This document shows positions 1 through 64,000 of a stretch of 64,000 nt of DNA, piece by piece (within the stretch, counting starts at the first letter, position 1; every line of letters starts with the position of its first letter). Source of the stretch: Bacteroidia bacterium (GTDB taxonomy: Bacteria > Bacteroidota > Bacteroidia > UBA7662). The translations under genes and the position numbers were made by a program. The stretch covers positions 1,707-65,706 of the forward strand of contig JBKBSO010000009.1 in NCBI GenBank assembly GCA_046291695.1, written 5' to 3'. The notes below the pieces were generated by a model. That model was not told the DNA's origin. It saw only the letters and a program-made list of their open reading frames with translations, and ran no database searches.

Positions 1-667
1 CGTCAAAAATAAGCTCCGTTTGTGCCCCTACATGATTCACATACAGCAAAGGCTTTTGGTATTGCTGCACCGTATGCCCAAGCACAAAGGCACGTTCCCG
101 ATCGTGACCCACCGAAAAAGGTGAAGCCGCAATGTTTATTATCAAATCAGCGGCACTTGCCCCTAACTCCTCAAGCGGTTGTCGGGCGTAGCGGGCATGG
201 CTGCCTACATTCCATAAATCTTCACAAACACTCAGCGCCAGCTTAATGCCTTTGTATGCAATGAGTGTATTGCCACTTCCAGGTTCAAAATAACGATATT
301 CGTCAAATACATCGTAGGTAGGCAAAAGGGTCTTGGAAACCGTTTGCCTGATCTCACCCGATTCGAGAAAATACGCCGCATTAAATAGGGGTTTGCCTTG
401 TCCTGTGCGGTTACGGGCAGGTGCACCCATCACAATGGCTATTCCCTCAGCTGCAGCCGCCAGTCGGCCAACTACAGCGTCGCTCAGGGCTAAAAAATGC
501 TCAAACTCCAGAAAATCACGGGGCGGATATCCGGTAACCGACAATTCGGCAAACACAATCAAATCAGCTCCTGCCGACTTGGCCTGGGCCACTGCCTCAA
601 GCATTTGGGCCGTATTGGCTTCGAAATTTCCGGTATGGTAGTTTAACTGCGCAAGGGCAATCTTCAT
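1..667 (-). CDS. nadE: Glutamine-dependent NAD+ synthetase, N-terminal part (runs off window start)
   Basis: Manual translation from ATG at 667: MKIALAQLNYHTGNFEAN...DLIVFAELSVTGYPPRD...KTLLPTYDVFDEYRYF...VCEDLWN, a CN-hydrolase domain typical of NadE. Not in the ORF track because it is truncated. Confidence 0.9.
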   Translation of the reverse strand, partial: MKIALAQLNYHTGNFEANTAQMLEAVAQAKSAGADLIVFAELSVTGYPPRDFLEFEHFLALSDAVVGRLAAAAEGIAIVMGAPARNRTGQGKPLFNAAYFLESGEIRQTVSKTLLPTYDVFDEYRYFEPGSGNTLIAYKGIKLALSVCEDLWNVGSHARYARQPLEELGASAADLIINIAASPFSVGHDRERAFVLGHTVQQYQKPLLYVNHVGAQTELIFD

Positions 668-671
668 CGCT

Positions 672-1415
672 TCAAAATAAAATACCTAACTGCAAACCCA
701 CAGAAGGGGTACGCCCACTCAGCTTGTCGCCTCGATAGGCATCTGTAAACGGATTATCCAAGCGTAGGCCAATGAGCATTTGCGTATCGCCACTGAGCAA
801 ATATTCAATACCCCCGGCTATTAATACAGAGGCACGGAATAAAGACACACGGTCGTCAACAGTGAGCTCTTCATTGATCCTGTAGTCCTCCACTTTGTTG
901 ATAAAAAAGTATTCTTCTGGCTCAAAAACATCGGGCGTATTAATCACCCTGGCTTGTGCACGGGCCAATACACCGAGGTTCATACCAAACTGCCCAAAAA
1001 TGCGGATGGCCCCCATTTGGTTGGTGCGCATTTTCATACTCAAGGGCACTTCTATATACTGCACACGATATTCGTAAATTGGATTAAAGGCCTTAAAACT
1101 CGCACCACTCGGCAAACGAAATACCGATGAATCAATGGAGTTGCTGTATGCCAGCTGCTGAATGCTTAAACCCGACGAAAAAAAGTAGTTTTCGCCAATC
1201 CTGCGCTCCATGATGAGCCCATAGCCAAAACCCAACTTGGGAGCTTCGCGATTGAGCAAGCGGGTTTCGGGGGTTACCAGGGTATAATTCGGACTAAAAT
1301 GCAAGCCAAAACGGTACTTCGAATCGCCAAACTGAGCCAAAAGGGCCGATTGGGCAGAAATAGCGAGCAGGCTAGTGAGTATAATTTTCCGAAATGCAGG
1401 ACGCAACAAATTCAT
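672..1415 (-). CDS. Outer-membrane beta-barrel / PorT-like porin family protein
   Basis: Signal peptide, alternating beta-strand pattern, YIEVPLSMKMRT motif, C-terminal Phe (GLQLGILF). Confidence 0.7.
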   Translation of the reverse strand: MNLLRPAFRKIILTSLLAISAQSALLAQFGDSKYRFGLHFSPNYTLVTPETRLLNREAPKLGFGYGLIMERRIGENYFFSSGLSIQQLAYSNSIDSSVFRLPSGASFKAFNPIYEYRVQYIEVPLSMKMRTNQMGAIRIFGQFGMNLGVLARAQARVINTPDVFEPEEYFFINKVEDYRINEELTVDDRVSLFRASVLIAGGIEYLLSGDTQMLIGLRLDNPFTDAYRGDKLSGRTPSVGLQLGILF

Positions 1416-1460
1416 TAGCATAAGATTGTTTGTACTTTCGTGCTGTAAATAACGTGAAAA

Positions 1461-2510
1461 ATGTCAATTAAGCCTTTGTTGTCGAGACCTATTTTATTAA
1501 CGCTTCTCGGGTTTTTGCTTTTGCTCCTGTTGTGGTTATGGCTGGGCCGCGAAACCAAGCGCAAAGCCATCGAATTGCCCGATTCGGCCAAAATGGAAGT
1601 ACGCATTCACCGCTTCGATCAGGAATTATACGCGCTAAAAGACAGCCTCAGCCCCCAGCGCATGAGCCAACTGCGCCAAAAGTACGGTAACTTCTTCAAA
1701 ATATACATCGAGGAAATCGTGGCCCTTACCGGCATTAACGATCCTGGATTACATGAAGAACTGGGTGCCTTTTTAAGCGATCCTTATATCGACACCCTTT
1801 TTCGCGACGTACAAAAGCAATTCCCCGAGCTTTCGGCCATCGAAGCCGAGCTAAGCGAAGCCTACAGTTATTTTTACTACCTCTTTCCTGACCAACCTTT
1901 TTACCGGCCAATGGGCATGGTAAGCGCTTTTCAGTTTAAAAATGCCCTTAGCGACAGTGCCCTGATGCTGGGACTCGATTTGCACCTCGGCCGCCATTAT
2001 GTGTACTACCCTAAAGTAAGCTACATCACCGCCTATATGTTACCTCGTCTCGAGCCCAACCGTATGGTGCCCGACGCCATGCGCATGATGATTGAAGACA
2101 TGCTACCCCCCATGGGCTCACAACCCAACCTCATCTCCGAAATGGTAAATGCAGGCAAAGCGCTTTATGTGCTGCAGAGCATCATACCCGGAATAGCCGA
2201 CAGCCTGTTGCTCAACTATACCGCTGAACAAAGCGCCTGGGCAGCAACCAACGAATTATCGATTTGGGAGTATTTACTCAACGAAAACCTACTCTACAGC
2301 AACGACCGGCGCATGATTACCCGCCTGATGAACGACGGCCCCTTTACCGCTGGACTGCCGCAAGACTCGCCACCCCGACTGGGCGCTTTTGTCGGCTGGA
2401 AAATGGTAAGCCGCTTTATGAACAAAAACAAAGAGGTAAATCTGCCCGAATTGCTACAAACTCCCCCACAAGAAATCGTAAAAGCTTCGCGCTATAAAGG
2501 CAAAAGTTGA
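1461..2510 (+). CDS. gldB: Gliding motility protein GldB-like
   Basis: HRFDQEL, GLDLHLG, GPFTAGLPQDSPPRLGAFVGWKMV and YKG C-terminus match the GldB family; close to nadE as in other Bacteroidota. Confidence 0.8.
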   Translation: MSIKPLLSRPILLTLLGFLLLLLLWLWLGRETKRKAIELPDSAKMEVRIHRFDQELYALKDSLSPQRMSQLRQKYGNFFKIYIEEIVALTGINDPGLHEELGAFLSDPYIDTLFRDVQKQFPELSAIEAELSEAYSYFYYLFPDQPFYRPMGMVSAFQFKNALSDSALMLGLDLHLGRHYVYYPKVSYITAYMLPRLEPNRMVPDAMRMMIEDMLPPMGSQPNLISEMVNAGKALYVLQSIIPGIADSLLLNYTAEQSAWAATNELSIWEYLLNENLLYSNDRRMITRLMNDGPFTAGLPQDSPPRLGAFVGWKMVSRFMNKNKEVNLPELLQTPPQEIVKASRYKGKS

Positions 2511-2513
2511 AGT

Positions 2514-3209
2514 TTATTTGTTGATTTCAACAAACTTTTCAATATCCGAGCTTTTACCGAGTAAGATAATGTAGTCGGAGCTATACAATACCGTATCGGC
2601 CTTAGGTACACCCAGGATATGGTATTCGTATTGCATTTCGCCATCCTCATTGGTTACTTCATAGGCCCTGCGGAGGGTAATGAGGTTGAGGTTGTATTTG
2701 TTGCGCAATCCGATTTCGATTACCGTTTTATCGGCTACCCCAATGGGGGTTTTGAGTTCAACAATCTGATAATCGTCGGGCAACTGGAAGAAACTCACCA
2801 AATCGGGATTAAGCAAGCGACCTGCCACCGAAATGCCCACTTCGTCTTCGGGCGACAGCAATTCGTGAACACCCAATTTTTCAAGGATCCGGCGTTGTTG
2901 ATCGGTAGACGCACGGGCAATAATGCGCTTCACCTTCAGCTCCATCAGGGTTACGGTAGTGAGGAGCAGTGATTCGAAATCCTGCCCGATGGCCACAACC
3001 ACGGCATCCAGCTCGTGTACATTTTGGGCACGAAGCACCTTAATGTCGGTGGCGTCGAGTTGCACGGCATAGGCCACTTCATCGCGCAGGTTATCTACTT
3101 TTTCGGCCGAGGAATCGAAGGCCATCACTTCGGCACCACGCTGCGAGAGCGTACGTGCGATGGTGGTACCAAACCGGCCCAACCCTATAACACCGAATCT
3201 ATTTTCCAT
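2514..3209 (-). CDS. trkA: TrkA/KtrA family potassium uptake NAD-binding subunit
   Basis: VIGLGRFG Rossmann motif; TrkA-N plus TrkA-C layout. Confidence 0.85.
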   Translation of the reverse strand: MENRFGVIGLGRFGTTIARTLSQRGAEVMAFDSSAEKVDNLRDEVAYAVQLDATDIKVLRAQNVHELDAVVVAIGQDFESLLLTTVTLMELKVKRIIARASTDQQRRILEKLGVHELLSPEDEVGISVAGRLLNPDLVSFFQLPDDYQIVELKTPIGVADKTVIEIGLRNKYNLNLITLRRAYEVTNEDGEMQYEYHILGVPKADTVLYSSDYIILLGKSSDIEKFVEINK

Positions 3210-3832
3210 TGCACTTTTGCTTTAAGGTGATGTAATAAAACTTCAAGCCCTCGTTCAAAGCTGGTATTGTTGGTAATGATGATATCGCTTTGGGCTTTAT
3301 ACGGTTCGAGGTAGGCTTTGTACGATGGCATTACGTGATTATGCCACTGGTACAACACCGTTTCTTTGGGGTATCCCCTTTCGCTGGCATCTCGTCGAAT
3401 TCGTCGTTGGAGCTTAATCTCTTCTTCCGCATCCAGAAAAACTTTCAAATCGAGCAATTCCCGGATTTCGTCGTAGTGAAATATGAATAAACCTTCCATG
3501 ATGATGATGGGTGCAGGTTTATAGCAGATAAGCTCCGGCTTACGCTCAGGATTGTTAAAAGTGTATTCTTTTACAAAAATCTCATGACCGCTGATGAGTC
3601 GCATCACATCGTCGTGAAAACGCTGCCGGTCGATGGAAGCCGGTAAATCGAAATTCAACTCCCCTTTCGCATCACGCTGCTGCTGCTCAATGGGCACATA
3701 ATAATGATCTTGCGAAATTACCGTGATCTGGTAGGTGTCAAAATGCCGTGCCAGCTGCTCAATAAAAGAAGTTTTTCCTGATGCACTGCCCCCGACAATG
3801 CCAACCAAATACATCTGTTCGCGACTATTCAT
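3185..3832 (-). CDS. udk: Uridine kinase
   Basis: GGSASGKT P-loop, SQDHYY, NFDLP, RRIRRDASERG. Confidence 0.85.
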   Translation of the reverse strand: MNSREQMYLVGIVGGSASGKTSFIEQLARHFDTYQITVISQDHYYVPIEQQQRDAKGELNFDLPASIDRQRFHDDVMRLISGHEIFVKEYTFNNPERKPELICYKPAPIIIMEGLFIFHYDEIRELLDLKVFLDAEEEIKLQRRIRRDASERGYPKETVLYQWHNHVMPSYKAYLEPYKAQSDIIITNNTSFERGLEVLLHHLKAKVQWKIDSVL

Positions 3833-3941
3833 ATGCTGCGGTCAAATATACCCAGCTGTTGTGGGATTTTAAACAAAATATGGAGATCACTTCAACAGAA
3901 GAGCAAAAGCTTTCGGGAATTTATTCGCATTTTTGCATGCA

Positions 3942-4166
3942 ATGGCTAAGAAAAAAAACGAACCCGCATTTGAAGATAAACTGCAGCGCATTAAGGCCAT
4001 AGCCGATAAGTTGCAACGCGAAGAGCTTTCGCTGGATGACAGCATGGCGCTGTTTAAGGAAGCCGACCAGCTCATTCAGGAAAGTCGTAGCTTCTTGCAG
4101 CAGGCAAGCCTGAAGGTGGAAGAACTCATTAACCAAAGTACAGGCGAAACCCGCCCCTTCCACTGA
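3942..4166 (+). CDS. xseB: Exodeoxyribonuclease VII small subunit
   Basis: FEDKLQRIKAIADKLQREELSLDDSMALFKEA pattern; size. Confidence 0.85.
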   Translation: MAKKKNEPAFEDKLQRIKAIADKLQREELSLDDSMALFKEADQLIQESRSFLQQASLKVEELINQSTGETRPFH

Positions 4167-4167
4167 G

Positions 4168-4536
4168 ATGCATCCCGATCTCCAAAACCTGCCCGATAAG
4201 CTCAATGCTGAACAAAAGTTGGTGCACGATACCATCCATCAAATCAAAAAAGATTTTGTGAGCAACGGACTCGAATTGCAGCTAGATTGGAAAGCCGGCA
4301 TGCAATACCAAAACCTGGTAAATGAATTGGCAGCATCACTCGATTGGCTATTCGAAAACGACCGCCCACGACTGATGCAACTGCTTTATCGCATCGATCT
4401 CCCCGAATTTAAGCTGGCAGCATTGCTTAGTGACGAAAATGAACATGCATTGAGCATCGCTTTGGCCGACCTCATCGTGCGACGCGAAGCCCAAAAAGTG
4501 ATCATTCGAAATTTTTACAGTACAAGAACCCATTGA
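4168..4536 (+). CDS. Conserved hypothetical protein
   Basis: 122-aa ORF directly after xseB; helical, with LLYRIDLPE...RREAQKV. Confidence 0.6.
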   Translation: MHPDLQNLPDKLNAEQKLVHDTIHQIKKDFVSNGLELQLDWKAGMQYQNLVNELAASLDWLFENDRPRLMQLLYRIDLPEFKLAALLSDENEHALSIALADLIVRREAQKVIIRNFYSTRTH

Positions 4537-4562
4537 AACCATAAGCAGCTTAGCTTACCGTT

Positions 4563-4847
4563 ATGTCTAAATCATCTTCACACGCCCTTTTTTTGTGGAC
4601 TGCCCGTCTGGAAGGCAGCTCTTTTCTAATCCTCTTATTTTTAGCCATGCCCCTGAAGTATGGCTTGGATATGCCAGCAGCAGTTCAATACACCGGTTGG
4701 GCACATGGCGTATTATTTGTAGCCTATTTTGCAGCGCTAGCCCTTATTTGGAAAGCCGAATCCTGGTCGTTTGGCAAAGCCGCTTTGGCTGGATTTATGA
4801 GCCTGGTGCCCTTTGGCACTTTTTGGTTCGAGCGTAAACATCTTTAA
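4563..4847 (+). CDS. DUF3817 family membrane protein
   Basis: LEGSSFLILLFLAMPLKY, GWAHGVLF, VPFGTF motifs. Confidence 0.8.
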   Translation: MSKSSSHALFLWTARLEGSSFLILLFLAMPLKYGLDMPAAVQYTGWAHGVLFVAYFAALALIWKAESWSFGKAALAGFMSLVPFGTFWFERKHL

Positions 4848-4853
4848 ACGCGA

Positions 4854-5282
4854 CTAACCCATCAGGTTGTATCGCAAACGGCTGAGTATATCGTTCAGTT
4901 GCTCCCGCTCTTCACTTGCCAAACCATCCCACATTTGTAAAAGCACTTCGTTGGCAAGGGGTTCAACCTGTGCTTCAAGCGCCTTACCGGCCTCGGTAAG
5001 TAACACCAGCCGCGCGCGTTTGTCGGCAGGATCATCACTTCGAATCAATAATTGTTGCTGCTCAAGTCCTTGCAACATGCGCGTAAGCGACGAACGATCG
5101 CGACCTAATTTACGGGCATAAAACTCCTGGTGGGCACCATTCCGCGTCCAAAGCAAATGCATCAAACGATATTGATCGGCTGTAATACCAAGACCTGCTT
5201 CACGAAAAACCTGATCGAGCCGCAAGGCATGCATATTCCAAATACGACCGAATAATGCGGTTAATTGTCCCCTATCTAGCAT
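4854..5282 (-). CDS. MarR family transcriptional regulator
   Basis: wHTH with DRSSLTRML and DPADKRARLVLLTEAG; likely start MLDRGQ at 5282. Confidence 0.85.
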   Translation of the reverse strand: MLDRGQLTALFGRIWNMHALRLDQVFREAGLGITADQYRLMHLLWTRNGAHQEFYARKLGRDRSSLTRMLQGLEQQQLLIRSDDPADKRARLVLLTEAGKALEAQVEPLANEVLLQMWDGLASEEREQLNDILSRLRYNLMG

Positions 5283-5285
5283 AAT

Positions 5286-5301
5286 TGTTGCAGTTGCAAT
5301 A
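5286..5301. promoter_or_regulatory. Candidate MarR operator (TGTTGCA-gt-TGCAATA)
   Basis: Imperfect palindrome just upstream of the marR start, in the divergent marR/protease intergenic region. Confidence 0.5.
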
Positions 5302-5396
5302 TAATACATATTTCCAAAAACCCATGATTTTTCATGAATGCAGGAGAATTCGCGCAAACCACATCGGCATTTCGAGAGAATAGCTTAGTTTTGAAC

Positions 5397-6404
5397 ATGC
5401 GGCTTGGCTTACTCATCGGGTGCTTTGGGTTAATGGTGCATGCGCTTTTTGCGCAGCAGGCTGATTCGTTGTTGAACATGGCGTCAGATAGCAATGCCAC
5501 CATAGCTGCCCAATTCACAAACATGCGGCTCATGCAAGAGCCTGTGGTGCACGCGCCAGACGACGCCTACACCATTCCTTTCACCATGGCCGGTCGCCTA
5601 ATTTTAATTGAAGCGCGCATCGATACCTTACATGGCAACTTTATACTCGATACAGGTGCCCCACACCTCGTACTCAACAAAAGCTGGTTTCGTAAATACG
5701 GACGCACCGCCTATGTGACCGCTGGAGGCATTACAGGCGGCATCAGTGAAGTCATGACGGCCGTAATCGACGACCTTTTGATGCAAGGAATCCAATACAA
5801 ATACATAGAAGCGGATGTGATTGAGCTTAGCCATATAGAAAGCAGCCGGGGTGTAGCCATCCTTGGACTACTCGGCCTCAACCTCTTTAGCAACTTTGAG
5901 CTGATGATAGATTACGATCAACAGCTTATCCGACTCTACAAGCTCGATCGCAAAGGCAATCGACTTCAACCAACACCTGAGCACTTACAACTAGCCTATG
6001 AACTTCCCCTGCAAATTGCAAACAACACCCTATTGATAGACGGCAAACTCAATGGTGTAAACATGCGTTACTGTATTGATACCGGTGCCGAGTTAAATGT
6101 ATTGCATAACCGATTGCCCAAAAAAGCCATGGAAGATGTGAAAATTACCAGCCGAACCATGCTCAGCGGCACCAGTGCATCCAAAATTGAAGTCCTCCGA
6201 GGAACCGCCTCCGGCATGCAATTTGGAAAATACCATTGCATGCCGCAACCCGTACTCATTACTCACCTGGGCCACATGAGCCGGGCATTCGACCTGCGAA
6301 TTGATGGCATGTTGGGCTATGATTTTTTGTCGATTAGCCCGGTGAGTATCAACTTCAATCGCAAAACCCTGAGTATCTGGGTAAATAAGGAGGGCAACCA
6401 ATGA
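5397..6404 (+). CDS. Secreted double-domain retropepsin-like aspartyl protease
   Basis: Signal peptide; two catalytic motifs (FILDTGA, YCIDTGA), each followed by GLLG/GMLG. Confidence 0.85.
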   Translation: MRLGLLIGCFGLMVHALFAQQADSLLNMASDSNATIAAQFTNMRLMQEPVVHAPDDAYTIPFTMAGRLILIEARIDTLHGNFILDTGAPHLVLNKSWFRKYGRTAYVTAGGITGGISEVMTAVIDDLLMQGIQYKYIEADVIELSHIESSRGVAILGLLGLNLFSNFELMIDYDQQLIRLYKLDRKGNRLQPTPEHLQLAYELPLQIANNTLLIDGKLNGVNMRYCIDTGAELNVLHNRLPKKAMEDVKITSRTMLSGTSASKIEVLRGTASGMQFGKYHCMPQPVLITHLGHMSRAFDLRIDGMLGYDFLSISPVSINFNRKTLSIWVNKEGNQ

Positions 6405-7882
6405 AGCAGTATATCATCTGGCTCAGCCTTGTGCTTTTTAACTTGAGCAGCACTGCCATTCTTGCCCAAAAACCACCTGTTTTTAAGGCCGATGTGTATA
6501 GTTGTAATGCCGATGAAACCATCGTTAGCCTGCCCCGAAAACTCGACGGACGGGCCCTCGACTCGCTCATTGAGCTATTTGCCCTCGAAGATCTCGAACT
6601 CCACTACCTTTACGAATACGGCAAACTGGAACAAAGTGTTGCGGCTGCCGGCTGGCACTTAAGTCGGTTTGATAAGCATCAAATTGAGCTCCGTAAACCC
6701 AACATTATCCTGGATGAAGGCACTGAAATCCCCTTTAGCAAGACCGAATCTTGGGAAAATCGCTTGATGCTGGCCGATTATTTTGTGAAAAATAATTTTA
6801 ATACCGATCAATTTTACCCCACGGCCAGCTATGGCATCAACCGCTTCAAAGACAATTTTAATCCTATCAAACACCAAAACCGCGTTCGATTGGTACTTAA
6901 AGGACACGAACAAGCCAGGCAAGTGTATATTTCAGGCTCATTTAACAGCTGGAGTACAGGCAATACCCCCATGCTCCGTGATGCCGATGGCTGGTATTTC
7001 GAGAGCGATTTGCCTCCAGGTAAGCACCTATACAAATTCATAGTGGATGGCAAATGGCTCAGCGACCCGCTCAATTTGCAACAAGAACGCGACGGATTCC
7101 GAGGACATAATTCTGTACTCTTTGTGTACAACAAGCGTATGGTATTTGATGCCCTGCCCGATGCCCGCAGGGTTTGGCTGGTTGGCAGCTTTAACCAGTG
7201 GAACGAAAAAGAATTGCCCATGGTCCGTGCCAAAGGAAAGTGGGAACTCGAACTCTATTTGGCAGAAGGTACACATGCCTACAAGTTTAAGGCCGACAAA
7301 AAATGGTACCTCGACCCTGAAAACCCCATCGTACTGGCCGATCGGGATGGTTACGAAAATTCGTACTTAAGCATAGGCGATACCCTCTTTTTTGAACTTA
7401 AAGGATTCAGCCTGGCCCACGATGTTTTTGTGGCCGGGAATTTTAACCTCTGGAACCCTATAGAGCTGCGCATGCGTAAAACCGATTCGTCGTGGATCAT
7501 GCCCTATGTATTAGGTGCCGGCGTGTATGCCTATAAATTCATTGTAGATGGCCAATGGATGGCCGATCCTGAAGCAAGCTTCTTCGCAGGTACCGAACCC
7601 TACCGGAATAGCATTTTGATTGTAAAGCCCAATGTAATGATCAAGCTGAACGGCCATGAGTTTGCCCGTGAAGTCATTTGGGCAGGCTCCTTCAATGATT
7701 GGGAGCCCGAATCGCTCAGGCTAAGCTTTCAAGGCGATGGCTGGTACCTACCCTACTTCCTCAAACCAGGTAAACATACTTATAAATTTAAAATCGATGG
7801 CGAATGGGTACGCGATCCCGACAACCCGCTTTGGGAGCAAAATGAATTCGGCACCGGCAATTCTGTGCTGTGGATTAAGTGA
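6401..7882 (+). CDS. Secreted protein with four tandem CBM48/AMPK-beta-like glycogen-binding domains
   Basis: Four repeats of G(S/N)FNxW...YKFxxDxxWxxDP; ATGA overlap with the protease gene. Confidence 0.8.
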   Translation: MKQYIIWLSLVLFNLSSTAILAQKPPVFKADVYSCNADETIVSLPRKLDGRALDSLIELFALEDLELHYLYEYGKLEQSVAAAGWHLSRFDKHQIELRKPNIILDEGTEIPFSKTESWENRLMLADYFVKNNFNTDQFYPTASYGINRFKDNFNPIKHQNRVRLVLKGHEQARQVYISGSFNSWSTGNTPMLRDADGWYFESDLPPGKHLYKFIVDGKWLSDPLNLQQERDGFRGHNSVLFVYNKRMVFDALPDARRVWLVGSFNQWNEKELPMVRAKGKWELELYLAEGTHAYKFKADKKWYLDPENPIVLADRDGYENSYLSIGDTLFFELKGFSLAHDVFVAGNFNLWNPIELRMRKTDSSWIMPYVLGAGVYAYKFIVDGQWMADPEASFFAGTEPYRNSILIVKPNVMIKLNGHEFAREVIWAGSFNDWEPESLRLSFQGDGWYLPYFLKPGKHTYKFKIDGEWVRDPDNPLWEQNEFGTGNSVLWIK

Positions 7883-7977
7883 AATGAACACCTTTAACAT
7901 CGACGAAATCGTCGCCTAATTCAATAAACTAACTGGAATTTAGCACGCCTTAGCCTTACCTTGTCTATCTTTAAATC

Positions 7978-10278
7978 ATGCCCCTTACCATCAAATACTT
8001 GTTACTTCCAGCCCTGCTATTTTACGGCAGCCACATGCAACTCAAGGCACAGGCCCTCCGTTTGCCTGAGCCGGGCTTTATGTACAACGACAGCAGTGTG
8101 CTACGCATCGACATCAGCATCCATCCCGATAGCCTCGCAGCCCTTATGCTCCCCGCCAATTGGTACAGCGACCATGAATATCCCGTGAATGTGGTCTTTA
8201 CCAGAGGTACCGAAATCCATAGCCTACAGCAAGTAGGGCTGCGTTTACGAGGAAATACCTCACGTAATGCAGCGAAAAAATCCTTTCGTATTTCCATCAA
8301 TAGCTTTCAGGCAGGCCGCCGTTTTGATGGCTACAAAAACCTCAACCTCATCGCCTCACACAACGACCCGGGCATCATCCGGGCTAAAATGTATTTTGAC
8401 CTCAGTCGCGGACTCGAAGCAGTAGGTTCGCGATCGGCGCATGCCGCCTTGTATATCAATGGGCAGTACTACGGCTTATACACCAATGTAGAGCACATTA
8501 ACGACGACTTTGTACAACACCGCTACGGCAATAAAAACGGCAACCTTTACAAATGCTTATTCCCGGCCGATTTGGCCTACATCTCAAATCATCCCAACGA
8601 TTACAAATTTATGGCCCAAGGACGGCGGGTGTACGACCTCAAAACCAATGAACAAGCCGACGATTATACCGGACTCGCTAACCTGATCCGCACCATTCAC
8701 CACACCCCAGCCGCGCAAATCTATTGCCATCTCGATACACTATTGAATATCGAAGACTTTCTACTCATGCAAGCCATTGATGTGGCCACCGGCCATTGGG
8801 ACGGCTATTACAATAAAAACAACTTTTACCTCTACCAAAACAGTCGCACCGGAAAATTTGAGTTTATCCCTTACGATGTCGACAATACCTTTGGCATCGA
8901 CTGGTTTAACATAAACTGGATGACCATAAACCCTTATCAGTTCAAACCATCGAATCAGGCACGTCCGCTGTACGAAAAGCTCATGGACAATGCACAGACC
9001 CGTGATATTTACAGCTTCTACCTCAGGAAAGTGAGCCAATACCTGCAAAGCGGGCAGTTTCAAAACTGGGTCGATAGCCTTCATAACCGCATCACACCTT
9101 ATGCCCTGTCTGATTCATTTCGCACACTCGATTACGGTTACAATGCGCAAAGCTTTTTGCAATCAACACAACACACGCAGGCCATAGGGCATGTAAAACA
9201 GGGTGTAAAACCTTTCATCAATGGCCGAAATACCTCCACACAATCGCTAATTCCTGCAAATTTTAACATTGCCCCTATTGTGCACCACCCACTCGTAAGC
9301 GGGCTCCGAAGCAATGTTCCCACACATATCCTGGTGAAGGTAGAAGATGAAAATACGGCCCAATTGCAAGTGGTAGCCTTAATCAATTACAACGGAACCA
9401 ACTTCACTGTTCCGCTTTTTGATGACGGCCTGCACAACGACAACCTGGCGGGAGACGGCATTTTCGGTGGATTCTGTCCCAGTTTCAGTCAGCCAGGCAA
9501 CCTGCAAGTTCGCATCCGGGCCATCGACCAGCAACAGCAAGTAAGCATCAGACCCTGTGCTCCACTGCGCTTTGAAGTGCGCGCAGGAGGCCCCATTTAT
9601 ATCAATGAATTTTTGGCCTCAAACTCAACCGGCATACGCGACGAAGCCAACCAGGCGAGCGATTGGATTGAGCTCTACAACAGCAGTACTGAACCCTATG
9701 CCCTGCAAGGCCATAGCTTAAGCGATAATTTCAACAACCCCGGCAAGTGGTTATTTCCAAACGACACCATTGCACCGGGAGCTTTTTACCTGGTTTGGGC
9801 AAGCAATGCCATACAAAGAGGTCCGCGCCATGCTGCCTTCGCTTTATCGGCCAATGGTGAGGAAATTGGCTTCTACAAAGTCGAAAACGGATTGTTTAAC
9901 CTGCTCGACAGCATTAGTTTTGGGCCACAACAAACCGACCATTCTATGGGTCGGTTGCCGGATGGAGGAAACGATTGGGTATATTTTACTACCCCCACGC
10001 CATTGGCTTCAAATGGCAATGCCAGTTCGCTTGTGGAAAAGCATACAAATTTAGCCAAGGTATATCCAAACCCATTTCAAACCCACATTCAGGTACAGCA
10101 CCAATTAAGCGGAACGGCAAAATACGAGCTCTATGATGTACATGGTAAATTGTTGCTTGAGGGAGCCCTCACCGAAAAAACACAAAGCATTCAAGTGCAT
10201 CAACTACCAACGGGAATTTACTTACTGCGCATTCGCAGCAAAACTGCTGTACAGGATTTTCGGCTGCTACGAGAATAA
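7978..10278 (+). CDS. CotH kinase family protein with lamin-tail domain and T9SS C-terminal sorting domain
   Basis: GLRLRGNTSR, KKSF, HWDGY..NNFYLY, PYDVDNTFG (CotH); INEFLASN..DWIELYN (lamin tail); VYPNP...GIYLLRI (CTD). Confidence 0.85.
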   Translation: MPLTIKYLLLPALLFYGSHMQLKAQALRLPEPGFMYNDSSVLRIDISIHPDSLAALMLPANWYSDHEYPVNVVFTRGTEIHSLQQVGLRLRGNTSRNAAKKSFRISINSFQAGRRFDGYKNLNLIASHNDPGIIRAKMYFDLSRGLEAVGSRSAHAALYINGQYYGLYTNVEHINDDFVQHRYGNKNGNLYKCLFPADLAYISNHPNDYKFMAQGRRVYDLKTNEQADDYTGLANLIRTIHHTPAAQIYCHLDTLLNIEDFLLMQAIDVATGHWDGYYNKNNFYLYQNSRTGKFEFIPYDVDNTFGIDWFNINWMTINPYQFKPSNQARPLYEKLMDNAQTRDIYSFYLRKVSQYLQSGQFQNWVDSLHNRITPYALSDSFRTLDYGYNAQSFLQSTQHTQAIGHVKQGVKPFINGRNTSTQSLIPANFNIAPIVHHPLVSGLRSNVPTHILVKVEDENTAQLQVVALINYNGTNFTVPLFDDGLHNDNLAGDGIFGGFCPSFSQPGNLQVRIRAIDQQQQVSIRPCAPLRFEVRAGGPIYINEFLASNSTGIRDEANQASDWIELYNSSTEPYALQGHSLSDNFNNPGKWLFPNDTIAPGAFYLVWASNAIQRGPRHAAFALSANGEEIGFYKVENGLFNLLDSISFGPQQTDHSMGRLPDGGNDWVYFTTPTPLASNGNASSLVEKHTNLAKVYPNPFQTHIQVQHQLSGTAKYELYDVHGKLLLEGALTEKTQSIQVHQLPTGIYLLRIRSKTAVQDFRLLRE

Positions 10279-10325
10279 CTTTTGCTTGGGAAACAGAAAA
10301 TCGGTCGGGCTCAACTGCCTCTAAT

Positions 10326-11405
10326 TCATAACCGCGCCAACCGCATCCGCAGCACATGATCGGCCAGCACCAAAGCCGCCATGGCTTCTACAATGGGAAC
10401 AGCACGCGGCACCACACAAGGGTCGTGGCGCCCCTGAGCGGCCAGTTCAGCGGTTTCACCCTGCCGGGTAATGGTATCTTGCTTCTGAGCGATGGTGGCC
10501 ACCGGTTTAAAACCCAATTTAAAAAAAACCGTTTCTCCGTTGCTAATGCCCCCTTGTATGCCTCCTGAATGGTTGGTACGAGTGGCCACACGCCCCTCGC
10601 GCATTTCAAAAGCATCATTGTAAACGCTGCCCCGCCCCATGGAAGCAGCAAACCCACTACCCACTTCAAACGCCTTTACGGCATTGATACTCAACATCGC
10701 TTTGGCCAAATCGGCTTCCAGCTTATCAAAAACAGGATCGCCCAAACCAGCCGGAACGCCCGTAATTTGGCAGCTGATTTGGCCTCCTACCGAATCGCCG
10801 GCTTCTTTAAGCTCAGCAATCAGTTGCTCCATTTGAGCCGATATTTCGGGATGCGGACACCGCACCAGACTCTCGTCAACCCGGTTCAAATCGAGTTCTG
10901 CAGCTGGCTGCTCCAACAAAATCGGCCCTACCCCACTCACCCAGGCTTTGATGCTGATGCCCATTTGTTGTAAAAACAACTGTGCCAGGGCCCCTGCGGC
11001 TACGCGAGCGGCTGTTTCGCGTGCCGAACTACGCCCACCCCCCCGGTGATCGCGAATGCCGTAACGCGCCTCATAGGTATAATCGGCATGAGAAGGCCGA
11101 TATAGCTCACGCATGGCCTCGTAATCGCCCGAACGCTGATCTGCATTCCTGATAAGCATAGCAATAGGGGTACCTGTGGTACGGCCTTCAAACACCCCCG
11201 ACAACAGTTCGGGATAATCGGCCTCGTTACGGTCAGTGGTTAAGTTGCTTTGACCGGGCCGCCTACGTGCCAATTGGGCAGCCACAAATTCAAGGTCGAA
11301 AGCTAGCCCAGCCGGACAACCATCAATTACCACCCCAATGGCCGGGCCATGCGACTCGCCAAATGTGGTGATGCAAAACTGTTTACCAAAACTATTCCCT
11401 GCCAT
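10326..11405 (-). CDS. aroC: Chorismate synthase
   Basis: TTFGESHG, RPSHAD, GGGRSSARETA, GRHDPCVVPRA. Confidence 0.97.
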   Translation of the reverse strand: MAGNSFGKQFCITTFGESHGPAIGVVIDGCPAGLAFDLEFVAAQLARRRPGQSNLTTDRNEADYPELLSGVFEGRTTGTPIAMLIRNADQRSGDYEAMRELYRPSHADYTYEARYGIRDHRGGGRSSARETAARVAAGALAQLFLQQMGISIKAWVSGVGPILLEQPAAELDLNRVDESLVRCPHPEISAQMEQLIAELKEAGDSVGGQISCQITGVPAGLGDPVFDKLEADLAKAMLSINAVKAFEVGSGFAASMGRGSVYNDAFEMREGRVATRTNHSGGIQGGISNGETVFFKLGFKPVATIAQKQDTITRQGETAELAAQGRHDPCVVPRAVPIVEAMAALVLADHVLRMRLARL

Positions 11406-12639
11406 TTCGATAAGTTAAACTAAAGCCAAAACTCGCTAAATCTTCCCAAAAAGTGGGATATGATTTTGCCACCACTTCGGGTTGGTCGAATACCACCCTT
11501 TTACCCACTGCCGCCAGCAAGCTAAACGCCATGGCCATCCGATGATCGTCGAAGCAACGAATGTGAACTACTTCGGTTCCGGTCTTAATACCCGAAATGA
11601 GCGTCAATTCGTCGGCTTTCAATTGCAAGATGGCTCCTGCTGCCTCAAGATTAATGCGTAAAGCCTCAAGGCGGTCGCTTTCCTTCAGACGTAAACTTTG
11701 CAGGCCGGTGAATCGCGCGGGCTTATTTTTAACTGCCGCCAACACCACGAGGGCAGGAATGAGGTCGGGGCAATTTCGTCCATCAAAAAAATCGGGCATG
11801 GGCAGCGTTTCCTGTTGATGCCTGAGGCGTAATCCACCCGGATGCTCACTGATTTTGCAACCAAAAGCTGCCATCCAAACGGCTGCCTGCTTATCGGCTT
11901 GTTCTGTATGCAAGGGCAAATCGTCGAGTATTAAATCGGTTTCCGGTAAAAGGGCCGCAAACGCCAACCAATAGGCCGCCGACGACCAATCGGGTTCTAC
12001 CGCAAATCTTTTGGGTGCCTGATAGGGCTTGGCCGCCACCTGCAAAACATGCTGCTCCCAGCTGATTTCAGCGCCCCAGGCCTTCATCAGTTGCACCGTT
12101 TGGCGGACGTAAGGCACCGAAACAGCATTGCCCAACAGCTGTAAACGGAGCGGAACAGGCAGGTAGGGCGCCACCAGCAACAAAGCGCTGATGAATTGCG
12201 AGCTCATGCCCGCTTCCATGTTCAGTTGTCCACCCCTCAACAGGCCTTGGCCAATTTTTAGGGGAGGGTAGCCCTCCTTTTCCACATATTCAATGGCGGC
12301 TCCCATTTGCTGCAGGGCAAACACCAAGGGAGCAATGGGGCGTTCGTGTGCGCGATCGCTGCCTTCCAACATAAAATCGGCTTGCTGCAGGCATAAGTAA
12401 GGAAGTAAAAAACGCATCACTGTTCCGGCAGGCCCGGCATGTATGGTACCCGACTTTACCTCCAAGGCGCGAAGCATCAATTCGGTATCCTGTGCAATCG
12501 ACAGTCCGGTTAGTTCGGTGGCTGACCCGGCCAGGGCGCGCATCACCAACAGACGGTTGCTGATACTTTTTGAACCTGGTAAGCGCAGCCTGCCTCGGAG
12601 CCTAATGGGGAATCTAACGGCTAGTGACAAGGCTGGCAT
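11392..12639 (-). CDS. aroA: 3-phosphoshikimate 1-carboxyvinyltransferase
   Basis: PGSKSISNR, SSQFISALLL, KESDRL, DDHRMAM, KSYPTF. Confidence 0.95.
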   Translation of the reverse strand: MPALSLAVRFPIRLRGRLRLPGSKSISNRLLVMRALAGSATELTGLSIAQDTELMLRALEVKSGTIHAGPAGTVMRFLLPYLCLQQADFMLEGSDRAHERPIAPLVFALQQMGAAIEYVEKEGYPPLKIGQGLLRGGQLNMEAGMSSQFISALLLVAPYLPVPLRLQLLGNAVSVPYVRQTVQLMKAWGAEISWEQHVLQVAAKPYQAPKRFAVEPDWSSAAYWLAFAALLPETDLILDDLPLHTEQADKQAAVWMAAFGCKISEHPGGLRLRHQQETLPMPDFFDGRNCPDLIPALVVLAAVKNKPARFTGLQSLRLKESDRLEALRINLEAAGAILQLKADELTLISGIKTGTEVVHIRCFDDHRMAMAFSLLAAVGKRVVFDQPEVVAKSYPTFWEDLASFGFSLTYRNGRE

Positions 12640-12640
12640 T

Positions 12641-13660
12641 TCAGTACAATTGTGATTTTAGCGAATGCAAGGCATCGGCCCCAAGCATTTTGTCGTAAAT
12701 GGCTTCGCCTATGCCGGTAATGAGGCTAAAGCTGATTCGAGCCGCTTGATTTTTTTTGTCTTGCAACATGTATGGCAATAAGGCTTCCAAATCTGGCAGT
12801 TCAAAATCGGGCTGATAAGCTTCTAAAACCTGGCTTATCTGTTGTAATTGTTCAGCCGGCAACAGCTTCAGTGCTGCAGAAAGGCGGCTTTCGAGCAACA
12901 TGCCCATAAAAACGGCCTCACCATGTAGCAGCGGATGGGAACCTTGCTGGCTGTAGCTTTCGATGGCATGGCCAAATGTATGGCCAAAATTCAACAGCTT
13001 ACGCTCGGCTTGTTCCAGTGGATCGCTGGCCACAATGCTGCATTTGATTTCTACCGCCCGCTTGATGAGGGCCAGTTGAGGCAATTCATCCACACCGAGA
13101 GCCTGCAAGGCAGCAAACATGTCGGCATCGGCTATGAGTGCGTGTTTCAGCATTTCGGCCTTGCCCGAGCGCAATTCACGAAGGGGAAGTGTTTCTAAAA
13201 ATCCGGCATAAAAAAGCACAGCGTTGGCTTCATAAAAATGTCCCAAGGCGTTTTTTACACCACCAAAATTCACACCGGTTTTTCCGCCAACTGCCGCATC
13301 TACCTGCGCAAGCAGCGATGTTGGGATGTTGAGATAACGGATGCCTCTTTTGTAGGTTGCGGCCACAAATCCACCCAAATCGGTGATCATACCGCCACCC
13401 ACATTGAGCAACACGGCTTGACGATCGGCACCAGCCTCCATCAGCAGGCCCCACAGCTTTTGGGCCGATGCCAGTGTTTTGTGCTGCTCACCGGCAGGCA
13501 GCACGAATAAGCGGGCCTCCAAAAGGGTGGCAATTGGTTGGGCATGCTGTGCTGTGTGCTCATCGGCCAGAACAAAGACTGCCGATGGTGCCAAATTGGC
13601 CAGTAGTTGCTGCAACTCTTCGGCCGGGGAGGGCGTAAAAAGCAGCTGACTAAGCATCAA
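12641..13660 (-). CDS. aroB: 3-dehydroquinate synthase
   Basis: GGGMITDLGGF, PTSLLAQVDAAVGGKTG, LNFGHTFGHAIE, HGEAV. Confidence 0.95.
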   Translation of the reverse strand: MMLSQLLFTPSPAEELQQLLANLAPSAVFVLADEHTAQHAQPIATLLEARLFVLPAGEQHKTLASAQKLWGLLMEAGADRQAVLLNVGGGMITDLGGFVAATYKRGIRYLNIPTSLLAQVDAAVGGKTGVNFGGVKNALGHFYEANAVLFYAGFLETLPLRELRSGKAEMLKHALIADADMFAALQALGVDELPQLALIKRAVEIKCSIVASDPLEQAERKLLNFGHTFGHAIESYSQQGSHPLLHGEAVFMGMLLESRLSAALKLLPAEQLQQISQVLEAYQPDFELPDLEALLPYMLQDKKNQAARISFSLITGIGEAIYDKMLGADALHSLKSQLY

Positions 13661-14769
13661 TGGTCTTTTTTAACTTCTTGTTGACGTACCTCTTTGAACA
13701 TTTTCACCTGGGTATTGATGCTCTCCTGATGGAGTAAGTGCAACAATCGGGTCATAAACTGCTGGTCAATGCCCAACTCCGCCGCATAAGCCAGGCGGGT
13801 TTTCAAAATTTCGGCCCAACGACCGGGTTGCAGTATGGTGATGTTGTTGTCGTTTTTTACAGCTCCCAAGGCCGAGATGAGGTCGAGTCGTTGTTGCAGT
13901 AGTTTTACCAACTTTATATCGACCTCGTCGATTTCGGCACGGAGTTCCTCGAGCCGGGCATTAAACACCAGGTCGTCGGTTTGCTCACGCCTGAACACCA
14001 AGCCTTCCATCAGCTTAATCAGCTCAGCAGGAGTAATTTGCTGGCAGGCATCACTCCAGGCGTTCTCAGGATCGTAATGTGTTTCGATCATCAACCCATC
14101 AAAATCCAAATCGAGGGCTACCTGGGCCGTATCGGGCACCAGCAGCCGGTTGCCGCTGATGTGGCTTGGATCGCAGATAATGAGCAATTCGGGGAGCAGG
14201 CGCTTCAGCTCAATGGGTATTTCCCAATTGGGATGATTGCGAAAAATACTCTTCTCATAACCCGAAAAACCCCGGTGGATGGCTCCCAATTTCCGAATAC
14301 CTGCCTTGTTGAGCCGCTCAATGGCTCCTATCCACAACTCCAAATCGGGATTCACCGGGTTTTTGACCAACATGGGCACATCTACCCCACTCACCGCGTC
14401 GGCAATTTCCTGCACCAAAAATGGGTTTACCGTGGTGCGCGCGCCAATCCACAACATCTGCACTCCTGCCTTGAGGGCGGCTTCTACATGCTTGCCACTG
14501 GCTACTTCCACCATGAGCGGCAAACCCATTTCGGCAGCTATTTCTACCGACCAGTTCAGGGCTTCGCTCCCAACGCCTTCAAAATGATTAGGCCGGGTAC
14601 GCGGCTTCCAAATGCCTGCCCGTATGGCATCGGGGCGCAGCGGCGACATCTGATTGAGCGTGGCACGGAACTGCGCAGGCGTTTCGGCACTACATGGACC
14701 GCTAATAAGCAACGGACGATCATCGGGTTTCCAGGCGGATTTGGGAAGTATATCGAGTTTGGGCGTCAT
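13657..14769 (-). CDS. Bifunctional DAHP synthase / chorismate mutase (Bacteroidota type)
   Basis: SGPCSAE, WKPRTRP, IGARTTVNPF, DPSHI plus a C-terminal AroQ-like LEELRAEIDEVD domain; first gene of the aro operon. Confidence 0.9.
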   Translation of the reverse strand: MTPKLDILPKSAWKPDDRPLLISGPCSAETPAQFRATLNQMSPLRPDAIRAGIWKPRTRPNHFEGVGSEALNWSVEIAAEMGLPLMVEVASGKHVEAALKAGVQMLWIGARTTVNPFLVQEIADAVSGVDVPMLVKNPVNPDLELWIGAIERLNKAGIRKLGAIHRGFSGYEKSIFRNHPNWEIPIELKRLLPELLIICDPSHISGNRLLVPDTAQVALDLDFDGLMIETHYDPENAWSDACQQITPAELIKLMEGLVFRREQTDDLVFNARLEELRAEIDEVDIKLVKLLQQRLDLISALGAVKNDNNITILQPGRWAEILKTRLAYAAELGIDQQFMTRLLHLLHQESINTQVKMFKEVRQQEVKKDH

Positions 14770-14868
14770 GGTTTGATAACGCAAAGTACGGCAGAAAGGT
14801 TGACAATTAGTGCGTAAAGCTGCAGCATGCTAAATACATCCTGAAACGCCCACACGCTGCTTTACCTG

Positions 14869-15555
14869 TTAAGGCATGCTTCCGAAATTTTGAGTTACCA
14901 ATACCATAGGCAAACTCTTAAAATGAAAGGGGTTGTCTTCCAAAGCAGTACCGCAACCAAGGTGAGTAAAATTCTTACTCATAATATTTGCTTTGTGATC
15001 AGGCGACTTCATCCATATTTTAACGGCAGCACGGGCAAAATCGCCATAGGTAAGCACTTTTAAAGGCTTGCCATTATTCACTTGTAAAAAACTAAAGCTA
15101 CCATCAGGATTTTTGCTCACGTCATATTCTCCTTTTGGACCGGTTTTAAAAGGCGGCATTTCCAAGATGTTTTCGCCTGCAGCCGTAAACTCCCCGCCTT
15201 TATTGCGAATACGCATTTCAAAAGTCCGGTTTTCTTTATCGGTTTTGTTTACATGGTTAAAAAAGCGCTTTTCTACCATTTCATTGCTGTGAAATTCTGC
15301 AGCCTTTTCCAGTATTTCGTCGTACACCAACAACGGTAGGTTTCGCTTCTGCCGGGCTTCGTTGGTGGCAAAAAATATGGCTGCGTTCAGCAAGGCAATG
15401 TCGGGCTTTTCAATATCGATTAGCGTTTGGGCAGCCTCGGTATTAAAAAAGCTATCAACACTCAGTTCGGTATACCAATTTTCATTGAACCGCTGTGCAC
15501 TGCTTTCGAAGCCGTACAACAGCAGCAGGGTGGCCAACAGGACGAGGTTTTTCAT
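14869..15555 (-). CDS. Secreted CAP (SCP) domain protein
   Basis: Signal peptide; TNEARQ, HSNEM, GENI, WMKSPDHKANI, TQNFG. Confidence 0.85.
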   Translation of the reverse strand: MKNLVLLATLLLLYGFESSAQRFNENWYTELSVDSFFNTEAAQTLIDIEKPDIALLNAAIFFATNEARQKRNLPLLVYDEILEKAAEFHSNEMVEKRFFNHVNKTDKENRTFEMRIRNKGGEFTAAGENILEMPPFKTGPKGEYDVSKNPDGSFSFLQVNNGKPLKVLTYGDFARAAVKIWMKSPDHKANIMSKNFTHLGCGTALEDNPFHFKSLPMVLVTQNFGSMP

Positions 15556-15741
15556 GCTGCCAATTTAGTTAAATTCTGAGCTACAAAGGTTAAAATCCTA
15601 TCGGGCCAGGCGCGACATCAGCATCTCATCCCGAAACACAACACTGATTTCCAATTAATTAGCTACCTGTAGATAAAATTGTAGTATATACAAATCAATC
15701 TACAAGACGTTTTTTTTGAGCCGGTCTATGTAAATTCAAGC

Positions 15742-17835
15742 ATGCAACAGGCTACTGACTTCAGTTGGCGTCAGCTGCCCTTTTTCAGGCTGCTGTTGTT
15801 TCTGTTGGTGGGTTATGCGCTCGGCAGCCGGATGGCCATATCCCCGCTGTTCGCCATGGTACTGGCTTGTAGTTTGTTGCTCAGCAGCTGGCTATTGAGT
15901 AAATCGGCCTGGCAAGGGCGCTACCAATACCGGCATCTTCATGCCTTGCTCTTGTACGCTGCCATCACGAGCTGCGGCATGGCTCGGCAAGCGTTGTCGC
16001 AGCAGCAAAATGGGTATACATCTTATGCCGATTTGCAGTCATACAACTACATTTTGGTTAAGCTCAGCAACTACCCGGCTTGGCGAGCGAAGCATTTCCG
16101 CATCGAAGCCAAGCTTTTGGCAGGTATTGGAGCGGAACCCAAACCACTGCAGGCCGGGCTGATGCTGTATGCCGATAGCACAGCAGTGGATTGGAAAGCC
16201 GGCGATTTTTTGTTGATTCCGCGAAACCAAATCATTGAAATTGCTGAAAACAGCAATCCACATGCCTTTTCGTGGAAGCAGCACCAAGCTAAAAAAGGTC
16301 TTCATTATCAGGCTTATCTGCGCAACGGCCATGTACAGTGGCAAGCCGCTGAGCCGAAATTCGGTTTACGGACCTTTGCCTTGGGCATCCGGCAGCAAGC
16401 CATTGGGCAGCTTTACCGCTTTATGCCCCGCGCGCAAGATGCGGCCTTTGCCGCGGCTTTGCTGCTGGGTGAGCGCTCGGGGCTCGATCAGGAATTGGTA
16501 CGGGCCTATTCGGCCAGCGGGGTCATCCACATATTGGCCGTATCGGGCCTACATGTGGGTATTCTATTTTTAATTTTCAGCTGGTTTTTTAAAACCGCCT
16601 TGCGGCTGCCCTCTACATATGCCCTGCCGCTGATATTGGTTTGTTTGTGGCTGTACGCCCTGGTAACCGCGTTGCCCCCTTCGGTGAGTCGTGCCTGCAG
16701 CATGTTTAGCCTGCTAGCCATTGCCCGTGAACTCAAGCGCGATGCATTGGTGTACAATACCATGGCAGCGTCAGCTTTTCTGCTATTGTGGTTTCGTCCT
16801 GGCCTTTTGGCTGAAACCGGCTTTCAACTTTCTTTTGGGGCAGTATTGGGCATCATTTACCTGCAACCCAAAATTTACCGCTTGATTTACGTCCGACATC
16901 GCTGGCTCGATTGGTGTTGGCAGCTTAGCAGCGTTTCCCTGGCCGCTCAGCTGTTTACCATGCCCCTTGGCATTTACTACTTCCACCAGTTTCCCAACTA
17001 TTTTTTACCGGCCAACCTGCTGGTGATCCCGCTGACTGCCCCATTATTGATAGGAAGCTTATTGCTCGTGATTACGGCCCCACTCGCCCCGCTGGCATCG
17101 CTCATCGCCTGGCTGTTGGCCAAACTGTTTTGGGTGCTTAATGCGGGCGTGCAATTCATCGAGGCCCTGCCTGGTGCCTTGAGCGAAGGCTTACTCTGGC
17201 ACGAAATGCAAGTGGTGCTCTTTTACCTCATCCTGTTGTCGTTGGTATGGTGGCTACAAGGTCATAGCGCCTGGCGTTCGCGGGCCATCTGGCTGGCCGT
17301 GCTTTGGTGTTGTTTTCCATTATGGCGACTCGCCCAAAGGCAAAAAACCGAACATTTGGTGGTGTACGACAACCGGAAACAAGCCACAGCAGCTTTTTTA
17401 AGCAAAACCACAGGCTGGGGATGGGGCAGCCATCCTGATGTCGACTTTTCGCCCATGCAGCAACATTTCATTTGGCTGGGCACCAAAGCCTTCGAACAAG
17501 TGAATATCAACCCTTTGAGCCTTTGGCAATGGCACGGACTCCGAATTTTGCACCTGAGTGAAAACCCGACCACCGACAGCCTGCCAACAGCCGATCTGCT
17601 GCTCATCAGCCATCAAGCCTTACCGAAACGCCAATGGCAGCTGTTACGCAATTACCAAATGATACTTCTCGATTCGTCGAATTCGCCCTATTATTGTAAG
17701 CAAATTGCCGAACAGGCCAAACAGTCAGGCAGCAGTTGCCGGGCCGTACCGCTCGAAGGCGCCATTTCGCTTACACCATGGACTATCAATACCTACAAAG
17801 CAGCCTCGACCAAAGGATTGGCCGCATCGTTTTAA
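15742..17835 (+). CDS. comEC: ComEC/Rec2 competence protein
   Basis: HILAVSGLHVG, GFQLSF, multiple TM segments. Confidence 0.9.
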   Translation: MQQATDFSWRQLPFFRLLLFLLVGYALGSRMAISPLFAMVLACSLLLSSWLLSKSAWQGRYQYRHLHALLLYAAITSCGMARQALSQQQNGYTSYADLQSYNYILVKLSNYPAWRAKHFRIEAKLLAGIGAEPKPLQAGLMLYADSTAVDWKAGDFLLIPRNQIIEIAENSNPHAFSWKQHQAKKGLHYQAYLRNGHVQWQAAEPKFGLRTFALGIRQQAIGQLYRFMPRAQDAAFAAALLLGERSGLDQELVRAYSASGVIHILAVSGLHVGILFLIFSWFFKTALRLPSTYALPLILVCLWLYALVTALPPSVSRACSMFSLLAIARELKRDALVYNTMAASAFLLLWFRPGLLAETGFQLSFGAVLGIIYLQPKIYRLIYVRHRWLDWCWQLSSVSLAAQLFTMPLGIYYFHQFPNYFLPANLLVIPLTAPLLIGSLLLVITAPLAPLASLIAWLLAKLFWVLNAGVQFIEALPGALSEGLLWHEMQVVLFYLILLSLVWWLQGHSAWRSRAIWLAVLWCCFPLWRLAQRQKTEHLVVYDNRKQATAAFLSKTTGWGWGSHPDVDFSPMQQHFIWLGTKAFEQVNINPLSLWQWHGLRILHLSENPTTDSLPTADLLLISHQALPKRQWQLLRNYQMILLDSSNSPYYCKQIAEQAKQSGSSCRAVPLEGAISLTPWTINTYKAASTKGLAASF

Positions 17836-18557
17836 ACCGACCCGATAAACGCAATGCCTTCAATGCCGAATTGGTGGAAGAACTCAAACATGCTTTTCAG
17901 CAGCATTATGCCGATCCGGCATGCAAAATAATTGTGCTCAGCGCAAAAGGTGCTGTTTTTAGTGCCGGAGCCGATTTGGGCTACCTCAAGCAACTGCAAC
18001 AGAACACCTACGAAGAAAACCGTACCGATTCGCGCAAATTGATGGCCTTATACGAGATGATTTACAACGGACCCAAAGTAGTCATCAGCCAAATTGAAGG
18101 CCATGCCATAGCCGGAGGTTGCGGTTTGGCTACGGTAAGCGACTTTTCCTTTGCCGTACCCGCTGCCAATTTTGGCTATACCGAAGTCAGAATTGGCTTT
18201 ATCCCGGCCATTGTGTCGGTTTTTTTAACCCGAAAAATTGGAGAAGGCAAAGCCCGTGAACTTTTGCTAACCGGCGACCTCATCAGCGCCGAAGAAGCCC
18301 TACGGTACGGCTTGATTAATTTTGTGATAGCTGCCGATGAAATAGAACAAAGGGTGACTGGCTTTGCACATCGTTTGGCTGAAAATTGCGCATCCAGTTC
18401 TCTTAAAATGACCAAAGAACTGCTGGCCGAAGTTCAGGACCTGCCCTATCAAGCAGCACTCGAACTGGCCGCCGACCGCAATGCCCAAGCCCGGGCTACC
18501 GACGATTGCCAACAAGGTATAGCTGCTTTTTTAAACAAGGAGAAATTGAAATGGTAA
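17778..18557 (+). CDS. Enoyl-CoA hydratase/isomerase (methylglutaconyl-CoA hydratase-like)
   Basis: LNRPDKRNAF, FSAGADL, GHAIAGGCGL, TEVRIGFIPA. Confidence 0.9.
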   Translation: MDYQYLQSSLDQRIGRIVLNRPDKRNAFNAELVEELKHAFQQHYADPACKIIVLSAKGAVFSAGADLGYLKQLQQNTYEENRTDSRKLMALYEMIYNGPKVVISQIEGHAIAGGCGLATVSDFSFAVPAANFGYTEVRIGFIPAIVSVFLTRKIGEGKARELLLTGDLISAEEALRYGLINFVIAADEIEQRVTGFAHRLAENCASSSLKMTKELLAEVQDLPYQAALELAADRNAQARATDDCQQGIAAFLNKEKLKW

Positions 18558-19204
18558 AACACTTATGGACAACTTTGGCTGCCCTGCTGCTCTTGGCCGC
18601 TTGCAACCAAAGCAAAAAAAACAATCAAAGCAGCGCGTCTGCTGAACCTGAGGTATCCACCGAAAATCCCGAGCCCAAAAGCCTCGAAGCACGCATACAC
18701 GAAAGTTCGGCAGCCATTGCCTCCGAAACTTTTGCTGCAATGAGCGCGGTGCTGATGCACAAAATTCAAACTGAGGGTGCCGACCAAGCCGTTGTTTTTT
18801 GCAGTGAGCGCGCTTGGCCCATCACCGATTCCCTGGCACAAAAGCATGGGGTGCAAATCAGCCGCAAAGCCGTGCGTTACCGGAATCCTGCTAATAAAGC
18901 CACGACCGAAGAAGCAGCCCTGCTGAGCATTTGGGAACCTATGGTGAAGGAACATCGTAAGCCTGAAGGTAAAATTGTGCAACGCGCCGATGGCATCGAC
19001 TGGTATGGAGCTATTGTGATTCCCCACCCACGCTGCCTCGATTGTCATGGCCTGCTCGATAAAGACGATATTTTCCCGGAAACTCTGGCCGAAATCAACA
19101 AACGCTATCCGAATGACAAAGCTGTTAATTTTGAATTGGGCGATTTACGCGGCATGTGGAAAATCAGCTATCCTGCCCACTATTTCGATGAAAAAACAAA
19201 CTAG
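18551..19204 (+). CDS. DUF3365/Tll0287-like c-type heme lipoprotein
   Basis: Lipobox LLAAC; RYRNPAN; CLDCH heme motif; YPNDKA..GDLRG. Confidence 0.8.
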   Translation: MVKHLWTTLAALLLLAACNQSKKNNQSSASAEPEVSTENPEPKSLEARIHESSAAIASETFAAMSAVLMHKIQTEGADQAVVFCSERAWPITDSLAQKHGVQISRKAVRYRNPANKATTEEAALLSIWEPMVKEHRKPEGKIVQRADGIDWYGAIVIPHPRCLDCHGLLDKDDIFPETLAEINKRYPNDKAVNFELGDLRGMWKISYPAHYFDEKTN

Positions 19205-19207
19205 TGC

Positions 19208-19846
19208 TTAACCCCTGAATACCATTTGCAGCATCGGTATGGCACCATTGGCCACAAACTGAATGCCAATAGCAAGTACTATAAAGCCCATCATGCGCGA
19301 TAAAGCACTGATACCCGATTCACCCAAAAAGCTCACCAATCGCGGTGATACGCGCAAAATTAGGTAGGTAGTAAGGGCCATGGTGAGTACCGCGGCAATA
19401 ACCAGCAAAAAATCCCATACCACACTGAGCTCTAAACCTAAGCTGATGAGCAGCGAAATGGAGCCCGGACCCGATAACATGGGCATGGCCAAGGGCGAAA
19501 AACTGATGTCGTTTTTGAGCATGGCCTCTTGCTTTACCTTTTTGTTGATGGCACGGCCTTTGGAATATTCCGATTTAGAGCGTAACAAATCCAGTCCCGA
19601 CTTGCTGATGATGAGTCCGCCGGCAATGCGTAGCCCTTCGATGCTGATTCCAAAAAAATCGAGAATATAGCTGCCAATCAGAAAAAAGGCGACCAGAATG
19701 CACGCCAAGTAAATGGCGGCTTTGCGAATTTGTATTTCGCGCCAGGCTGGACTGTCGTTGGCCGTAAGCGCTAAAAACACCGGCATGGCACCCAATGGAT
19801 TGACAACCGAAAACAAGGCGCTGAAAGTGGCTACGAATAATCCCAT
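19208..19846 (-). CDS. MarC family membrane protein
   Basis: VVNPLGAMPVF, PLAMPMLSGPGSI, RMMGFIVLAIG. Confidence 0.9.
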   Translation of the reverse strand: MGLFVATFSALFSVVNPLGAMPVFLALTANDSPAWREIQIRKAAIYLACILVAFFLIGSYILDFFGISIEGLRIAGGLIISKSGLDLLRSKSEYSKGRAINKKVKQEAMLKNDISFSPLAMPMLSGPGSISLLISLGLELSVVWDFLLVIAAVLTMALTTYLILRVSPRLVSFLGESGISALSRMMGFIVLAIGIQFVANGAIPMLQMVFRG

Positions 19847-20063
19847 TGGCCGCAAAATTAGGAAAATAAGCGATTCGTTGGGATTGAGGGAGAACGTAGC
19901 GTTTAAGGTCCTGAGGCAACCCAATGGATATGACTTCGATGGCACGGCATGCGAATTCAAAATTCATCGCCCGGATTGCGCCCGGCTTTTCGGGATTGGG
20001 TATTCGGAGTACTACACAAGCTGGGGTTGGCCAAGGGATGCTTACCAACGAAGTAGCCCAAGT

Positions 20064-20465
20064 TTACCTTGCCGTATAAACCTCCAAAATTCGACCATCA
20101 ATTTTAGAAATCTCTACTTGAATTGTACCACCCATAATTCCTAGCCTCTTAAAAGGCAAATTACCCCAAACAATCCAAATGTCGTTCTCTTTCAATTTGG
20201 CCTTATAAGGCCGTTCACTTTTCATCCTTCTTTTACCATAAATAGGAATAATGACCGCCTCAGCAATTGCAATTGCCGTTTCCTCATCAGGCACATACCC
20301 GTTTGCCGGATAAGCAACTGCTCCTACATGAACAGAAATATCTTTGCTATTGGTGCGAATATATTTGCTTTGAATTTCTAACAATTCATTGTTGCTCGAA
20401 CTAAGTTTCATCATCCCGAGTCCAAATACAAGTCCTGCCGTAAAGATTAATCCTTTATTCATCAT
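20064..20465 (-). CDS. YbbC/YhhH family (NTF2-fold immunity-like) protein
   Basis: VPDEETAIAIAEAVIIPIYG...ERPY..WIVWG...GG...ISKIDGRIL; visibly AT-rich. Confidence 0.7.
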   Translation of the reverse strand: MMNKGLIFTAGLVFGLGMMKLSSSNNELLEIQSKYIRTNSKDISVHVGAVAYPANGYVPDEETAIAIAEAVIIPIYGKRRMKSERPYKAKLKENDIWIVWGNLPFKRLGIMGGTIQVEISKIDGRILEVYTAR

Positions 20466-20740
20466 CTTTCTTTTCAATAAATGTATGATAATTTATGCCA
20501 CTTTTAGCACAGGTTCTTTGTAATACCCCTATCAATTAAACCAATTAAACAGCCTTACAAAGCAGCTGGCCTCCCCCCATCCAACACATGGCCAGTTCAA
20601 AACGCTGAAGCTTTAGACAGCGCACCTTTGCATACAACAAGGTAATCAACACCATTTCGTTTTCAAAACAGCGGAGCTTTTAGAGGCAGGATAGCGCTTT
20701 TAAGCTGTGCCTGCCAAAGGGCATAGGCTGCAGCCAAACG

Positions 20741-20776
20741 CAAAAAGCCGCTACCTGTTACAGCAGCGGCTTTTTG
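20741..20776 (-). terminator. Intrinsic terminator of secDF
   Basis: CAAAAAGCCGCT...AGCGGCTTTTTG inverted repeat about 20 nt past the secDF stop. Confidence 0.8.
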
Positions 20777-20796
20777 GAATCGGTGAGCTGAGTGTT

Positions 20797-23700
20797 TTAC
20801 TTCTTCAGCTTCTTCTTTTCTACAAATTTGGCGGTATCGAGGACCACGGCTGAACCGATGAAAATCGACGAGTAGGTACCTACAAACATACCCAACAACA
20901 AGGCAAAGGTAAAGCCTTTGATTACCTCGCCACCAAAAAGGAAGAGCACAAACACTACCAAGATGGTGGTTACGGCCGTAATGATGGTACGACTGAAAGT
21001 GCTGTTTACCGCGCTATTGATGACTTGTTCATTGTCATTGCCATGATGTAAATTAAGGTACTCGCGCAAACGGTCGTACACCACCACGGTATCGTTGATG
21101 GAATAACCTACAATGGTAAGGATGGCTGCAATAAAGGCCTGGTCAATTTCCATGCTGAAGGGCATAAACTTCCAGGTAAGGCTGAATATACCCAGCACAA
21201 ACAATACGTCGTGCAACAAGGCAATGGTAGCACCCAAGGCGTAGTTCCACTTGCGGAAACGTATGAGGATGTACACCGAAATCACCACCAGTGAAAAAAT
21301 GATCGACATGATGGCCGAAGCTTTGATGTCGTCGGCAATGGTAGGCCCTACCTTTTGCGAGCTCAGAATGCGCGTTCCACGGAAGGTCTCAAAATCAACC
21401 GGATTGGTCATGATGCTGCTCAATCCCTCATGTAATTTACGCTCCACCGTTTCATCCACATCCTCTCCTTGCTCGTTAATGCGGTACGAAGTGGTGATTT
21501 TAAACTTGGTGTCGCTGCCAAAGGTTTTTACCTCAGGTGCGCCTTCGAATGCACCGGTGAGCACCGAACGTAACTCGGTAGCCGTTTTGCCATCCTTAAA
21601 TTCAACCACATACGAACGTCCACCTTTGAAGTCAACCCCCAAGTTGAATCCTTGGGTAAACATGCTCATGAGACCGGCTACAATCACTACACCCGATACA
21701 CCGTACCACAACTTACGACGGCTCAGGAAGTCGATGTTCAAATTGCTGAACACCTTCAAGCTCCAGGCCGAACCAAAGCTCATTGGCTTTTCTTTTTCTA
21801 CGTACCAGTCGATGATCATGCGTGTAATAAAAATGGCGCAGAACAAGGAGGTGAGGATACCCACGATGAGTGTTGTTGCAAAACCGCGGATAGGACCCGT
21901 ACCAAACGAATACAGGATAATACCCGTAAGCAAGGTGGTTACGTTGGCATCGATGATGGACGAATAGGCGTTTTTGAAGCCGTCGGCAATGCCGATACGC
22001 AGGCTCTTGCCTTTTTCAAGCTCTTCGCGAATACGTTCAAAAATAAGTACGTTGGCATCTACCGCCATACCGATGGTAAGCACAATACCTGCAATACCCG
22101 GCAAGGTTAATACCGCTTGCAAGGAAGCCAATACCCCAAAGATGAAAAAGATATTGGCCAGCAAAGCAATATTGGCCACAATACCAGCCTTGGCGTAGTA
22201 AATAATCATAAACACCAATACCAACAACATACCGCTGATAATCGAAATCAAACCCGCCTGAATGGCTTCGGCACCGAGGCTAGGTCCCACAATGGCTTCT
22301 TCTACGATGCGCGCAGGTGCAGGCAATTTACCGGCCTTAAGGATGTTGGCCAGGTCTTTCGCCTCTTCGGGTGTAAAGTTTCCGCTGATTGACGACATAC
22401 CGCCGCTGATCTCCGACTTTACGTTGGGATACGAATACACATAATCGTCGAGCACAATGGCAATACTGCGCTCAATATTGTCGGCCGTTAAACGACGCCA
22501 GATTTTGGCCCCTTCGGCATTCATGGTCATGCTCACCTCTACTTGACTGTAGTTGTCGAGCGACTGGCGGGCATCGGTAATCACGTCACCTTCGAGCGGT
22601 GCACGCTCATCGTTGCTCCGAGTTTTGATGGCAATCAGATCGAGAAATTTATTGCCTTCGCCCCGACCTTTTACGGTCCACAACAACTTGAGGTTACGCG
22701 GCAACATGGCGCGAACTTCGTCTTGCGCAAAGAGGGCATTAATTTTGGCCGTGTCGCGTACACTGGCGGTACCTACTACGGGGCCCTTCATGGCGCGGGT
22801 AGTACCATCGGGATCCTGGAAAACAGCGGGCATCAACAACATGAAAAGCGGGTTTTCGCGTTGTGCCTGGTCCATGCTCAATTCGCCATCGGCACCACTG
22901 CTTGCGGTATCGGCAGCTGCCAATTGCTTCAGCAGGTCGTCTTCAGCTGCTTCCGGGGCCTCGGCCGTTTCGCTGGTTTCAGCATCGGCAGCATCGGCTG
23001 CAGCATCGCCTGAAGTATCAGCACCAGACGCAAGCTTAGCCCGATCAGCCAACATTTTATTGACTTCGAAAATACGCTCGAGCACTTCACCACTTTCGTA
23101 AGTTTCCCAGAACTCCAGCTTGGCTGTACCCTGTAGCAGCTTACGTACCCGATCAGGGTTATCTACACCCGGTAGTTCAATGATAATGCGTCCGGTACCC
23201 TGCTGACGCTGAATGTTAGGAGAAGTCACCCCAAACTTATCAATACGCGTACGCAAGATGTTGAACGAGCGATCAATGGCCCCTTCGGTTTCTTCGCGGA
23301 GCACTTCCATCACCTGGGCATTGCTGCTGTTGTAATCGATTTTTCCCTGATTTTCGCGCGTGGCAAAAATGGCCGCCAATTGGCCATTCGGCTCAACATC
23401 TTTGTAGGCTTGCTCAAACAAGGTAACGTAATCGAGCTGGCTGCTGCGCTGACGTTCGGTGGCCAGCTCAATGGCCTTTACGAAAGAAGCGTCTTTGCTG
23501 TAGTTACTCAAGGCTTTGATTACATCGGCAACCGACACTTCCATCACCACGTTCATACCCCCTTGAAGGTCGAGACCAAGGTTCAGTTGTTGTTCTTTTA
23601 CCTGTTGGTAGGTAAATGAACGGAGGATGATGTTGTACACTTTCACATCAGCCATTGAATCGAGATAGGCCTTTTCAACGGCCGGATCGCCATTGGCGAA

Positions 23701-23811
23701 ATTGCGCGCCTTTTTTTCTACCCGGTTCGATACCAGGGTAAAGCTCAATTGGTATAAACATACCAAGACAAAGGCTACGACTAAGGAACGAACTAGTCCT
23801 TTACTTTTCAT
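20797..23811 (-). CDS. secDF: Protein translocase subunit SecDF (fused)
   Basis: LGLDLQGG, GMAVDANVLIFERIREE, LGVDFKGG, GYSINDTVVVYDRLRE. Confidence 0.97.
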   Translation of the reverse strand: MKSKGLVRSLVVAFVLVCLYQLSFTLVSNRVEKKARNFANGDPAVEKAYLDSMADVKVYNIILRSFTYQQVKEQQLNLGLDLQGGMNVVMEVSVADVIKALSNYSKDASFVKAIELATERQRSSQLDYVTLFEQAYKDVEPNGQLAAIFATRENQGKIDYNSSNAQVMEVLREETEGAIDRSFNILRTRIDKFGVTSPNIQRQQGTGRIIIELPGVDNPDRVRKLLQGTAKLEFWETYESGEVLERIFEVNKMLADRAKLASGADTSGDAAADAADAETSETAEAPEAAEDDLLKQLAAADTASSGADGELSMDQAQRENPLFMLLMPAVFQDPDGTTRAMKGPVVGTASVRDTAKINALFAQDEVRAMLPRNLKLLWTVKGRGEGNKFLDLIAIKTRSNDERAPLEGDVITDARQSLDNYSQVEVSMTMNAEGAKIWRRLTADNIERSIAIVLDDYVYSYPNVKSEISGGMSSISGNFTPEEAKDLANILKAGKLPAPARIVEEAIVGPSLGAEAIQAGLISIISGMLLVLVFMIIYYAKAGIVANIALLANIFFIFGVLASLQAVLTLPGIAGIVLTIGMAVDANVLIFERIREELEKGKSLRIGIADGFKNAYSSIIDANVTTLLTGIILYSFGTGPIRGFATTLIVGILTSLFCAIFITRMIIDWYVEKEKPMSFGSAWSLKVFSNLNIDFLSRRKLWYGVSGVVIVAGLMSMFTQGFNLGVDFKGGRSYVVEFKDGKTATELRSVLTGAFEGAPEVKTFGSDTKFKITTSYRINEQGEDVDETVERKLHEGLSSIMTNPVDFETFRGTRILSSQKVGPTIADDIKASAIMSIIFSLVVISVYILIRFRKWNYALGATIALLHDVLFVLGIFSLTWKFMPFSMEIDQAFIAAILTIVGYSINDTVVVYDRLREYLNLHHGNDNEQVINSAVNSTFSRTIITAVTTILVVFVLFLFGGEVIKGFTFALLLGMFVGTYSSIFIGSAVVLDTAKFVEKKKLKK

Positions 23812-23898
23812 TTTGTAATTATTTGGTTTTGATTAGGAAAATTAATGTGGGTTGGGCAAAAGAAAAGGCCATGCCCAGGCCTAAAATGCGCACTTTGT

Positions 23899-24246
23899 TC
23901 ACGGAGCAAGTGCCTGCATGGTGCAGGTAAGCAAAACTTTTTGACGGTGAATGAGTGCTTCCGGACGTTTTTCGTGAGCCCGATCGATGACGGCATTCGT
24001 TACAAAAACCTGATGTGCAGGAGCTGATTGCGGCATTTCGGCACGCAATTGAAAGCCGCTAATGTGTATGGGCAGCGACTGCAGTGGCTCAATAAAATGC
24101 TGAGGAACTTCTTCTTCAGCTGCCTCGTCACTCAAGCCATAGCCCGCAAGCATATGTTCACCATCCAATGGCAGCAACCATTCGGAGGCCGTAGCAGCCG
24201 ATGACAGGCTGAAGACCAAAACAACTATGAGCAGCTTGCGCAACAT
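23899..24246 (-). CDS. Signal-peptide uORF upstream of secDF (candidate arrest peptide)
   Basis: MLRKLLIVVLVFSLSSAATA signal; ends TMQALAP-TGA 87 nt before the secDF start; TATATTCG promoter-like motif 6 nt upstream of its ATG. Confidence 0.7.
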   Translation of the reverse strand: MLRKLLIVVLVFSLSSAATASEWLLPLDGEHMLAGYGLSDEAAEEEVPQHFIEPLQSLPIHISGFQLRAEMPQSAPAHQVFVTNAVIDRAHEKRPEALIHRQKVLLTCTMQALAP

Positions 24247-24773
24247 AAGGGGCGAATATAGAACATTGTTTTGGAAATTGCGATTTGAAATTTGCGATTC
24301 AATGTCGTTTAGTTAACGAATCATTGTGTTACTTCAAAAATTACTGGGTTGCAACTCTTATTTCTTTGGAGTAAAGCGCTTTACGAAGCAAATGCGGTTA
24401 GCAATACAAAAAATGTTGTGCATGGCACAGCAATAGTCGATTTTCTGCCCTGTTTGTTTGCTGCACAGGCTATCTGAGATTTCCGTGTAATCTGTATTGA
24501 AAACCTCGGCCATCCTAGGTAAAGCACGTAGACTTACCCTGTTTCGTACCCATGCATGCGTACCTAAACGATATTGATTTGCGATTTGAAATTCGGAACG
24601 CGGATTAAGCCATTGGAGACCCCGCTGAACAAGGAGATTTGGGATTCGTCGCTAAAAAGTGTAGGATTTGTTGCTCCGGCTGCGCCGAATTATTCGGGAT
24701 CCGGAGAGTGGTGAACCCCTGGACACGCCTTCGATTGTTGGTATTCAAAATGCATTACTCGCATTTCAGATAA

Positions 24774-26549
<1,776 letters not shown>

Positions 26550-26670
26550 GGTCGCTGAGCCTTGGCAAAGTGCCAACCAGTTGCTGTGGCAAGACTGATT
26601 TGGACCGTTGAAATGCAAATAAATCCATGGCCATTGCGAAGGCACTTCAGATCTAAAGTTGATTTACATC

Positions 26671-26714
26671 CATAAAAAATCCCGTTTACACGCATGTAAA
26701 CGGGATTTTTTATG
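26671..26714. terminator. Bidirectional terminator between convergent ABC-F and ahpC
   Basis: Perfect 20-bp inverted repeat CATAAAAAATCCCGTTTACA-cgca-TGTAAACGGGATTTTTTATG. Confidence 0.9.
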
Positions 26715-26729
26715 AAAGACAGCGCCTGA

Positions 26730-27362
26730 TTAGTGCGAAGCCAGGTATTGAGCAACGCCCTCGTGGGTATCTTTCAATCCGTCTTTTCCGGCTTCCCAGT
26801 TCGCTGGACAAACCTCGCCTTTTTCTTCGTGGAACAACAAGGCATCTACCATGCGTAGGGCCTCATTTACCGAACGACCCAAAGGAAAATTGTTGACTAC
26901 CTGGTGCTGAACCACACCATTTTTGTCGATGAGGAACAAACCACGATAAGCAATCATCGGGCCGTTAGCGGTCATGTCGCCTTCTTCGGTATAGTCGTAC
27001 TGACCAGCCAGCACACCATAATTCATGCTGATGGTTTTGGTGGTATCAGCTACGATTGGGTAAGTGATACCCTGAATACCGCCAGCAGCCTTCGACATTT
27101 GCAACCAACCCCAATGCGACTCTTCGGTATCGGTAGAAGCCGCTACTACGGCCACGCCACGACGCTCAAATTCGCCCAGTTTTTCCTGGAAAGCATGCAA
27201 TTCGGTTGGACAAACAAAGGTGAAATCTTTTGGATAGAAGAAGAAAATAACGTGCTTCTTACCGATGTACTGCTCCAGTGAAAAGTCTTCGATGATTTCT
27301 TCACCATTCACTACTGCGGGAGCGCTAAAATGAGGGGCCTTACGACCTACTAATACTGACAT
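26730..27362 (-). CDS. ahpC: 2-Cys peroxiredoxin
   Basis: FYPKDFTFVCPTE and GEVCPANW. Confidence 0.93.
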   Translation of the reverse strand: MSVLVGRKAPHFSAPAVVNGEEIIEDFSLEQYIGKKHVIFFFYPKDFTFVCPTELHAFQEKLGEFERRGVAVVAASTDTEESHWGWLQMSKAAGGIQGITYPIVADTTKTISMNYGVLAGQYDYTEEGDMTANGPMIAYRGLFLIDKNGVVQHQVVNNFPLGRSVNEALRMVDALLFHEEKGEVCPANWEAGKDGLKDTHEGVAQYLASH

Positions 27363-27526
27363 ACTGAATTGAATTTTTAAAATTAACTACCTGCTAAAAA
27401 CCATAGGCACCTAAAAGGTTCCAAGGCGGTGCAAAGTTAATCAAAAGCCATCTAAAATGCAGGGAAAGCCTGCTGGTAAAGGCGATAAAAAATCGTTGAG
27501 ATTTGGGCATTTTTGTATTTTGTGGC

Positions 27527-30500
27527 ATGGCCTTTACCGTTTACAGAGCTGCTGCTGGCTCAGGAAAAACCTATACCCTTGTACGCGAGTATCTGCGTTT
27601 AGCCCTTGGCGCATCGCAAGCCGACGGCTTTAAGCATATTTTGGCCATCACCTTTACCAATAAGGCCGCTGCGGAAATGAAAAACCGTGTTTTGCAAGCC
27701 TTGGCCGAAATTTCGGGCAAACAAAGCGGTGATCGGTTTGCTGCCATGGCGGCTGAACTTTCGGAACAGCTTGCCCTACCGGCCCCTGCCCTGGCCGAAC
27801 GCGCCGATCAAGTACTCCACAGCATGCTTCACAGCTACCAACTCCTTAGCATAGGCACCATCGACAGTTTTGTGGCGCGCCTGGCCCGGCAGTTTGCCCG
27901 AGAGTTGTTGCTCGATCAACAATTTGAAATTGTGCTCGACCAGGAAAGCATCCTCAGTCATACCACCGACCGCCTATTGGCTCGAATTGGAGAAGACCAA
28001 ACCGTGACCACCTTATTGCTGGGCTTGGCACAAGAGCTCAGTCGCGACGACCGCAGCTGGCAATTGCGTAAGCCGCTGATGGGCTATGCCAAGCTTTTGC
28101 TACGCGACGAGATGCGGGAGCTGCTGCCTCGACTTCAGGCCCTTGACACCGATAATTTTATGGCCGAGCGCGAACATCTGAAAAAGCTGCAGCAAGATCT
28201 AAAAGCGCAAATCACCGGCCCTGCACTGGGGTTGCTTCAACAAATAAAAGCGGCCGGACTATCCGCAGAAGACTTCAGCAATAAAATGGGAGGTGCCTAC
28301 GGCAATATAGTTAAATGGAGCAAAGCCGATTTTGAAATCGGCAAGCGTATTGGTGATGCCATCGAAAAAAACGTTTGGTATCCGAAGTCCTTGCCTCCGG
28401 CCCGCAAAGCGATGATGGATGAGCTCAGTGGGTTGCTGAACAGCGAATGCCGTAAGCTATTGGAACTCATCGAAAAAAATGCGCCCAGCATCCGCTTGCT
28501 CGAGGCCATTTTGTCGAAACAATTTGCCATGGCTAGTTTGGCTCTTCTGCAGCAAGAATATGAAGCATGGATGACCGAAAACCTGAGTGCCCCACTCAAC
28601 AGCCTATACTTCCGCATAGCCGACCTGCTCGATGATACCGGTACGCCATTCATTTACGAACGGCTCGGCAATCGATACCGGCATTTTCTGATCGACGAAT
28701 TTCAGGATACCAGCATACTGCAATGGAAAAATATGTTGCCCTTGGTAGAGAACGGCTTGGCCGGAGGCTACGACAGCTTACTGGTGGGTGATGCCAAGCA
28801 AGCCATTTACCGGTGGCGAAGTGGCGATGCCAATCAATTTGTGGCCCTACCCGCTGTAGACGGCCGCCAATCGCTCCTGCTCCAAGAAAGCTATACAGCA
28901 AAAAGCCTGAAACGTAACTTCCGTTCATACCGGCAGGTCATCGATTTTAACAACCACTTTTTTCATTGGTTAAGTCACAAAAGCGATGACCAACGCAAGC
29001 GCTTTTATGAAGGACTCGAACAAGAAGGGGGTAAAAAGGGAGGACTGGTACAGGTTGAATTGCTACCTAAAGCTGGTGAAGACGAAGAGCGAAACGACAA
29101 TCGATTCAAGCGCATACGCCAAATCGTGGAAGAAGCCCGTGCCCATGAGGTGCCTTTTGGAGAAATGGCCGTGCTGGTTCGATCGAACAAGCTGGGTAGT
29201 CAAATAGCCGTTGACTTGCTCAGAGCTGGTTTCCCGGTAGTTTCCGGCGAAAGTTTGCTCCTTTGCCAGCAAGATCATATCCGGTTGTGTGTAGCTTGCA
29301 TGCATTGGCTACTCGACCCTGCCGACAAACTCAACAACTACCTTTGCCTACACCTGGCCGCCCAGCTTAAACGAACAGCAGTGGCTGGCTCAGAGCAGCT
29401 TCAAACCTTTTTAGAAATACATTTTGGGCCCTTACCGCTATACAAGTGGCGAGCCCTTCCACTGTCGGAATTGGGCGAACATATTCTGGCCTATTTCGAG
29501 CTTTTGCACCATGCCGATCCTTTCGTGCTTCGCTTTGTAGATTTGATGGCCGAAAAAAGCCAGCAATTCCGAACCCTTGCTGAGCTCCTGAGCTGGTGGT
29601 ACGACAAAGGGTTGGTGGCTTCACTCCAAATGCCTGAACAGGGCGATGCCATTAGGGTAATGACCTACCACAAAGCTAAAGGTCTTGAATTCGGCTTGGT
29701 GATTGTGGCTGATCCCGACAACCGAAATACACAACTTTCGGAATCGGAGGTTTGGATCGAAACTTCGCTCCTTTCGGTAGGCACAGCCCTTGTTCCCATC
29801 AGCAAATTGAAAGATGCCGGCCCCGAATTGCAGAAAGTATACGAACACGAGCAATTACAAAGCAGCATAGATTATACCAATAATTTGTACGTGGCCTTTA
29901 CCCGTGCGGTTGGGGCACTCTTCATACTGGGCTCTGAGGATACCCGAAATACAAGCAACGATTCCTTTAGCAAAATATGGAAAGACTTCAACTACAGTTG
30001 GGACCAAAGCCAGCCCATGCTTTTTAAAAGTGGAAAGCTGCCCGAATTTGAAAAGCCAGCAAATATCGCTGCCGAAAGTTTGCATCAACACTATTGGAGC
30101 GATTGGCGTCAAAGAATTGGTTTGCAAAGTCGGTTTTCACCTGATGAAACCAACGGCAGTGCCCTAAGTCTGGGTCGTGCTGCCCATGAACTGCTGGCCC
30201 AGTTACCCGAAGCCAATCAACTGGATGAAGTAGCCCAGCATATGCTGCGAAGAGGAGAAATTAGCATCGAGCAAATCGATCTGCTGTTACCCGCCCTTCG
30301 AAAACTTTTGGCCCGACCCGGCATAGCACCCTGGTTTGTACCCGGACTTGAGCTTCGGAACGAAATAAGCATGCTCAGTCCCGATGGCCAACAGCACCGA
30401 CCCGACAGGCTCATCATTAAGGGAAAGCAAGCCTATGTGTTAGAATTTAAAACAGGTGAAGCATTAGCCAGGCACCAGGACCAATTAAGCCGTTACCTGA

Positions 30501-30565
30501 ATATACTTGAGCTAATGGGGTTTGAGGCCAACGGGGAATTGGTGTACTTTGATTTGCATGGATAA
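27527..30565 (+). CDS. UvrD-family helicase with C-terminal PD-(D/E)XK nuclease (AddA-like)
   Basis: AAAGSGKT, AITFTNKAA, IDEFQDT, VGDAKQAIYRWR, YVAFTRA, RPDRLII..LEFKTG. Confidence 0.88.
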   Translation: MAFTVYRAAAGSGKTYTLVREYLRLALGASQADGFKHILAITFTNKAAAEMKNRVLQALAEISGKQSGDRFAAMAAELSEQLALPAPALAERADQVLHSMLHSYQLLSIGTIDSFVARLARQFARELLLDQQFEIVLDQESILSHTTDRLLARIGEDQTVTTLLLGLAQELSRDDRSWQLRKPLMGYAKLLLRDEMRELLPRLQALDTDNFMAEREHLKKLQQDLKAQITGPALGLLQQIKAAGLSAEDFSNKMGGAYGNIVKWSKADFEIGKRIGDAIEKNVWYPKSLPPARKAMMDELSGLLNSECRKLLELIEKNAPSIRLLEAILSKQFAMASLALLQQEYEAWMTENLSAPLNSLYFRIADLLDDTGTPFIYERLGNRYRHFLIDEFQDTSILQWKNMLPLVENGLAGGYDSLLVGDAKQAIYRWRSGDANQFVALPAVDGRQSLLLQESYTAKSLKRNFRSYRQVIDFNNHFFHWLSHKSDDQRKRFYEGLEQEGGKKGGLVQVELLPKAGEDEERNDNRFKRIRQIVEEARAHEVPFGEMAVLVRSNKLGSQIAVDLLRAGFPVVSGESLLLCQQDHIRLCVACMHWLLDPADKLNNYLCLHLAAQLKRTAVAGSEQLQTFLEIHFGPLPLYKWRALPLSELGEHILAYFELLHHADPFVLRFVDLMAEKSQQFRTLAELLSWWYDKGLVASLQMPEQGDAIRVMTYHKAKGLEFGLVIVADPDNRNTQLSESEVWIETSLLSVGTALVPISKLKDAGPELQKVYEHEQLQSSIDYTNNLYVAFTRAVGALFILGSEDTRNTSNDSFSKIWKDFNYSWDQSQPMLFKSGKLPEFEKPANIAAESLHQHYWSDWRQRIGLQSRFSPDETNGSALSLGRAAHELLAQLPEANQLDEVAQHMLRRGEISIEQIDLLLPALRKLLARPGIAPWFVPGLELRNEISMLSPDGQQHRPDRLIIKGKQAYVLEFKTGEALARHQDQLSRYLNILELMGFEANGELVYFDLHG

Positions 30566-30669
30566 AACCGGGCAAAGAAGCAGGTGTACCAGCAGGCATG
30601 GTGTACTGCATGTTTCAAAAATTACGTTAAAACGACAATATATCGTTAACAAGCACGTATTTTTACATC

Positions 30670-31095
30670 ATGTGTTTTCGACTTGTCCTCTTTAGCCTTT
30701 TGTTCGCCTTTCATTTACCTGTGCTCGCCCAGCAACAATTGTTTGTTCAGGTTACCAACATCAAAGATCATTCAGGTAAAAACATCAATTGTGGCCTTTT
30801 CAGGGCGGGTGATCAGTTCCCGGCACGTGAAAGTGTGTGGAAATATCAAATCAAGGCCGCCCATGGCGATACCCTGATTTTACGCTTCGATATTCCATTT
30901 GGCGCTTATGCCATTGGTGTTTCACATGATTTGAACGGCAATGGCCAACTCGACCGGAATATCTTCGGCTATCCTTCGGAACCCTTTGGCTTTTCTCGGA
31001 ATTTTAAACCCCGCTTTAGTGCGCCAACTTTTGAAGACTGCTCCTTTCGATTCGAAAAAAACAATCAGCTTATCAGAATCAGGTTGATTGATTAA
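30670..31095 (+). CDS. DUF2141 family secreted protein
   Basis: HDLNGNGQLD...PSEPFGFSRN...PTFEDC. Confidence 0.85.
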   Translation: MCFRLVLFSLLFAFHLPVLAQQQLFVQVTNIKDHSGKNINCGLFRAGDQFPARESVWKYQIKAAHGDTLILRFDIPFGAYAIGVSHDLNGNGQLDRNIFGYPSEPFGFSRNFKPRFSAPTFEDCSFRFEKNNQLIRIRLID

Positions 31096-31246
31096 TGATG
31101 CTGTTCATTCGTTTTCCAAGCCTTCCGCTTGCCGCTCACAAACCGCTCACATGAAGTTGCAATGAAACCCTCCCATTTCCTGGTTTTGTGGCTTCGGCTA
31201 AGTTTTGGACGTAAGTTGCAAGCTTACGGATAAGCAAATTAATGAT

Positions 31247-31678
31247 TCACTGAACCCGTTGCAGCTGTTTGGGTTTGCTCATTTTCCCATACATCACATA
31301 AACGGTTAATTCTTTGTCGTTTTGCTGAACCAAATCGGCCATATAAGAAAATCCCTTTTCCAAATCGAGCCATTCGCCCTGCACCCAGCGGGTACCTACT
31401 GGTTTCATACCACCCAGCACCACCATACCTATCAGAGGTTGTTTATAACGATTGTCTTTGGGCGAGCAGGTGTTGCAGCGGGGATCAGCAGCAAAAGCCG
31501 AATGTTTTGGGATTTGGGTAATCACCGCCTGCATGCCTGTTTCGGTTTGTTCGAATTGAACATACACCAAGGCCTTGCCTGTTTTGCTGTCTTTAATTTG
31601 CCAGATCCCTTCGGGCACCTTATGCTGAGCCAAGGCCGGGCAAGAAAGCAGCCATAGGAAAAATAGTAGTTTGTTCAC
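31247..31678 (-). CDS. DUF2147 family secreted protein
   Basis: Signal peptide; GIWQIKDSKTG, CxxC, PLIGMVVL, LDLEKG. Confidence 0.75.
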   Translation of the reverse strand: MNKLLFFLWLLSCPALAQHKVPEGIWQIKDSKTGKALVYVQFEQTETGMQAVITQIPKHSAFAADPRCNTCSPKDNRYKQPLIGMVVLGGMKPVGTRWVQGEWLDLEKGFSYMADLVQQNDKELTVYVMYGKMSKPKQLQRVQ

Positions 31679-32259
31679 TTTTTGGTTTCATTTTTAGCTG
31701 CCAATAATTCGCCGAGGGAAAAACTGGCAGGCCCGATTTGATAAGCTGGATCCGGTAGGTTTAGCAGTGGGTAAACGCGTTCAAAAAGCGAGGCTGTAGC
31801 ACGGGCATCGCCTATGGCGCGGTGGCGGTCTTCGACCGGAATTTCGAGGTCATTACAAATTTTCCCCAGAGAATAGGAAGCATGCCCCGGCAAAAACTGG
31901 CGACTACTTTTAAGCGTACAGAGTTTTGGCAAATCGAGTACAAAACCTGCCTCTTTAAGTTCGTGTCGCAAAAAATTGTAATCGAAATTAACGTCGTGGG
32001 CCACAAAAACACAATCTTCCAATTGCAGCATTACTTCGGCAGCGAGCTCCGCAAAGCGGGGCGCATTGGCAACCATGGCTTCCTGAATACCTGTAAGTTC
32101 CACCACAAAAGGAGGAATTGGGACACTGGGCTTAAACAGACTGTGCCATTCAGAAATCACCGCTCTGCCATTATGTCGTATGATAGCCAGGTCGATGATA
32201 TTATTTCCCGGGTATTTACTTCCGGTAGTTTCTATGTCTACAACTGCGTACAAAAACAT
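31675..32259 (-). CDS. DnaQ-like DEDDh 3'-5' exonuclease
   Basis: VDIETTG, VAHDVNFD, HRAIGDA. Confidence 0.9.
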   Translation of the reverse strand: MFLYAVVDIETTGSKYPGNNIIDLAIIRHNGRAVISEWHSLFKPSVPIPPFVVELTGIQEAMVANAPRFAELAAEVMLQLEDCVFVAHDVNFDYNFLRHELKEAGFVLDLPKLCTLKSSRQFLPGHASYSLGKICNDLEIPVEDRHRAIGDARATASLFERVYPLLNLPDPAYQIGPASFSLGELLAAKNETKK

Positions 32260-32297
32260 TCTTTTGCCAAAAATAAGGCGAAAGCTTCGGCTTTGAA

Positions 32298-32313
32298 TTA
32301 ATCTACAGTTAAT
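32298..32313 (+). promoter_or_regulatory. Possible Pho-box-like direct repeat
   Basis: TTAAT repeated with 11-bp period about 40 nt upstream of pstS; short and weak. Confidence 0.25.
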
Positions 32314-32350
32314 TTGTGGTGTATAATTTTATTTTTTGATGCCTTAAACC

Positions 32351-33295
32351 GTGAGTCAGAACAAAAAACTTCTTCTACCCCTGTGCATGTTCTTCTTATG
32401 GGCCTGTTCTACGGATGGAGTCAGGCGGGTAGAGAATTACATCCGAATAGATGGCTCAAGTACCGTTTACCCTATTACTGAAGCGGTAACTGAGCTTTTT
32501 TACGAGCAACATAAAAACTACAAAGTAGTGGTTGGAGTTTCGGGTACCGGGGGTGGTTTGCGTAAACTTATTCGTTCCGAAATCGACATTTGTAATGCCT
32601 CGCGCCCCATGAATGAAGATGAGCGAAGGCTTATTGCTGAAGCGGGCATCGAAGTGCTTGAGCTTCCTGTGGCCCTCGATGGCATTGTGATTGCCGTTAA
32701 TAAAGCCAATGATTGGGCTCAGGACATCAAAATCAGCGAGCTTCAGCGGTTGTGGCAAACCGAAAGTCAGGGCAAAACCATACGTTGGAGCGACTTACGC
32801 CCCGAGTGGCCGGCCATTCCTGTAATACTCTTTGGCGCGGGCCCTAGTTCGGGTACTTACGATTTTTTTACAGCTGCCGTAAATAAAAAAGCACGTTCGG
32901 GAAGAGGCGATTATGCGGCAAGCGAAAACGACAATATATTGGTGAAAGGCATTAGCGGCGAGCAGGCAGCACTGGGCTATTTTGGCTACACCTATTACCT
33001 CGAAAGCAAAGATGCACTCAAGGTACTTGCCGTAATTAACGATCGGGAGGTCGGAGCCCAAGCAGTTTACCCCGATAGCAGCAGCATCCGGAATTTCAGT
33101 TACCGGCCCTTTACCCGACAACAGTACCTCTACATTCGGATAGATGCCCTTCAGCGCTCAGCCGTGGCCGAATATCTGGTGTTTTACCTTGAGCATGTGG
33201 GGAGTTTGCACAGTAGCTTGGCCTTTATACCCCTGCCCGATGCTGAGTATCGCTATTGGCAAGCCGAATTGGCCAAATACCTTCCAAAGCCATGA
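32351..33295 (+). CDS. pstS: Phosphate ABC transporter substrate-binding lipoprotein
   Basis: Lipobox FLWAC; IDGSSTVYPI, SGTGGG, SSGTYDFF. Confidence 0.9.
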   Translation: MSQNKKLLLPLCMFFLWACSTDGVRRVENYIRIDGSSTVYPITEAVTELFYEQHKNYKVVVGVSGTGGGLRKLIRSEIDICNASRPMNEDERRLIAEAGIEVLELPVALDGIVIAVNKANDWAQDIKISELQRLWQTESQGKTIRWSDLRPEWPAIPVILFGAGPSSGTYDFFTAAVNKKARSGRGDYAASENDNILVKGISGEQAALGYFGYTYYLESKDALKVLAVINDREVGAQAVYPDSSSIRNFSYRPFTRQQYLYIRIDALQRSAVAEYLVFYLEHVGSLHSSLAFIPLPDAEYRYWQAELAKYLPKP

Positions 33296-34176
33296 GAATA
33301 GGTGAAAAAATCATCGAAGGACTATTGCGGTTAAGCAGTTGGTTTACGGTATTCATAACCTTGGCCGTAGTGGTTGTACTGGTGCGAAATGCCTGGGACT
33401 TTTTTTCGGAAGTACCCATCAGTGAATTTTTAAGCGCTACCCGTTGGACGCCCCTTTTCGAACAAAAGCAATTTGGTATGTGGCCGCTATTAAGTGGCAC
33501 CCTACTTACGGCCACCATCGCCATGTTGATAGCCTTGCCCCTGGGCCTGCTTATAAGCATTTATCTGAGTGAATATGCCCAGCCGGCCTGGCGTAAAATT
33601 GCCCGGCCGGCTCTCGACTTGCTTTCGGCCATACCCACCGTAGTGTATGGCTTTTTAGCATTGGTGTTCATTACTCCTTTACTGCAATGGTTTTTTCCCG
33701 GTATCGAAACCTACAATGCCCTTTCTCCTGGCTTGGTTATGGGCTTCATGATTTTGCCCATCATCACCAGCATCAGTGAAGATGCCATGAGAACGGTCCC
33801 CGCCAATTTACGCGAAGCAGCCCTGGCTGTAGGCGCTTCACGCTGGCAGGTGGCTTGGCGGGTAGTGCTGCCAACCGCTTTTAATGGGGTAACTGCCGCT
33901 GTTATCCTCGCCTTTTCACGTGCCCTGGGCGAAACCATGATTGTAAGCATAGCGGCTGGTCAACAAGCTCATTTTACCTTTAACCCCACCGTGGCCATAC
34001 AAACGGCCAGCAGCTACATCATTCAAATCAGTTTGGGTGATGTATCGCAAGCCTCACTCGAATACAACACCATCTTTGCCGTTGGGCTTAGCCTATTTAT
34101 CCTCACCTTCAGCCTCAACAACCTCAGTTTCTGGCTGAGACGACGCTTCAAAAACCGTCAACTGAATACGCCATGA
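33292..34176 (+). CDS. pstC: Phosphate ABC transporter permease
   Basis: IPTVVYGF, LREAALAVGA, SRALGETM. Confidence 0.92.
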   Translation: MRIGEKIIEGLLRLSSWFTVFITLAVVVVLVRNAWDFFSEVPISEFLSATRWTPLFEQKQFGMWPLLSGTLLTATIAMLIALPLGLLISIYLSEYAQPAWRKIARPALDLLSAIPTVVYGFLALVFITPLLQWFFPGIETYNALSPGLVMGFMILPIITSISEDAMRTVPANLREAALAVGASRWQVAWRVVLPTAFNGVTAAVILAFSRALGETMIVSIAAGQQAHFTFNPTVAIQTASSYIIQISLGDVSQASLEYNTIFAVGLSLFILTFSLNNLSFWLRRRFKNRQLNTP

Positions 34177-35069
34177 AAACTTCGTTCGGCAATTTATTTC
34201 TGCTTTTTGAACGCATTGAAAACTGGTACGATAACCGGAGAAAATCCGGCTTTGCGGTTTATGGTCTGCTTTTTACCATTTTGGTGGTGGCCATTGTGCT
34301 AGGCTTGTTTGTGTATGTGAGCATTTCGGGCTACCCCCGCCTTGGCAAATTATTTTTTACCACCTATGCTTCTCGAATTCCTGAACAGGCTGGTATTTTT
34401 CCGGCATTTATAGGCACCATTTGGGTACTGGTACTGGTATTTATCCTGAGCTTTCCGATAGGTTTGTTTGCCGGTATTCATCTTGAACATTATGTCAAAG
34501 GCGGTCGGTTTTCGCGTTTGCTCGAAATTAACATCACGAACCTGGCCGGCATTCCCTCGGTCATTTACGGCTTGCTGGGCTTACAGTTTTTTGTTCGCGG
34601 CATGTCGCTGGGCGAAAGCATTTTGGCTGCCTCACTTACCCTGAGCCTCATGGCCTTGCCTTTGGTAATTGTAGCCACGCGCGAAGCCCTACGCATGGTA
34701 CCGGCCAGTGTGCTCGAGGCCTCCTATGCCTTGGGCGCTACCAAATGGCAAAGCATCTGGTACCACGCCTTGCCCATTGCCTTCCCAGGTATCGTTTCAG
34801 GCGTGTTGCTGGCCATTACCCGCGCTATCGGCGAAGCAGCTCCCCTCCTGGTAATAGGCGCCGTGGCCTTTGTTCCCTTTGCGCCTGAATCGGTATTCGA
34901 CTATTTTACCGTACTCCCGGTGCAAATTTTCTTCTGGGCTACCAAACCCCAAAGCAGCTTCCTCATCAATGCCTCGGCAGCCATTTTGGTGTTGCTTTGC
35001 CTCACCCTGCTTTTAAACCTGTTGGCCGTACGCATCCGCGAACGCTGGCATAAACGCATCGAAAGCTAA
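34173..35069 (+). CDS. pstA: Phosphate ABC transporter permease
   Basis: [34 protein letters not shown]. Confidence 0.92.
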
Positions 35070-35827
35070 TGTTTAAAATTGAAACCCGCGAAGTCGACTT
35101 CTGGTATGGCCATACTCAAGTGCTCAACCGCATCTCTATCGGCATCCTACCCAATACCGTTACCGCCCTCATCGGCCCTTCGGGCTGCGGGAAGTCAACC
35201 TTCCTTAGGCTTCTTAACCGCATGAACGAACTCATCCCACAATCGCGACATCATGGCGAAGTTTTTATCGACGGTCGCGACATCTACAGCCCCGACATCG
35301 ACCTGTACGAATTACGCAAACGCGTGGGCATGGTTTTCCAAAAACCTAACCCATTCCCAAAAAGTATCTACGAAAATGTGGCTTTCGGCCTTCGAATTAA
35401 AGGCGTTAACCATCGGGGATTTATCGACGAACGCGTTGAACGCACCTTGCGTCAGGTATTCTTGTGGGAAGAAGTAAAAGACAAACTACAACAACCGGCC
35501 CTCAACCTGAGTGGCGGGCAACAACAACGACTCTGCATTGCACGCGCCTTGGCCGTAGAACCTAGCATCTTGCTCATGGACGAACCAGCTTCCTCCCTCG
35601 ACCCCATCAGTACCTCAAAACTCGAAGAACTGGTGTACGAACTTAAACAAACCTACACCATCGTGATGGTTACCCACAATATGCAACAAGCCAGCCGTAC
35701 CAGCGACCGTACCGCTTTCCTCTACAAAGGTAACCTCATCGAATATAGCGATACCGCTACCTTTTTTACTAACCCAAGCAGCGAAAGCACCCAAAACTAC
35801 ATTACCGGCCGATTCAATGCCGATTGA
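35069..35827 (+). CDS. pstB: Phosphate ABC transporter ATPase
   Basis: [36 protein letters not shown]. Confidence 0.95.
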
Positions 35828-35834
35828 AACCAAG

Positions 35835-38800
35835 CTAGGGAATAATCACCACGCGACCGTGCCAGTAATGCAGAGCATCTACAATACGATAACTGTATAA
35901 ACCCGCCTGCAAGGACTGAAGCTGTACGTCTGTTTGCCGCTGGCCGGCTTCCAAAGCTTGCCGCATTACCAAACGGCCGCTTAAATCGTACAATTCCCAA
36001 ACCGCCTCCTTACCCCAAACTTCTTCTGTTTGAATGCGTACATGCGTGTTGGCCGGATTGGGATAAACCAATGCTTCACCCCTTTGCAAACTTGCTACAC
36101 CAGTAGGAAAGCGATACTCACATCGGATGTCATTGGCCGGATTTACATCCAATGTAATGTACTTCGGATAGGCACAAAACTCTAAACTTCCGGGCTCAAC
36201 CCAGGTCCACGACTGCGGAAAGGTAAAATGTAGCGTATCGCCGGGCGCCAAGCTGCGGTTTACAGTAGCTATGGCCAATTCGGCCCCATTCACCCGATAA
36301 GCAAGCACAAAGGTATCCAACGCTAAACTTCCAAAATTCTGTACCGCAACTTCTACTGCATAAAACACGCCGGGTACCACCTCCGACAAAATCGGCTGTA
36401 TGATGCGGGTAAGGCCGGCATCAAAAGTACCTGTACTGGTAATAACCAAGCTGTCGGTAAAACTACAATTCCCCTTATCCAGTTCGAGGCGTATGCTTCC
36501 CGAACCCATAATCAAACTTGGCAAAATCGGCTGCGTGCCGATAAGTTGTCCATTTACCCCATACCAACGTACGGCATCGGCCGGATTCCGAACAAAAATT
36601 TCAGCTGCCGGCCAAGCCTGCCCCGTAGGCGTGGCCCCAAAATCGCTGAGCATTTGGCCGGCTTCAAGATTTAAAACCGCATGCTGGAACACCGAACTAG
36701 ACGGGTTCCGTTGTGCCAAAATAAATGTCCCCGGCTTACTCGTTTTGATATACAAATAAGCCCGCTGCCCAGGCACCAATAACAGCGGTCGCTGAAAGCT
36801 AAGTTGCCCCAAACCGGGCTGCAGCATTACCAAAGCACCGGAAGCAACCGGACTACTATGCAAGGCCGAAGGCGAAGTAATTCCGGGATATTCAGATTGC
36901 CAATACACTTGAACACCTGTAAATTCGGTCACATTTAGCCTTAAGGCCCATACTTCAGTAAACCGATTGGCCTCAAGGCTCAGCCAAACCCCAGATGCAC
37001 TGTCATTAAAGCTGGTAGCCGGACTCAAGCTGGTGCTGGCTGCCAGGCCGGCATCGAGGGTAATGGGAAGCCGTTCCGGGCCGCTGATGTCGGCCAACTG
37101 GGTTTGAAGTGGTTGACGGCTAATAAAACGTGCAGGCCCTATACGCAGGCTATCGCTTTGCACAAAAACACGTACACTCAACTGCTCGGGCTGTACCGCT
37201 GCCGGCAAACTGGCCTGGTATAATCCCAAGCCCGAACCACTGCTAATTAAACTCATGGGTACCGACTGCTCCTGTCCCTGGCTGTTATGCCACCGCAAGC
37301 TTACCGATTGTACCTGCGACGGATTACTCACCAAACTGGTGATGGCCAGGGGAGCATTGGCTACGCAACTTATTTGATCGGCCGATGCCGTGGGTGCCAA
37401 ACTGGTGTCGCCCAATAGGGCACGGCTTCCACCCAGGTCACTGATGCTAAATTGGTCGATGGCTATCCCTTCGAGCGCCAGGGGAGCACTGCTGGTATCG
37501 AAATCATGGTAAAACATGATCCTAAAACGGATGCTACTTGCTGCCGTTAGCTCAGGCATAAGGAATACAGCTTGCGACCAGCTGGTTCTACCTTCACCCG
37601 TCCAAGCCGGTCCATTCACCGAAGCATGTAAAGGAGCCGGAGCATCGTACCATCCTTGACTGCCAAATGCAAATAAATCACCCAACAACTCCCAGCCTTG
37701 ACCCCGATTGAACTGCATTTGCGCCAACATGCGACTCGATAGCTGATGGCGAATAGCAAACCGCATTACCGGAATACCCAAGCCGCTGAAATCAAAACAT
37801 GGACTTTCGAGCCAACTTCGCTCTCCCCGGTTGGGCAAACCCGAAGGGTTGGTAATCCAACACCATTCCCCATCGGCAGCGGCATTCATCAAAGGCCCTG
37901 TTGGTTTGGCGCGCTCCCAACTGCTGTTGAAGCCCCCAGTTTGCCAGCCTTGTGCGGTTTCGAAATTGGCAAGATACGGATAGGCCGTAACCTGGGCCAC
38001 ACGCACATGCGGCAAGCGAATGGTATCGTAGCCGCGGTAGGTATCGCCCAAGTTGGCTGTAAAAAAAGAAAGCTGGCCAGTGGCTGAATTTTGTGCCGCG
38101 AGGCTAAGCTGAACCGTATCTACATCGCCAGGGAACAACAAGCGATTCACATCGCGATATTGCACCGCATGGGAATTTATTTGTCCACCTACCCGAATTT
38201 GATTTAATATTGCTAACCCTGTATTACGCACAAACAAGGTGGCCTGAACAGGCTGTTGGGCGTCGCACGGGTCGTATTGAAATTGAACGCTATCGAGCAC
38301 CAGATTTTCGATAGAATATCCATCCAATTCGAGCGCATCGAGGGCTATATAAGCCAATGAATCGGCCGTGGCAACCAATATCCAGCGTAGCGCATCGGTT
38401 TGTGTATTCAGCAAAAGATTGCGCATTTGCCAGCGAGCATCTGCCGCCTGCGACTGCGGTTGGGTGATCGAGTCTATGGTATGCCAACCACCACCCCAAC
38501 GGGCCTGAACCCACATCTGCATTTGCCCCCGGCTGTGTAACCGGTATCGTAACGCATACAGTTCAAGCGGATCGAAAGCCAGACACTCCCACTGATAAAC
38601 GGCAGAATCTCCGGCCTGCGCATACCGGGCATCGGCCAGCAGGTAATGTCCGGTTGCATCCTCCGAAGCATCACGTAACGGACCACGCCCACCTGAAATG
38701 GCTGTGGCTGCTTGCCGCCGAAGCCCAAAGCCTGCTCCACCTGCTGTCAACTGCTGATCAGCCATTTCAAAATCGCGAACTTGTGGGAACTGATTTAGCA

Positions 38801-40559
38801 AAGTATTCCGCACACTTCCAAATAGGCTGTCATTTTCGGGTCGGCCATCATACTGGCTATCTGGATAAATTTCTACCCAATAATCACCGGGCGCTGTAAA
38901 ATTGAGCTGGGTACTAAAGCTTATCCACTGCTCCGAAGCCGGAGCAAGCTGGCCACTGAATTGTTCAACCGCCAACAACTGGCCATTCAGCAATAAGCGC
39001 AGGCGCGGGGCAGGAAGGCTATCCAATCCCAAATTGCGGATGAGCAGCTGCGGAAAAACCGGTGAAGGATTACAGCCCGAAGCTGGTAGGTTAAGCCCTA
39101 CCAACGCCAATTCTCGGGCAGGTGGTTCAAATTCATATGCCCCCACATCAGGGATCAACCCACGAATAGCTCCACTAAAATCCAACTGTAGCCCTGGCAA
39201 GGAAATCCCCTTGTTGTCGATAGCAGTAGCACTGGGTTGCATGCGCCGTGGGCCTAAAAAAGCCGCTGAGGCAAGCACTGAGTTTAGATCGCGCTGTGTG
39301 GCACTGCGCCAAGCCGCTAAAGTAGCAAAGTCTTGTAGGGGCGGTCCGTATAAGCGAAAATAAGACGTGCCCCCGCCCCCCCCCAACCAAAAGGCGTTGT
39401 GATCGGTATATCCGGCCAAATTCCATGGTCGAACCAGTGCCCTGAAGTTAGCCGGAAAACTGCCTCCGGCCATTGGTGCTGCTTCAAATATATTGTTGAA
39501 ACAGGCGAGGGAGTCGCCCGGGTGTCGGCTACCACTCATGAATAAAATGGCCTGTAGGCTATCGGCCGATTGGTTCTGAAGCTGCACCCCCAGGCTGTTG
39601 TGCGCAAACAACAAAGCAGTAGCACCTGCCGCACTATCGGTTTGTAAATGAATCAAGCGAATGGCTTGGGAGAGCGGCCAGCTACGGCCATCAACTTGCC
39701 CTTCAAAAACATTGTTGTACACCCGATTGAAGCCCGCCATACCATCGGCCAAAGCGGCCCGGAGGTGTAAAAGCTTCCCAGGCAAGGATCCCTGGATTTG
39801 ATTGTTGTAAAAATCGAGTCGATAAAGCCTTTCGAGCCCAATGACACATGCCATGCTGTCGGCATGGCGTACGCTACCAAAGTAGTTATGATGAAGCTGG
39901 GCATCGTGCGCTCCAGCCAGTTGCAAGGCGAAATTGCGATAATTCGACACATGATTGTGCGCAAATACCAGGTGAAAAGCTGAATCGGCATGTACGATTT
40001 GTACACCACCATAAAAACCGCTGATGTGGTTATGGCCAAGCGTGAACGTTCCGGCTGTAGCTTCAATGGCGATTGCAAGATTAGTCGCCCTGGCATCGGC
40101 ACTCAGATCCTCAAGCCGTGAATCCAGCAGCCGAAATGTATCGGCCATTACCACTGAAATCAACGGGCCACCATTTACGCCGAGCTGAGTCCTAAGCAAT
40201 TGTAAGCCATTTAACTCCCAACGACCTCCCGTAACCACACTAAAAATTGACGGACTCAACGCAAGCGGATCAGCTTCAAATACCACTGAAGCATTGCCCT
40301 GAATACGTACCAAGTGATGGGTAGCCGGAAGCTGATGGTGACTGCGCCAGATGCCGGTTTGCAATTGTAAAATTACCGGACCGCTTACATTGCCACAGGC
40401 AATTTGAGCCAGGGCTTGCTCAAGCGTCGAAAAATCTGCCGTACTGCTGCCAACCGTGTAGGTGCCGCCGGCAAGCGGATTACATTGCGCCCAAAGCGAC
40501 TGGCTTGCGCCAAAAAAGAGCGTAATGCCAAGGGTGAATAGTAAAAGTTTTTTGCACAT
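35835..40559 (-). CDS. Large T9SS-secreted surface protein (beta-helix, CARDB/Ig-like, MAM-like repeats)
   Basis: Signal peptide; PDVGAYEF beta-helix end; ERSWLESPCFDFS; C-terminal VYPNPA...GLYSYRI CTD. Confidence 0.75.
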   Translation of the reverse strand: MCKKLLLFTLGITLFFGASQSLWAQCNPLAGGTYTVGSSTADFSTLEQALAQIACGNVSGPVILQLQTGIWRSHHQLPATHHLVRIQGNASVVFEADPLALSPSIFSVVTGGRWELNGLQLLRTQLGVNGGPLISVVMADTFRLLDSRLEDLSADARATNLAIAIEATAGTFTLGHNHISGFYGGVQIVHADSAFHLVFAHNHVSNYRNFALQLAGAHDAQLHHNYFGSVRHADSMACVIGLERLYRLDFYNNQIQGSLPGKLLHLRAALADGMAGFNRVYNNVFEGQVDGRSWPLSQAIRLIHLQTDSAAGATALLFAHNSLGVQLQNQSADSLQAILFMSGSRHPGDSLACFNNIFEAAPMAGGSFPANFRALVRPWNLAGYTDHNAFWLGGGGGTSYFRLYGPPLQDFATLAAWRSATQRDLNSVLASAAFLGPRRMQPSATAIDNKGISLPGLQLDFSGAIRGLIPDVGAYEFEPPARELALVGLNLPASGCNPSPVFPQLLIRNLGLDSLPAPRLRLLLNGQLLAVEQFSGQLAPASEQWISFSTQLNFTAPGDYWVEIYPDSQYDGRPENDSLFGSVRNTLLNQFPQVRDFEMADQQLTAGGAGFGLRRQAATAISGGRGPLRDASEDATGHYLLADARYAQAGDSAVYQWECLAFDPLELYALRYRLHSRGQMQMWVQARWGGGWHTIDSITQPQSQAADARWQMRNLLLNTQTDALRWILVATADSLAYIALDALELDGYSIENLVLDSVQFQYDPCDAQQPVQATLFVRNTGLAILNQIRVGGQINSHAVQYRDVNRLLFPGDVDTVQLSLAAQNSATGQLSFFTANLGDTYRGYDTIRLPHVRVAQVTAYPYLANFETAQGWQTGGFNSSWERAKPTGPLMNAAADGEWCWITNPSGLPNRGERSWLESPCFDFSGLGIPVMRFAIRHQLSSRMLAQMQFNRGQGWELLGDLFAFGSQGWYDAPAPLHASVNGPAWTGEGRTSWSQAVFLMPELTAASSIRFRIMFYHDFDTSSAPLALEGIAIDQFSISDLGGSRALLGDTSLAPTASADQISCVANAPLAITSLVSNPSQVQSVSLRWHNSQGQEQSVPMSLISSGSGLGLYQASLPAAVQPEQLSVRVFVQSDSLRIGPARFISRQPLQTQLADISGPERLPITLDAGLAASTSLSPATSFNDSASGVWLSLEANRFTEVWALRLNVTEFTGVQVYWQSEYPGITSPSALHSSPVASGALVMLQPGLGQLSFQRPLLLVPGQRAYLYIKTSKPGTFILAQRNPSSSVFQHAVLNLEAGQMLSDFGATPTGQAWPAAEIFVRNPADAVRWYGVNGQLIGTQPILPSLIMGSGSIRLELDKGNCSFTDSLVITSTGTFDAGLTRIIQPILSEVVPGVFYAVEVAVQNFGSLALDTFVLAYRVNGAELAIATVNRSLAPGDTLHFTFPQSWTWVEPGSLEFCAYPKYITLDVNPANDIRCEYRFPTGVASLQRGEALVYPNPANTHVRIQTEEVWGKEAVWELYDLSGRLVMRQALEAGQRQTDVQLQSLQAGLYSYRIVDALHYWHGRVVIIP

Positions 40560-40967
40560 AAATCAATGGGTGAAGATACGGCCTTACAGGAGCACTCAGA
40601 CTAAAATACGATTAAAAATCGTTGTAAACCATCGCATGTCATTCAGGGCCGTTACGGCATCGGCTTCTGGCATTCGGAATCTAAGGTCATTGAGCTACGT
40701 CTTTACCTACAAGCCGTTGATGATGCAAGGTCTGCTAGTGCTCCTTACTGGTTCAAAAGGGTGCAGAGCAAATCCCCAAGCCCGCAAGCGCAAAAATATG
40801 GGGCTTCTGCCTTTCGTGTTAATACCCCTTAGGACCTGATTGGTTTGACCTGTACAACCCCAAACAACCGACTACGACCAAAAGCAGCCCTAAGGCATTT
40901 CAATAAGCTATCGGTTAATGACTGCCTTAAACCGGAACTTTTGTGCTATTATTGGGTTTGCAATTTT

Positions 40968-41606
40968 ATGGACACACCACTCAATGCTATATTTCCTCAA
41001 CTCGAAAAAACCGTAATCGAAAAACTAACTGCAAACGGCCAGCGAAAGATTTTTAAACGCGACGATATTTTGATGGACAGCGGACAGTACATCAAAAACA
41101 GTGTCATCATACTCCATGGTCGGGTCAAGGTTTATCGTCAGGATGATGAAGGGCAAGAGTTTTTTCTATATTTCCTCGAAGCAGGACAAGCCTGTGCCAT
41201 AAGCATGATCTGTGCCATCCGCCAAGAAACCAGCGGACTCACCGCGGTAGCCGACGAAGAAACTGAAGTGCTTATCTTACCTATAGCGCTTATGGAAGAG
41301 CTGATGCAACAACACCGAAGCTGGTATCAGTATGTGTTGCAAACCTATCGTCAGCGTTTCGAAGAAGTATTGGCCAGCCTCGAGCAAGTAGCCTTCCGCA
41401 GCATGGATGAGCGTTTGGTATTCTACCTGAAAAAGCAGCAGGAAAGTTTACACACCCAACTCATACCACGCACGCATGAACAGATTGCCCATGATCTAGG
41501 GAGTTCGCGTGTGGTGATTTCCCGACTGCTCAAAGCCATGGAGCACAAGGGATATGTAAAACTCCACCGCAACCAGCTCGAAATTTTGCGCTTACCACAA
41601 GTATAG
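40968..41606 (+). CDS. Crp/Fnr family transcriptional regulator
   Basis: cNMP-binding domain plus HTH THEQIAHDLGSSRVVISRLLK. Confidence 0.9.
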   Translation: MDTPLNAIFPQLEKTVIEKLTANGQRKIFKRDDILMDSGQYIKNSVIILHGRVKVYRQDDEGQEFFLYFLEAGQACAISMICAIRQETSGLTAVADEETEVLILPIALMEELMQQHRSWYQYVLQTYRQRFEEVLASLEQVAFRSMDERLVFYLKKQQESLHTQLIPRTHEQIAHDLGSSRVVISRLLKAMEHKGYVKLHRNQLEILRLPQV

Positions 41607-41716
41607 CAAAGCGTATATGGGCTCCTGCTTGTAGCTGACCATTTATCATTCAAGCCCGCAATATTTTTTTGAAGCACATTTAACATGCTCCTAAACTTCA
41701 TTGATTAATTTGCGTC

Positions 41717-43021
41717 ATGAAACAGTTAGCCCTTCTCTTCCTTTGTCTTCTATCCACTTCCGTGCTCGCCCAATTGCGCTCGGGCCCCATGCTGGGCTAT
41801 GTTGAAATGCGCGAAGCCGCCATTTGGATACAAGCCGAAAAATCGGCTGTGATCAACCTCGAATACCGGGCTAAAGGCGCTGCCAAATGGAAAAATGTCG
41901 GATCAACTGTTACCAAAGCCGACCAAGCCCACATTGCCCGCTTCATCATTGGCAATCTCGAACCCGGCCAAGCCTACGAATATCGATTTTACCTGAATGC
42001 CAAATTGTACGGCAAGGAAAATCCCTATCGCTTCAATACCCAGAAATTATGGCAATGGCGCGAAGATCCACCCAATTTCAAAATTGCCATGGGAAGTTGT
42101 GCTTATGTATCGGAGCAGGCTTTCGACCGACCAGGCGAACCCTATGGTGGCGATTATCACATATTTGGCCATATTGCCCAACAACAACCCGACATGATGC
42201 TTTGGCTGGGCGACAATGTGTATTTACGTGAAGCCGACTGGAACAGCTATTCCGGCATGCTGCATCGCTACAACCACAGCCGGCAATTACCCGAACTTCA
42301 GCCCTTGCTGGAGGCCTGTCCGAATTACGCCATATGGGACGACCACGATTTTGGCCCAAACGATGCCAATGGCAGCTGGGTGCACAAGCAGCGGAGCCTG
42401 GAGCTCTTCAAGCTTTTCTGGGCCAACAATAGCTATGGCATGCCCGAGTTTGATGGCATCAGCAGCAGTTTTAGCTTCAATGATGTCGACTTTTTTATGC
42501 TCGATAACCGCTTCCACCGAAGTTCAGAAAAATTGGCCGACAGTTGCGAACGCCAAATGCTGGGCGATGCCCAAATCAACTGGCTGATCAATGCCCTCAA
42601 ATCAAGTCTCGCCAGTTTCAAAATTGTGGCGGTAGGCAGCCAGGTATTAAATACTGAAGCGCTGTACGAAAACTACGCACAATTTCCCTGTGAGCGCGAA
42701 AAACTCCTGAACGCCATTGCTCGGGAAGGCATCAAAAATGTAATTTTCGCTACCGGTGACCGCCACCACAGTGAATTGAGCCGCTTCGAAAAAGAAGGCA
42801 TCGTGATGTACGACATTACGGCATCGCCACTTACGAGCAAAGCGGGACACAGTCGCGATAACGAGCACAACAAAAACCGGGTAGAAGGTAGCTTGATTGT
42901 GCAGCGTAACTTTACCACTTTGGAAATAAGCGGCCCACGCAAGCAGCGCGAACTATTAGTCCGGAATTTCGACAGCCATGGGCAGGAATTGTACAGCACC
43001 CGCATTGCACAACAACACTAA
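41717..43021 (+). CDS. phoD: Alkaline phosphatase D family protein
   Basis: MGSC, WLGDNVY, WDDHDFGPND, LDNR, TGDRH. Confidence 0.85.
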   Translation: MKQLALLFLCLLSTSVLAQLRSGPMLGYVEMREAAIWIQAEKSAVINLEYRAKGAAKWKNVGSTVTKADQAHIARFIIGNLEPGQAYEYRFYLNAKLYGKENPYRFNTQKLWQWREDPPNFKIAMGSCAYVSEQAFDRPGEPYGGDYHIFGHIAQQQPDMMLWLGDNVYLREADWNSYSGMLHRYNHSRQLPELQPLLEACPNYAIWDDHDFGPNDANGSWVHKQRSLELFKLFWANNSYGMPEFDGISSSFSFNDVDFFMLDNRFHRSSEKLADSCERQMLGDAQINWLINALKSSLASFKIVAVGSQVLNTEALYENYAQFPCEREKLLNAIAREGIKNVIFATGDRHHSELSRFEKEGIVMYDITASPLTSKAGHSRDNEHNKNRVEGSLIVQRNFTTLEISGPRKQRELLVRNFDSHGQELYSTRIAQQH

Positions 43022-43059
43022 GGCCTTGAGCATTCACGACCAATACGCATCTTTACAAG

Positions 43060-43758
43060 ATGAAAGCGGCATTTCGTTTTATCGGCAAACTTATCCTCTG
43101 GTGCTTTGGGCTGAGCATTGGAATAACGGTTTTATATCGTTTTGTGCCTGTGCCCTTGAGTCCACTTATGCTCATCCGGCTTACAGAAGCCCCACAGCAG
43201 CAGCAAAAACACCGGCTCAAAAAGCAATGGGTATCATACGATAAAATTTCGCCCGAATTGGTAAAGGCTGTGGTAGCCAGTGAAGACCAAAAGTTCATGC
43301 AGCACAGTGGTTTCGATTTTGAAGCTATCGAAAAAGCTAAAAAGCGAAACAAAAGCGGCAAAAAACGTAAGCTTGGCGGCAGCACCATCAGCATGCAAAC
43401 GGCTAAAAACGTTTTTTTATGGCCCGCAAGAAATTGGTTTCGAAAAGGCCTCGAAGCCTATTTTACCGTGCTCATTGAGCTGCTTTGGCCCAAGCAGCGC
43501 ATCATGGAGGTGTACTTGAATGTTATTGAAATGGGGCCCGGCATTTATGGTGCTGAGGCGGCGTCGCAGCATTGGTTTGGCAAGCCTGCAGCTAAACTCA
43601 GCAGCCGCGAAGCCGCACTCCTGGCTGCCTGTTTACCCGACCCGCGCAGGCGAAATCCGGCACGGCCATCAGCTTACATCAGCGGGCGCGCTACTGCCAT
43701 TCAGGCACAAATGTACCGCTTGCCAAAAAGCAGCTGGCCCCAGCCTACTGCAAAATGA
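43060..43758 (+). CDS. mtgA: Monofunctional peptidoglycan transglycosylase
   Basis: SEDQKF, GGSTISMQTAKN, RKGLEA, YLNVIEMG. Confidence 0.93.
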   Translation: MKAAFRFIGKLILWCFGLSIGITVLYRFVPVPLSPLMLIRLTEAPQQQQKHRLKKQWVSYDKISPELVKAVVASEDQKFMQHSGFDFEAIEKAKKRNKSGKKRKLGGSTISMQTAKNVFLWPARNWFRKGLEAYFTVLIELLWPKQRIMEVYLNVIEMGPGIYGAEAASQHWFGKPAAKLSSREAALLAACLPDPRRRNPARPSAYISGRATAIQAQMYRLPKSSWPQPTAK

Positions 43759-45139
43759 ATTTAGCCAAATAGGTTGTTTGGCCCTGACTGGCGTAAAGCA
43801 AGTAAATGCCCGGGCTGAGCGCATGCAGTTCGAGGCTATCGCCAGGCTGGTAGTTTCCCTGCAGCAATACCCGTCCTTGCATATCGGCTATGCGGTAATC
43901 GGCAGGCAAATCTTGTGGTAAATCGAGGTACAGTAGCCCATTACTCGGATTGGGATACATTTTGAGTTGTTGCAATGCTAAGTCGTTGGTGGCTACCGTC
44001 CGGCCAAACAGCCATTGATAAGCCGGGCCAAATTCGCGACGCCAAAACCATTCGCTATGCTGCCCATCGGCCTTTACCACCAACTTAACTTCGGAGGGTG
44101 AAAAGCCGAAGCTGAGCATTTGGTTGCGGAGTTGCGCTGTTTGCAAGACCATGGTACTGCTTTCGAGCTCGCCAGCCAGCAGGTAAAAGCGCATGGGGTG
44201 CAAGCGACCTGTTTGGCCGACCTGGTTAAAGATTTCACTGCTAAACCAGAGGGAAGGCGAAAAAACGCCAGCCTTCGAAAACACCTGTTGGTACTTCATA
44301 GCGGCATACTGGCTGATAAATCCACCCATACTGCTGCCCATGATGGCGGTAGCATCGCGACTGCTATCGGTTCTAAAATGTTGGTCGATATAAGGTTTTA
44401 AGCTATGCACGATAAAATCGACATAATCATCACCCTGTCCGCCTCCATAGCTGGGATTAACCCAGGGGCTGTATTCATTAATTCGCTGTGCACCAGCATT
44501 GTCGATGCCGACTACAATAATACCCGGATCGCCCAGATTATGTAAAAAATCGAGGGTTTCGTCTACCTCCCATTCGCCGGCGAACGAACGTTGAGCATCG
44601 AATAGGTTTTGGCCATCGTGCATATATATGACCGGGAAGCGCAAACTGGTGTCTTGCTGATAATTAGGTGGTAAATAGAGGGTTATGCGGCGGTGACGAT
44701 TGAGTTGCGGTATAAAAAAACTATCGGTGAGCAGTTGCACTTGGGCAGTAGCTGTGCTGCCCCCTCCTCCACCATGCAAATCTTCCCAACTCAGGATATG
44801 GATAAAAACCGTATCGAAAGCAGGTCCAAAAGTGTAGGTGCGATTTGGTCGTTGGCCACCATTGGCATTCCCTTCTACTGAAGCCCAGCTGCCGCGGGTG
44901 AACTTAAAAGCAATTTGACCGGTACCGGCCGGTAAGCTGATGTATTTGTCGCCATTCCACAAGTCGCTAAGGGTATACTGCTGGTTTCCGGGATTCCATC
45001 CATTAAATGTACCTGCGATAAAAATGGGATCATTAGGTGGGGTATTGGCCGGTAAATTTCTGACGACAAAGGTTACTTGTGCATGGGCTAAACTGCTCAG
45101 GAACGCAAGCAAAAACAGCAACTTAAACTTCTGACTCAT
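43745..45139 (-). CDS. T9SS-secreted alpha/beta-hydrolase esterase with N-terminal CBM20-like domain
   Basis: IFIAGTFNGWNP...FKFTRGSW domain; HDGQNLFD, GSSMGG, HSEWFW; YPNP CTD. Confidence 0.8.
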   Translation of the reverse strand: MSQKFKLLFLLAFLSSLAHAQVTFVVRNLPANTPPNDPIFIAGTFNGWNPGNQQYTLSDLWNGDKYISLPAGTGQIAFKFTRGSWASVEGNANGGQRPNRTYTFGPAFDTVFIHILSWEDLHGGGGGSTATAQVQLLTDSFFIPQLNRHRRITLYLPPNYQQDTSLRFPVIYMHDGQNLFDAQRSFAGEWEVDETLDFLHNLGDPGIIVVGIDNAGAQRINEYSPWVNPSYGGGQGDDYVDFIVHSLKPYIDQHFRTDSSRDATAIMGSSMGGFISQYAAMKYQQVFSKAGVFSPSLWFSSEIFNQVGQTGRLHPMRFYLLAGELESSTMVLQTAQLRNQMLSFGFSPSEVKLVVKADGQHSEWFWRREFGPAYQWLFGRTVATNDLALQQLKMYPNPSNGLLYLDLPQDLPADYRIADMQGRVLLQGNYQPGDSLELHALSPGIYLLYASQGQTTYLAKFILQ

Positions 45140-45191
45140 ATTGGCAGCAATTTTGCGTATTGGGGCGTGCAAAGAATTATCTTTGCCGAGA

Positions 45192-46274
45192 ATGAAGATA
45201 CTTGATTGGTACATCATAAAAAAATTCATCGGGAGCTACCTCTTTGCCCTGGGTATTTTCATTGCCATTGCGGTAGTATTCGATCTCACCGAAAAGATCG
45301 ATAATTTACTCAAAGAGGGTGCAAGCATGGAGGCCATACTCCTCAAGTATTACCTCAACTTTATCCCCTATTATGCCAATTTATTCAGCCCATTTTTCAC
45401 CTTCATTTCGGTTATATTTTTCACCTCTAAATTAGCCAGTAAGAGTGAGGTGGTAGCGATACTGAGCAGTGGTGTGAATTTCAGACGCTTTATGCTGCCC
45501 TATTTGATGGCTGCAGCCCTGATTGCTGTGGCTAATTGGTATTTGGCTAGCTGGTTATTACCCCCTGCCAACAAAGTTCGTATCGATTTTGAAAACCAGT
45601 ACATTCGAGGCACTTACCACTACAATAAGCGTAACATCCACTTTCAGCTTGAACCGGGCAAACTGGCTTACCTCGAAACCTATTCGTCGCCCGACAGCGC
45701 CGGCTTTCGGTTTACACTCGAAAACATCGAAGGAGGCGAGTTACGCTCCAAATTAATGTGCGAGCGTATACGTTGGAAATCCGATTTACAAAAGTGGCAT
45801 CTCGAAAGTTGCGTGTTGCGCGAACTGCCCAGCGAGCATGAGGAAAATATCCGTTTTTTTCCGGGCATCGATACCAGTTTAGGCTTTACCCCTAAGGATT
45901 TTAGCCGCCCCCTTGTGGAAGATGCTGCCCTGCTCAACAATCGTGAACTAGACGAATTTATTAAACGAGAACTTCTGAAAGGGAATGCCAGCGTTGCCCC
46001 TTATGTGCTCGAAAAACATAACCGAATCTCCATCGCTTTCGCCACCTTTATCCTCACCATCATGGGGGTAAGCTTGTCGTCGCGCAAAGTTCGAGGGGGC
46101 ATTGGCTTGCAGATAGCCCTAGGTCTGGGCCTCTGCTTTTTGTATATCATGATGATTAGATTTACGCTTACCTTTGCTACCAAAGGCAATATGCCGCCCT
46201 TGCTGGCTTCGTGGACGCCGAATATTATTTTTGGTTTTTTAGCTTATTACCTCTACCGTGTTGCTCCAAAATAA
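45192..46274 (+). CDS. LptF/LptG family LPS export permease
   Basis: MKILDWYIIKKF, SEVVAILSSG, WTPNIIF. Confidence 0.88.
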   Translation: MKILDWYIIKKFIGSYLFALGIFIAIAVVFDLTEKIDNLLKEGASMEAILLKYYLNFIPYYANLFSPFFTFISVIFFTSKLASKSEVVAILSSGVNFRRFMLPYLMAAALIAVANWYLASWLLPPANKVRIDFENQYIRGTYHYNKRNIHFQLEPGKLAYLETYSSPDSAGFRFTLENIEGGELRSKLMCERIRWKSDLQKWHLESCVLRELPSEHEENIRFFPGIDTSLGFTPKDFSRPLVEDAALLNNRELDEFIKRELLKGNASVAPYVLEKHNRISIAFATFILTIMGVSLSSRKVRGGIGLQIALGLGLCFLYIMMIRFTLTFATKGNMPPLLASWTPNIIFGFLAYYLYRVAPK

Positions 46275-47175
46275 ACAAGCCGCGCTCGTTGAGTTACATT
46301 TTGTGGTCTTTATCTGGGGGTTCACGGCCATATTAGGTAAACTCATTTCGCTTGAAGCCCTGCAATTGGTATGGTATCGCATGATATTGGCCCTCCTGGG
46401 AGTTTATGCGTTCGCCAAATACAGCAAAGTTGGGCTAAAACTTCCACTACGCGAACAATTGGCCCTGGCTGGCACCGGGCTCATCATTGCTGCACATTGG
46501 CTTACCTTTTACCATGCCATCAAAATCTCGAATGTATCGGTAACCCTGGCCTGCTTTTCATCAGGTGCTTTCTTCGCTTCTATCTTCGAACCCCTGCTCT
46601 ACAAACGTAAAATTATTTGGTACGAAATGCTGCTAGGAGTGGTAGCCATCCTGGGGCTGTACCTCATTTTTAGCTTCGAATCAAACTACTTGGCGGGCAT
46701 GCTCACCGCCATTTTTTCAGCATCTCTGTCGGCTCTTTTCGCGGTAATTAACGGTAGATATGCCCAGCGCTACAATGCCGCTGTGGTATCGGTGTACGAA
46801 ATGGCCGGCGGAATACTGGGATTAAGCCTGCTCATGCTCGCAGGCACTTCTTACGCAAGCGGCAGCTACCAACTGAATGACTCCGATTTAGGCTATTTGC
46901 TGATTTTGGCGGTGGCCTGCACCGCCTACCCCTTTATTGCCAGCATCAGGCTGATGCGGCAAATTACACCCTATACCTTTGTTTTATCGGTAAATATGGA
47001 ACCGATTTATGGTATCGTATTGGCCTACTTTATTTTTGGAGATAGCGAAAAAATGACAGGACAGTTTTACCTGGGCACCACCGTTATTCTGGGCACCTTA
47101 TTCGCCAATGCCATCTTAAAGCATTATTACCGCAAAAAAGCCGAAAAAATTGGAACCTTCGCTGCGCAAACTTGA
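46258..47175 (+). CDS. DMT/EamA family transporter
   Basis: About 10 TM segments; IWGFTAILGK, NMEPIYG. Confidence 0.85.
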   Translation: MLLQNKQAALVELHFVVFIWGFTAILGKLISLEALQLVWYRMILALLGVYAFAKYSKVGLKLPLREQLALAGTGLIIAAHWLTFYHAIKISNVSVTLACFSSGAFFASIFEPLLYKRKIIWYEMLLGVVAILGLYLIFSFESNYLAGMLTAIFSASLSALFAVINGRYAQRYNAAVVSVYEMAGGILGLSLLMLAGTSYASGSYQLNDSDLGYLLILAVACTAYPFIASIRLMRQITPYTFVLSVNMEPIYGIVLAYFIFGDSEKMTGQFYLGTTVILGTLFANAILKHYYRKKAEKIGTFAAQT

Positions 47176-47800
47176 AGTTAAACGAACGGCCAATGTGTAC
47201 CTTTTAGGGGAAGCAAATGGCAACATTACCCGGCTTTGGCTGGTTTTGCATGGCTACGCGCAGCACCCGGCTTATTGGATAAAAAAATTTGGCCCGCTTG
47301 CCCAAACCAATCAACTGGTAGTAGCTCCCGAAGGCTTATCGAAGTTTTATATGCAAGGCAATAACGGTAAGGTGGGTGCCAGTTGGATGACCAAAGACGA
47401 ACGTGCCGATGAAATTAAAGATTATTTGAACTATCTAAACCAACTCATCACCCAGCTCAAAGAGGAATTCCCGCAAGCTAAAATCGTGCTACTAGGCTTT
47501 TCACAAGGAGGCGCTACAGCTGCACGTTTGTTAAGCGAAAATCCAGTGGTCCATGCCCTGATCATTTGGTCAGCTGTTTTTCCGGAGGATTTGTTAAAAC
47601 CAATACCCATGCACCAAATCCCTACTTGGCTGGTATATGGCATGAAAGACCCTTACCTCCAAGCTCAACAACGCGAAGAACTGCTGGCGCACTACCGCCA
47701 ACACCTGCCTGCGCTTAAGCTGCTGGCATTTGAGGGCGGACATGATATTGACCCTACTACCTTGTTGCAATTACAAACACAAATCCTTGAATACTGTTGA
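47150..47800 (+). CDS. Phospholipase/carboxylesterase-type alpha/beta hydrolase
   Basis: LHGYAQ, GFSQG, D and GGH catalytic residues. Confidence 0.85.
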   Translation: MEPSLRKLEVKRTANVYLLGEANGNITRLWLVLHGYAQHPAYWIKKFGPLAQTNQLVVAPEGLSKFYMQGNNGKVGASWMTKDERADEIKDYLNYLNQLITQLKEEFPQAKIVLLGFSQGGATAARLLSENPVVHALIIWSAVFPEDLLKPIPMHQIPTWLVYGMKDPYLQAQQREELLAHYRQHLPALKLLAFEGGHDIDPTTLLQLQTQILEYC

Positions 47801-47821
47801 ATTGCAGCTTATATTCGTGGT

Positions 47822-48289
47822 ATGAAGCAGTCTTTTGGCCTGATTGTACTTTTTTGGCTTTCGATAAATTGCCTCTACGGCCAATCGCAAGAGCAGCAAA
47901 CCTCCGATAATCAGATCGCATTCAGCATAGATGCCAACTTTAGCCCCGAAGCACTGGATGAGTTGATTCTACGACTCAAAAACGCAGGGATTCAACTGGA
48001 ACTAAGCCAAACCGGTTATTGTAATGGCTATTTACGGATCCTTAGAGGTGAAATTAAAGGCACCGACGGCCGCAGTATGGGCTTTGAAACCAATGCCTTA
48101 CGACGCCTTACTGTGATTTTGGAAATGCAAAAAAAAGAACTGGGGGTACAAAGTATACGGCTTAAAAACCGTTGGCGTAAATGTCACCAAACCGACGATA
48201 CCCCGGAAACTGATGAAGCGCCCGAACGCCAACCTGTTATACACATTCATCTGAAGCAAGGAGGCAATTGCCAAAAACCCGACGCTTAA
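47822..48289 (+). CDS. Secreted hypothetical protein
   Basis: Signal peptide; TATATTCG promoter-like motif 4 nt upstream of the ATG. Confidence 0.6.
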   Translation: MKQSFGLIVLFWLSINCLYGQSQEQQTSDNQIAFSIDANFSPEALDELILRLKNAGIQLELSQTGYCNGYLRILRGEIKGTDGRSMGFETNALRRLTVILEMQKKELGVQSIRLKNRWRKCHQTDDTPETDEAPERQPVIHIHLKQGGNCQKPDA

Positions 48290-49200
48290 TATAACTTTCC
48301 GCGCTTGAGCAGATAGGGCATGAGCACTTGCTCAAATCCCTTACTGATGTCGGCCTCTATGTATTCAATTTTATACTGACCACAGCGTAAAAGCAATTCC
48401 TGCTTAAACGCCCCCGCCTTTTCACGATACACTTTTTGCACCGCTGTAGGATTCAACCGCAACTCCTCCCCGCTCTCCATATCTACAAATACATGCGGCC
48501 GATTGGCATAATTAAGTTCCAACTCATGGGCCTTGTCGAGCACATGAAAGAGCAATACCTCGTGCTTGTTGTAGCGCAGGTGCTGTAAGGCGGCAAAAAG
48601 GGCTTCGGTATGGGTACCTGGCTCAAACATATCGCTAAAAATCACGATAAGCGATCGCGGATGTGCCGTTTCGGCAATTTCATGCAAAGCAGCCACAGCA
48701 CGCGTCGACGAGCTGGAAGCCCGCTCCGATTGCAACAAACGCTCAAGCTCACCCAACAAAACCTTATGATGTGTGGGGTTCGAACGTGCCTTTAAACTTA
48801 TGCGCATCTGACTGTCGAACACCGACAAGCCCACAGCATCGCGCTGCCGCTTAAATAAATTCAAAAGCACCGCAGCAGCATACACCGAAAAATGCAATTT
48901 ATTCGGTCGGCCCTCAGGAAAAAACATAGAGCCCGAGGCGTCAATCACCAGCTGGCAGCGCAAATTGGTTTCTTCCTCAAATCGTTTTACGAAAAGCTTT
49001 TCGGTGCGGGCGTACAACTTCCAGTCGATGTTGCGCGTGCTTTCACCCGTATTGTACAATCGATGCTCGCTGAACTCCACCGAAAAGCCGTGGTACGGAC
49101 TTTTGTGCAATCCCGTTATAAATCCTTCGACCACCTGTCGGGCCAAAAACTCCAGGTTATCAAAAGCAGCTAATTGTTCGAGCGAGAGTTGTTGCGACAT
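48286..49200 (-). CDS. DUF58 family (vWA, MoxR-associated) protein
   Basis: GLHKSPYHGFSVEFSEHR, IDWKLYART, IDASGSM, IFSD. Confidence 0.9.
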   Translation of the reverse strand: MSQQLSLEQLAAFDNLEFLARQVVEGFITGLHKSPYHGFSVEFSEHRLYNTGESTRNIDWKLYARTEKLFVKRFEEETNLRCQLVIDASGSMFFPEGRPNKLHFSVYAAAVLLNLFKRQRDAVGLSVFDSQMRISLKARSNPTHHKVLLGELERLLQSERASSSSTRAVAALHEIAETAHPRSLIVIFSDMFEPGTHTEALFAALQHLRYNKHEVLLFHVLDKAHELELNYANRPHVFVDMESGEELRLNPTAVQKVYREKAGAFKQELLLRCGQYKIEYIEADISKGFEQVLMPYLLKRGKLY

Positions 49201-49282
49201 GTAGATGATTTAATCCTTTACTTAATTTTTGGCACGTACCAGCCCCGTCAAAGGACAAACAAATATATCAGTTTCCTGTGCT

Positions 49283-49633
49283 TTATTTCGCAATTTCCGC
49301 CACCCGATGCCGAATCATCCGATCAATTAATTCAATAGGCAATTCTTTTTGATGGGGAAATTGCACCGAACCCTTGCCTTGTTTATAGGCTTTCAACTCA
49401 TCTGCAAAACTGGCATGGGTGTTGGGTAAGGCATACAGTCCCAGGTGGTGGTGGTAGGCATCGAAATACAGCAGCACTTTGCCATGCAGGCGGTAGGCAG
49501 GCATGCGGTAGGCCAGGCGTTCTTCAACTTCGGGTGCGATGCTAGCCACCAAAGCGCGAATTTGTTGCATGCGCGCTTGGATGTCGGCGCTGAAAGCAGC
49601 AATGTGTGCGTCTACTTCCGGGTGCTGCTTCAT
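49283..49633 (-). CDS. DUF1801/YdhG-like protein
   Basis: EERLAYRMPAY, HLGLY, GKGSVQFP. Confidence 0.85.
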   Translation of the reverse strand: MKQHPEVDAHIAAFSADIQARMQQIRALVASIAPEVEERLAYRMPAYRLHGKVLLYFDAYHHHLGLYALPNTHASFADELKAYKQGKGSVQFPHQKELPIELIDRMIRHRVAEIAK

Positions 49634-50493
49634 GAAGCTTTTTCACACATTTGATGCAGTTTTTGAAGGGCAGGCGGCCAAAATTCTTGCATCCAGCTTT
49701 CGAATTGCGGTGCCACTTCGGCCATCACTCGCAAACGTGTGCCACCCTCCATGGGCTCGAAATAGTAATTCTCTTCGGCTCCGGCCCATTGGGCTACCGA
49801 TTGATCGAAGCGCACTTCCTGGCCTTTTTGGATATCGCCTTCGTGCACAATACACACCTGCTTACCGGCTTCAAACAAGCGGATTTTACTCAGCATCCCG
49901 CCTACGGTGCCATCGCCATCCACCCCTAAAAACCGCATGCTGGCCCCGGTTTCCCAAACGCCTTCGAAATGCGAATTGGCGTTAAAGGGCTTGGTCCATT
50001 CCCGATAGCCTTTATCCGAAAACATCATATTGCAGAGCTCTTCAGGAGCAATGGGATAGTCGTGCTCGAAATGCATCTCCACCAAAGGCTCGAGACTTGC
50101 GGTATAAAGCGCAAATTGATCGAGAATGGCCTGCCAGCCTTGGCGCTGCTGCTCGGCATCGTGATCGGTGGCGGCTTCAAAATTGTGCCACACCCTGATC
50201 CCGCTATCGGTGGGTTCAATCCTGAATTCCACCTTACGGCTGTCGTTTAAATGGTAAGCAATGCGCTGGCGGTGTTCAATTTGTTCGAACTGGCCCTCGA
50301 AATCAAATGACCCACTGCCATCGCGGGCAGCCATGTGGTATTTGAAATGGCCACCTGCTTGCAAATTATTTTCGGCTGTTGGACAATGCCAGCTTTCGTG
50401 GGCAAAATTCCAATTGATGATGTGTGCCGGCTGGGTAAAACTACGCCAGGCCTGTGCTGCAGGCAGCTGCAAATCGACAAATAGCTGTATCAT
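49630..50493 (-). CDS. Tandem SRPBCC/AHSA1-domain protein
   Basis: WNFAHESWHCP..MAARDGS first domain; YREWT..F..GMLS..WAGAEENY..WPPAL second domain. Confidence 0.8.
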   Translation of the reverse strand: MIQLFVDLQLPAAQAWRSFTQPAHIINWNFAHESWHCPTAENNLQAGGHFKYHMAARDGSGSFDFEGQFEQIEHRQRIAYHLNDSRKVEFRIEPTDSGIRVWHNFEAATDHDAEQQRQGWQAILDQFALYTASLEPLVEMHFEHDYPIAPEELCNMMFSDKGYREWTKPFNANSHFEGVWETGASMRFLGVDGDGTVGGMLSKIRLFEAGKQVCIVHEGDIQKGQEVRFDQSVAQWAGAEENYYFEPMEGGTRLRVMAEVAPQFESWMQEFWPPALQKLHQMCEKAS

Positions 50494-50494
50494 T

Positions 50495-50890
50495 TCAAAA
50501 AAGTTTTTCGAGTTGGCCCTTGCGTTTAATCAGGTTTTTATAATCCCACTGTATGCGGGCCGCTTCCTCGAGCCAGGCTGGCAATGGAATTTGCTGCGGC
50601 TCGTCGGGATGGCGAAAGCGATATTCGGCAGCTTTGAATGTTCCTTCGGGCGATAAACCGGGGGTGGTAAACGACTGTCCGCTCCAAAACAACAAACGTA
50701 TGCCCAACTTCAGCAAGCTGTAGCCCACAATCGGATTATCGTTGATGAACCAAACCGGATGCGCATGCCAAATTTTAGCCTCGGCCTGGGGCAGATGGCG
50801 TTCAATCATTTCGGCAAGCTGTTCGCAAATGAGCCGATGATCGGGAGCAAAGTTAGCGGCGTAAGCAGTGATGGATGGGTGTAAAGGCAT
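50495..50890 (-). CDS. DUF1801 family protein
   Basis: KIWHAHPVWF..NPIVGY..LLFWSGQSF, IQWDYKN. Confidence 0.85.
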   Translation of the reverse strand: MPLHPSITAYAANFAPDHRLICEQLAEMIERHLPQAEAKIWHAHPVWFINDNPIVGYSLLKLGIRLLFWSGQSFTTPGLSPEGTFKAAEYRFRHPDEPQQIPLPAWLEEAARIQWDYKNLIKRKGQLEKLF

Positions 50891-51010
50891 AAGCACTGCA
50901 ATGTATTAAATTTTCCCCTATACATCACACCCCAAGCCGAAAGCCTACGACAACAGCAAGAGAAAAGCAAAAAAAATCCCGACCATTATAAACGCGGCCG
51001 AGACTTTTGC

Positions 51011-51922
51011 TTAGCGGCTAATCAACAACCGCTCAGTTCGTATCTGCGATTCACTTCGAAACTGCAGCAGGTACATGCCGGCTTGGAACCCTTGCAAACC
51101 CAGACTTTGGCTGCCGGGCTGCAGCTGTCCTGCAAGCAGCAAACGTCCTTGCACATCGTGCAGTTCGTAGGTCACTTCCTGTTGATTGTTGTTTTCGAGC
51201 CGCAACTCGCTTTGTGCCGGGTTGGGGAAAAAGCGCACTTGCTGCAATAACCGATTTTCGGCTACGCTGCTGGCGGTCAAAAAATCGCAAGCCACCTGCA
51301 TCAAATTCACCGACAAGGCAGCATCTTCATAACACCGAAGTCCGCCATCCCATTCGGGAATAATGGTCAACGGCTGTGGTGTGAGCAAAAATGTACTGCC
51401 TATTTTTTCGAGGTAAGGCCCATGGAAGCCGTATGGGGTAAAATTAAAATTGTTATCGACCAAGGAGGTGGTGTAAAAACTGCGTACTGTATCTCCTGCT
51501 ATGACCAATGGTACAATGGAGTCGGCCACCGCTTGCCAATGCGTTTGCGCCGGATCGAAAGCCGGGAATTCAGCAGGCACATCAAAAGTAAGGGTATCGC
51601 CTACCTGGACATTCAACATATACAAGGGCGAAAAGCGCTGCAAAGTGGTATGGTAGTAAAAAACCGTATCATTGGCTTCGTACACGTACACATCGGCCAG
51701 GTTTTGCATCCCACTCACCGCATGCCTGCTTTGCTTGATTAGGCGGCAACTTTGACCATTTATCAAGGTATCTTTGGTAACCTCATACAATCGATAGGCA
51801 CCAAAACGAGGCGTGGCACCTCCCAAAGAAGAATCGTAATACCATTTGGCACCCACAGGCGCAAAATTTTGGGCCAGGGTTGCTGTGCTACACAGCATCA
51901 GACAAAAGAAGAGGTGTTTCAT
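51011..51922 (-). CDS. T9SS-secreted protein
   Basis: Signal peptide; FAPVGAKWYY, LRCYED; FFPNPA...GMYLLQ CTD. Confidence 0.8.
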   Translation of the reverse strand: MKHLFFCLMLCSTATLAQNFAPVGAKWYYDSSLGGATPRFGAYRLYEVTKDTLINGQSCRLIKQSRHAVSGMQNLADVYVYEANDTVFYYHTTLQRFSPLYMLNVQVGDTLTFDVPAEFPAFDPAQTHWQAVADSIVPLVIAGDTVRSFYTTSLVDNNFNFTPYGFHGPYLEKIGSTFLLTPQPLTIIPEWDGGLRCYEDAALSVNLMQVACDFLTASSVAENRLLQQVRFFPNPAQSELRLENNNQQEVTYELHDVQGRLLLAGQLQPGSQSLGLQGFQAGMYLLQFRSESQIRTERLLISR

Positions 51923-52362
51923 GGTTGCAGGTTTTAGGGTTGATAACATAAATCTACATCTAACATTTTACATTAGCAAAGATGTTTGTCATGATTTTGT
52001 CAGTTTAAAATTTAATGTAGTTGACTTAAGCATTGAATAGCTGAAGTAACCGACTAGTAACCAGCGGAGTTTCTTTTTTATCGCATCCTTGGAGCCCAAC
52101 CGCAACGTCGAGGGAGGCTTCGCTGCAGGTGCCGTTAGGAGGCCTAACTGTCCTGAACATGAAGCATTGGTGCAGAAAATGGCTTTTGTACAGGTGTCAG
52201 CTAGCGCTGCGCACTGAAATTCTCGGTGACGCAGTTATGGGCAATTGAGTAGTTAGTACATCAAGTACAAATGCATATTTCCTTAACTAAACAACATTGG
52301 TTTAAGTTTGGTAATGCTCAATCCCCCCTTCGTGGCTAGTGACAAATGGTTCGATTGTGTGT

Positions 52363-53664
52363 TCAATGCACCACCCGATTGAAAACAAAGCTTTGGGCTT
52401 TACCCTTTATTTCAACAACCACTTGAAGTTGAGCCATGTTTTGAATCTCATCGGCAAGTGCACACCAAGTGGCAGGATTCAGTTGGTCGACCTCCTGGTT
52501 ATTGATTTTCAAAATACGTTCACCTACCTTCAACGATTGAGTAAGTTCGGTTTGCCAGACAAATTTGACCACTAACTCCCCTGATTTATTCAGACCAAAT
52601 TTAAGAGGAAACAGTTGAGGGCTTGTAAAAGTGCTATCGCTAATAGGTTGGAGAAACAGCTGGCCTGCTTGCGTGAAGACGGTTCCATTTCCTGTGTTAA
52701 AAGTCACAACGTACCTTTTCAACAACGAAGCTCCAAGCATGGGCTTGTGCGATGACCATACGGCTGGAACCTGAAGCAGCGACTGATCAGCCAAGAAGAG
52801 CGTATCCAGCACAGTACGGCTGATTTTACCAGCAGAACCTGCATTAAACCCGATGCTGTGTTCTCCGACACCGCGCCAAACCATTTGATCTTTATGCTTT
52901 TTAGAAGATACTACATCCTCATTGAGTTCCACAAAACCGTGAAATCCGAAGTCCATCAGGGCATAAAAAGATTTGCCATATACTGCCGTCTGTAAAATCG
53001 GCAAGCCACTTCCTGTATAAAATACAGGTAGTTGGATTCCCGTAGGTACAAGCTCAAATGGCTTTTTGCTTAAACACAATTGACCTTTTACCGGATCGAT
53101 TTGCCAATTGCACAAATTGATGAGATTAGCCCCTAAAATGCCATCGATTTTGACACAAGCCACATCTGAAAGCCAATTCGTTTCATTTACCACGCAAAGA
53201 ACATCCTTAAATGCCATGTCACCCAAATTCATGGAAGCCAACACCAAATCTTTCTTCATTTTTTTTCCTGTTACATCCTCTATGGGTGTCGTGGCCACTA
53301 CGTTCATACCTGCTGCAATTTCTTTCGATAACATGCTCACCGATGCCCCTGTATCGAATAAAAAGAGAAAGGGCTTTCCATCTATGATCACTTCTACAAA
53401 AGGCAAATCAGTGCGTTGGTAGGTAATGGGCAAACATGCCAAGCTAGCGGAGTCGTTAGTCAAGTTGCCAAGCTGGAGGAGGCGTTTCAAATCATAAGCT
53501 TGATTTTGCGCTTTGGCGTAGACAAAAAACAAGCATACCATCACCACTATCGACAGCCCTTTTTTAAAAACATATTGCAGCTGCTTTTGAGTTGAATTAT
53601 TATTGCTAGGTATGATAGGGGTTAGTGGGTTTTGGTTGAACTGCATGAGGGTTGCTTTATCCAA
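52363..53664 (-). CDS. Retropepsin-like aspartyl protease with C-terminal PDZ domain (start codon uncertain)
   Basis: FLFDTGASVS, DGILGAN, second motif ALMDFG, PDZ-like LKVGERILKINN. Confidence 0.75.
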   Translation of the reverse strand: MDKATLMQFNQNPLTPIIPSNNNSTQKQLQYVFKKGLSIVVMVCLFFVYAKAQNQAYDLKRLLQLGNLTNDSASLACLPITYQRTDLPFVEVIIDGKPFLFLFDTGASVSMLSKEIAAGMNVVATTPIEDVTGKKMKKDLVLASMNLGDMAFKDVLCVVNETNWLSDVACVKIDGILGANLINLCNWQIDPVKGQLCLSKKPFELVPTGIQLPVFYTGSGLPILQTAVYGKSFYALMDFGFHGFVELNEDVVSSKKHKDQMVWRGVGEHSIGFNAGSAGKISRTVLDTLFLADQSLLQVPAVWSSHKPMLGASLLKRYVVTFNTGNGTVFTQAGQLFLQPISDSTFTSPQLFPLKFGLNKSGELVVKFVWQTELTQSLKVGERILKINNQEVDQLNPATWCALADEIQNMAQLQVVVEIKGKAQSFVFNRVVH

Positions 53665-53714
53665 AGATAATCATTCCTAAAACATGGAGTACCGGAGGAG
53701 TCAAGTCACAATTT

Positions 53715-53845
53715 TCAGCGCTTGCTGATTTTGTTGAAGCTAATAGGGCGTTGCAAGTTGCATTTAAAACGGTCCATGCCCGCCGGCTGCTTTTTGAAAT
53801 GTTTGTGCGATACCTTTTTGGCCCGCTCGCCCAACAGCTTAAAAC
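53715..53845 (-). pseudogene. Displaced 3' fragment of the TIGR03643-family gene
   Basis: 53719-53845 aligns ungapped to 55216-55342 with 9 mismatches in 127 nt; encodes FKLLGERAKK...FNKISKR-stop. Confidence 0.9.
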
Positions 53846-53944
53846 ATCCAATTTTGAACTACTTGTGATCTAAAGATTGGGGAGTAATACATATCTTGAA
53901 TCGCCAAAAAAACTGTACCAGTTCATTGTATGTTATTTTTTTTT

Positions 53945-53952
53945 TACATTTG
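53945..53952 (+). promoter_or_regulatory. Bacteroidota -7 promoter (TACATTTG) for the lipoprotein cassette
   Basis: Matches TAnnTTTG about 70 nt upstream of the ATG at 54023. Confidence 0.55.
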
Positions 53953-54022
53953 CAGCCATAGGTTGTTATATGGCCATATACATCTAAAAAAATGTATCAA
54001 TGTAATTTAAAACTTAAAAACA

Positions 54023-54805
54023 ATGAAAAAAATCATCTTTTCAATCCTTTTGTTTTCATTTGCATTTATAGCATGTACCAAGGAAAACACATCTCTTCCT
54101 TCTTCAATTGAGATTTCTGAGTTTCATACCTCTTCCGTGGATGAAAGTGAATTTATGACTGAAGATCAATATGAGTTTGTTGGCCTTAAACATAATGAAT
54201 ATCTTTCCTTAATGCTTACGACCTTGGACTTAACAAATTCAACTCTAACAAGTGCACTTTCGCTCTACGATGTCATGAATAATTACGATGAGCCGTACTT
54301 TGAAAATTATCATTATGACTCTAATTCATTTTTACGAAGTGACAGTACTGCCCTAGGAATCCTTGACACTTCACTTTCAGATTTAGGCAAAGCATATCTT
54401 CAAAGTGCATTGAATGCAATCGAGAATTTTACAGATGTAAATGATTTCAAGAGCAATATGAATCAAATCATAACCGAAAGTAGATTAAACTGCACACCAA
54501 ATGATTTTAAAATTTTGGCAGTTATCTGCACCGTCTTCAAATATTCCTCTGAATTTTGGGCTCCAACCGAACTAGGCGGAGTAGGTTCTGGATATGCATC
54601 TTTATTGCTTAGACATGGAAATGCGAGAATTGCCAAACCTTTCAATTGGAAAAACGCACTCATATCTGATGGTATAAGCGGTGGAGTAGGTTGTATAGCA
54701 GTTGCAGTTGGAGCAGCAATCGCAACTGGTCCTGTAGGCTGGGGCGTATTAGCAATCTGTGCTGGTGAGTCGGCAATAAACTCTGGTATAGCTGGCTGGT
54801 TATGA
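54023..54805 (+). CDS. Lipoprotein with Gly/Ala-rich hydrophobic C-terminal tail (candidate bacteriocin/toxin precursor)
   Basis: Lipobox FIAC; GLKHNEYL motif; tail WKNALISDGISGGVGCIAVAVGAAIATGPVGWGVLAICAG...; AT-rich. Confidence 0.7.
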   Translation: MKKIIFSILLFSFAFIACTKENTSLPSSIEISEFHTSSVDESEFMTEDQYEFVGLKHNEYLSLMLTTLDLTNSTLTSALSLYDVMNNYDEPYFENYHYDSNSFLRSDSTALGILDTSLSDLGKAYLQSALNAIENFTDVNDFKSNMNQIITESRLNCTPNDFKILAVICTVFKYSSEFWAPTELGGVGSGYASLLLRHGNARIAKPFNWKNALISDGISGGVGCIAVAVGAAIATGPVGWGVLAICAGESAINSGIAGWL

Positions 54806-55026
54806 AAATACTCTCAAAAAGCAAAGTAATGATCATCATTGTGTCATTTTGGATACTGTTTTCAGCTTTAATTTGCTACAGTATTTTTCTAAGTCTAGAA
54901 GTGCACAATGGAGCTGACATTGACTTTCAACTGCTTATCACCAGGTCCCTCCTGTTCGGCTTGGTGCAATCAGGTTTGCCAATCTATTTTGTAAATAAAT
55001 TTTACAAAAACAGCAAATCGGCTTAA
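54802..55026 (+). CDS. Small two-TM protein (candidate immunity protein)
   Basis: 74 aa with two hydrophobic helices; ATGA overlap with the lipoprotein gene. Confidence 0.6.
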   Translation: MKILSKSKVMIIIVSFWILFSALICYSIFLSLEVHNGADIDFQLLITRSLLFGLVQSGLPIYFVNKFYKNSKSA

Positions 55027-55044
55027 TGTTAGAAATGAGGCCAG

Positions 55045-55086
55045 GAGCCCCAACACTAAACTTTACCAAGTCGAGTTTTGGGGCTC
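55045..55086. terminator. Hairpin closing the cassette transcript
   Basis: GAGCCCCAA...TTGGGGCTC stem about 20 nt after the stop. Confidence 0.5.
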
Positions 55087-55211
55087 AAATTTATCAACAG
55101 CAATTGCAACTGGTTTGATCTAATGAACGGTTGTCACCAATGCTTTTAATCTGCCAACATCTGTAGGTTGACAAGCATTTTTAATTAAGGACCTTTAAGC
55201 TTACTCTTAAT

Positions 55212-55496
55212 CTACCGCTTGCTGATTTTGTTGAAGCTAATAGGGCGTTGCAAGTTGCATTTAAAACGATCCATGCCCGCTGGCCGCTTTTTGGCGTGTT
55301 TGTGCGATACCTTTTTGGCCCGTTCGCGCCACAGCTTAAAACTCGAAGCTTTTAATTCGCGCCGCATGAGTGCAATGACCTCCTGCTCGCGCAAGCCAAA
55401 TTGCGCAAAAATGGCATCAAAAGGCGTGCGGTCTTCCCAGGCCATTTCAATGATGCGGTCGGTTTGGGCGGGGCTCAACTCAGACTTCATGTGCAT
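55212..55496 (-). CDS. TIGR03643 family protein
   Basis: DRIIEMAWEDRTPFDAI..QFGL.E..VI.LMR..SSFKLWR. Confidence 0.88.
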   Translation of the reverse strand: MHMKSELSPAQTDRIIEMAWEDRTPFDAIFAQFGLREQEVIALMRRELKASSFKLWRERAKKVSHKHAKKRPAGMDRFKCNLQRPISFNKISKR

Positions 55497-55526
55497 TAAA
55501 CAGCTGTTTCAGCTGAAAGTTTGAGA

Positions 55527-56750
55527 TCACCGCGCCGGCATCCGCTTCCAAATCACCAGAGCCGAAAACAGGGTGAGCAGTCCGATGGTCCAAACGGCTG
55601 CGTTCAGGCCCAGCCAGTCGGCCACCACGCCCGAAAGCACCGCCCCGAAGGCATAACCCAAATCGCGCCAAAGCCGGAAAACACCAATGCTTTCGGCCCG
55701 TTGTTGGGGCGAGGTAGCAGCGGCAATGGCGGTTAAAAAGGTGGGGTATACCAGGGCCGTTCCCAATCCCAGCAAGACCATCAAAGTGCCGATTTGCCAG
55801 GCATTACCGGCCGCAGGCAACAGCAGAATGGCCATGGCCTGCGACAACATGCCCCAGAAAAGCATTTTTTTGCGCGAATAATGATCGGCCATTTTGCCCG
55901 TAACCACCTGTCCGATACCCCAAACCGCCGGATAAATGGCCACCAACATGCCCGTTTCGGCCTGATTAAAGTGGGCCAAGCTCAGCATCACCGGTAAAAG
56001 TCCCCAAATCATGCCGTCGTTCAGGTTATTCACCAAACCGGCCTGGGTAACTGTGCCCAGGGTTTTGTCCTTCCAACTGCTTTCCCACAAAACATGCTGT
56101 AAAGGCGCTATATCGCGCTGCCCGCTTTCGGCTTGCACATGGGCGCGGGTATCGTTTACCCAAAGCAGGGTGAGCAACAAACCACTTACCGACAAAACCA
56201 CACCCACATAAAAAGGATAAGGTGTGAGTCCATAGCGATTGGCCAGCCAACCGGTCAACAAGGCCGTAAGCCCCACAGCCAAATAGCCGGCAAATTCGTT
56301 TAGCCCCATGGCCAAACCCCGGTCTTTTTCACCCACCAGGTCTATTTTCATAACCACCGTGCTGCTCCAGGCAAAACCCTGACTGATGCCCAAAAGCACA
56401 TTGGCTGCCACTACCCACTCCCAATGGCTGGCGCTCATGAGCAGCCAGGGGACGGGCAAGGCCAGCAACCAGCCCGCCAGCAACAGCTTTTTTCGTCCGT
56501 AATAATTGGCCAGCCTGCCGGTATAATAATTGGCCAGGGCCTTGCTCAAGCCAAAAGCAACAATAAACGATAAAACCGCAGCATGCGAGACCATGCCAAA
56601 TTTTTCGCTCGCTAATGCAGGTAAGATGCTGCGCTCCATCCCCACCATGCCTCCTACCAGGGCGTTAATGAGGACCAGCAAAGCAAATTGGGCACGATTG
56701 GCCCCCAAACCCAAGCGAACCGTAGCGTTTTGTGCTTGCATAGGCAACAA
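55527..56750 (-). CDS. MFS transporter
   Basis: About 12 TM segments; GRLANYYGRK and GKMADHYSRK motif-A loops. Confidence 0.88.
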   Translation of the reverse strand: MLPMQAQNATVRLGLGANRAQFALLVLINALVGGMVGMERSILPALASEKFGMVSHAAVLSFIVAFGLSKALANYYTGRLANYYGRKKLLLAGWLLALPVPWLLMSASHWEWVVAANVLLGISQGFAWSSTVVMKIDLVGEKDRGLAMGLNEFAGYLAVGLTALLTGWLANRYGLTPYPFYVGVVLSVSGLLLTLLWVNDTRAHVQAESGQRDIAPLQHVLWESSWKDKTLGTVTQAGLVNNLNDGMIWGLLPVMLSLAHFNQAETGMLVAIYPAVWGIGQVVTGKMADHYSRKKMLFWGMLSQAMAILLLPAAGNAWQIGTLMVLLGLGTALVYPTFLTAIAAATSPQQRAESIGVFRLWRDLGYAFGAVLSGVVADWLGLNAAVWTIGLLTLFSALVIWKRMPAR

Positions 56751-56797
56751 AACTCCGGCAAAGCAGGCGGCATTCCTTTATCAAATGATAAAAAGCA

Positions 56798-57394
56798 CTA
56801 GCCTTTGCTGATCGAGGCACGAATGCGGCTCAACGATACTTGGGTGATGCCCAAATAAGAAGCAATGTGCCGCAATGGTACCCGTTGCAAGAGGTTGGGC
56901 TGCTTTAGCAAGTCGAGATAACGCTCGGTGGCCGACTTAAACTGCAGGCTTTCGATGCGACCGATGGCATGCACAAAGGCTTTTTCAAGCATTTTGCGGT
57001 AGAGCCGTTCCAGCTCGGGATGCTTGTTGAACAAAGCAAACAAGCGCGCTGCATCGATGGCCAGCAGCCGGCTGTCTTCGAGTGCTTCAATGGCCTTGCG
57101 GGTGGGCGCACCAGTCAACAAACTTTCGGCTCGAATGATAAGCTCTCCTGCGAAGGCAAAATGCTCGGTGACTTCGGTCTCGGCTTGGTAATAAAAAATA
57201 CGTGCCGCCCCCTCGAGCACCAGGTACAAGGTACGGCAGTGCGTGCCGGCTTCCTGTATAATGGCGTATTTGCGAAATTGCAAGATGTTTGTAATCGCGC
57301 TAATGGCTCGAGTCGACTCTTGGCTTACTTCATGGAACTGCAAAAGCATATCCAAATCATGTTCTTGCAATTCCTGTTTCATCGTTTTTTTCAA
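56798..57394 (-). CDS. Crp/Fnr family regulator (Bacteroidota type)
   Basis: cNMP-binding domain; IASYLGITQVSLSRIR. Confidence 0.88.
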   Translation of the reverse strand: MKKTMKQELQEHDLDMLLQFHEVSQESTRAISAITNILQFRKYAIIQEAGTHCRTLYLVLEGAARIFYYQAETEVTEHFAFAGELIIRAESLLTGAPTRKAIEALEDSRLLAIDAARLFALFNKHPELERLYRKMLEKAFVHAIGRIESLQFKSATERYLDLLKQPNLLQRVPLRHIASYLGITQVSLSRIRASISKG

Positions 57395-57494
57395 TGCGTT
57401 GCTCCTGCATAACTAATAAAATCAACCCCCATCGTGATAGTGAGAAGCGTTCAACAAACTGTGCAAAGGATCTGAGCGCGAGCTTTATAGCTGT

Positions 57495-57950
57495 CTAAAA
57501 AAAAATTCCAGACAAAGCGTCAATAATTATTTGATGATCTGCCTCATCCTGAAGTCCCGAAACAGTTATTGTCGCAATCATTCCTGCATTTTTCACAAAT
57601 ATTGGTATTGAACCCCCTTTCGCAAGAAAATCCTTTTCGTCAAGGGCAAAGGTTTGATCCAATGTCATATTGCCCGCTTTCAAATCATTTTTTACACGTA
57701 AAGAGCTTTCTTCAAATTGTTTTGCAACATTAGCCTTTCTTCTAAGCCAATTGTGTTTGTCAACTGGAAGCTTGTCATCAACGTATAAAAATATCGTGTG
57801 ATTTAGCCTGCATATTTCTACAGCAATATGTTGATTGCGATTTTTTGCCATGTCAATAATTGCCAAACCCATTTCGAGGGCAATTTTGTTAGAGAAACTA
57901 TCTAACTCTATTTTTTTGACAACTTCATTGTTTGCTTCAAGCTGTGCCAT
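57495..57950 (-). CDS. Heme-binding/degrading domain protein (UPF0303/DUF336-like)
   Basis: WLRRKANV, GGSIPI, ITVSGL..DH; AT-rich. Confidence 0.75.
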   Translation of the reverse strand: MAQLEANNEVVKKIELDSFSNKIALEMGLAIIDMAKNRNQHIAVEICRLNHTIFLYVDDKLPVDKHNWLRRKANVAKQFEESSLRVKNDLKAGNMTLDQTFALDEKDFLAKGGSIPIFVKNAGMIATITVSGLQDEADHQIIIDALSGIFF

Positions 57951-58214
57951 TATCGAATTGCTTTTTAATAAGCCGTTAGTAAAAGTAGTTATTTGCTCAT
58001 CATTTTATTTGTAATTTCTGCCAGCTGTGTCTAGGCTTAAAACTGCTGCCAACTTGTGTAAAACTTCCACCAGTTGGCTTTCACTTCATTCATTCGATTG
58101 GTAGATTTATCAGGCTTCTTGCTTGCAATCACCCCACCATTCCAGCCTCCTAAAGATAACAGCCCCCGCTGAAATGCCTGTGTTTTGGCACCAGAAATCG
58201 CCTACCTTTGCAGC

Positions 58215-59390
58215 ATGTTCCAGCAAATTGTCCTCAAAAGCGGCCGCGACCGCTCGCTTCGCAATAGGCACCCCTGGGTTTTCAGCGGTGCGGTAAAACA
58301 GTGGCCCGATGCCGAAAATGGCGAAATCGTAGCCGTTAGCGACAACCAAGGACAATTGCTGGGCTACGGCTTTTTTTCGCCAAAAAGTCAGATTGTGTGC
58401 AGGCTATTCCATTTTGGTGCTGCTCCTGAACATGGCTTCGACCAGGCCTATTGGACTGCTAAAATCGAACGGGCTGTACTCCTGCGCAAGCAGTTGATAG
58501 ACCCTGCGGGCACTTCGTGTTATCGCTTACTGCATGCCGAAGGTGATTTTTTACCCGGAATCATCGTCGATGTGTATGGGTCGGTGGTGGTAGTTCAGGT
58601 GCTCATCAAAGGTGTTGAACGGATTTTTGAGCAGCTCGAAAAGGCATTGCATGACCTCGGCTTTGCCCATATTTACCTCAAGCAAAAAGAAAACTCCGGC
58701 TTCCTTGAGGCGGTACAATTGCCCAAAGGCTGGCGCGGCACCCCCTGCCCCATGCCGGTGCGGGTGTTGGAGCATGGTTTGCAGTTTGATATAGATGTTG
58801 AAAGCGGACAAAAGACCGGCTTTTTCATCGACCAACGCGAAAACCGTCTGCTCACCCAACAATTTAGTGCCGGCAAAAAAGTCCTCAATGCTTTCAGCTA
58901 TACCGGCGGATTCAGTCTGTACGCCCTGGCTGGTGGTGCCCGCGAAGTACATTCAGTCGACATTTCGAAAGACGCCATTGCCCGCGCCAACGAATTGGTG
59001 GCCTTGAATTTTCCGGGTGCCAAACATTTAGGTGTTGCCGCCGATTGTTTCGATTACCTCAAACAAACCGAAGATGTGTACGACCTCATCGTGCTCGATC
59101 CTCCCGCCTTTGCCAAAAGCGCCAAGGCCGTGAACAATGCGGCCCGTGGTTACAAAGAACTCAACCTGGTGGCTCTGAAAAAAATTGCACCAGGTGGCTT
59201 GTTGTTTACCTACAGCTGCTCGCAAAACATCACGCCCGATTTGTTTCGCAAAATTGTATTCGGTTCCGCCGCCGATGCTGGTCGCGAAGTGCGCATCCTC
59301 CGCCTGCTCTCTCAGGCCGACGACCATCCCATTAATATTTACCACCCCGAAGGGGAGTATTTGAAGGGATTGATGTTGTATGTGGAGTGA
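58215..59390 (+). CDS. rlmI: 23S rRNA m5C1962 methyltransferase RlmI-like
   Basis: HPWVFSG PUA domain, GQKTGFFIDQREN, FSYTGGF, LDPPAF, YLKG; TACCTTTG promoter 4 nt upstream. Confidence 0.85.
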   Translation: MFQQIVLKSGRDRSLRNRHPWVFSGAVKQWPDAENGEIVAVSDNQGQLLGYGFFSPKSQIVCRLFHFGAAPEHGFDQAYWTAKIERAVLLRKQLIDPAGTSCYRLLHAEGDFLPGIIVDVYGSVVVVQVLIKGVERIFEQLEKALHDLGFAHIYLKQKENSGFLEAVQLPKGWRGTPCPMPVRVLEHGLQFDIDVESGQKTGFFIDQRENRLLTQQFSAGKKVLNAFSYTGGFSLYALAGGAREVHSVDISKDAIARANELVALNFPGAKHLGVAADCFDYLKQTEDVYDLIVLDPPAFAKSAKAVNNAARGYKELNLVALKKIAPGGLLFTYSCSQNITPDLFRKIVFGSAADAGREVRILRLLSQADDHPINIYHPEGEYLKGLMLYVE

Positions 59391-60016
59391 TTTTGGAGTT
59401 CAGGCAAGCCCTTGCCATTTCAGATTCACCATTGGTTTTCGATTAGTATGGGGTGGAGTGGTATTTTTTGGACTCAATGAAACTAAAAGCTAGTTGCGAC
59501 CTACAGGGCAATGAGGCAAGACATCATTGAGTCATTTCCAAAAAAAATCCGCGATGCTATCAAATCCTCTAACGCCCAAATCACTGCTAGTTCTGTAGGG
59601 CTCCACGATGTGTAACGCAAAGTACCATGTTCATTCGCAGCTTGTAGAGGCACAAGTTGGGGCATCTAATTTCTGTGGAAGAACAAATATGAATTAGAAC
59701 TCGCAAGGCGCTGAGGTCATCATGTATCGAAGCGCACTCATTCGCAGGCTTCGGTAAACAGCACCCGATGCCCCCGTCCTCTTTACCGAAATTCAGCTCA
59801 GCCACCGGTTAAAGCATTGCTCCACAAAACCTTCCCCTGCGCATTTGAGCCAGTTTGAATTCCTCTTTATTAGCCAGGAAGCTTGATTTACTTAACCCGT
59901 ATTCAAAATCTGAACAACAACAGCAGGCTATTTACCTTTATCATAAAAGAAGATAACCATATCCAAATCCCTGATTTACAAAGGAATTATCTCGACACAT
60001 TAAACCTTTTTTCAAC

Positions 60017-60050
60017 TATCTTTGTTGCCTAATTCAGATTCAGTCTAATT
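60017..60050 (+). promoter_or_regulatory. suf promoter (-7 TATCTTTG) followed by candidate iron-regulator palindrome
   Basis: TATCTTTG at 60017-60024; ATTCAGATTcAGTCTAATT imperfect palindrome at 60032-60050. Confidence 0.5.
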
Positions 60051-60063
60051 ACGTACAATCAGA

Positions 60064-61512
60064 ATGAGCAATAACGAACAAGAACTACTCGACCAGGTTA
60101 CAGGAGAAGAATATAAATACGGCTTTGTCAGCAATATTGAACAAGACATCATTCCTAAAGGCCTGGATGAAGATGTAATTCGCTTCATATCAGCCAAAAA
60201 GGAAGAGCCGGAGTGGCTGCTTGAATGGCGCTTAAAAGCCTACAAGCATTGGCTGACTTTAGAAGAGCCTGGCTGGCAAAACGTGCATTATCCACCCATC
60301 GACTACCAGGACATCAGCTACTATGCCTCACCCAAGGCCGAATCGAAGCTCAACAGCCTCGATGAACTGGACCCTGAAATCAAAGCCACTTACGACAAAT
60401 TGGGCATTCCGCTCGAAGAGCAGCTGGTGCTGGCCGGTGTGGCCGTAGATGCCGTATTGGATTCAGTATCGGTGATCACCACCTTCAAAGAAAAACTCGC
60501 CGAAAAAGGGGTGATTTTCTGTGCCATCAGCGAAGCCGTGCACACCCATCCCGAACTGGTTAAAAGATACCTCGGCAGCGTAGTACCTTATACCGACAAT
60601 TATTTTGCTGCCCTGAACAGCGCTGTATTCAGCGACGGTTCATTTGTATACATTCCCAAAGGCGTGCGCTGCCCCATGGAATTAAGCACCTATTTCCGTA
60701 TCAACGCCCAGGGAACAGGGCAGTTTGAGCGCACCCTCATTGTAGCCGAAGACGAAAGTTATGTAAGTTACCTCGAAGGCTGCACAGCGCCCAAGCGCGA
60801 CGAAAATCAGCTGCATGCCGCCGTGGTAGAGCTCGTGGCCATGGAAAAGGCCGAAATCAAATATAGCACGGTACAAAACTGGTACCCAGGCGACAAAAAT
60901 GGTAAAGGCGGTATCTATAACTTTGTAACCAAGCGTGGCGTTTGCATGGGCAACTACAGCAAAATCAGCTGGACGCAGGTAGAAACCGGCTCGGCCATCA
61001 CCTGGAAATATCCCAGCGTGGTGCTTAAAGGCGACCACAGCATTGGCGAGTTTTACAGCGTGGCTGTTACCAACAATATGCAACAGGCCGATACAGGCAC
61101 CAAAATGATCCACATCGGCAAAAACACCAAAAGCCGCATTGTGAGCAAGGGTATTAGTGCAGGCAAAAGCCAAAACTCGTACCGAGGTCTGGTAAAAGTG
61201 CGCAAATCCGCTGAAAAAGCCCGGAACTTCAGTCAGTGCGACTCACTGCTCATGGGCGACAAGTGCGGCGCACACACTTTCCCCTACTTCGAAATCAACA
61301 ACAACGGCGCTACGGTAGAACACGAAGCCACCACCTCTAAAATTGGTGAAGACATCCTATTCTATTGCAACCAGCGCGGCATTAGCGAAGAAGATGCTGT
61401 AGCCCTCATTGTAAACGGCTACGCCAAAGAAGTCCTCGACATGCTGCCGATGGAGTTTGCTGTAGAAGCCAAAAAACTGTTGGCCATTTCGTTAGAAGGA
61501 TCGGTCGGCTAG
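60064..61512 (+). CDS. sufB: Fe-S cluster assembly protein SufB
   Basis: [44 protein letters not shown]. Confidence 0.97.
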
Positions 61513-61521
61513 CGCCGTCCG

Positions 61522-61544
61522 AAGGTTCAAGGTTCAAAGTTCAA
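61522..61544 (+). repeat. Left heptamer array, 3 units (A(G/A)GTTCA)
   Basis: AAGGTTCAAGGTTCAAAGTTCAA; reverse complement of the array at 62124-62186. Confidence 0.85.
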
Positions 61545-61564
61545 CCAGGCATGAAAAGTATAAA

Positions 61565-62035
61565 ATGGGGTATTTAGCTTTTGAAGATACCAAGGTATGG
61601 CAAGAAGGAAAATCGCTTGTAAAAGAGGTTTATTTGGCCATTGAAGCAAATGATTCATTTGCTCTAGACTATGCCTTGGTGAATCAAATACGCAAGTCGG
61701 CTATTTCAATCCCATCGAATATTGCCGAAGGTTTTGAAAGAGCAAGCAATAAAGAACTCATTCAGTTTCTGTTTATAGCTAAAGGGTCTTCCGGAGAACT
61801 AAGAACCCAAATTCAACTTGCACTAGAACTTGAGTATTTATCATCTGACATTGCAAACAAACTTATCGATGAAGCTAAAACTATTAGCAGAATGCTTCAA
61901 TCCTTAATTAACTATCTAAGGAATAGCGAATTGAAAGGAGTCAAATACAGTACAGTGGTCAAAGAGCCAGAAGCCAAATATTTGGCAGAACCTGTAGATG
62001 CCCAGCTGTTTATAGATGCCCAAAACGACAATTAA
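61565..62035 (+). CDS. Four helix bundle protein (TIGR02436 / 23S rRNA IVS protein family)
   Basis: FEDTKVWQ, QIRKSAISIPSNIAEGFER, FLFIAKGSSGELRTQ; AT-rich relative to the suf genes. Confidence 0.92.
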   Translation: MGYLAFEDTKVWQEGKSLVKEVYLAIEANDSFALDYALVNQIRKSAISIPSNIAEGFERASNKELIQFLFIAKGSSGELRTQIQLALELEYLSSDIANKLIDEAKTISRMLQSLINYLRNSELKGVKYSTVVKEPEAKYLAEPVDAQLFIDAQNDN

Positions 62036-62123
62036 TATTGAATATCAAACATTTTACCTCAAATATTGAGTTAGGAATCCAAGTTCTTCGAACCTACACG
62101 TCCGAGGGCGTAGACCGAGCTTT

Positions 62124-62186
62124 TTTGAACTTTGAACCTTGAACTTTGAACCTCGAACTTTGAACCTTGAACTTTGAACTTTGAAC
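62124..62186 (+). repeat. Right heptamer array, 9 units of YTTGAAC
   Basis: TTTGAAC/CTTGAAC (one CTCGAAC) x9, ending 4 nt before the sufC ATG. Confidence 0.95.
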
Positions 62187-62190
62187 TAAC

Positions 62191-62946
62191 ATGCTACACA
62201 TAAAGAACCTCCGCGCGTCGATCGACGACAAACAAATTCTCAAAGGCATTAACCTGGAAGTAAAACCCGGTGAAGTACATGCCATCATGGGCCCCAACGG
62301 TTCGGGCAAGAGTACGCTCTCGAGTGTCATAGCTGGTCGTGAAGGCTACGAATTGAGTGGCGAAGTGCTGTTCAATGGCAACAACCTGCTAGAGATGGCC
62401 CCAGAAGTACGTGCTTGGGAAGGTATTTTTCTGGCTTTTCAGTATCCTGTTGAAATTCCTGGCGTGAGCAATACCAACTTCATGCGTACCTGCATCAACG
62501 AGCAACGCAAATACAAAGGACTTCCTGATATGGATGCTAGCACCTTTTTACGCACGATGCGCGAAAAGGCCGAATTGGTGGAGCTCGATCCCAATCTGAT
62601 GAAGCGCTCGGTAAACCAAGGCTTCTCGGGCGGCGAAAAAAAGCGTAACGAAATCTTCCAACTCGCCATGTTGGAACCGAAATTGGCCATTCTCGACGAA
62701 ACCGATTCAGGCCTCGACATCGACGCCTTGCGTATTGTATCGAAAGGAGTGAATAAGCTACGTAACAAAGACAATGCCTTTGTGGTAATTACCCACTACC
62801 AGCGACTACTCGATTACATAGTACCCGATTTTGTACACGTACTCATGAACGGTCAAATTGTGAAGTCGGGCACCAAAGAACTGGCCCTTGAGCTCGAAGA
62901 AAAAGGCTACGATTGGCTGAAGGAAGAACTAAAAGCAACGGTATGA
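62191..62946 (+). CDS. sufC: Fe-S cluster assembly ATPase SufC
   Basis: MGPNGSGKST, FQYPVEIPGV, FSGGEKKRNE, LDETDSGLDIDAL. Confidence 0.97.
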   Translation: MLHIKNLRASIDDKQILKGINLEVKPGEVHAIMGPNGSGKSTLSSVIAGREGYELSGEVLFNGNNLLEMAPEVRAWEGIFLAFQYPVEIPGVSNTNFMRTCINEQRKYKGLPDMDASTFLRTMREKAELVELDPNLMKRSVNQGFSGGEKKRNEIFQLAMLEPKLAILDETDSGLDIDALRIVSKGVNKLRNKDNAFVVITHYQRLLDYIVPDFVHVLMNGQIVKSGTKELALELEEKGYDWLKEELKATV

Positions 62947-64000
62947 GCAGCATAGCCACCAGCAGTTCCCTTACCGACCGGCTTACCATTTATGCCAATC
63001 AGCTGGCCGGAGATCCGCTCGAACTGGTTCGAAGAGAAGCAGCCGGCCATTTCGCGCGACTTGGGCTGCCAAGCACCGAGCACGAAGATTGGAAATATAC
63101 CAACTTCAAAGGCCTGCATCAGCTCGATGCGCTGGCACCATTGCCCATCCTCGACGAATCGACCATCGATTTGAGTAATTACCGCATTCCGGGCATCGAT
63201 GCTTTCGAGCTGGTGTTTGTGAATGGCCGCTTTGCAGCTAGTTTGAGCAGCCGTTTCGAAAGCGAAAAAACATTCATCAGCACCTTGGCCATGGCACGAA
63301 ACCTACGCCCGGGCCTGTTGCATGAACATTTGGGTAAATATGCACAAGCCCATAACGAAGGACTTACTGCCCTCAACACCACCTTGGCCCAAGAAGGTTT
63401 TGTGGTGCACCTGACTAAAAACGAAGTAGTCGATCGTCCCGTAGTGGTGTATCACATCAGCACCGGAACCCGCGAACGCGGCTGGAATAATATGCGCAAT
63501 TTGGTGGTTGCCGAGCAAGGAAGCCAGCTCACCATTATCGAAAAATACATCAGCGAAAGTCCGATTTTCGACAATGTGGTTACCGAAGTATTGGTGGGCG
63601 AAAATGCCGAAGTTTCGCATTATAAGCTGCAAACCCGCTATGGGGATGCCTGGCATGTAGGTACCAGCCGGGTGGAGCAAGCCCGCGACAGCCGCTACTA
63701 CAACGCTACCATCAGCTGGAGCGGCGGTTTGGTACGCAACAACCTGCAAACACGCCACAACGGCAGTCAGTGCGAAACCCATTATTACGGGCTTTATTTA
63801 CTCGACCACGACAACCTCATCGACAACCACACCCTGGTTGACCACGCCATGCCACACTGCAACAGCCACGAACTGTACAAAGGAATTGTGGGCCCGGCCG
63901 GTAAAGCAGTATTTAACGGCAAGGTATTGGTGCAACCCGATGCACAAAAAACCGATGCTTACCAAAGCAATGCCAACATTTTACTGGCCGATACCGGCAC
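62943..64000 (+). CDS. sufD: Fe-S cluster assembly protein SufD (runs off window end)
   Basis: Manual translation from ATG at 62943: ...GLPSTEHEDWKYTN...VFVNGRF...DNHTLVDHAMPHCNSHELYKG...VFNGKVLVQPDAQKTDAYQ. Confidence 0.92.
   Translation, partial: MSSIATSSSLTDRLTIYANQLAGDPLELVRREAAGHFARLGLPSTEHEDWKYTNFKGLHQLDALAPLPILDESTIDLSNYRIPGIDAFELVFVNGRFAASLSSRFESEKTFISTLAMARNLRPGLLHEHLGKYAQAHNEGLTALNTTLAQEGFVVHLTKNEVVDRPVVVYHISTGTRERGWNNMRNLVVAEQGSQLTIIEKYISESPIFDNVVTEVLVGENAEVSHYKLQTRYGDAWHVGTSRVEQARDSRYYNATISWSGGLVRNNLQTRHNGSQCETHYYGLYLLDHDNLIDNHTLVDHAMPHCNSHELYKGIVGPAGKAVFNGKVLVQPDAQKTDAYQSNANILLADTG

Follow-up and report, generated by a model that had tools for sequence, protein, structure and literature searches.

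A two-gene cassette encoding a candidate hairpin-toxin lipoprotein and a small membrane partner, inserted at the 3′ end of a DUF2805 gene in a Bacteroidia bacterium

The CdzC and CdzD proteins of Caulobacter crescentus are described as contact-dependent glycine-zipper bacteriocins of 84–86 aa, which use dedicated type I export and form a two-protein aggregate; CdzI, a small immunity protein with three transmembrane (TM) segments, is encoded beside them (PMC5380434). In Phocaeicola and Bacteroides the toxin BcpT is a 499-aa SpII lipoprotein carried on mobile DNA and cut at two LTR sites by C11 proteases. Its N-terminal part is described as an intramolecular chaperone and its C-terminal part as the bearer of the activity, and a 57-aa lipoprotein, BcpI, is encoded directly downstream (PMC9308784). 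The SitA proteins of myxobacteria are outer-membrane lipoprotein toxins encoded by mobile units with several cassettes per genome, each with sitI immediately downstream; by the published account their C-termini are polymorphic domains with nuclease or tRNase activity, which work in the cytoplasm once TraA/B outer-membrane exchange has delivered them, and SitI is soluble (PMC5562445). The locus described here shares features with each of these systems.

The cassette lies within the window, which is the whole 64,000-nt stretch of DNA that was analysed, with both of its genes on the forward strand. Every feature of the two genes named in an earlier note on this DNA (the reading frames, the motifs and the ATGA overlap) is present and correctly placed. 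Gene 1 (54023–54805, + strand) is an open reading frame of 260 aa encoding the candidate toxin lipoprotein. Starting at the N-terminus (MKKIIFSILLFSFAFIA-C18-TKE) the protein has a signal peptide and lipobox (FIA-C18; 54023–54076), the cysteine of which aligns in 115 of 124 family members. The chain then continues as an acidic helical body (residues 19–213; 54077–54661), delimited by the family alignment, an AF2 model and the charge count (26 D+E against 9 K+R in residues 19–200), and containing the motifs GLKHNEYL (54–61), YSSEFW (174–179) and RHGNARIAK (197–205). The AF2 model comprises ten helices; it is shallow (3 sequences, pLDDT 64, pTM 0.69), with a pLDDT of 83–95 in the body helices across approximately residues 111–170. 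The tail (residues 214–260; 54662–54802) is, from alignment and hydropathy, a hydrophobic Gly/Ala/Ser-rich helix–turn–helix with small-xxx-small spacing, the turn (GPVGW) lying within the motif ATGPVGWG (234–241). The final 47–55 residues are rich in Gly and Ala, and the tail contains two cysteines, C224 and C246. Its first helix has a KD19 hydropathy of 1.6–1.8, and the second is weakly hydrophobic (1.06–1.28). The sequence following the lipidation site (C-T-K-E-N) is a weak surface-export signal, so the protein may be turned towards the periplasm or exposed at the surface only in part. In the surface-export reporter described in PMC5080379, K-E alone gave 16% surface-positive cells. The strict form of the signal, K/Q-x-(D/E)2, occurs in only 13 of 115 gene 1 family members.

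Gene 2 (54802–55026, + strand) encodes a small membrane protein of 74 aa with a basic C-terminus, and is the candidate immunity partner. Its start overlaps the end of gene 1 as ATGA, an arrangement of translational coupling. Its first hydrophobic stretch is a strong TM segment, with KD19 reaching 2.4, and the second is weak (1.0–1.25), so that of the two TM segments ascribed to this protein in the earlier note one stands clearly, and the two-TM topology is plausible but not certain. The sole clear homologue of gene 2 is a broken copy that adjoins what remains of gene 1 in genome G016 (45% over 42 aa, E 1.5e-11). A word search returned no homologues, a six-frame search of 401 genomes including the source genome (G000) gave marginal matches alone (E 4e-4 to 5e-3), and the top score in the ESM Atlas (0.84) falls below the useful range. 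A predicted complex of gene 1 (residues 19–260, with the family alignment) and gene 2 has a score of 0.23 (mark 0.32).

The unit is closed by a terminator-like hairpin on the + strand (55045–55086, with arms at 55045–55063 and 55068–55086), identified as an inverted repeat and by folding. Its stability (−24 kcal/mol, z = −4.65) is equalled by none of 200 shuffles, which bears out its earlier description as a closing hairpin. The Bacteroidota −7 promoter consensus is TAnnTTTG. A motif of this type, TACATTTG, is located 70 nt 5′ of the gene 1 ATG (53945–53952, + strand), and its position fits the suggestion that the unit has its own promoter. The motif TANNTTTG is not enriched across the window (61 observed against 53 expected) and proves nothing by itself, so that the putative promoter role of TACATTTG is a matter of position only.

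The cassette is a strain-specific insertion. It is bracketed by a direct repeat of 127 nt (93% identical, spacing 1497) that corresponds to the 3′ end of a DUF2805 gene, and the inserted DNA, which comprises the cassette and one copy of the repeat, is 1,497 nt. The cassette proper (53846–55215, + strand), as defined by the empty site and by low GC content, takes in both genes with the region 5′ of them, the hairpin and a spacer on the 3′ side. The right copy of the repeat (55216–55342, − strand) is now the 3′ end of the intact 94-aa DUF2805/TIGR03643 gene that was the target of insertion (55212–55496, − strand; PF10985 1.8e-33, TIGR03643 4.3e-32), as seen from alignments and the empty site. 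The left copy (53719–53845, − strand), found by repeat search and alignment, is an orphan of approximately the last 42 codons of such a gene with its own TGA stop. It is the displaced original 3′ end, because the left junction is the one retained in the empty site. That site is provided by a related strain in another metagenome (run X3), where a contig joins 53702 to 55216. Of the 25 genomes examined from the taxonomic family, 20 carry the DUF2805 gene, the source genome included, and in the source genome the left copy shows up as a second, partial DUF2805 match (residues 43–94). The cassette is not found at the corresponding slot in the same-genus genomes G001 and G004. The GC content of 53846–55215 is 36.1%, compared with 47.0% for the genome, and only 0.57% of 4,563 equally sized windows are as poor in GC; the description of the unit as AT-rich is thus confirmed. 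The 1.37-kb cassette contains genes 1 and 2 only, with no integrase or recombinase of its own, and none was found among the neighbouring genes scanned. With the target 3′ end repeated on both sides and the site unoccupied in a related strain, the cassette has the form of an integrative element or cis-mobilisable cassette. Target duplication of the transposon type was considered and rejected, 127 nt being far too long.

Gene 1 belongs to a large family. A profile search returned 293 cluster representatives at E ≤ 1e-3, of which 89 reach E ≤ 1e-10; most are 240–290 aa long and matched over their full length. In the ESM Atlas the closest clusters all consist of unnamed lipoproteins from Bacteroidota. 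Gene 1 has no match in Pfam or NCBIfam (best NCBIfam E 0.91) and only a signal-peptide match among PDB sequences (best E 0.02). Neither cassette gene nor six other family members gave a significant PHROGs match (best E 0.00075, confined to an N-terminal stretch), and PADLOC has no match for gene 1 or gene 2. A LeoBC match of family member P0031 in PADLOC (7.5e-6, 23 bits) is weak and was taken as noise. A word-matching search of the literature, which other wording may escape, found no description of the family. The family thus appears to be undescribed, as the earlier note had supposed. Pattern scans using the family alignment gave 20 pattern matches in genome contigs and 134 in metagenome contigs, none of which was confirmed.

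The body of the family proteins is marked by the motifs IG..HN.YL and SA.FW.P...GGSG.G. H57 and W179 are invariant in the alignment, while N58, S175, G185, G186 and G188 are conserved at 90% or above. In close homologues the tail is more conserved than the body (77% and 68% identity against 49% and 30%), the reverse of the conserved body with variable tails that had been anticipated. Body and hydrophobic tail are both matched in 122 of the 151 family representatives listed. Among those listed, four of six 'body-only' matches end in a Gly/Ala hydrophobic tail of another subtype and two are truncated, and 13 match in the C-terminal part only (47–243 aa, several fragment-like). Unrelated C-termini are found in few genomic members only (L012, L018 and L023). 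Conservation does not extend to the basic linker that had been put forward as a cleavage site; RHG is present only in the closest few homologues, and the linker is the most gap-rich and variable stretch of the alignment.

The distribution of the family is patchy. It is present in 17 of 401 genomes of the class and in 13 of 401 genomes sampled from the phylum (the source genome being in both sets). Among 61 genomes of the kin sample only the source genome and G016 have matches at E < 1e-3; 14 others have E values of 0.0085–0.59. In G016 both genes are broken and adjoin a tRNA-Arg, and G701 has pseudogene copies of the gene 1 family. The loci occupy many unrelated chromosomal sites, with arrays in some genomes. 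These observations support the conclusion that the pair of genes behaves as accessory, mobile DNA.

Partner genes were counted for 25 distinct intact family ORFs of at least 200 aa, requiring an ORF that starts −60 to +120 nt downstream and encodes 40–160 aa with at least two TM segments. A small TM ORF lies directly 3′ of the family gene in 12 of the 25 (14 on adding L010 and L054 by eye), and in none of the 25 upstream or antisense controls. The background in the source genome is 11 of 821 genes of similar size (1.3%), and 2 of 74 lipobox-like genes. The pairing of homologues with a small TM gene, suggested as a test of the cassette, is thus supported as an association well beyond chance. 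Overlaps of −4 to −28 nt between family gene and partner are common. Eleven of the 25 lack such a partner, and in five of these unrelated secreted proteins of 187–267 aa follow. The partner sequences are diverse, with clear likeness only in the pair from the source genome and G016. Immunity proteins are similarly diverse, and by that analogy the diversity may be counted in favour of a toxin–immunity pairing.

The locus can now be set against the described systems. Compared by description, it has in common with Cdz a hydrophobic glycine-zipper toxic segment, association with the producer's outer membrane and an adjacent multi-TM immunity gene (PMC5380434), all three of them putative here. It differs in that gene 1 encodes a 260-aa protein of the Sec/lipoprotein pathway, 195 aa of which form the helical body, and transporter genes are absent. 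The likeness to BcpT–BcpI, again judged from the published description, lies in a Bacteroidota SpII lipoprotein on mobile DNA with an N- and C-terminal division of the chain and a small gene directly downstream; gene 1 is 260 aa long with no LTR tripeptide discernible by eye, and gene 2 encodes a membrane protein without a lipobox. Like sitA–sitI as reported, the locus has a lipoprotein gene with a downstream partner in a mobile unit, and the family can have several cassettes per genome. Unlike SitA, the C-terminus of gene 1 is a conserved, non-enzymatic hydrophobic hairpin, the family lacks interchangeable enzymatic C-termini among the representatives listed, and the partner is a membrane protein.

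Two further comparisons concern the helical parts of the protein. Pore-forming colicins such as colicin E1, with its immunity protein Cei, have an all-helical domain of approximately 200 aa ending in a hydrophobic hairpin and a small inner-membrane immunity protein, an arrangement that the ten-helix AF2 model of gene 1 and its candidate immunity partner would resemble. Compared by sequence, gene 1 has neither receptor nor translocation domains, is not matched by PF01024 and gives an hhalign probability of 0.84% against the colicin E1 C-domain. SlyB and the 17-kDa-antigen lipoproteins share with gene 1 a lipobox and a Gly-rich two-helix hydrophobic element; SlyB is a conserved chromosomal gene whose product lacks the 195-aa helical body. 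The glycine-zipper Pfam families (PF05433, PF13488 and PF13441) do not match gene 1, and the hhalign probability of the family alignment against Escherichia coli SlyB is 2.4%.

We favour the reading that gene 1 is a lipid-anchored toxin with a membrane-inserting hairpin and gene 2 its cognate small membrane immunity protein, together forming a self-contained, horizontally acquired two-gene module, and give it a probability of about one half. Gene 1 would be exported by Sec, lipidated at C18 and then sorted to the outer membrane, where the acidic helical body would present the C-terminal hairpin or keep it soluble. The hairpin, with its two Gly/Ala/Ser-rich helices joined by GPVGW, would be the active part, inserting into the membrane and self-associating through its small-xxx-small faces so that the permeability barrier is damaged. 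It might reach its target by contact, in vesicles or after proteolytic release. Gene 2, produced in fixed proportion to gene 1 by translational coupling, would probably reside in the producer's inner membrane and block the hairpin there. The ATGA overlap, the lipobox, the hydrophobic hairpin tail, the small membrane partner and the strong terminator hairpin, which together make a tight operon, argue for this reading. So do the breadth of the family, the recurrent and diverse small partners, the separate partner of each arrayed paralogue, the accessory behaviour of the cassette and the Cdz, BcpT and SitA precedents. Against it are the conservation and near-universal presence of the tail, which a structural membrane anchor would also show, the lack of a bacteriocin or glycine-zipper model matching the tail, the weak hydrophobicity of the second tail helix and of the second gene 2 segment, the weak surface-export signal, the members without partners and the lack of delivery machinery among the genes scanned near the cassette.

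The same conserved tail could thus belong to a structural or stress-related envelope lipoprotein, similar in principle to SlyB, with the hairpin acting as a second membrane anchor or as a corral for outer-membrane lipid or protein, gene 2 serving as an assembly or regulatory partner, and no killing. The near-invariant lipobox across the family fits such a protein, and the weak surface-export signal would suit one that faces the periplasm. We nevertheless consider this, the main alternative, rather unlikely, as the sequence of gene 1 is related neither to SlyB nor to the glycine-zipper families of Pfam, its partners are hypervariable, and a housekeeping component of the envelope would not usually show such a patchy, strain-specific, decayed, arrayed and low-GC occurrence. 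The inserted DNA could also be what is left of a phage module for lysis or exclusion, or a moron; gene 1, with its C-terminal membrane segment, would then be u-spanin-like and gene 2, a small two-TM protein with a basic C-terminus, holin-like, an architecture that we take to resemble unimolecular spanins and class II holins. The lack of significant PHROGs matches, the absence of phage, integrase and endolysin genes from the neighbourhood scanned and the many unrelated chromosomal sites of the family make this very improbable.

The earlier note had proposed that the lipoprotein may be a carrier, and that cleavage by a protease at RHGNARIAK would liberate a Gly-rich peptide some 55 aa long, diffusible and akin to class II bacteriocins or microcins. 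The precedent it invoked is accurate, BcpT showing that lipoprotein toxins of Bacteroidales can require proteolytic activation (PMC9308784). The linker between GGSG.G and the tail is variable but often contains K or R, and class II bacteriocins resemble the locus in having a small membrane-protein gene adjacent. Yet no linker residue or length is conserved across the family, the third-closest homologue having ILVNSR in place of NARIAK, and a word-index search with residues 170–260 found no stand-alone tail peptides among shorter proteins. Gene 1 has an SpII-type signal with its lipobox cysteine rather than the double-glycine leader of a class II bacteriocin or microcin. The ORFs at 45–64 kb of the window include no protease gene and no C39/bacteriocin ABC exporter, the only ABC ATPase adjoining SufB. 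The bacteriocin-like character suggested for the tail does not hold at the level of Pfam models, whether of class II bacteriocins or of glycine zippers: the gene 1 tail matches neither PF10439 (Bacteriocin_IIc) nor any other model at E ≤ 10, the tails of other members reach only E 0.05–0.14, and PF10439-type models give E 0.094 and 0.14 for two of six of these (cutoff 27.1 bits). We therefore hold release of such a peptide to be improbable. Double-glycine processing at ELGG (183–186) was also rejected, despite the conservation of G185 and G186, because a Sec-exported lipoprotein never meets the cytoplasmic C39 peptidase.

If the toxin–immunity reading is right, a large stock of two-gene modules for antagonism, amounting to at least 293 sequence clusters, lies unannotated in the Bacteroidota; these modules use only the housekeeping lipoprotein pathway, and searches for bacteriocin-like loci in this phylum would change. 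Current bacteriocin miners seek leader peptides, ABC exporters, MACPF domains or T6SS. A bolder proposal, which we regard as speculative and unlikely to hold in full, is that the locus is the first to be recognised from a whole class of minimal cassettes, spread across the phylum, for a lipoprotein hairpin toxin plus membrane immunity. These would use the general lipoprotein pathway without a dedicated secretion system, and would spread as units of ~1.5 kb without their own recombinase, landing at gene 3′ ends or terminators and restoring the disrupted gene by duplicating 45–300 nt of target sequence. Such a class would represent a new and very compact interbacterial weapon, together with a new mode of cassette mobility in the Bacteroidota. 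Were gene 1 instead a structural protein, the family would still be a common and unstudied component of the Bacteroidota envelope. The 1.5-kb cassette with its natural empty site offers a clean, small experimental system, which could show how a producer keeps a hydrophobic Gly-rich hairpin harmless and how insertion repairs the target gene.

The number of genes per locus varies within the family. Genome G670 has an array of three gene 1 paralogues, each with its own small partner, and at L019 two 83-aa genes, each with three TM segments, lie in tandem at one locus.

The cassette (53846–55215) comprises two genes on the forward strand that overlap by ATGA. Gene 1 (54023–54805) encodes a protein of 260 aa, beginning with the lipoprotein-type signal MKKIIFSILLFSFAFIA-C18. 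The body is acidic, with 26 D + E versus 9 K + R over residues 19–200, and contains the motifs GLKHNEYL and YSSEFW. It is followed by the linker RHGNARIAK, and then by a Gly/Ala-rich hydrophobic C-terminus containing C224, C246 and ATGPVGWG. As read from the sequence, this tail has a series of small-xxx-small spacings (G217–G221, A228–A232–G236, A244–G248, A247–A251–G255 and S250–S254–G258) together with a GPVGW turn, and its second helix has modest hydrophobicity. Gene 2 (54802–55026) encodes 74 aa, with a strong first TM segment (KD19, the hydrophobicity score, up to 2.4), a weaker second hydrophobic segment (KD19 1.0–1.25) and a basic C-terminus. The two open reading frames, with lipobox, acidic body, linker, Gly/Ala tail and ATGA overlap, are exactly as described in an earlier note. 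The closing hairpin described there (55045–55086) is also a strong fold, at −24 kcal/mol (z = −4.65), equalled by 0 of 200 shuffles. The promoter-like motif TACATTTG (53945–53952) lies 70 nt 5′ of the gene 1 ATG, but TANNTTTG shows no enrichment across the window (61 observed versus 53 expected), so TACATTTG is a plausible candidate promoter of the cassette by position only. A 17-nt sequence in the tail-coding part of gene 1 (54714–54730) recurs in the 3′ spacer of the cassette (55098–55114; 16/17 identical, blastn-short E 0.003 within the cassette), where one frame reads TAIATGLI followed by two stops versus AAIATGPVGW in gene 1. The spacer copy may be left over from an earlier copy of the tail, or the match may be chance.

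On sequence grounds, gene 1 is a member of a large Bacteroidota lipoprotein family that has no name. A word-index search returned only two homologues (54 and 43% identity). The profile built from these three sequences, run against 1.84 billion representatives, gave 293 matches at E ≤ 1e-3, of which 89 reach E ≤ 1e-10 and 9 reach E ≤ 1e-30; most matches are of 240–290 aa and align end to end. Family features were defined on alignments of 50 and 124 members. The lipobox Cys is aligned in 115 of 124 members, and the body carries the motifs IG..HN.YL (H57 invariant, N58 at least 90% conserved) and SA.FW.P...GGSG.G (W179 invariant; S175, G185, G186 and G188 at least 90%). After a variable, gap-rich linker the tail follows the pattern D-G-x-S-A-G-x-G...G-P-x-G-W...A-G-E-A-A-x-S-S-G, with D216 and S254 at least 90% conserved, as is P237 in the 50-member alignment. 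Tail subtypes occur. Body and tail are both matched by 122 of the 151 listed representatives; among six listed as matching the body only, four nevertheless end in a hydrophobic Gly/Ala tail and the other two are truncated. There is no consistent Pfam family across 50 members, no match for gene 1 in NCBIfam, PHROGs, PADLOC or PDB sequences, and a literature word search found no description of the family. In the ESM Atlas, the closest clusters consist of Bacteroidota lipoproteins without a name. A shallow AlphaFold model (3 sequences; pLDDT 64.3, pTM 0.69) has ten helices and is confident over approximately residues 111–170. The family member P0031 weakly matches the PADLOC model LeoBC (E 7.5e-6, 23 bits, residues 34–241) and P0005 does so more weakly still (E 0.011); the window protein has no LeoBC match.

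A small membrane protein gene recurs 3′ of the family gene. It was scored as a same-strand ORF of 40–160 aa with at least two hydrophobic segments, starting −60 to +120 nt from the stop, for 25 distinct family ORFs of at least 200 aa; six shorter fragments, L022 (contig end), L024 (weak N-terminal match) and the duplicate loci L026, L043, L047, L055 and L057 were left out. Such an ORF lies downstream of 12 of the 25, compared with 0/25 in the upstream mirror and 0/25 antisense. The small TM gene that the earlier note expected beside homologues is therefore present well above these controls, but about half lack it by this strict count. In the genome containing the window the background is 11 of 821 genes of 200–350 aa, and 2 of 74 lipobox-like genes. 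Missed by the rule and seen by eye are an ORF of 79 aa with two TM segments in L010, which begins 4 nt past the stop, and an 86-aa ORF downstream in L054, and the broken or split copies L002, L017, L046 and L056 likewise have a small partner. Overlaps between the genes are common (−4, −13, −17, −22, −23 and −28 nt). The partners have a shape in common (basic N-terminus, TM segment, short loop, TM segment, basic C-terminus) and are almost unrelated in sequence; only those of the window genome and G016, a genome of the kin sample, are clearly alike (45%, E 1.5e-11). In five members (L014, L016, L025, L050 and L051) the small partner is replaced by unrelated secreted proteins of 187–267 aa, which have signal peptides, are mutually dissimilar (blastp E > 0.7) and may constitute a second, periplasmic partner type. 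Several members have nothing of the partner kind downstream. Two loci, L020 (G191:C53) and L021 (G124:C95), match the body alone, ending at the S..FW motif without a hydrophobic tail, and still precede two-TM ORFs of 59 and 53 aa.

The gene pair is bracketed by a 127-nt direct repeat, the copies of which (53719–53845 and 55216–55342) are 93% identical and spaced by 1,497 nt. An intact DUF2805/TIGR03643 gene (55212–55496, reverse strand; domain-model matches) has the right copy as its 3′ end, while the left copy is an orphan fragment of a DUF2805 gene end with its own stop. A contig from metagenome run X3 (a third, independent study; related strain, ∼92% identical) covers the aspartyl-protease gene as far as 53702 and resumes at 55216 into DUF2805, the 17 letters between matching window 53703–53719. 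This is an empty site, in which the protease gene adjoins intact DUF2805 with a single repeat copy and without the cassette. The window strain has thus gained 1,497 nt, comprising the cassette and a substitute 3′ end for the interrupted gene, and the displaced original end remains at the left. The GC content of the cassette is 36.1%, against 47.0% for the genome, which ranks it among the lowest 0.57% of 4,563 windows of equal size. Short contigs from run X2 (another study) match at ≥99% with at most one differing letter each; some come from the cassette, so the strain bearing it is not confined to a single sample.

In the same-genus genome G001, DUF2805 adjoins another gene and the slot has no insert. 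In G004, of the same genus, the slot between DUF2805 and the aspartyl protease (L039, G004:C1, 6432–7626) contains IS1595-like transposase fragments (92- and 143-aa ORFs) and an unrelated 125-aa ORF; with such different cargo, the slot is a hotspot for varied cargo. The surroundings of the cassette are ordinary chromosome (LptF/G, EamA, DUF58, a T9SS-tailed protein, MFS, Crp-like and SufB), with no integrase, phage or secretion genes among the neighbours scanned. The T9SS-tailed gene (51011–51949) and the aspartyl-protease/PDZ-like gene (52363–53664; GC 0.41–0.46) are absent here from G001 (L040), where an MBL-fold/rhodanese gene adjoins DUF2805 (compared with window ∼50800–53700); the variable region therefore exceeds the cassette. 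A second low-GC patch (57350–58100; 0.35–0.39) covers an HbpS-like gene (57495–57950) and its upstream region, between genes of 0.51–0.53 GC.

The family is patchy, occurring in 17 of 401 class genomes and 13 of 401 phylum genomes, the window genome being counted in both. In a kin sample of 61 genomes it is found at E < 1e-3 only in the window genome and G016. The G016 copy is a decayed remnant directly 3′ of tRNA-Arg(ACG), with its 5′ part missing, two in-frame TGA codons in gene 1 and a broken gene 2 homologue; the ATGA junction is retained. Pseudogene copies occur in G701, three copies lie within 5 kb of sequence in G670, and G366 carries a tandem pair.

Anatomy, family, partner association, mobility and decay of the cassette are computational observations; its action is a proposal. 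The gene 1 product would undergo Sec export, lipidation at C18 and then outer-membrane sorting. Its surface exposure is uncertain. The post-Cys sequence C-T-K-E-N is a K-E signal, and in a reporter study K-E alone gave surface protein on only 16% of cells (PMC5080379). The strict K/Q-x-(D/E)2 export form is present in only 13 of 115 members, and at least two acidic residues at +2 to +6 in 47 of 115. Segments of the tail's type insert into membranes and associate with one another there; the glycine-zipper toxins CdzC/D are an example, and their immunity protein, CdzI, is a small protein with three TM segments (PMC5380434). Given its small-xxx-small spacing and GPVGW turn, gene 1 is read as encoding a protein that is anchored by lipid and damages membranes, with gene 2 supplying the antidote in the inner membrane, at a probability of about 0.5. 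Against a toxin count the failure of known toxin models to match gene 1, the modest hydrophobicity predicted for the second tail helix and the members without a small partner. The conservation of the tail counts against it too. In the two closest homologues the tail is 77 and 68% identical and the body 49 and 30%, the reverse of the conserved body with variable tails anticipated earlier; a structural anchor predicts the same pattern, and a structural or stress envelope lipoprotein is an alternative we regard as possible, if rather unlikely.

Release of a tail peptide by cleavage at the basic linker, as first proposed, is improbable, because the linker is not conserved, a word-index search found no free tail peptides and there is no protease or exporter gene nearby. 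A remnant of phage lysis or exclusion functions is very improbable, given the absence of a PHROGs match. Most likely, the cassette is a toxin-immunity-like module, compact and mobile, whose lipoprotein belongs to an undescribed family of Bacteroidota; the original observation is confirmed and extended, and its interpretation partly borne out. By the features examined the module is a member of none of three systems that it resembles functionally: Cdz, in which a glycine-zipper toxin held at the surface is paired with a small TM immunity protein (PMC5380434), BcpT/BcpI, in which mobile DNA carries a Bacteroidales lipoprotein toxin followed by a small immunity gene (PMC9308784), and the SitA/SitI lipoprotein toxin cassettes (PMC5562445). 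The interchangeable enzymatic C-termini of SitA are absent from the gene 1 family. Zhang et al. 2012 (PMC3482391) note N-terminal domains linked to a lipobox (APD1 and APD2), with polymorphic C-termini, in a Bacteroidetes endosymbiont. Unlike double-glycine bacteriocins, gene 1 has no double-glycine leader and the locus no exporter, and gene 1 matches no glycine-zipper or bacteriocin model. Relation to E. coli SlyB or the colicin E1 C-domain is not detectable with the family profile (hhalign probability 2.4 and 0.84%).

Direct repeats of at least 35 nt bracket the family gene in 8 of 25 loci, and any such pair is contained in 5 of 200 random 3.7-kb windows of the genome studied here, a rough control since it is not drawn from the genomes of the loci themselves. 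The L015 repeat is the terminator that follows the end of a dnaK-like gene. That of L052 (G483:C4, 1357–3706) is a terminator hairpin of 48 nt following the end of a ribonucleotide-reductase-like gene, and three copies of it divide the family cassette from a second cassette encoding a 254-aa secreted protein. L010 (G347:C2, 18–2891 and 2869–3412) has three copies of a 300-nt unit (97 and 73% identical to the first), dividing a cassette with another Cys-rich lipoprotein from the family gene and its 79-aa partner. The Cys-rich lipoprotein has the same signal peptide as the family gene, and a pair resembling ParD/ParE (83 and 99 aa, assigned only by eye) comes next.

Follow-up and report, generated by a model that had tools for sequence, protein, structure and literature searches.

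A gene cassette between inverted heptamer arrays lies within the suf operon

The window, i.e., the whole stretch of 64,000 nucleotides that was analyzed, ends in a suf operon on the plus strand, in which sufB and sufC are separated by an insert of 678 bp. Upstream lies sufB (60064..61512; NF008773 SufB, 915 bits) with its TAG stop codon at 61510-61512. Downstream, sufC (62191..62946; TIGR01978, 354.9 bits) is followed by sufD (62943..64000; SUFBD_core, 174 bits; SufBD_N, 82 bits), the ATG of which overlaps the sufC stop codon and which runs off the window. The insert begins, after a gap of 10 nt from the sufB stop, with a left arm of 3.3 tandem heptamers (61522..61544; AAGGTTC, or RGTTCAA in another register; TRF period 7, 93% matches). 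A 20-nt leader (61545..61564) connects this arm to the ATG of the cassette gene (61565..62035), which encodes a predicted four-helix-bundle protein of 156 amino acids. Between its stop codon and the right arm there is a spacer of 88 nt (62036..62123). The right arm (62124..62187; TRF score 100), the reverse complement of the left one, consists of 9.1 tandem heptamers (TTTGAAC or TTGAACY) and ends 4 nt before the sufC ATG at 62191. All these features are on the plus strand. The right array can also be read as 4.5 copies of a 14-mer, with 93% matches versus 85% for TTTGAAC. The G+C content of the cassette ORF is 37.4%, compared with 49.8% for sufB and 48.1% for sufC.

In a TRF analysis of the whole window (17 rows), period 7 was confined to the left and right arrays. 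Nine inverted pairs were found in the region 61400-62300, and in eight of them the left array was matched to various registers of the right array. The best pair was 23 nt long with 96% complementarity and comprised 20 perfect pairs plus a G opposite T. An earlier note on this DNA had described inverted heptamer arrays on both sides of an AT-rich TIGR02436 gene between sufB and sufC, a 20-nt perfect pairing in several registers, and a right array that stops just before sufC; the analysis bore out this description at every point.

To quantify the arms, an array was called if it had a TRF score of at least 30, a period of 5 to 12 and at least 2.5 copies within 200 nt of the ORF. The inverted flank score compares the upstream flank with the reverse complement of the downstream flank as an ungapped complement score; it was used because RNAduplex energy over 200-nt flanks gave no discrimination. 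Among control long ORFs of the host genome, 123/2180 had an array at either flank and 3/2180 at both, and the inverted flank score reached at least 14 in 1/400 sampled ORFs. The suf locus scored 20. Given these control values, a chance origin of the suf arrays is excluded.

A promoter and terminator scan of 59400-62400 revealed no promoter- or terminator-like site on the plus strand inside the element, neither a promoter in the leader nor a terminator in the 88-nt spacer, and none between the cassette, which is co-oriented with suf, and sufB or sufC. An Rfam search of 61300-62400 gave no match; the insert sits between sufB and sufC and not in an rRNA helix of 23S or 16S. The absence of a transposase or reverse transcriptase nearby, also claimed in the earlier note, was confirmed: neither kind of family was detected in the 8 ORFs scanned (of 12 ORFs of at least 120 amino acids in 50-60 kb, 4 overlapping ones were omitted), and a search of the entire genome (100% completeness by markers) with the RVT_1 profile gave 0 matches. 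In contrast to transposons and MITEs, the element has the helix-bundle gene as its sole ORF. No target-site duplication was seen when filled and empty suf junctions were compared, a weak comparison, given that a different hairpin occupies the empty sites of the closest relatives.

The cassette protein belongs to the TIGR02436/PF05635 family

The protein encoded at 61565-62035 matched TIGR02436 with 111.2 bits (cutoff, 24) and PF05635 with 111.7 bits (cutoff, 33.8), which places it in the family. The domain comprises residues 7-120, and the remaining 36 amino acids form an acidic tail; the pI of the suf-copy protein is 4.8, while the family median is 8.8. Among solved structures, the sequence matched 2gsc (E value, 4.2e-15) and 2rld (E value, 0.0013), each deposited with 5 chains. 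PF05635 was the sole Pfam match, so that the protein is not a Y1 (HUH) transposase by this search, and profile searches recognized no nuclease or recombinase family in it. PADLOC, PHROGs and bAvd gave no match for the window protein; a copy from a viral contig matched the PHROG "Avd protein of DGR." The relationship of the family to 23S rRNA intervening sequences (IVSs) and to Avd, to which the earlier note had pointed, is in print (accessible text of PMC4990558 and PMC10053308), and PF05635 is described as Avd-like in the accessible part of PMC10053308. The cassette protein is predicted to share with Avd of diversity-generating retroelements the four-helix bundle, and its solved family relatives are pentamers (2gsc, 5 chains). 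It differs in that no reverse transcriptase gene is adjacent, or found by RVT_1 anywhere in the host genome, and in that the suf gene is flanked by heptamer arrays.

Inverted arrays accompany the gene family across phyla

The host genome (3.17 Mb, 51 contigs) contains four TIGR02436/PF05635 family matches. Like the suf copy, the other full ones have inverted heptamer arrays on both sides, with a unit particular to each copy, a point that the earlier note had proposed to check: the C3:831 copy has GATTTnn versus nnAAATC arms, and the C3:33827 copy has AATTTCA/AATTGCA versus TTTTGAA/TTTGAAA arms. The C3:37659 copy is truncated and contains an in-frame TGA. The C3:831 cassette lies antisense between two minus-strand ORFs, and its arms are complementary there too.

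Three sets of loci were analyzed: a relatives set with all 64 family matches from 41 related genomes, a wide set from many phyla with the best 80 of 603 relatives found, and a viral set of 33 viral-contig loci. The wide and viral sets favor a single protein subfamily, since a 14-sequence alignment served as the query; a 39-sequence alignment was too diverse. In the relatives set, an array was present at either flank of 44/64 copies and at both flanks of 24/64, and the inverted flank score was at least 14 in 30/64. The corresponding values in the wide set (best 80 of 603) were 70/80, 36/80 and 42/80. When upstream and downstream flanks were paired in swapped combinations, a score of at least 14 was reached in only 4/384 (relatives) and 7/480 (wide) cases. 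Arms within one cassette match each other and not the arms of other loci. Period 7 prevailed, with 128 arrays in the relatives and wide sets together, compared to 26 with period 8, 16 with period 9 and 4 with other periods. The arrays hug the ORF, the median gap being 24-38 nt on the start-codon side and 10-16 nt on the stop-codon side, and the stop codon of the cassette gene is often located inside the first unit of the array.

The wide set (best 80 of 603) included Bacteroidota, Acidobacteriota, Nitrospirota, Omnitrophota, Methylomirabilota, Verrucomicrobiota, Planctomycetota, Cyanobacteria, Desulfobacterota, a Methylococcus and others. Most of the 33 viral-contig loci, judged by eye, had inverted short-period arrays of their own unit, and arrays were seen by eye at 8/9 full-length copies inspected in Nostoc and Chroococcidiopsis genomes. 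The G+C content of the ORF was below that of the distal flanks at 123/126 loci. Upstream arms showed a modest bias toward being G+T rich (38 versus 16 in the wide set, best 80 of 603; 21 versus 12 in the relatives). We conclude that a gene between inverted arrays is the rule for this family across phyla.

The suf copy is old and its protein is conserved

The sufB-sufC junction was read in 29 cases, including that of the host genome itself; one further locus stopped short of sufB. The gene was present at 7/29 junctions, namely in the host (G000) and in G001, G003, G013, G007, G040 and G037, where the proteins are 77, 60, 56, 52, 51 and 39% identical to the suf copy, respectively. Arrays accompany the gene at all 7 of these junctions. 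Their unit varies (RGTTCAA/TTGAACY, AATTCAA/TTGAAYT, ATTCAAA/TTTTGAA and GGTTTCA/TGAAACY; in G040 the units are of approximately 9 nt), and the right arm mirrors the left one each time. Two genomes of the same genus, G004 and G002, have neither the gene nor the arrays and carry a different hairpin with inverted 9-mers at this place. In G016, a 68-nt spacer of TTTTGAA-type units is present without the gene, and the remaining 19 junctions have spacers of 2-81 nt without arrays. An empty site lacking both arrays, for which the earlier note suggested looking, thus exists in G004 and G002, while G016 keeps arrays where there is no gene.

The distance from the right arm to the sufC ATG is 4-6 nt in G000, G001 and G037 and approximately 40-75 nt in G003, G013 and G007. 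This distance is not conserved among relatives, and the proposal that the array tunes sufC translation gained no support.

Between G000 and G001, dS amounted to 1.9 in the cassette gene, which is of the same order as the 1.28 in sufC. The dN/dS ratio of the cassette gene was 0.07 in this comparison and 0.18 in each of two other orthologous pairs, values that indicate purifying selection on the suf-copy protein. Judging from these comparisons, the suf copy has been at the junction since before the host family diverged, and its arm sequences have changed in step. Taken together, the junctions and the divergence values point to inheritance with the operon and repeated loss, the protein being kept where the gene persists. 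For the idea of a self-contained mobile element this means that one part stands, since the same unit of gene and arrays recurs at most family members, and that another, recent mobility, gained no support, since the suf copy looks vertical over a synonymous divergence of more than 1; mobility, if any, would therefore be rare.

Suf-operon copies accounted for 19/144 loci, all co-oriented with suf. Sixteen of them are between sufB and sufC (two are identical in sequence), 2 are before sufB, and one, in a verrucomicrobial genome, is after sufC. In a quick tree of 128 proteins, suf-located copies were clustered, requiring 9 changes versus a shuffled mean of 17.9 (0/500 shuffles were as low). They do not form one clade, as starred branches force at least 3 changes, and the tree does not separate one suf insertion from several.

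The selection data bear directly on the view that the insert is a functionless relic, slippage-prone DNA around a decaying ORF, as was proposed for the Coxiella S23p ORF. According to the accessible text of PMC4990558, that ORF required an added ribosome binding site for translation in vitro and has suffered deletions. Decay occurs in the present family as well: the C3:37659 copy of the host genome is broken, and 7 of the 64 ORFs in the relatives failed the check for an intact reading frame. The other 57/64 are intact, however, and with the low dN/dS and with tandem structure and arm complementarity that persist despite saturated synonymous sites, we regard a relic as very improbable. In this respect the suf ORF, with its signature of purifying selection, differs from the Coxiella IVS ORF, which is reported to be decaying (PMC4990558, accessible text).

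Heptamer arrays are over-represented, and their unit follows the protein subfamily

The name STRR is in use for the heptanucleotide repeats of heterocystous cyanobacteria. The same traits, i.e., tandem 7-nt units that are intergenic and over-represented versus other periods, were found in the host genome: among arrays of at least 3 copies, 67 had period 7, compared to 17 with period 6, 7 with period 8 and 14 with period 9. A complementary partner within 1.5 kb was detected for 6/244 host-genome arrays only, which correspond to the cassette loci and one composite repeat. Six further sites in the genome have at least 3 perfect units of the suf-copy heptamer without the gene, and solo arrays abut gene ends elsewhere in the genome.

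Period-7 density was determined in 7 genomes, from 277-400 kb samples or, for G000, from the whole genome. It was 21 (G000), 45 (G001), 65 (G039) and 10.8 (G030) arrays per Mb in genomes with the gene and 2.5 (G005), 5.0 (G006) and 7.5 (G032) per Mb in genomes without it. The arrays are thus denser in gene-bearing genomes, in a sample of 7 that is small, consists of related genomes and is confounded by their size. In the phylum, 323/401 sampled genomes possess a TIGR02436/PF05635 family gene, often in multiple copies. Arrays of (GTTCAAR)x3 occurred in 21/401 genomes, and a reading of the two tables together shows that all 21 are gene-bearing, versus 0/78 among the gene-less genomes. At a gene prevalence of 80%, 21/21 has a chance of approximately 1 in 100, uncorrected for kinship.

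The unit itself was related to the protein. In the wide subfamily set (best 80 of 603), 38/106 arrays had units with at most 1 mismatch from GTTCAA, versus 5% of letter-shuffled ones. In the relatives, GTTCAA-like units were found in 11/18 arrays of the wide-set subfamily versus 1/50 in other subfamilies. These counts tie the unit of the arrays to the subfamily of the protein, and from this tie we infer an action of the cassette protein on the arrays, at the level of either RNA or DNA.

Such a tie is not expected if the arms are ordinary heptanucleotide simple-sequence repeats that act on their neighbors, through sufC translation or transcript stability, as repeats of this kind have been described upstream of start codons, with the gene as a passenger prone to land or persist between them. 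For this explanation there is a precedent in the GGGAATC arrays of Xanthomonas and the GGGGA(C/T)T arrays of Nostoc (accessible part of PMC4692102); the end of the right array 4 nt before the sufC ATG and the solo arrays at gene ends would fit it too. It is at odds with the variable distance between arm and ATG, with arrays that hug the cassette ORF instead, and with the joint absence of gene and arrays in G004 and G002. Together with the dependence of the unit on the subfamily, this makes it an improbable explanation.

A different possibility is a DNA-level system, in which the cassette would be the gene-bearing master copy of a foldback-type element and the RNA stem a by-product. The protein would bind or help to make the arrays, in a RAYT-like manner, and the arms would matter as a hairpin or cruciform, in template switching or in recombination. 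The solo arrays, the co-occurrence of gene and arrays and the tie between unit and subfamily fit a partnership of protein and repeat that is possibly at the DNA level. In particular, the genome-wide excess of period 7, its higher density in gene-bearing genomes (10.8-65 versus 2.5-7.5 per Mb), the restriction of (GTTCAAR)x3 to such genomes and the six gene-less sites with the suf unit speak for it, as do the low G+C of the ORFs and the arms that stay complementary while drifting, a pattern that arm-to-arm correction could also give. Against it, the protein has no recognizable nuclease or recombinase family, no target-site duplication was seen at the suf junction, and the suf copy looks vertical. 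The genomic associations are weakened by the nature of the sample, in which G030 and G032 differ little at period 7, and by the kinship that was not taken into account in the 21/21 count. On balance, we consider a DNA-level system somewhat unlikely.

The arms are predicted to pair in the suf transcript

Minimum-energy folding of 61505-62200 (-174.3 kcal/mol; z, -3.5) paired 61522-61544 with the first 23 nt of the right array, and a 23-bp helix joined the arms. The pairing that the earlier note expected from an in silico fold was thereby obtained. Inverted repeats that form a long stem around an ORF characterize an IVS; here they extend over 23 nt with 96% complementarity and are predicted to form the 23-bp helix. 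RNase III is encoded in the host genome (195 bits).

A published precedent exists for such an arrangement. The ORF-bearing 23S IVS of Coxiella comprises the S23p ORF, a 28-bp terminal stem and, at its 5' end, 2-3 tandem GACAGAT units. Cleavage of the stem by RNase III takes place where the first repeat begins; the ends have been located by RACE (PMC4990558, accessible text). Since the suf insert agrees with this IVS in its components and in their order, we read it as an IVS-type cassette in an mRNA spacer, the arms of which may form an RNA duplex of approximately 23 bp that is probably cut by RNase III. This is the reading that we favor, tentatively and with a confidence slightly below even. 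According to it, the arms would pair in the suf transcript and close the cassette off as a 580-nt loop. RNase III would cut the arm duplex as in the rRNA version, yielding separate sufB, cassette and sufCD messages. With separate messages, the insert would not be polar, and the sufC start would be freed from the stem. The cassette protein, finally, would act on the heptamer arrays, either as RNA or as DNA.

The likeness to the 23S rRNA IVSs of Coxiella, Leptospira, Xanthomonas and others lies in a loop ORF of the same family (PF05635) and in flanking inverted repeats that form a long stem, which in Coxiella includes tandem heptamers (PMC4990558, accessible text). There are also differences: the host RNA of the suf cassette is an operon mRNA spacer and not rRNA helix 25 or 45, and its arms consist entirely of tandem repeats and differ in length (3 and 9 units). 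Furthermore, RNase III cutting was mapped in Coxiella (PMC4990558, accessible text), while the suf element is known from sequence.

If the stem were selected as RNA, G·U pairs should be favored among its mismatches. In 88 stems, 158 mismatches would give G·U in the sense RNA and 162 would give A·C, i.e., there was no G·U excess, which counts against the RNA reading and is in agreement with a DNA-level system. A fold test was also performed with 133 of 137 eligible loci. At least 18 long-range pairs were present in the folds of 100/133 loci, versus 50/133 with swapped downstream flanks, a weak control because many flanks share GTTCAA-like units. In addition to these two results, we count against the RNA reading that solo arrays are common, that G016 has arrays without the gene, that the arms of the antisense C3:831 cassette are complementary, that the suf protein is acidic, and that host frames are open in copies located inside genes (see below). 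The RNA-level mechanism proposed in the earlier note is thus plausible and has a published precedent, but it faces real counter-evidence.

Copies inside genes leave the host frame open

At five viral-contig loci (L300, L302, L306, L307 and L308), the cassette is located inside a gene. The flanks of L300, L302 and L306 align with a single PglX/type IIG profile, on one side as far as position 971 and on the other from position 973 onward, and L307 is identical to L306. The host gene of L308 is of the DNA polymerase III alpha type, with the cassette between the NTPase and finger domains. For each of the five intragenic copies, the host frame, which is the +2 frame of the cassette gene, contains no stop codon in either array or anywhere in the inner ORF. 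Across 159 family ORFs, the +2 frame contained a mean of 10 stops, and zero stops were found only in the five intragenic copies; in codon-shuffled ORFs, a stop-free +2 frame was obtained in 0.3% of trials. The open host frame suggests that the intragenic RNA is read through as host protein, with an insert of roughly 130-210 amino acids, and holds an overlapping gene. For the family, cutting would therefore not be obligatory. The cassette seems to be adapted to do little harm wherever it is located.

Relation to known repeats and elements

The protein family, its link to rRNA IVSs, its likeness to Avd and the over-representation of heptanucleotide repeats are already known. In the full-text literature, subscription journals and supplements aside, we found no paper that ties the family to heptamer arrays outside rRNA and no report of family copies in operon spacers or reading frames.

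REP/REPIN sequences and their RAYT genes have a comparable layout, with a gene between inverted short repeats and solo copies dispersed in intergenic DNA. RAYT is a Y1 transposase, and REP repeats are single palindromes. The suf cassette likewise has a gene between inverted repeats and solo copies of the same heptamer at six further sites; it differs in its helix-bundle protein without an enzyme family and in repeats that are tandem heptamers and not single palindromes. Foldback transposons of eukaryotes have terminal inverted repeats of tandem short units. They occur in eukaryotes and are far larger; the comparison does not imply kinship.

Tandem heptamers are over-represented in many bacteria, no mechanism being given in the accessible parts of PMC4679880 and PMC4692102. 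According to the same parts of these papers, such arrays, including TAACTGA of Beggiatoaceae, are intergenic, often near start codons and in operons, and often convergent, and their copy number varies between close relatives. In Xanthomonas, GGGAATC arrays form 70-75 convergent pairs, and some GGGGA(C/T)T arrays of Nostoc are inside the pec operon (PMC4692102, accessible part). The suf arrays are intergenic tandem heptamers too, and cyanobacterial cassette genes are flanked by such arrays. The difference is that the suf arrays bracket a specific gene family, while no protein partner is given in PMC4692102 or PMC4679880, neither of which contains the terms S23, four-helix or intervening sequence.

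These comparisons lead to a broader proposal, namely, that the helix-bundle family supplies the protein partner that has been missing for the intergenic heptanucleotide repeats of cyanobacteria, xanthomonads, Beggiatoaceae and Bacteroidota. Every subfamily would recognize a unit specific to it; the gene between its two inverted arrays would represent the autonomous form of the element, and the solo arrays would be either what it produces or what it targets. The rRNA IVSs, the operon-spacer copies and the in-frame PglX- and DnaE-like copies would then be one and the same element at three types of site. We consider this proposal unlikely.

With the inverted arrays, a very common protein family gains a defining genomic signature. 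The finding is of relevance for gene calling, for assembly, as contigs break at arrays, and for the question of how inserts are tolerated in conserved operons. The concept of intervening sequences is extended beyond rRNA, to operon spacers and to reading frames as well. If it is true that the family and the heptamer repeats belong together, two long-standing loose ends would meet.

In one relative, contigs end at the position corresponding to 61544 and restart at that corresponding to 62155, and the ORF was without cover at 85% likeness.

Cassette genes nested in frame-open host genes

Several copies of the cassette (a TIGR02436/PF05635 four-helix-bundle gene between inverted short tandem arrays) lie inside other genes on viral contigs, at L300:79-1617, L302:1-1692, L306:1-1671 (to which L307 is identical) and L308:1-1719. 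The host genes are PglX/type IIG-like, together with one DNA polymerase III alpha-type gene. Across both the arrays and the entire inner ORF, the host frame contains no stop. Since this frame remains stop-free through the inner ORF, the nested cassette genes are overlapping genes. An open +2 frame was found in only 5 of the 159 family ORFs, namely these nested viral-contig copies.

Further copies in the genome of the window and in relatives

A second cassette of the window's genome (C3:622-1206) is located antisense between two minus-strand ORFs. It is flanked by approximately 10 GATTTnn units at one end and by 5 nnAAATC units at the opposite end. Judged by their end motifs, the two ORFs look like a candidate sugar-nucleotide dehydratase/epimerase pair. 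A truncated family copy on the same contig (C3:37659-37832), with an in-frame TGA and followed by heptamer and small-hairpin modules, is a decayed cassette. In a related genome, a cassette (G039:C18:111656-111979) begins immediately after a putative tRNA gene 3' end, as which we read the GGTTCGAATCC... motif of its upstream flank from its appearance in the sequence.

Repeats and hairpins without a gene

In the sufB-sufC spacers of two same-genus relatives without the cassette (G004, locus L007; G002, locus L009), inverted 9-mer arrays (ACGGAGGNC x3 ... CTCCGTGNN x3) make up a hairpin that contains no gene. A copy of this hairpin is present in the window's genome at C12:40660-40745, where it adjoins a solo heptamer array. 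Outside the window, the same genome contains large composite foldback repeats at C24:3400-4070 and C41:185700-186070, in which several modules of approximately 77 to 83 nt, each containing (GACCGCA)n, precede a centre that is followed by mirrored modules containing (TGCGGTC)n. Neither repeat encloses a gene. Among period-7 units of this genome, the GACCGCA family is the most frequent (39 of 159 rows).

In the related genome G001, a conserved module of approximately 21 nt (GGGGTTTCGCTGCGCTCAACC and its complement; L241:17870-20000 and L244:19460-19830) immediately adjoins GTTCAAR and AATTCAA arrays. These regions also include one inverted GTTCAA array pair without a gene, with arrays approximately 300 nt apart, that ends 3 nt upstream of a start codon.

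Composition, assembly and neighbourhood

Among the 144 loci (64 from relatives and 80 from a wide multi-phylum set), the cassette ORF was poorer in G+C than its distal flanks at 123 of 126 loci, with a median difference of -8.2 points. Cassette proteins encoded in suf operons are close to neutral, with a median pI of 6.8 (window protein, 4.8), and those outside suf have a median pI of 9.0.

The arrays appear to break short-read assemblies. When window positions 61000-62700 were compared with a sequencing run of another study (X2), contigs of a relative stopped precisely at the left array, at 61544, and restarted inside the right array, at 62155. Elsewhere in the window, a neighbouring minus-strand ORF at 51011-51949 matches Por_Secre_tail (38 bits), a C-terminal sorting domain of type IX secretion, consistent with a Bacteroidota host.
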